NCBI GenBank assembly: GCA_945861645.1
Contig: CAMAVZ010000034.1
Coordinates: 1 to 15,912, forward strand
Direction: 5' to 3'
Length of the DNA: 15,912 bases
Source of the DNA: Opitutus sp. GAS368
GTDB taxonomy: Bacteria > Verrucomicrobiota > Verrucomicrobiia > Opitutales > Opitutaceae
A program made the position numbers and the translations under genes. Below are positions 1-15,912 of the stretch, piece by piece. Position 1 is the stretch's first letter. Each line of letters opens with the position of its first letter. The notes under the pieces are model-generated. The model saw only the letters and a list, made by a program, of their open reading frames with translations, made no database searches and was not told the origin of the DNA.

Positions 1-257
1 TGGCTTACTTCGGTCATCTCGCCGGTTACGACGCCGGTTATTACGGTTATCAATGGGCCAAGGTGCTCGCGCTTGATATGGCGAGTGAATTTAAAAAAGC
101 GCCCGGCGGTTTCCTTGATGAGAAAGTTGGGCGCCGGTTGCGCGATGAAGTTTATAGCGTCGGCCACACTCGCGATGTGGTGGAGTCGGTAGAGAAATTC
201 CTCGGTCGGCCGCGCTCGCAGCAACCCTTCTTGGATTACGTGGGGATTAAACCATAA
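1..257 (+). CDS. M3 family metallopeptidase (thimet oligopeptidase/oligopeptidase A-like), C-terminal part; 5' end outside window
   Basis: Frame from position 3 reads AYFGHLAGYDAGYYGYQWAKVLALDM...KFLGRPRSQQPFL..., matching the M3A C-terminal FxHL..GY.AGYY.Y.W and FLGR motifs; stop TAA at 255-257. Confidence 0.88.
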   Translation, partial: AYFGHLAGYDAGYYGYQWAKVLALDMASEFKKAPGGFLDEKVGRRLRDEVYSVGHTRDVVESVEKFLGRPRSQQPFLDYVGIKP

Positions 258-427
258 GTGGCGAGCCGAGATGCCCCCTAATAGGGGGATAGTTATCGAT
301 CGTCAACCGGGTCCTGCCGTGCCAGAAAATTCATTACGCCGCATGTAACAGACCTACTGGGAGCAAGCTTCATGGAACTTTATCGGAGGAGGGATTCCAA
401 GCGCACTTTCCGTTAGATTGTCGGTGG

Positions 428-1054
428 TCATTTCAAAAGGTATTTCACCACCGCCTCGGTGCGGCTGCGAACATGCAGCTTTTGATAGATATGGGAAACG
501 TGCGTTCGCACCGTTTCCAAGCCGATGCCGAGCTGATCGGCCACTTCCTTCAGAATCAGCCCCTTCACCAGCTGGTCGAGGATTTCAGTCTCGCGGGCAG
601 AGAGGCGCTCGGACTCGGCCTCGGGCGCCGCCGCCCGATAAAAAAACTGCACGACCTGGCGAGCGATATGGGCCGACATCGGGGCTCCGCCGTGCTGGAC
701 TTCCTGGAGCGCAAGCAGGAGTTTTTCAGTCGCATCGCGTTTCACCAAGTAGCCGTTGGCACCCGCCTTCAATGCGCGAAAGACACTGTCGTCGTCCTCG
801 TAGGCCGTGAGCATGAGGAAGAGCAGTTGCGGCACCAGGAGCTTGAGGCGCCCCACGCATTCGATGCCGCTCATTTTGGGCAAATTGATATCCATCACCG
901 CAAGCTTCGGCTGGAGCGACGGGATCTCCCGCAGGGCAATCTCGGCCGAACCAAAGGCCCCGAGCAGTTGCAGGCGTTCGTCTGTGCCGATCAAGGCCGC
1001 CAGGTTTTCCCGGACCGCGCGGTCGTCCTCGACGATGACCACCCCCGCCCTCAT
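428..1054 (-). CDS. NarL/FixJ-family response regulator (REC + LuxR-type HTH)
   Basis: Receiver motifs IVEDD, MDINLP (phospho-Asp), MLT, GYLVK; C-terminal LSARETEIL...TVRTHVSHIYQKLHVRSRTEAV HTH. Start overlaps the kinase stop (ATGA, 1051-1054). Confidence 0.95.
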   Translation of the reverse strand: MRAGVVIVEDDRAVRENLAALIGTDERLQLLGAFGSAEIALREIPSLQPKLAVMDINLPKMSGIECVGRLKLLVPQLLFLMLTAYEDDDSVFRALKAGANGYLVKRDATEKLLLALQEVQHGGAPMSAHIARQVVQFFYRAAAPEAESERLSARETEILDQLVKGLILKEVADQLGIGLETVRTHVSHIYQKLHVRSRTEAVVKYLLK

Positions 1055-2847
1055 GGCTGCACCTCCGGTGCTGGCAACGGCACAGCGAGTCGGACCTGGG
1101 TGCCCCCCGCGGGCCGGGATTCAACCACGCAGGTGCCGCCGACCTCCTCCATGCGGCGCACCGATTGGTCCAGGCCATTGCCGTGCTTCACGGTCCCGGA
1201 ATCGAAGCCGCCGCCGTTGTCCGACACCGTCACGCGCAAGATCGGGCCGTCGAGTTCAAGGCGCACGACCACCTCGGTGGCGTGCGCGTGCTTGAGGGTG
1301 TTGTTCAGCGCTTCTTTTACGGCCATCATCAGCCGATGCCGGAGACCGCCGGGGAGGGTATGGGCCGGGAGCAGCGTCGGGATGTCCAGCCGGCAACGCA
1401 GGCCGGCGTTCCGCAAGACGGTGCTGGAATACTGGCTGAGGAAGTTGCTGAACCCCTCGAGCAAATCTTGCGCCGGATTGGCCGCCCAGACGATTTCCTC
1501 CAGGGCGGAGGCCAATTCCTTCACGGCGCCGCTGATGCTTTGAATCGGTTCCCGTGCGGCCTCGTCCGCCGGCGCCAACCGCAGCGCCCGGCCGGCCAGC
1601 AGGGAGATTTGGGTGAACCGCGACCCCATCTCATCGTGGATGTCCCGCGCCAACCGGGTCCGCTCTTCCTCCACGGCCCGAAGCTGATTCAGCCGCTGCA
1701 ACTCTCGCTGCATCTCGCGCCACTTAGAATATTGCACCCCGGTCAGCAGCACCGCGACGCCAACCCCGGCGCCGAGCAGTCGAAACCAGAGAGTAGAATA
1801 AAACGGCGGGCGCACCTCCACGGGCAGTCGCAACGAAGGCCCGGTGGGCCGCCCCAACTCGTCTGTCGCCCAAGCGCGAAACACATAGTCCCCCACCGGG
1901 AGCGCGTGGAACGACACCACCGCATCTAGGCCTCGACCGATACTATACATCTCCTCAGTTTCCAGCCGCAGCCGCTGCCCGGGCACGACCGGCACGGCGG
2001 TGCTCGAACTTTGCAGCCAACCGCCCGTGTTCTTGGGATCGATATCGATCAGCGCGAGCCGAGGTTCGGCGCCGGCGATGCCATTCCGGTAGGAATACAC
2101 CCGCGCGGTGCTCGCACCGGTGCCTTCACGCTCCCAGCCATCGGGTTGGCCCTGTTGGGAGTCGAGACGGGTGCCGACCAAAGTGGCGAGTTGATAGGCC
2201 GGCGTCTCGGCCGGCGTTCCCGCCACCGGCGCCAGAGCCGTAAGGCGCAATTGGCGTATCGCCCAGAACCCGGTCGTTTGCGGTGCGCCGCCCGACACCA
2301 GTGAGATCCGCACCACGCTGGTTCGCTCCGGCACGATGGCTTCCTCCACATGACGGTGCCAACGGGAATTCTGCGGCAAGCCGCCCCAACCGGGACTCTT
2401 GCCCACGCGAATGAAAGAGGCAATGCCGATGCGGGCATTGTTATGATCGAGGAAGCGCAAGCTGAGATACATTTGGCTGTCATGGTCCTGCATCTCATTT
2501 TCCCAGCCTTCCAGGCGGGTTCGGATCTGCACGACCGACCGCTTGCCGGGCGAAGCGGTGCCCAGGCTAATGGTGAGCGGCAAGTCCCCGGGCAGCAAAG
2601 AGAGCCCCTGATAGTCTGACGTTCCGCTATCTTCACCCTGCGCTTTCAAGGTCAACGGCATGGCCAGGCCGCCAAGGGTAATTTCCGTCAGCGCCGGCCG
2701 AGCCGCAGAAGGCTCGGACGAAAGGGGAGGGCCTTCGTCAGCGGCGCGCAGCCGGGACACTCCGCTGACGGCCAGGCTGACAATCGCCAGCCTAATGAGA
2801 AAATACAAAGGCAGGCGCACGTCTTGCATCGTTGTTATTTGCTCCAT
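1051..2847 (-). CDS. Membrane sensor histidine kinase (HisKA_3 + HATPase) with periplasmic Y_Y_Y-like/putative carbohydrate-binding sensor
   Basis: N-terminal hydrophobic segment, TM after PPFYSTLWFR, H-box ERTRLARDIHDEMG, N-box KEALNNTLKHA, G-boxes DNGGGF and GNGL. Start could be Met1 or Met7. Confidence 0.92.
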   Translation of the reverse strand: MEQITTMQDVRLPLYFLIRLAIVSLAVSGVSRLRAADEGPPLSSEPSAARPALTEITLGGLAMPLTLKAQGEDSGTSDYQGLSLLPGDLPLTISLGTASPGKRSVVQIRTRLEGWENEMQDHDSQMYLSLRFLDHNNARIGIASFIRVGKSPGWGGLPQNSRWHRHVEEAIVPERTSVVRISLVSGGAPQTTGFWAIRQLRLTALAPVAGTPAETPAYQLATLVGTRLDSQQGQPDGWEREGTGASTARVYSYRNGIAGAEPRLALIDIDPKNTGGWLQSSSTAVPVVPGQRLRLETEEMYSIGRGLDAVVSFHALPVGDYVFRAWATDELGRPTGPSLRLPVEVRPPFYSTLWFRLLGAGVGVAVLLTGVQYSKWREMQRELQRLNQLRAVEEERTRLARDIHDEMGSRFTQISLLAGRALRLAPADEAAREPIQSISGAVKELASALEEIVWAANPAQDLLEGFSNFLSQYSSTVLRNAGLRCRLDIPTLLPAHTLPGGLRHRLMMAVKEALNNTLKHAHATEVVVRLELDGPILRVTVSDNGGGFDSGTVKHGNGLDQSVRRMEEVGGTCVVESRPAGGTQVRLAVPLPAPEVQP

Positions 2848-2922
2848 GATTCCGAGGCTTTTTTTTCCGCGATGAGCCGCACGATATCACCCCGAACATA
2901 GCAGTCCTGCCGGCGTCTGCCC

Positions 2923-2940
2923 ATCCCCCGAACATGGGAT
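2923..2940. promoter_or_regulatory. Candidate response-regulator binding site (18-bp imperfect palindrome)
   Basis: ATCCCccgaacatGGGAT in the divergent intergenic region; CCCCGAACAT occurs twice (2890-2899, 2926-2935); similar 18-mer at 6732-6749. Confidence 0.45.
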
Positions 2941-3036
2941 AAGCACGGATTCGACAATAGCGGCTATTCCGACGTTAATTATGCCGGTTTCCCTCAGCGC
3001 CAGCCGTCCCAGGTTACCAGTGCCCCGTTCCGGCCC

Positions 3037-3211
3037 ATGCATCTATCCCGCATTGCCCTCATTTTGTTGCTCCCCATCACTGCGGCCCTGGCTCAAGTGG
3101 TCGCACCGTCTGTTACCCCGGTCGTTCGCCCTCATCAGTGGCGCCAACCGCAACATCAATGTCTACGGCCAGCCCTTGTCGGCCCGCTTGGGTGTGACGA
3201 TGAAATTCTGA
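3037..3211 (+). pseudogene. Collapsed remnant, probably of a TonB-dependent receptor: signal peptide joined out of frame to a beta-barrel C-terminus
   Basis: MHLSRIALILLLPITAALAQVVAPSVTP is a Sec signal peptide; another frame from ~3120 reads RSFALISGANRNINVYGQPLSARLGVTMKF-stop, an amphipathic last strand ending in Phe like the intact receptor here (IYVQPRTYELTANMNF). Confidence 0.6.
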
Positions 3212-3476
3212 GGAGGCCAACATGTCCCCGCTGTCGAGATTGGCTCAGGACAGGAGCCGGCAGCGAGGGACAAATTATTCCGAACCATGGTCACGTTGCC
3301 GATTTCGAGATCGTCGGCGCAGCCATGTTTCGTGTTTCGCTCCCCGGGTGCCGATTGACCCCTCCGGCGGCGGCCGCCCCGGGCAGCTCGATACCAGTGC
3401 TTTCTTCCTCAGCAGGTGCGGGATCACTCCCGTCCTCCCGCCCGTCTAACCCCGATTCCTTGCTCAATAAAACGTC

Positions 3477-3943
3477 ATGAAATTCGAGCTGCTCCTGTCC
3501 GCCTTCGCCCTCACCACCACGACCGCGCTAGCTGGTCAAGACCTGGTTCCCGGACAATATCCACGGCATACCCGGGGACGAGGACGGCGGCGGCATGAGC
3601 GCCTTCGTCGTATTCTCCATGATGGGTTTCTACCCCGTCACCTCGGGCGTTCCGGTCTACAACCTCGGCAGCCCCGTCTTTGACCAGGTCGAGGTGAATA
3701 CTGCCCACGGGGAGGACCTTCACGATCGTGGCCCGGAACAACTCCCGCGATCGCAAGTATGTCCAGTCCGTGACCCTCAACGGCCAGCCGCAGTCCAAGG
3801 TGTGGTTCACCCACGCCGACCTGGTCCAGGGGGGCAAGCTTGAGCTGACCATGGGCGAGCAACCCCAGCTCACCCTCGGCACGGACGCCAAGGATCTGCC
3901 GCCCTCGGCGCTGAATTTCAATCCCGCGGTCCTCCTTAAGTAA
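3477..3943 (+). pseudogene. GH92 alpha-mannosidase pseudogene (signal peptide + C-terminal part, large internal deletion, further frameshift)
   Basis: MKFELLLSAFALTTTTALAGQDLV, then in another frame from 3541 TWFPDNIHGIPGDEDGGGMSAFVVFSMMGFYPV...YNLGSPVF (GH92 GD(E/D)DxGxMSAW-type motif); a second frame change near 3697 gives ILPTGRTFTIVARNNS...YVQSVTLNG...GGKLELTMG to the stop at 3943. Confidence 0.88.
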
Positions 3944-3969
3944 CTTTCTCCCCAACCTCATCTCCTCCT

Positions 3970-4125
3970 ATGGCCTCCGCCCTACCCAGCACCCACAACG
4001 CCGCGTCCGCCAACGGCAATGGCACCGGCTCCCGCGGCGCCTTCGCCATCATGACCAGCCTCTTCTTCATCTGGGGCTTCATGACGGTGTTCAACGACAT
4101 CCTCATCCCGCGCTTCAAGGAGGCC
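3970..4125 (+). pseudogene. N-terminal fragment (first TM helix) of a FucP/GluP-type MFS sugar permease
   Basis: AFAIMTSLFFIWGFMTVFNDILIPRFKEA matches the FucP-family TM1 signature LFFxWGF...NDILIP; no further TM helices follow. Confidence 0.85.
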
Positions 4126-4815
4126 ACCTTCGCCGACATGGCCAAACTCCGCGCCCTCGGCCTCGACGACCGCACCCTCATTGTGTTTACCAGTGGCAAC
4201 GGTGCTTACTTCGGCGGCAGCAACGGCGGCCTGCGCGGCATGAAAGCCATGACGTCCGAAGGCGGCTTACGGGTTCCTTGCATTGCGCGCTGGCCCGGCC
4301 GGATCTCCGCCGGTCAGACGCTCGCCACGCCCGCAGTTTTGAACGATTGGTTCCCGACGCTGCGGGCGAGTGCGGGCGGGGCACTTCCCGGCGATCGGGC
4401 AATCGACGGTCGCACGCTTTGGCCCGTGCTCGCCGAAAAATCGACGCAGCTCCACGAAGCGATCTTTGGCTTTCAAGGTACCACGCTCCGCACCGTGCGC
4501 AGCGACCGTTGGAAGCTGCACGTCGAGGCGAGCCAACCGCGCGCCGCCCTCACGTCCGGCGCGCCGTGGATCGACCCCCGCGCGCCCGACGGCGCCACGA
4601 TCCTCGCCCCGGCCGAGCAAGCGCACCCGAGCCAATATCCCGGCCTCGATACCGGCGATCCCCTGCGCGTCGGCGCGCTCTTCGACCTTCAAACCGATCC
4701 GGGCGAGCAACACGACGTGGCTGCTGCCCACCCCGAAACTATGGCTCGTCTGCGCAAGCTCTCCACTGAATTTATCAAGGCATCGACGGAGTCGCGGCGG
4801 CCGAAAGCCCCTTAA
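4126..4815 (+). pseudogene. C-terminal half of a formylglycine-type sulfatase, fused in frame to the permease fragment
   Basis: LGLDDRTLIVFTSGNG, LRGMK...EGGLRVPCIARWPG, DWFPT, IDGR, RSDRWKL, LFDLQTDPGEQHDVA. No CxPxR motif, and the usual SDNG reads SGNG (4192-4203). Confidence 0.85.
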
Positions 4816-4846
4816 CTCACGTCCCTCCTAACGAACCCTGCCAATC

Positions 4847-6118
4847 ATGACCCTCGTTCGAAAGTTATCGTCATTCGCTGGCGGCCTGCTCCTCGCCGCC
4901 CTGCTCGCGAGCTGTGTGGTACCGCCCGCCGTGCGCGTCAACTCCACCACCCTCACCGGCAAGGTGATGGTCGGCTATCAAGGCTGGTTCAATGCCGAGG
5001 GCGACGGCGCCGGCCGCGGCTACAATCACTGGACCCCCGGCGGCAAGCGGCCCGGCCCCGGTTCCATCCGCGTCGACCTGTGGCCCGATATGTCCGAACT
5101 CGGCCCGAGCGAACGCTTCCCCACCAATTTTGTCCACGCCGACGGCACCCCCGCCGAGGTCTTCAGCTCGTATCGCCGGCCCACCGTGGTGCGCCACTTC
5201 CAGTGGATGCAGGAATATGCCATCGACGGCGTCTTCCTCCAGCGCTTTATCAACTCGCTCTCGCGTGGCACGTCCCTCGCCGCCAATAACGCCGTCCTAG
5301 AAAATGTTCGCGCCGGCGCGAAGCGCCACGGCCGGACCTACGCCCTGATGTATGACCTCAGCGGCCTCAAGCCCGGACAAGCCGATCTGGTGATCAACGA
5401 CTGGAAGAAGCTGCTCCGCGACACCCGGCTCACCAGCGATGCCGCCTACCTGCACCACGAGGGCAAACCCCTGCTCGCTCTCTGGGGCTGCGGCTTTCAG
5501 GACACCGAAAAGCCCCGCCCCTCGCTCGACGACTGGCGCAAGATCCTCACATTTCTGAAGGAGGACAAGGCGAGCGGCGGTCTCGCGATCATGCTCGGCG
5601 TGCCCAGCTATTGGCGCACCCAAGGCCGCGACTCCGTGGCCGATCCCGTGCTCCTGGAACTCATCGCCCTCGCCGATGTGGTCTCACCATGGACGCCCGG
5701 CCGCTACCGCACGCCCGAGGCCGCGACCACCCACGCGGCCGCAGTGTGGCAACCGGACATGGCGTGGACTCGCGCGCGCCAGATCGACTACCTCCCCGTC
5801 GCCTTTCCCGGCTTCAGCTGGTTCAACATGAAGGGCGCGCCACTCAACAACATCCCCCGCCTGCAGGGCCGATTCTTCTGGTCGCAGATCGCCGCCGCGA
5901 AGCGCGCTGGCGCCGACATGCTTTACGTCGCCATGTTTGACGAGGTCGATGAGGGCACCGCCATCTTTAAGGTGACCAACTCTCCGCCCGTCGGCAATGG
6001 CGTCCAGTTCGTCACCCACGAGGGCCGGCCGAGCGACTACTATCTCCGCCTCACAGGCGCGGCCGGCAAGGTCATCCGGGGTGAAATACCGGCGACTGAC
6101 GAGCCTCCGGGGCCCTGA
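4847..6118 (+). CDS. GH99/GH71-like glycoside hydrolase lipoprotein (often annotated xylosidase)
   Basis: Lipobox LLASC; motifs VGYQGWF, HFQWMQEYAIDGVFLQRF, MYDLSG, PVAFPGFSW, YVAMFDEVDEGTAIFK, SDYYLRL; intact 423 aa. Confidence 0.85.
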   Translation: MTLVRKLSSFAGGLLLAALLASCVVPPAVRVNSTTLTGKVMVGYQGWFNAEGDGAGRGYNHWTPGGKRPGPGSIRVDLWPDMSELGPSERFPTNFVHADGTPAEVFSSYRRPTVVRHFQWMQEYAIDGVFLQRFINSLSRGTSLAANNAVLENVRAGAKRHGRTYALMYDLSGLKPGQADLVINDWKKLLRDTRLTSDAAYLHHEGKPLLALWGCGFQDTEKPRPSLDDWRKILTFLKEDKASGGLAIMLGVPSYWRTQGRDSVADPVLLELIALADVVSPWTPGRYRTPEAATTHAAAVWQPDMAWTRARQIDYLPVAFPGFSWFNMKGAPLNNIPRLQGRFFWSQIAAAKRAGADMLYVAMFDEVDEGTAIFKVTNSPPVGNGVQFVTHEGRPSDYYLRLTGAAGKVIRGEIPATDEPPGP

Positions 6119-6200
6119 ACGAAGCGCGCCAGCTCCGCTTTCCCACAATACAATCCCTCTCCGTCGCTGGCTCGTCCCCAGCTGGGCTTATGCAATTAAG

Positions 6201-6272
6201 TGTGGGGTCGCCGCTAGTCGGCGGGCCGTTCCGCGAACGAACAACGGCGTGGCGACAAGCGCCGGCCCTACA
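6201..6272. repeat. Inverted pair of GT(A/G)G-type REP-like units (REPIN-like doublet)
   Basis: 6201-6230 TGTGGGGTCGCCGCTAGTCGGCGGGCCGTT vs reverse complement of 6243-6272 TGTAGGGCCGGCGCTTGTCGCCACGCCGTT: 23/30 identical. Confidence 0.65.
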
Positions 6273-6306
6273 CCCTAATTGGTGAGTGGAAATTCATTCG
6301 AGAGTA

Positions 6307-6605
6307 ATATCAATTACTCTGTAGTTTTGGACCATTTGATTTCTGAACTGCGGTTAGAGCGAGTCGTCCTAGACGAGCCGCGGCCTTGAGCTTGTCGAAA
6401 CGGCACATCTGGAGGACGTCATACCAATCTCCTCAAGCTTTTGCACTCTACACCAAGGCCGCCAAGATCACGAAGACTCGCTTCTGCTCGTGAATTTCTC
6501 TGCGGACTTTGCGACCTTGGTGTAAAAGCTTTGGGCGATTGGTATCAAACCAGCGCCTAGCGCTAGACGCCCTACCAAAGTCAAAATGCTTATAATAATT
6601 GGTAT
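6307..6605. mobile_element. Outer degenerate MITE-like element bounded by ATA(T/C)CAATT...AATTGGTAT ends
   Basis: 6307-6332 vs reverse complement of 6580-6605: 17/26 identical, same terminal motif as the inner element; encloses REP-like units at ~6352-6381 and 6551-6576. Confidence 0.4.
6421..6545. mobile_element. 125-bp MITE-like fold-back element
   Basis: Terminal inverted repeats ATACCAATCTCCTCAAGCTTTT (6421-6442) and 6524-6545, 19/22 identical; internal inverted repeat 6449-6466 / 6507-6524, 16/18 identical. Confidence 0.65.
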
Positions 6606-6631
6606 AAATTTCTGCTACCTAATCACGCACC

Positions 6632-6686
6632 GGTAGTCCCAAGCCCTTCGAGGGGCACAGCGGCGGTACGGAGACCGACGCCCACC
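6632..6686. repeat. Further REP-like hairpin pair
   Basis: GGTAG at 6632 followed by hairpin GCCCTTCGAGGGGC; on the minus strand GGTGG followed by hairpin GCGTCGGTctccgtACCGCCGC (6660-6686). Confidence 0.4.
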
Positions 6687-6731
6687 CAAGTGCCTAGCCT
6701 TGGAATCATTGGGACATCTCGCCGACCAACC

Positions 6732-6777
6732 ATCCCCTTAACGGGTGATGGCTGCGAATGAGGGAATAAGATATAAT
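6732..6777 (+). promoter_or_regulatory. Candidate activator-dependent promoter for the TonB receptor
   Basis: 18-bp imperfect palindrome ATCCCCttaacgGGTGAT (6732-6749), perfect TATAAT at 6772-6777, no good -35 hexamer. Confidence 0.5.
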
Positions 6778-6902
6778 AGAAAACATTTTTTGTGGACCCC
6801 GTTTCAAAAGCCTCACCCTCTGGATACAACCCCGGCTCACCCTGATTTTGACGTCCTCCCAGACTCTGCCAATCCCACCCAAGACTCAACCAAACCTAAT
6901 CT

Positions 6903-9900
6903 ATGAAAAATAGACCCTCCCGCATCCCCTATCTTCACCTCCTTCTCGGGGTGAGTTTGTCCGTCCTGCCCCTGCGAGCTCTCGCCCAAACGACCGCGGC
7001 AGCCCCGGCCGGCTCATTGGATGAAACGATCGTCTTGAATCCCTTCGTGGTCACCCCTGACTCCACCAGCGGGTATTATGCGTCAGAGACTTTGTCGGGG
7101 ACGCAACTTAGGACTCCGGTCCGCAACCTGGCGAACCCGATCACGATTCTCACCGAGGAATTTATGAAAGATATCGGAGCGGTGAATTACGTGGAAGCCC
7201 TGGAGTTCATGCCCAGCACCCAAATGTTCAGGGGGGATTCTTCGGATACGGAAGGGGTCAGCAACCGCACCGGCACGCCTTACATGGTCCGCGGTTTCCG
7301 CGCGTCCACCCTGACCAATAATTTCTTCACCAGTGGCATCAAGACGGACAGCTACAACACCGAGACGCTGACCCAGTCCCGGGGACCCAATTCCCTGCTC
7401 TTTGGCTTGGGCTCGGTGGGGGGCGGTATCGATGCGACCCAGAAAGTGGGGAAATTCAACGCCAATAGTCACGGCATGGAAGTCCGCTTCGACTCCGAGG
7501 GTTCCAAGCGCGCCAGCGTGGACGTCAATCAGATCCTCATTCCCAAAAAGCTGGCGGCGCGCTTCGCCGCCGTGTCCGCCGATCAACGCACGCCGCGCGA
7601 CTTGCAATATTCCCGGCGCAATTCCGCCTATCTGAACCTGACGATCCAGCCCTTCAAAGGCGCGACCATCAACCTGAATGCGGAAGCGGGGAGAATGGAA
7701 GAGTCTATTCCCCGGTCCTACCTCGCCTATGACAGTGTTTCCGCCTGGTTGAACTATCCCGGGACCCCGTTCTCAAAAGCGAACCGGATCGACAACCTCC
7801 TCGTCGCTTCTGGGAGCACTGCGGCCCGTACTGTGGCCCAAAATAGAATAATTGGGGCTACCCAAACATTCAGTAATGAGAATTACCTCGTGTATATCAT
7901 GAATAATCCGCAGCTGGGCGTGCAGAATTGGAAATATAAATCCCGTGGTTCGGAGGCCTACGTGAACGGGAACACCTTTAATACGACCAGTATCTCAGAA
8001 TTAACCGTCGTGCCCGGGGTGAACTTCCCCTTGAGCACCATGGTGCCCGGACCGTCGGAACATTTTGATACTTTGTACGATAAGTATTCGGCCTCATGGG
8101 TGCAGCAGCTCCTTAAAACGACCTATCTTGAGGTGGCTGGAGCCTACGAAAATAGGTTCGCCGAGGACTGGCAGCCGATTCAACGGGGTGACTACGAGGT
8201 CTTTATCGACCCCAATTACTACCTCCCCACCCAACTGGCGTCGAGCAACCCGGATCCCACCAAACCGCTTAATCCGTATTTCGGGGTGCCTTATCTTGAG
8301 GGCAATTCCACGCTGCAGCGCCGCGACGAGGTGGTGAAACAGTTCCGGGCGACCCTGACCCACCAATTCGACCTGAGTCGCATTGAGCCCGTCAAGGGAT
8401 TTGATCTCGGCAAAATGACTCTGGTTGCTTTTCACTACTCTCGAGATACTGACAGCTATTTCTCCCAGGCGGAGGAAGCGGCCACGACCTCGCTGCGGAC
8501 GAACGGCGTCATTGATGCCCAAAGTAAGATTATCCGGCGCTACTATTTGACGCCGGGCCAACCCGTGCATTTCCCTGCTCTTGATCATCGGAACTCCGCA
8601 ATTAATCAGGCTGCTAACGCGTCGATTCCGGGCGGTGTTGTCCCATTCGTCTCGTCGGGCTATGTGAACATACTGAATCCAGTCTATGCGCCGGAAAACA
8701 CCAAGTCGTATGCCGCGATTGGCCAGTGGGAACTGTTTTCCCGCCGCTTGATCCTCACCGCGGGTATCCGACAGGACGATATCGAATCGAAGAACTTTCT
8801 GTTCACCAGGAATCCAGTCACCGCGCTTTTTGGCAACCGGGACGAGGGCGCGTTCAGTGCACCGACCAGTTCCTCCGTCCAAAACCACAACTTCGGTGCC
8901 GTGGTCAAGGTCACAAAGTGGCTTGATGTCTACGCCAATAGCTCGACGAACACCGTGGGCTTCGGTGGCACCAGATACAACATCTTCGGTGAACTTCTCC
9001 CCAATCAAGAGGGTGAGGGCTTCGATTTCGGCCTGCGCGGTTTCTTCTTCGATGACCGGGTGATCATGAAGCTCAATTATTTCAGTAACGAGCTTGTGAA
9101 CCGAGTCTCCGATCCCCTCCGCGATGGCCAGATCGGCATCGAGATGGCCCGCGCAAATGGCTATACCGAACGCTACACCGAAGGCATGGTCCTCAATGGC
9201 TATGCGAACAAGGTGGCCGGAGCACCCCGATTTGCCAACTACACGGGCAACCAACTCTGGTCAGACGTCGAGTCGGATAAGACCGAAGGTTATGAATTGG
9301 AGGCCACCATCAATCCCACCAAACAGCTGCGTTTGATGATTAACATCTCCTACAACGATTCGACGCTGAACAGCACCTACAAATTCACCCAGCCTTGGTA
9401 TGAACAGTACGTCAAGCCCTACCGCGATGACGCCGCCATTAAGGCGACCATCGCCAATCCCGCGTTCAATTCTACCCGGACCATCGGCGACTATATCGCA
9501 GGAATTGAACGTCGGTTGAATTACCATGGAGCCCAGGTCGGCGGCTCCCGGATTCGCGGCAACAACTGGATGGCGAATTTTGTCGGCAGCTACGCCTTTC
9601 ACCAAGGTCGGTTGAAAGGCCTGCGACTTGGCGGAGACCTGCGCTGGCGTGATGCTCCCACCATCGGCTACCCGGAAGTCGCCGGTACCTTTGATACAAA
9701 GAATCCGTTCACCGGCGCCGAATCCCTGATTACTAGCGCCTTTGCTAGTTATTCCTGGAAGACCACGATCCTGAACCGGAAAACAAACTGGGCGACTTCC
9801 CTGCGCGTGCGCAACGTCCTGAACGACGCTGATACGTATCCCCAAACCTCAGTCGATTACGGTAACGGCGTGCCGCACTATTTGCAGCGGATCTATGTCC

Positions 9901-9941
9901 AGCCGCGCACGTACGAGCTTACGGCCAACATGAACTTCTAA
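6903..9941 (+). CDS. TonB-dependent receptor (Opitutaceae type)
   Basis: Signal peptide ending ALA-Q; ETIVLNPFVV and GYYASETLSGTQLRT N-terminus; plug motif SRGPNSLLFGLGSVGG; barrel motifs LTAGIRQD, GYELE, VRNVLN; terminal Phe; 1012 aa. Confidence 0.93.
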   Translation: MKNRPSRIPYLHLLLGVSLSVLPLRALAQTTAAAPAGSLDETIVLNPFVVTPDSTSGYYASETLSGTQLRTPVRNLANPITILTEEFMKDIGAVNYVEALEFMPSTQMFRGDSSDTEGVSNRTGTPYMVRGFRASTLTNNFFTSGIKTDSYNTETLTQSRGPNSLLFGLGSVGGGIDATQKVGKFNANSHGMEVRFDSEGSKRASVDVNQILIPKKLAARFAAVSADQRTPRDLQYSRRNSAYLNLTIQPFKGATINLNAEAGRMEESIPRSYLAYDSVSAWLNYPGTPFSKANRIDNLLVASGSTAARTVAQNRIIGATQTFSNENYLVYIMNNPQLGVQNWKYKSRGSEAYVNGNTFNTTSISELTVVPGVNFPLSTMVPGPSEHFDTLYDKYSASWVQQLLKTTYLEVAGAYENRFAEDWQPIQRGDYEVFIDPNYYLPTQLASSNPDPTKPLNPYFGVPYLEGNSTLQRRDEVVKQFRATLTHQFDLSRIEPVKGFDLGKMTLVAFHYSRDTDSYFSQAEEAATTSLRTNGVIDAQSKIIRRYYLTPGQPVHFPALDHRNSAINQAANASIPGGVVPFVSSGYVNILNPVYAPENTKSYAAIGQWELFSRRLILTAGIRQDDIESKNFLFTRNPVTALFGNRDEGAFSAPTSSSVQNHNFGAVVKVTKWLDVYANSSTNTVGFGGTRYNIFGELLPNQEGEGFDFGLRGFFFDDRVIMKLNYFSNELVNRVSDPLRDGQIGIEMARANGYTERYTEGMVLNGYANKVAGAPRFANYTGNQLWSDVESDKTEGYELEATINPTKQLRLMINISYNDSTLNSTYKFTQPWYEQYVKPYRDDAAIKATIANPAFNSTRTIGDYIAGIERRLNYHGAQVGGSRIRGNNWMANFVGSYAFHQGRLKGLRLGGDLRWRDAPTIGYPEVAGTFDTKNPFTGAESLITSAFASYSWKTTILNRKTNWATSLRVRNVLNDADTYPQTSVDYGNGVPHYLQRIYVQPRTYELTANMNF

Positions 9942-10001
9942 AACAGTTCACGCTCCTTTTTTCCGGTCACATTCTTGGCCGGAGTTGAGAGCCGCCCAAA
10001 C

Positions 10002-10041
10002 AATCCAGCTGGATTCTTCCCCGAAGCGATCTAGCTGGATT
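10002..10041. repeat. Twin palindromes forming a larger hairpin between receptor and sulfatase
   Basis: AATCCAGCTGGATT (10002-10015, perfect palindrome) and ATCTAGCTGGATT (10029-10041); a second hairpin TCCGGTCA/TGGCCGGA at 9962-9983. Confidence 0.5.
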
Positions 10042-10130
10042 TTCATTTCTCTGGTCCCGGCCGCTAAAGCTCTCCCCACGATTCTCACAACCATCGTTTC
10101 AAGCTCCCCCTTTTTCATCCGTCCCCAATC

Positions 10131-11684
10131 ATGCGTTCTCTGCTCTTCCCCTGCCTCGTCCTCGCTTGCGCCGCACTCCACGCCGCGGTCGTCCCCGTGC
10201 CCACCGCCGTCGTGCCCGAGCGCATCCTCGGGGTGAAGCCCAAAAACGTCATCTTGATCCTCACCGATGACCATCGCTTCGACGCCCTGGGCTTTCTGGG
10301 CCACCCCATCGCCGAGACGCCGCACCTGGACGCCCTCGCGCGCCACGGCGTTCACTTCAAAAATGCCCTCGTCACCACCTCGCTCTGCTCCCCCAGCCGC
10401 GCCTCCATTTTAACCGGCCTCTACACCTTCCGCCACCGCGTCATTGACAACAACCGCCCCATCCCGCCGGGCACTCTGTATTTTCCCCAGTATCTCCAGC
10501 GCGCCGGCTACGCTACCGCCTTCTTCGGCAAGTGGCACATGGGCGGCGAAGACGATCAGCCCCAGTCCGGCTTCGACCGTTGGGTCAGCTTCCGGGGCCA
10601 AGGCGAATACTTCCCGTCGACTCCGGACTACACCCTCAACGTCGACGGCCGCCGCGAAAAACAAAAGGGCTACATCACCGACGAACTCACCGACTACACC
10701 ATCGACTGGCTGCGCCAGCAAAAGCCCGCGGAAAAACCCTTCTTCATCTATCTCTCCCACAAGGCCGTCCACGCCAACTTCACCCCCGCGCCCCGCCACG
10801 AGGGCAAATTCGCCCGCAAGAAAATCGTCCGTCCCGCCACCGCCGCCAACACTCCGGAAAACTACGCGCTCAAGCCCCGTTGGCTCCGCGATCAACGCAA
10901 CTCCTGGCACGGGGTCGATTTCCCCTACCACAGCGACCTCAACGTCGATCAATACTATCAGCGCTACTGCGAAACCCTCTGCGCCGTCGACGACAGCGTC
11001 GGCCGCATCGTCGCCGAGCTAAAAAAAATGGGCGTCTACGAAGACACCCTTATCCTCTACATGGGCGATAACGGTTTCATGTTCGGCGAGCACGGCCTCA
11101 TCGACAAACGCGTCGCCTACGACGCTTCCATTCGCATCCCGATGATCATGCAATGCCCGACGCTCTTCGCCGGTGGCCGCACAGTCGAGCAGGCGGTCGC
11201 CAACATCGACGTCGCTCCCACCATTATGAGCGCGATGGGTCTCACGCCTCCGCCCCACATGGACGGCCTGAATTTTCTCCCCCTCGCTCGGGGCATCCCG
11301 GCGACGTGGCGCGAGAACTTCCTCTACGTCTATTATTGGGAGAAGAATTTTCCGCAGTCTCCCACGGTCTTCGCTTTGCGCAACGATCGCTACAAATTCA
11401 TCACCTACTACGGTCTGTGGGACGTCGATGAGCTCTATGATTTGCAGAGCGATCCTAATGAGGCTATCAACCTGCGGTATGAGCCCGAGCACCAAAAGCT
11501 CGCCGCAACGATGGAAAACCAACTCTACGCCGAGATGCAGCGACTGGGCGGAATGGATATTCCCCTCAATCAGCCGGTGGGTGGCATCAACAACAAACGG
11601 CTGCGCAGCAGGGGAGGCGAGAAGGCGGCGGACTTTCCCAAGCCCATCGTCGTGGACCAGCCCCTCAACCAGAATGCCCGCTGA
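10131..11684 (+). CDS. Secreted Cys-type formylglycine-dependent sulfatase (N-acetylglucosamine-6-sulfatase-like)
   Basis: Signal peptide; NVILILTDD, LCSPSRASILTG, FFGKWHMG, LSHKAVH, GDNG, DKR, ELYDLQSDPNE all intact. Confidence 0.93.
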   Translation: MRSLLFPCLVLACAALHAAVVPVPTAVVPERILGVKPKNVILILTDDHRFDALGFLGHPIAETPHLDALARHGVHFKNALVTTSLCSPSRASILTGLYTFRHRVIDNNRPIPPGTLYFPQYLQRAGYATAFFGKWHMGGEDDQPQSGFDRWVSFRGQGEYFPSTPDYTLNVDGRREKQKGYITDELTDYTIDWLRQQKPAEKPFFIYLSHKAVHANFTPAPRHEGKFARKKIVRPATAANTPENYALKPRWLRDQRNSWHGVDFPYHSDLNVDQYYQRYCETLCAVDDSVGRIVAELKKMGVYEDTLILYMGDNGFMFGEHGLIDKRVAYDASIRIPMIMQCPTLFAGGRTVEQAVANIDVAPTIMSAMGLTPPPHMDGLNFLPLARGIPATWRENFLYVYYWEKNFPQSPTVFALRNDRYKFITYYGLWDVDELYDLQSDPNEAINLRYEPEHQKLAATMENQLYAEMQRLGGMDIPLNQPVGGINNKRLRSRGGEKAADFPKPIVVDQPLNQNAR

Positions 11685-11798
11685 GGCATGATGACGAAAA
11701 TGGACCGTTTCAAGTCCACCTAAAATCAGATGACTATTTCACCCAACATGAGTCGCAAATTGCACTACCCCGTTCGGCCTGGTGCAGCTCGGGCTCAT

Positions 11799-11827
11799 AA
11801 AAAAAGCGAGGTCGGTTGACCTCGCTT
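11799..11827 (-). terminator. Rho-independent terminator of the S41 protease gene
   Basis: Minus strand reads AAGCGAGGTC-aacc-GACCTCGCTT-TTTTT: perfect 10-bp stem plus T tract, 20 bp after the stop codon. Confidence 0.85.
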
Positions 11828-11847
11828 CGCCGGGCAATCCCTCACCT

Positions 11848-15201
<3,354 letters not shown>

Positions 15202-15321
15202 GGGGCAACGCTACGCTGCGCTGGCGACCATGCAATCCCCCGCGTGATGAACGGTCTAAAAAACGTGATAAACGACGCCGGTGGCAGTGTAGCCCCGCGG
15301 GACGAAGGGAGGCGGGTCGGC

Positions 15322-15360
15322 TTACACGGACTCGAGCAACTTGTAGAGTCGGGCGACCAT
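15322..15360 (-). other. Orphan, synonymously diverged duplicate of the last 12 codons plus stop of htpG (MVARLYKLLESV*)
   Basis: Minus strand ATG GTC GCC CGA CTC TAC AAG TTG CTC GAG TCC GTG TAA encodes the same peptide as 15397-15435. Confidence 0.9.
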
Positions 15361-15386
15361 CCGCCTTCGCCAAGGCTACGGCAGAC
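15360..15386. repeat. REP-like palindromic unit TCCGCCTTCGCCAAGGCTACGGCAGAC
   Basis: Imperfect hairpin (TCCGCC...GGCAGA with inner GCC-AA-GGC); resembles an intergenic repeat I recall from Opitutaceae-like genomes (not checked). Confidence 0.6.
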
Positions 15387-15396
15387 ACGGTCGGGG

Positions 15397-15912
15397 CTAG
15401 ACACTTTCGAGGAGCTTATACAAGCGTGCAACCATGGGCGTGGCGTCTTCCAGCATGCCGGCGGAAATGAGGGCGTTATCGAGGATTTGCTCGGCGACGA
15501 GTTTGGCCTTCTCGGGCGCGGCGGTGTGTGTTGCGAAAAGCCGCTTCATCACCGCGGAGCGCGGATTGATTTCGAGATTTACGCGCTGCGGCATATCGGC
15601 TCCATCTTTATTCATGGCCTTCATCATACGGCGCATGTGAGCGGTCATAAATTTATCGGCATTAATTGCCAGAGCGGGAGAATCCACCAAGCGATCACTG
15701 GCCTTAACCTCGGCGACTCGTTCGCCGAGCGATGCTTTCATCCAAGTGGTGAGAGTTTTGGTGTCATCGGCGCTGAGGGCGCCTTCCGCTTGCGGAAGGT
15801 CCGTTAATTTTACATCGCCGTGATCCGCGGCGATGAGCTTCTTGCCGTCAAATTCGCGGACATTATTCATCACGTACTCATCGACGGGTTCGTAGCAGAA
15901 AAGGACTTCCAG
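15397..15912 (-). CDS. htpG: Molecular chaperone HtpG (Hsp90), C-terminal part; 5' end outside window
   Basis: Open frame from the window edge: LEVLFCYEPVDEYVM...SDRLVDSPA...MRRMMK...NLEINPR...EQILDNALISAGML...MVARLYKLL, matching Hsp90 middle/C-terminal motifs. Confidence 0.95.
   Translation of the reverse strand: MEVLFCYEPVDEYVMNNVREFDGKKLIAADHGDVKLTDLPQAEGALSADDTKTLTTWMKASLGERVAEVKASDRLVDSPALAINADKFMTAHMRRMMKAMNKDGADMPQRVNLEINPRSAVMKRLFATHTAAPEKAKLVAEQILDNALISAGMLEDATPMVARLYKLLESV

Follow-up and report, generated by a model that had tools for sequence, protein, structure and literature searches.

The icd gene of Escherichia coli takes up the element e14, and phage 21 likewise integrates in it; most differences between the icd end brought by e14 and the native one are synonymous. 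According to the text of PMC6379469, the incoming e14 DNA supplies the 3' end of icd, a 163-bp pseudo-fragment of the original 3' end persists at the far side of the insert, and the gene remains functional. GTAG-tagged REPs are short, GC-rich palindromes with numerous copies per genome, most of them directly behind genes and some in frame within genes; as the text of PMC3733652 reports, Opitutus terrae has the most intragenic GTAG repeats, RNA helicases being among the affected genes. The same text describes Rickettsia palindromic elements (RPE) as palindromic repeats tolerated within protein-coding genes, and the word 'duplication' is absent from it, figures and additional files aside (PMC3733652). 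In E. coli, the integration of a molecule with a gene-end fragment duplicated the fragment in 56 of 60 clones, according to the text of PMC3240628. Here, we describe a 75-nt block in the heat-shock gene htpG of Opitutus sp. GAS368 that probably combines an imported gene end with a palindromic repeat, with the native end of the gene displaced behind it.

The window analysed here is the whole of contig C34 (15,912 nt) of genome G000, an assembly of 116 contigs that is 84% complete. The comparison set comprised 65 genomes of the genus, mostly metagenome bins, in which relatives are not independent of each other; the census of htpG covered the 58 of them with an assembled htpG end. The end of htpG in G000 is followed by a second version of itself (Table 1). 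The end in use runs from ATG to GTC TAG and the second copy, hereafter the orphan, from ATG to GTG TAA; both encode MVARLYKLLESV and a stop. The two ends differ at 14 of 39 bases and, by hand count, in 10 of 13 codons, including a serine encoded by AGT in one and TCC in the other, with no residue changed. The motif CCGACC is present after both stops. The original prediction had reported this recoded copy 75 bp downstream, and its coordinates, base and codon differences, shared motif and proportions of G/C-ending codons were all reproduced. The starts of the two copies share the sequence ATGGT only, five bases at the left joint, and the joint lies, as had been proposed, at this motif or within a few bases of it. 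When 14 changes were placed at random, peptide and stop were kept in none of 2,000,000 trials, which agrees with the earlier argument that the neutral decay of a tandem duplication could not give such a pattern.

Table 1 Features at and around the double end of htpG in the window
Feature	Position	Strand	Basis
htpG 3' part, 171 codons, gene cut by contig end	15397..15912	-	open frame; stop TAG 15399-15397
Putatively imported 75-nt block: in-use last 12 codons, TAG and 36-nt spacer with palindromic repeat	15361..15435	-	missing from G045
In-use htpG end, MVARLYKLLESV and TAG, 7/12 codons G/C-ending	15397..15435	-	sequence
36-nt spacer	15396-15361	-	sequence
Palindromic repeat: left arm, GTAG..CGAA loop region, right arm	15360..15392	-	repeat copies in 58/65 genus genomes
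22-nt repeat core; last base doubles as A of the ATG of the orphan	15381-15360	-	
Orphan: probable displaced native htpG end, same 12 residues and TAA, 11/12 codons G/C-ending	15322..15360	-	contiguous with G045-type flank
Native intergenic flank, orphan to next gene	15202..15321	-	homologous after htpG stop in G045, after orphans in G016/G004
Protease-like gene, 1117 aa, downstream; context and synteny marker, outside the feature	11848..15201	-	open frame, orthologs

The double end is singular within its genome. Among the 5632 open frames of at least 100 aa in the whole of G000, htpG is the only one whose tail is echoed at 12/12 residues in the next 300 nt; the scan suggested in the original prediction, for further genes with a peptide-identical, diverged copy of the C-terminus, thus gave no second case among these frames. 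The runners-up were a 9/12 match from an antisense frame in a repetitive gene and an 8/12 match from a plain 25-nt tandem repeat, and a reverse-complement control of the scan reached at most 7/12. Neither strand of positions 15100-15500 has a sigma-70-like promoter, and the gene strand lacks a terminator-like site. The two copies are bridged independently of this assembly, since a 479-nt contig from a different study (X5) spans positions 15150-15465 with two substitutions and a 1-nt gap relative to the window; independent bridging evidence here consists of assembled contigs, as opposed to raw reads. A 331-nt contig from a possible source run (X1) spans 15150-15475 with zero differences. The presence of both copies in these contigs argues against an assembly chimera of two strains. 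In a further contig (X3), position 15277 is linked directly with 15406, and the letter at 15442 is of the G045 type; an empty-site allele would have this look, but the contig is no proof of one.

The native state of the locus is probably represented by genome G045, which belongs to the closest relatives of G000. Its HtpG is 100% identical to that of G000 (two partial matches) and its protease-like protein 96% identical. The 150 nt upstream are 94% identical between the two genomes, with no difference from -8 to -54 nt. By hand count, the htpG end of G045 matches the orphan of G000 at 35 of 39 positions, and the in-use end at 27 of 39. Behind this end lie the same flank and the same next gene, without the repeat and without a second copy. 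Therefore, in comparison with G045, G000 carries a clean 75-nt insertion that consists of the in-use end, TAG, and the spacer with the repeat. The proposal that the orphan is the native end is supported by this comparison, as G045 has only an orphan-like end with the same flank and downstream gene. An ortholog of the protease-like gene follows htpG or its orphan in G016, G004, G045, G070, G042, G062 and G024. The frames of HtpG in G016 and G004 are full-length (611-614 aa) and 98% identical in amino acids to that of the window. For the G000 clade, the order of gain and loss is deduced mainly from G045, in which the two htpG contigs overlap by exactly 140 nt and thus mark a branch of the assembly graph. 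A second allele possibly lies behind this branch.

The in-use end is shared by genomes that differ elsewhere. A 25-nt stretch of it is present in six of the 65 genomes (G000, G016, G004, G070, G047 and G043), once in each, only at htpG and with no mismatches. Among the six carriers, whose kinship was judged on two markers only, the in-use ends are identical at 36-39 of 39 positions, and the repeat has one variant of the left arm in common. The block is of nearly equal length in five of the six, and the repeat loop is longer in G043. The near-constant length, and the make-up of the block from the new end and a repeat that is dispersed in the genus, speak against the earlier idea that the 75 bp are the scar of an element that shrank. 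The orphans of the six carriers are unlike one another and resemble ordinary GC-rich native ends. G000 is 83% identical to G070 and G047 over the 150 nt upstream (30-31 of 50 third positions), as against 38 of 39 positions of the in-use end (11 of 12 third positions), which bears out the prediction that incoming DNA provided a diverged replacement. The protease-like protein of G070 is 78% identical in amino acids to that of G000, compared with 80% and 79% for the block-free genomes G042 and G024; G047 and G043 have no ortholog of this gene. The pair of codons AAG TTG, a clade-specific choice, is found in the orphan or native end of G000, G016 and G045. The class-I in-use end has 7-9 of 12 codons ending in G or C, and the corresponding fraction for the body of htpG is 0.65-0.69 in the G000 clade and 0.93-0.98 in G070, G047 and G043. 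The in-use end would thus fit the gene body of the G000 clade and look foreign only in G070, G047 and G043. Because of this match in composition, a lineage resembling G000 may be the source of the block.

The spacer of the block contains a copy of a dispersed palindromic repeat. Its 22-nt core, with at most two mismatches, occurs in 58 of the 65 genomes, up to 69 times in one of them (36 and 33 copies in the two orientations), and a reversed-pattern control gave one match. With its left arm, the repeat is about 30 nt long and has two 6-nt arms, TCCGCC and GGCGGA, around a GTAG...CGAA segment. Complete pairing of the arms, over six positions, is found in 72 of 111 distinct copies, compared with 28.6 when partners are shuffled. 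Doubly changed arms that still pair include TCCTCC/GGAGGA in seven copies, TCAGCC/GGCTGA in five and TCGTCC/GGATGA in five. Predicted DNA folding of the G000 spacer and of the whole 114 nt was no better than that of shuffled sequences (z of -0.16 and -0.12). Therefore, support for a hairpin comes from the covariation across copies and not from the folding of the G000 copy itself. A search of Rfam with positions 15150-15500, at E values up to 10, identified no family, and a microRNA match was due to chance.

Copies of the repeat sit behind stop codons, behind tRNA genes and in frame within genes. They are few in the G000 clade, with two in G000, two in G016, one in G004 and none in G045. The second copy of G000 is in frame in a helicase-like gene on contig C49; its reading as a coincidence was dropped in favour of an old in-frame insert, given the intragenic repeats described in the text of PMC3733652. 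Outside the genus, exact matches to the 22-nt core are present in at least 120 stretches of DNA. The isolates and bins concerned bear the labels Acidobacteriota, Alphaproteobacteria, Bacteroidota, Lentisphaerota, Kiritimatiellia and others, and some of the bins may be contaminated. The flanks of these cross-phylum copies are unrelated and some are AT-rich, and some copies form tandem arrays. The Y1 transposase had no match in G000. In the genus, 13 of 25 matches to Y1_Tnp were examined (in G043, G047, G073 and G008), and within about 1-2 kb of these loci there were just two look-alikes of the repeat, with three and four mismatches. GTAG hairpins of other families adjoin Y1 transposase genes in G073. 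The few repeat copies in G000, G016, G004 and G045 and the lack of a Y1 match in G000 make local transposition unlikely. The complementarity between CGACC in the spacer and GGTCG in the orphan was rejected as a general feature, since complementarity of at least 5 nt occurs in 16 of 104 copies against about 8 expected.

The arrangement recurs at htpG in other members of the genus. The repeat or a sister variant lies just behind the htpG stop in 17 of the 58 genomes of the census, and an orphan follows it in 16 of these 17, of which 13 were recognised by score and three (G004, G078 and G056) by eye; G062 has none. The junctions are located at about codon -6/-7, -12, and -19 to -22. Two orphans in series, in two or three nested layers, are found in each of G011, G063 and G043. 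The htpG case of G073 is in a single-contig genome, and two single-contig genomes have the architecture overall. In G024, the in-use end is separated by 8.2 kb of ordinary genes from a decayed orphan, which is followed by the syntenic protease gene, and no repeat is present at the joint. A Pfam search of six open reading frames in or beside the 8.2 kb identified a PEP-CTERM domain, a hybrid histidine kinase, a LuxR-type regulator and PATR, left two frames without a match, and found no integrase or transposase among the six. The original prediction had anticipated relatives with the GC-rich end only and others with an island between the copies; G045 and G024 provide both arrangements, but the mobility gene that the island was supposed to carry is lacking from the six frames.

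Orphans in the sister genomes are decaying. Those of G016 and G004 have two and five residue changes, those of G073, G047 and G070 have one or two each, and the older (second) orphan of G011 has indels; in all, residue changes, indels or lost stops affect the orphans of G016, G004, G011, G073, G047 and G070. Orphans are 6-22 residues long. The spacing from the in-use end to the orphan, derived from coordinates, is 73, 74, 75 or 106 nt, and it is in frame only in G000 (75 nt). This variation and the single end in G045 contradict the alternative, raised with the original prediction, that all relatives carry both copies at a fixed spacing. The orphan of G000 appears to be the least altered one rather than one held by selection, and it is presumably not translated. 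It would still be intact because it has acquired few substitutions so far; its orthologues in the sister genomes are already decaying.

The architecture is not confined to htpG. Echoes of the tail of the upstream gene that are anchored at a stop occur at 9 of 111 copies of the repeat, compared with 0.05 expected, and away from htpG at 5 of 104. A broader test detected peptide echoes at 22 of 245 copies versus 0.3 expected; these cases were partly inspected and include tandem arrays of the repeat itself. The same architecture stands beside the repeat at four or more other genes, and htpG is therefore not the special target that it had been proposed to be. Relatives with empty sites are available for three further genes, in which the orphan runs on into the native flank and is preceded by the new end with its stop and the repeat. 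At one further gene, the end in G065 matches the orphan of G047 at 53 of 60 positions and the in-use end of G047 at 39 of 60. The body of this gene is 74% identical between G047 and G065, whereas the orphan and flank are 89% identical; the incoming tract therefore seems to reach more than 200 nt upstream there. The purL-like gene of G070 has a pair with 13 identical residues and nine synonymously different codons (hand count). A Verrucomicrobia bin from outside the genus contains a 10-residue pair with four codon differences, all of them synonymous (hand count). Most pairs differ at 20-40% of bases, and the pair at the tolC-like gene of G047 is identical at 27 of 27. The interpretation of the latter as a young event was dropped, as the structure is common to G043.

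The in-use ends are richer in A/T at third positions than the ends that they accompany. G/C-ending codons average 8.75 of 12 in the in-use ends of filled sites and 10.37 of 12 in the functional ends of empty sites, in a comparison of GC-rich genomes (Mann-Whitney p = 0.0003) among which relatives are not independent. A hand count of third-position G/C in ten pairs showed a lower value for the in-use end in nine and a tie in one (in-use versus orphan: 7/12 and 11/12, 7/13 and 12/13, 7/13 and 13/13, 11/19 and 15/19, 13/20 and 16/20, 14/18 and 16/18, 8/12 and 9/12, 9/12 and 10/12, 12/20 and 16/20, 6/8 and 6/8). With G/C-ending codons close to saturation in native ends, a partner that differs synonymously must be A/T-richer. 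Very unlike pairs may be the ones that persist, as similar direct repeats at a distance of 75 nt would be lost by deletion. The A/T3-richer in-use copies could thus result from the survival of unlike pairs beside GC3-saturated native ends.

Based on the empty site in G045, the sharing of the block across diverged hosts, and the few repeat copies and missing Y1 match in G000, a course of events can be proposed. The orphan is probably the native htpG end, and the in-use end probably arrived together with the repeat from another species of the genus. The 75-nt block of 12 codons, TAG and repeat would have entered htpG in the lineage of G000, G016 and G004 at codon -12 without replacing the sequence beyond, and the native 12 codons and stop would now stand directly behind the repeat. 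The HtpG protein would have remained unchanged, since the block carries identical residues in other codons. Before they were joined, each copy may have evolved in its own lineage as the functional end of the gene, which would be why all differences between them are synonymous. The left joint is seamless in the reading frame, and the right joint lies 0-5 nt past the 3' arm of the repeat, at an arbitrary point of the recipient gene. On the left, homology within htpG presumably provided the joint, which could be seamless or include a donor tract whose length varies. Such an event could be one-sided homologous and illegitimate recombination, or integration of a single-crossover type, with the hairpin-forming repeat perhaps serving as a preferred end or break point. 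Taken as a whole, an imported block with one-sided homologous and illegitimate joining is the best explanation, and we consider it likely to be correct. Two further observations speak against it. On its left side, the insertion in G000 has a boundary clean to within 7 nt, which would be unusual for homologous exchange at 83% identity. In addition, htpG alone would have undergone five or more separate events in 58 genomes, many for a passive by-product. Both leave room for an active mechanism linked to the repeat.

Such a mechanism could be a gene-preserving mobile cassette, in which a dedicated enzyme, for example a nuclease or transposase recognising single-stranded hairpins, moves the block, the carried gene end finds the orthologous site, and the insertion is neutral for the host. 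It would account for the insertion in G000 being clean to 7 nt with no co-converted flank, for the near-equal length of the block in five of six carriers (the loop of G043 being longer) with 36-39 of 39 positions of the in-use end retained, for a right boundary that always falls 0-5 nt past the repeat, and for the repeated events at htpG. The stem preserved by compensated changes and the exact core found across phyla are likewise what a mobile sequence would show. Nevertheless, we regard the cassette as unlikely: the block is found at htpG only, no conserved target motif was seen by eye ahead of the junctions, the donor tract seemingly extends more than 200 nt upstream at another gene, the 8.2-kb version in G024 lacks a mobility gene in the six frames searched as well as a repeat at its joint, the repeat adjoins none of the Y1-transposase loci examined (13 of 25 matches), and G000 has no Y1 match. 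The polarity of the event in the G000 clade could also have been the reverse, with the A/T3-rich in-use end being native, the repeat and a GC-rich htpG end being inserted after its stop from a GC-rich relative, and G045 having lost the native end and the repeat by a deletion between the copies. The codon composition of the in-use end equals that of the gene body in the clade and the composition of the orphan equals that of GC-rich relatives, almost no other copies of the repeat exist in the clade, as if the repeat itself had been imported, and the G045 assembly branches at htpG. This course of events is nonetheless quite improbable, given the clade-specific AAG TTG in the orphan or native end of G000, G016 and G045, the contiguity of the orphan with the native flank of the clade, and the clearly foreign character of the same in-use end in G070, G047 and G043; moreover, a deletion between copies that are 64% identical would be unlikely to leave a pure orphan-type end.

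Duplication in place is a still weaker contender. Insertion of the repeat would have duplicated a long piece of the gene end, as a target site or in tandem, and the copies would have diverged in situ. The identical tolC-like pair of G047 (27/27) fits this course, and tandem duplications at the nucleotide level that include the repeat do exist (L344). We consider it very improbable, since the duplications comprise anything between 6 and 22 codons, diverged species have the in-use end in common while the orphans are lineage-specific, and G045 lacks both the repeat and the second copy; for G000 it is contradicted by the 14 differences without a residue change in a non-coding copy, an outcome obtained in 0 of 2,000,000 random placements. 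A working peptide of 12 residues, or a regulatory element selected at the peptide level, is hardly credible as the role of the orphan. It does start with ATG, is intact in G000 and is in frame with htpG (75 nt), and in G005 the orphan and the in-use end have the same lineage-specific Lys. However, residue changes, indels or the loss of the stop have affected the orphans of G016, G004, G011, G073, G047 and G070, some orphans have as few as 6 residues and others up to 22, the frame is not kept at offsets of 73, 74 and 106 nt, and the same architecture is present at unrelated genes.

If the imported block with one-sided joining is the correct explanation, it provides a way for short palindromic repeats to enter coding sequences without harming the gene. 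The displaced native ends would be datable fossils, and they would offer a countable read-out of the exchange of DNA between species of one genus on a scale of tens of bases. The locus also serves as a warning for annotation, as small peptide-identical open reading frames behind genes can be displaced ends and not micro-genes. Should the repeat be the active partner, a new logic of target choice by a mobile element would follow, which the exact occurrences of the core across many phyla would make broadly relevant. We speculate, giving the idea limited credence, that the palindrome of about 30 nt is one of a class of miniature elements, present across phyla, that pass from genome to genome with the end (or start) of the adjoining gene attached. 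The carried piece would guide the block to the orthologous gene and repair the interruption, and the insertion would be neutral on arrival and leave a trail of displaced native ends. This would amount to homing by borrowed host coding sequence and not by the target site of an encoded enzyme. The text of the literature searched, figures and supplements being outside the search, described no palindromic repeat associated with the import of gene ends and the displacement of native ones, and did not contain the 14-nt core motif. Within that text, the association of the repeat with replaced gene ends is apparently undescribed in print.

The locus differs from several known sources of short duplications and repeats. 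Target-site duplications have a fixed length and are initially identical, whereas the echoes described here comprise 6-22 codons and most pairs differ at 20-40% of bases. Unlike in IS200/IS605-type transposition, no common motif precedes the junctions by eye, and flank complementarity was found for 16 of 104 copies versus about 8 expected. The differences between the copies involve all base classes (by eye) and no residue varies, unlike in a diversity-generating retroelement. RPE add residues in frame, and a replacement gene end or an orphan is not reported for them in the text of PMC3733652.

The repeat resembles REP/RAYT systems in being a dispersed short palindrome in both orientations with a compensated stem, and in having a copy in frame in the helicase-like gene of G000. 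Unlike the GTAG tag at the end of the REP palindrome, the GTAG of this repeat is located between the paired arms, and the exact 22-nt core occurs across phyla. The repeat was not filed under REP/RAYT, because it flanks none of the 13 Y1 loci examined among the 25 matches. The joints are like those of homology-facilitated illegitimate recombination or a single crossover, with one joint in homology, the other without it, and a donor from another lineage, as in the events described in the text of PMC3240628. Those events involved laboratory plasmids and arose at about 3e-10 per cell; in contrast, the events considered here would be natural and recurrent, with a diverged orthologue as the donor and the non-homologous joint tied to one repeat.

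A natural parallel on a larger scale is e14 in icd. As a prophage, e14 encodes an integrase of its own and uses defined att sites, whereas the insert in htpG is 75 nt long (8.2 kb in one case) and contains no recombinase gene. No identical core is present at both joints; five bases are shared at the left, the palindromic repeat stands at the right, the junctions vary from event to event, and many genes are affected. As in e14 and icd, the insert supplies the end of the gene that is in use, and the native end lies beyond the insert, which is seen from empty and filled sites at htpG and at three other genes.

The exact 22-nt core of the palindromic repeat behind the htpG stop was found by an exact-match scan at no fewer than 120 loci (at least L227–L346), in genomes whose labels span many phyla. 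The left arm of the repeat is usually the same too at these loci, and their flanks are unrelated to one another, some being AT-rich. The recurrence of 22 specified bases across phyla is far beyond chance. Some of the bins carrying the core may be contaminated. At htpG itself, the CGACC at the start of the spacer is complementary to GGTCG in the first bases of the orphan, the displaced native gene end that encodes the same 12 residues in other codons, and this pairing lengthens the repeat hairpin by five pairs. Flank pairing of this kind is weakly enriched elsewhere, with 16 cases versus about 8 expected among 104 other repeat copies.

The in-use ends that adjoin the repeat consistently contain fewer codons ending in G or C than the orphans (ten pairs compared by hand), and also fewer than the functional ends at sites lacking both repeat and orphan (htpG ends of 58 genomes of the genus). 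As a candidate explanation, we propose that native ends are saturated and that unlike pairs survive. Two contigs of G045, another genome of the genus, both carry htpG (C264 and C250; loci L171 and L172); they overlap by exactly 140 nt and diverge right after ...GGCATGCT. The split point lies near the -20 junction seen in htpG of other species, and the sample may contain a second htpG allele.

Echoes of 8–20 residues, detected at the peptide level, occur in the flanks of further repeat copies (L079, L130, L072, L039 and L293; L130 and L087 are the same gene in different species). Natural coiled-coil repeats may lie behind some of them. The palindromic repeat also forms tandem arrays (L235, L248, L272, L273 and L280) of two layouts. 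In one, the left arm is amplified on its side as a 12-nt unit and the right arm with loop on the opposite side as an 18-nt unit; in the other, the entire repeat is the unit, with a 32-nt period. Outside the window, on the minus strand of G000 contig C91, a 25-nt tandem repeat directly follows the stop of a 730-residue open frame. Its unit is the final 25 nt of the gene including the stop, present in three to four nucleotide-level copies, so that the last eight residues are encoded serially. This is a phenomenon distinct from the pair of ends at htpG.

Positions of the hairpin extension, of repeat copies associated with coding sequences and of example cross-phylum cores
Feature	Location	Remark
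Hairpin extension at htpG	15361-15396 with 15350-15360	in the window
In-frame repeat copy inside helicase-like gene	9349-9373 (approximate) on G000 contig C49	outside the window
purL-like gene with repeat	L047, L049, L141	one gene
Exact 22-nt core in other phyla	L232, L271, L295	examples

Repeat copies also lie inside coding sequence. In some species the purL-like gene has two, one in frame within the coding region, which reads RSLGEGG, and one behind the stop, which comes with an orphan. The variant in the helicase-like gene recurs in several genomes of the genus and agrees with the intragenic repeats in RNA helicases of O. terrae reported in PMC3733652. Other GTAG hairpins form inverted pairs around Y1 transposase genes in genomes G073 (L348, L349) and G008 (L184), and therefore several palindromic repeat systems coexist in the genus. 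These Y1 genes between inverted hairpins have the classic REP/RAYT layout.
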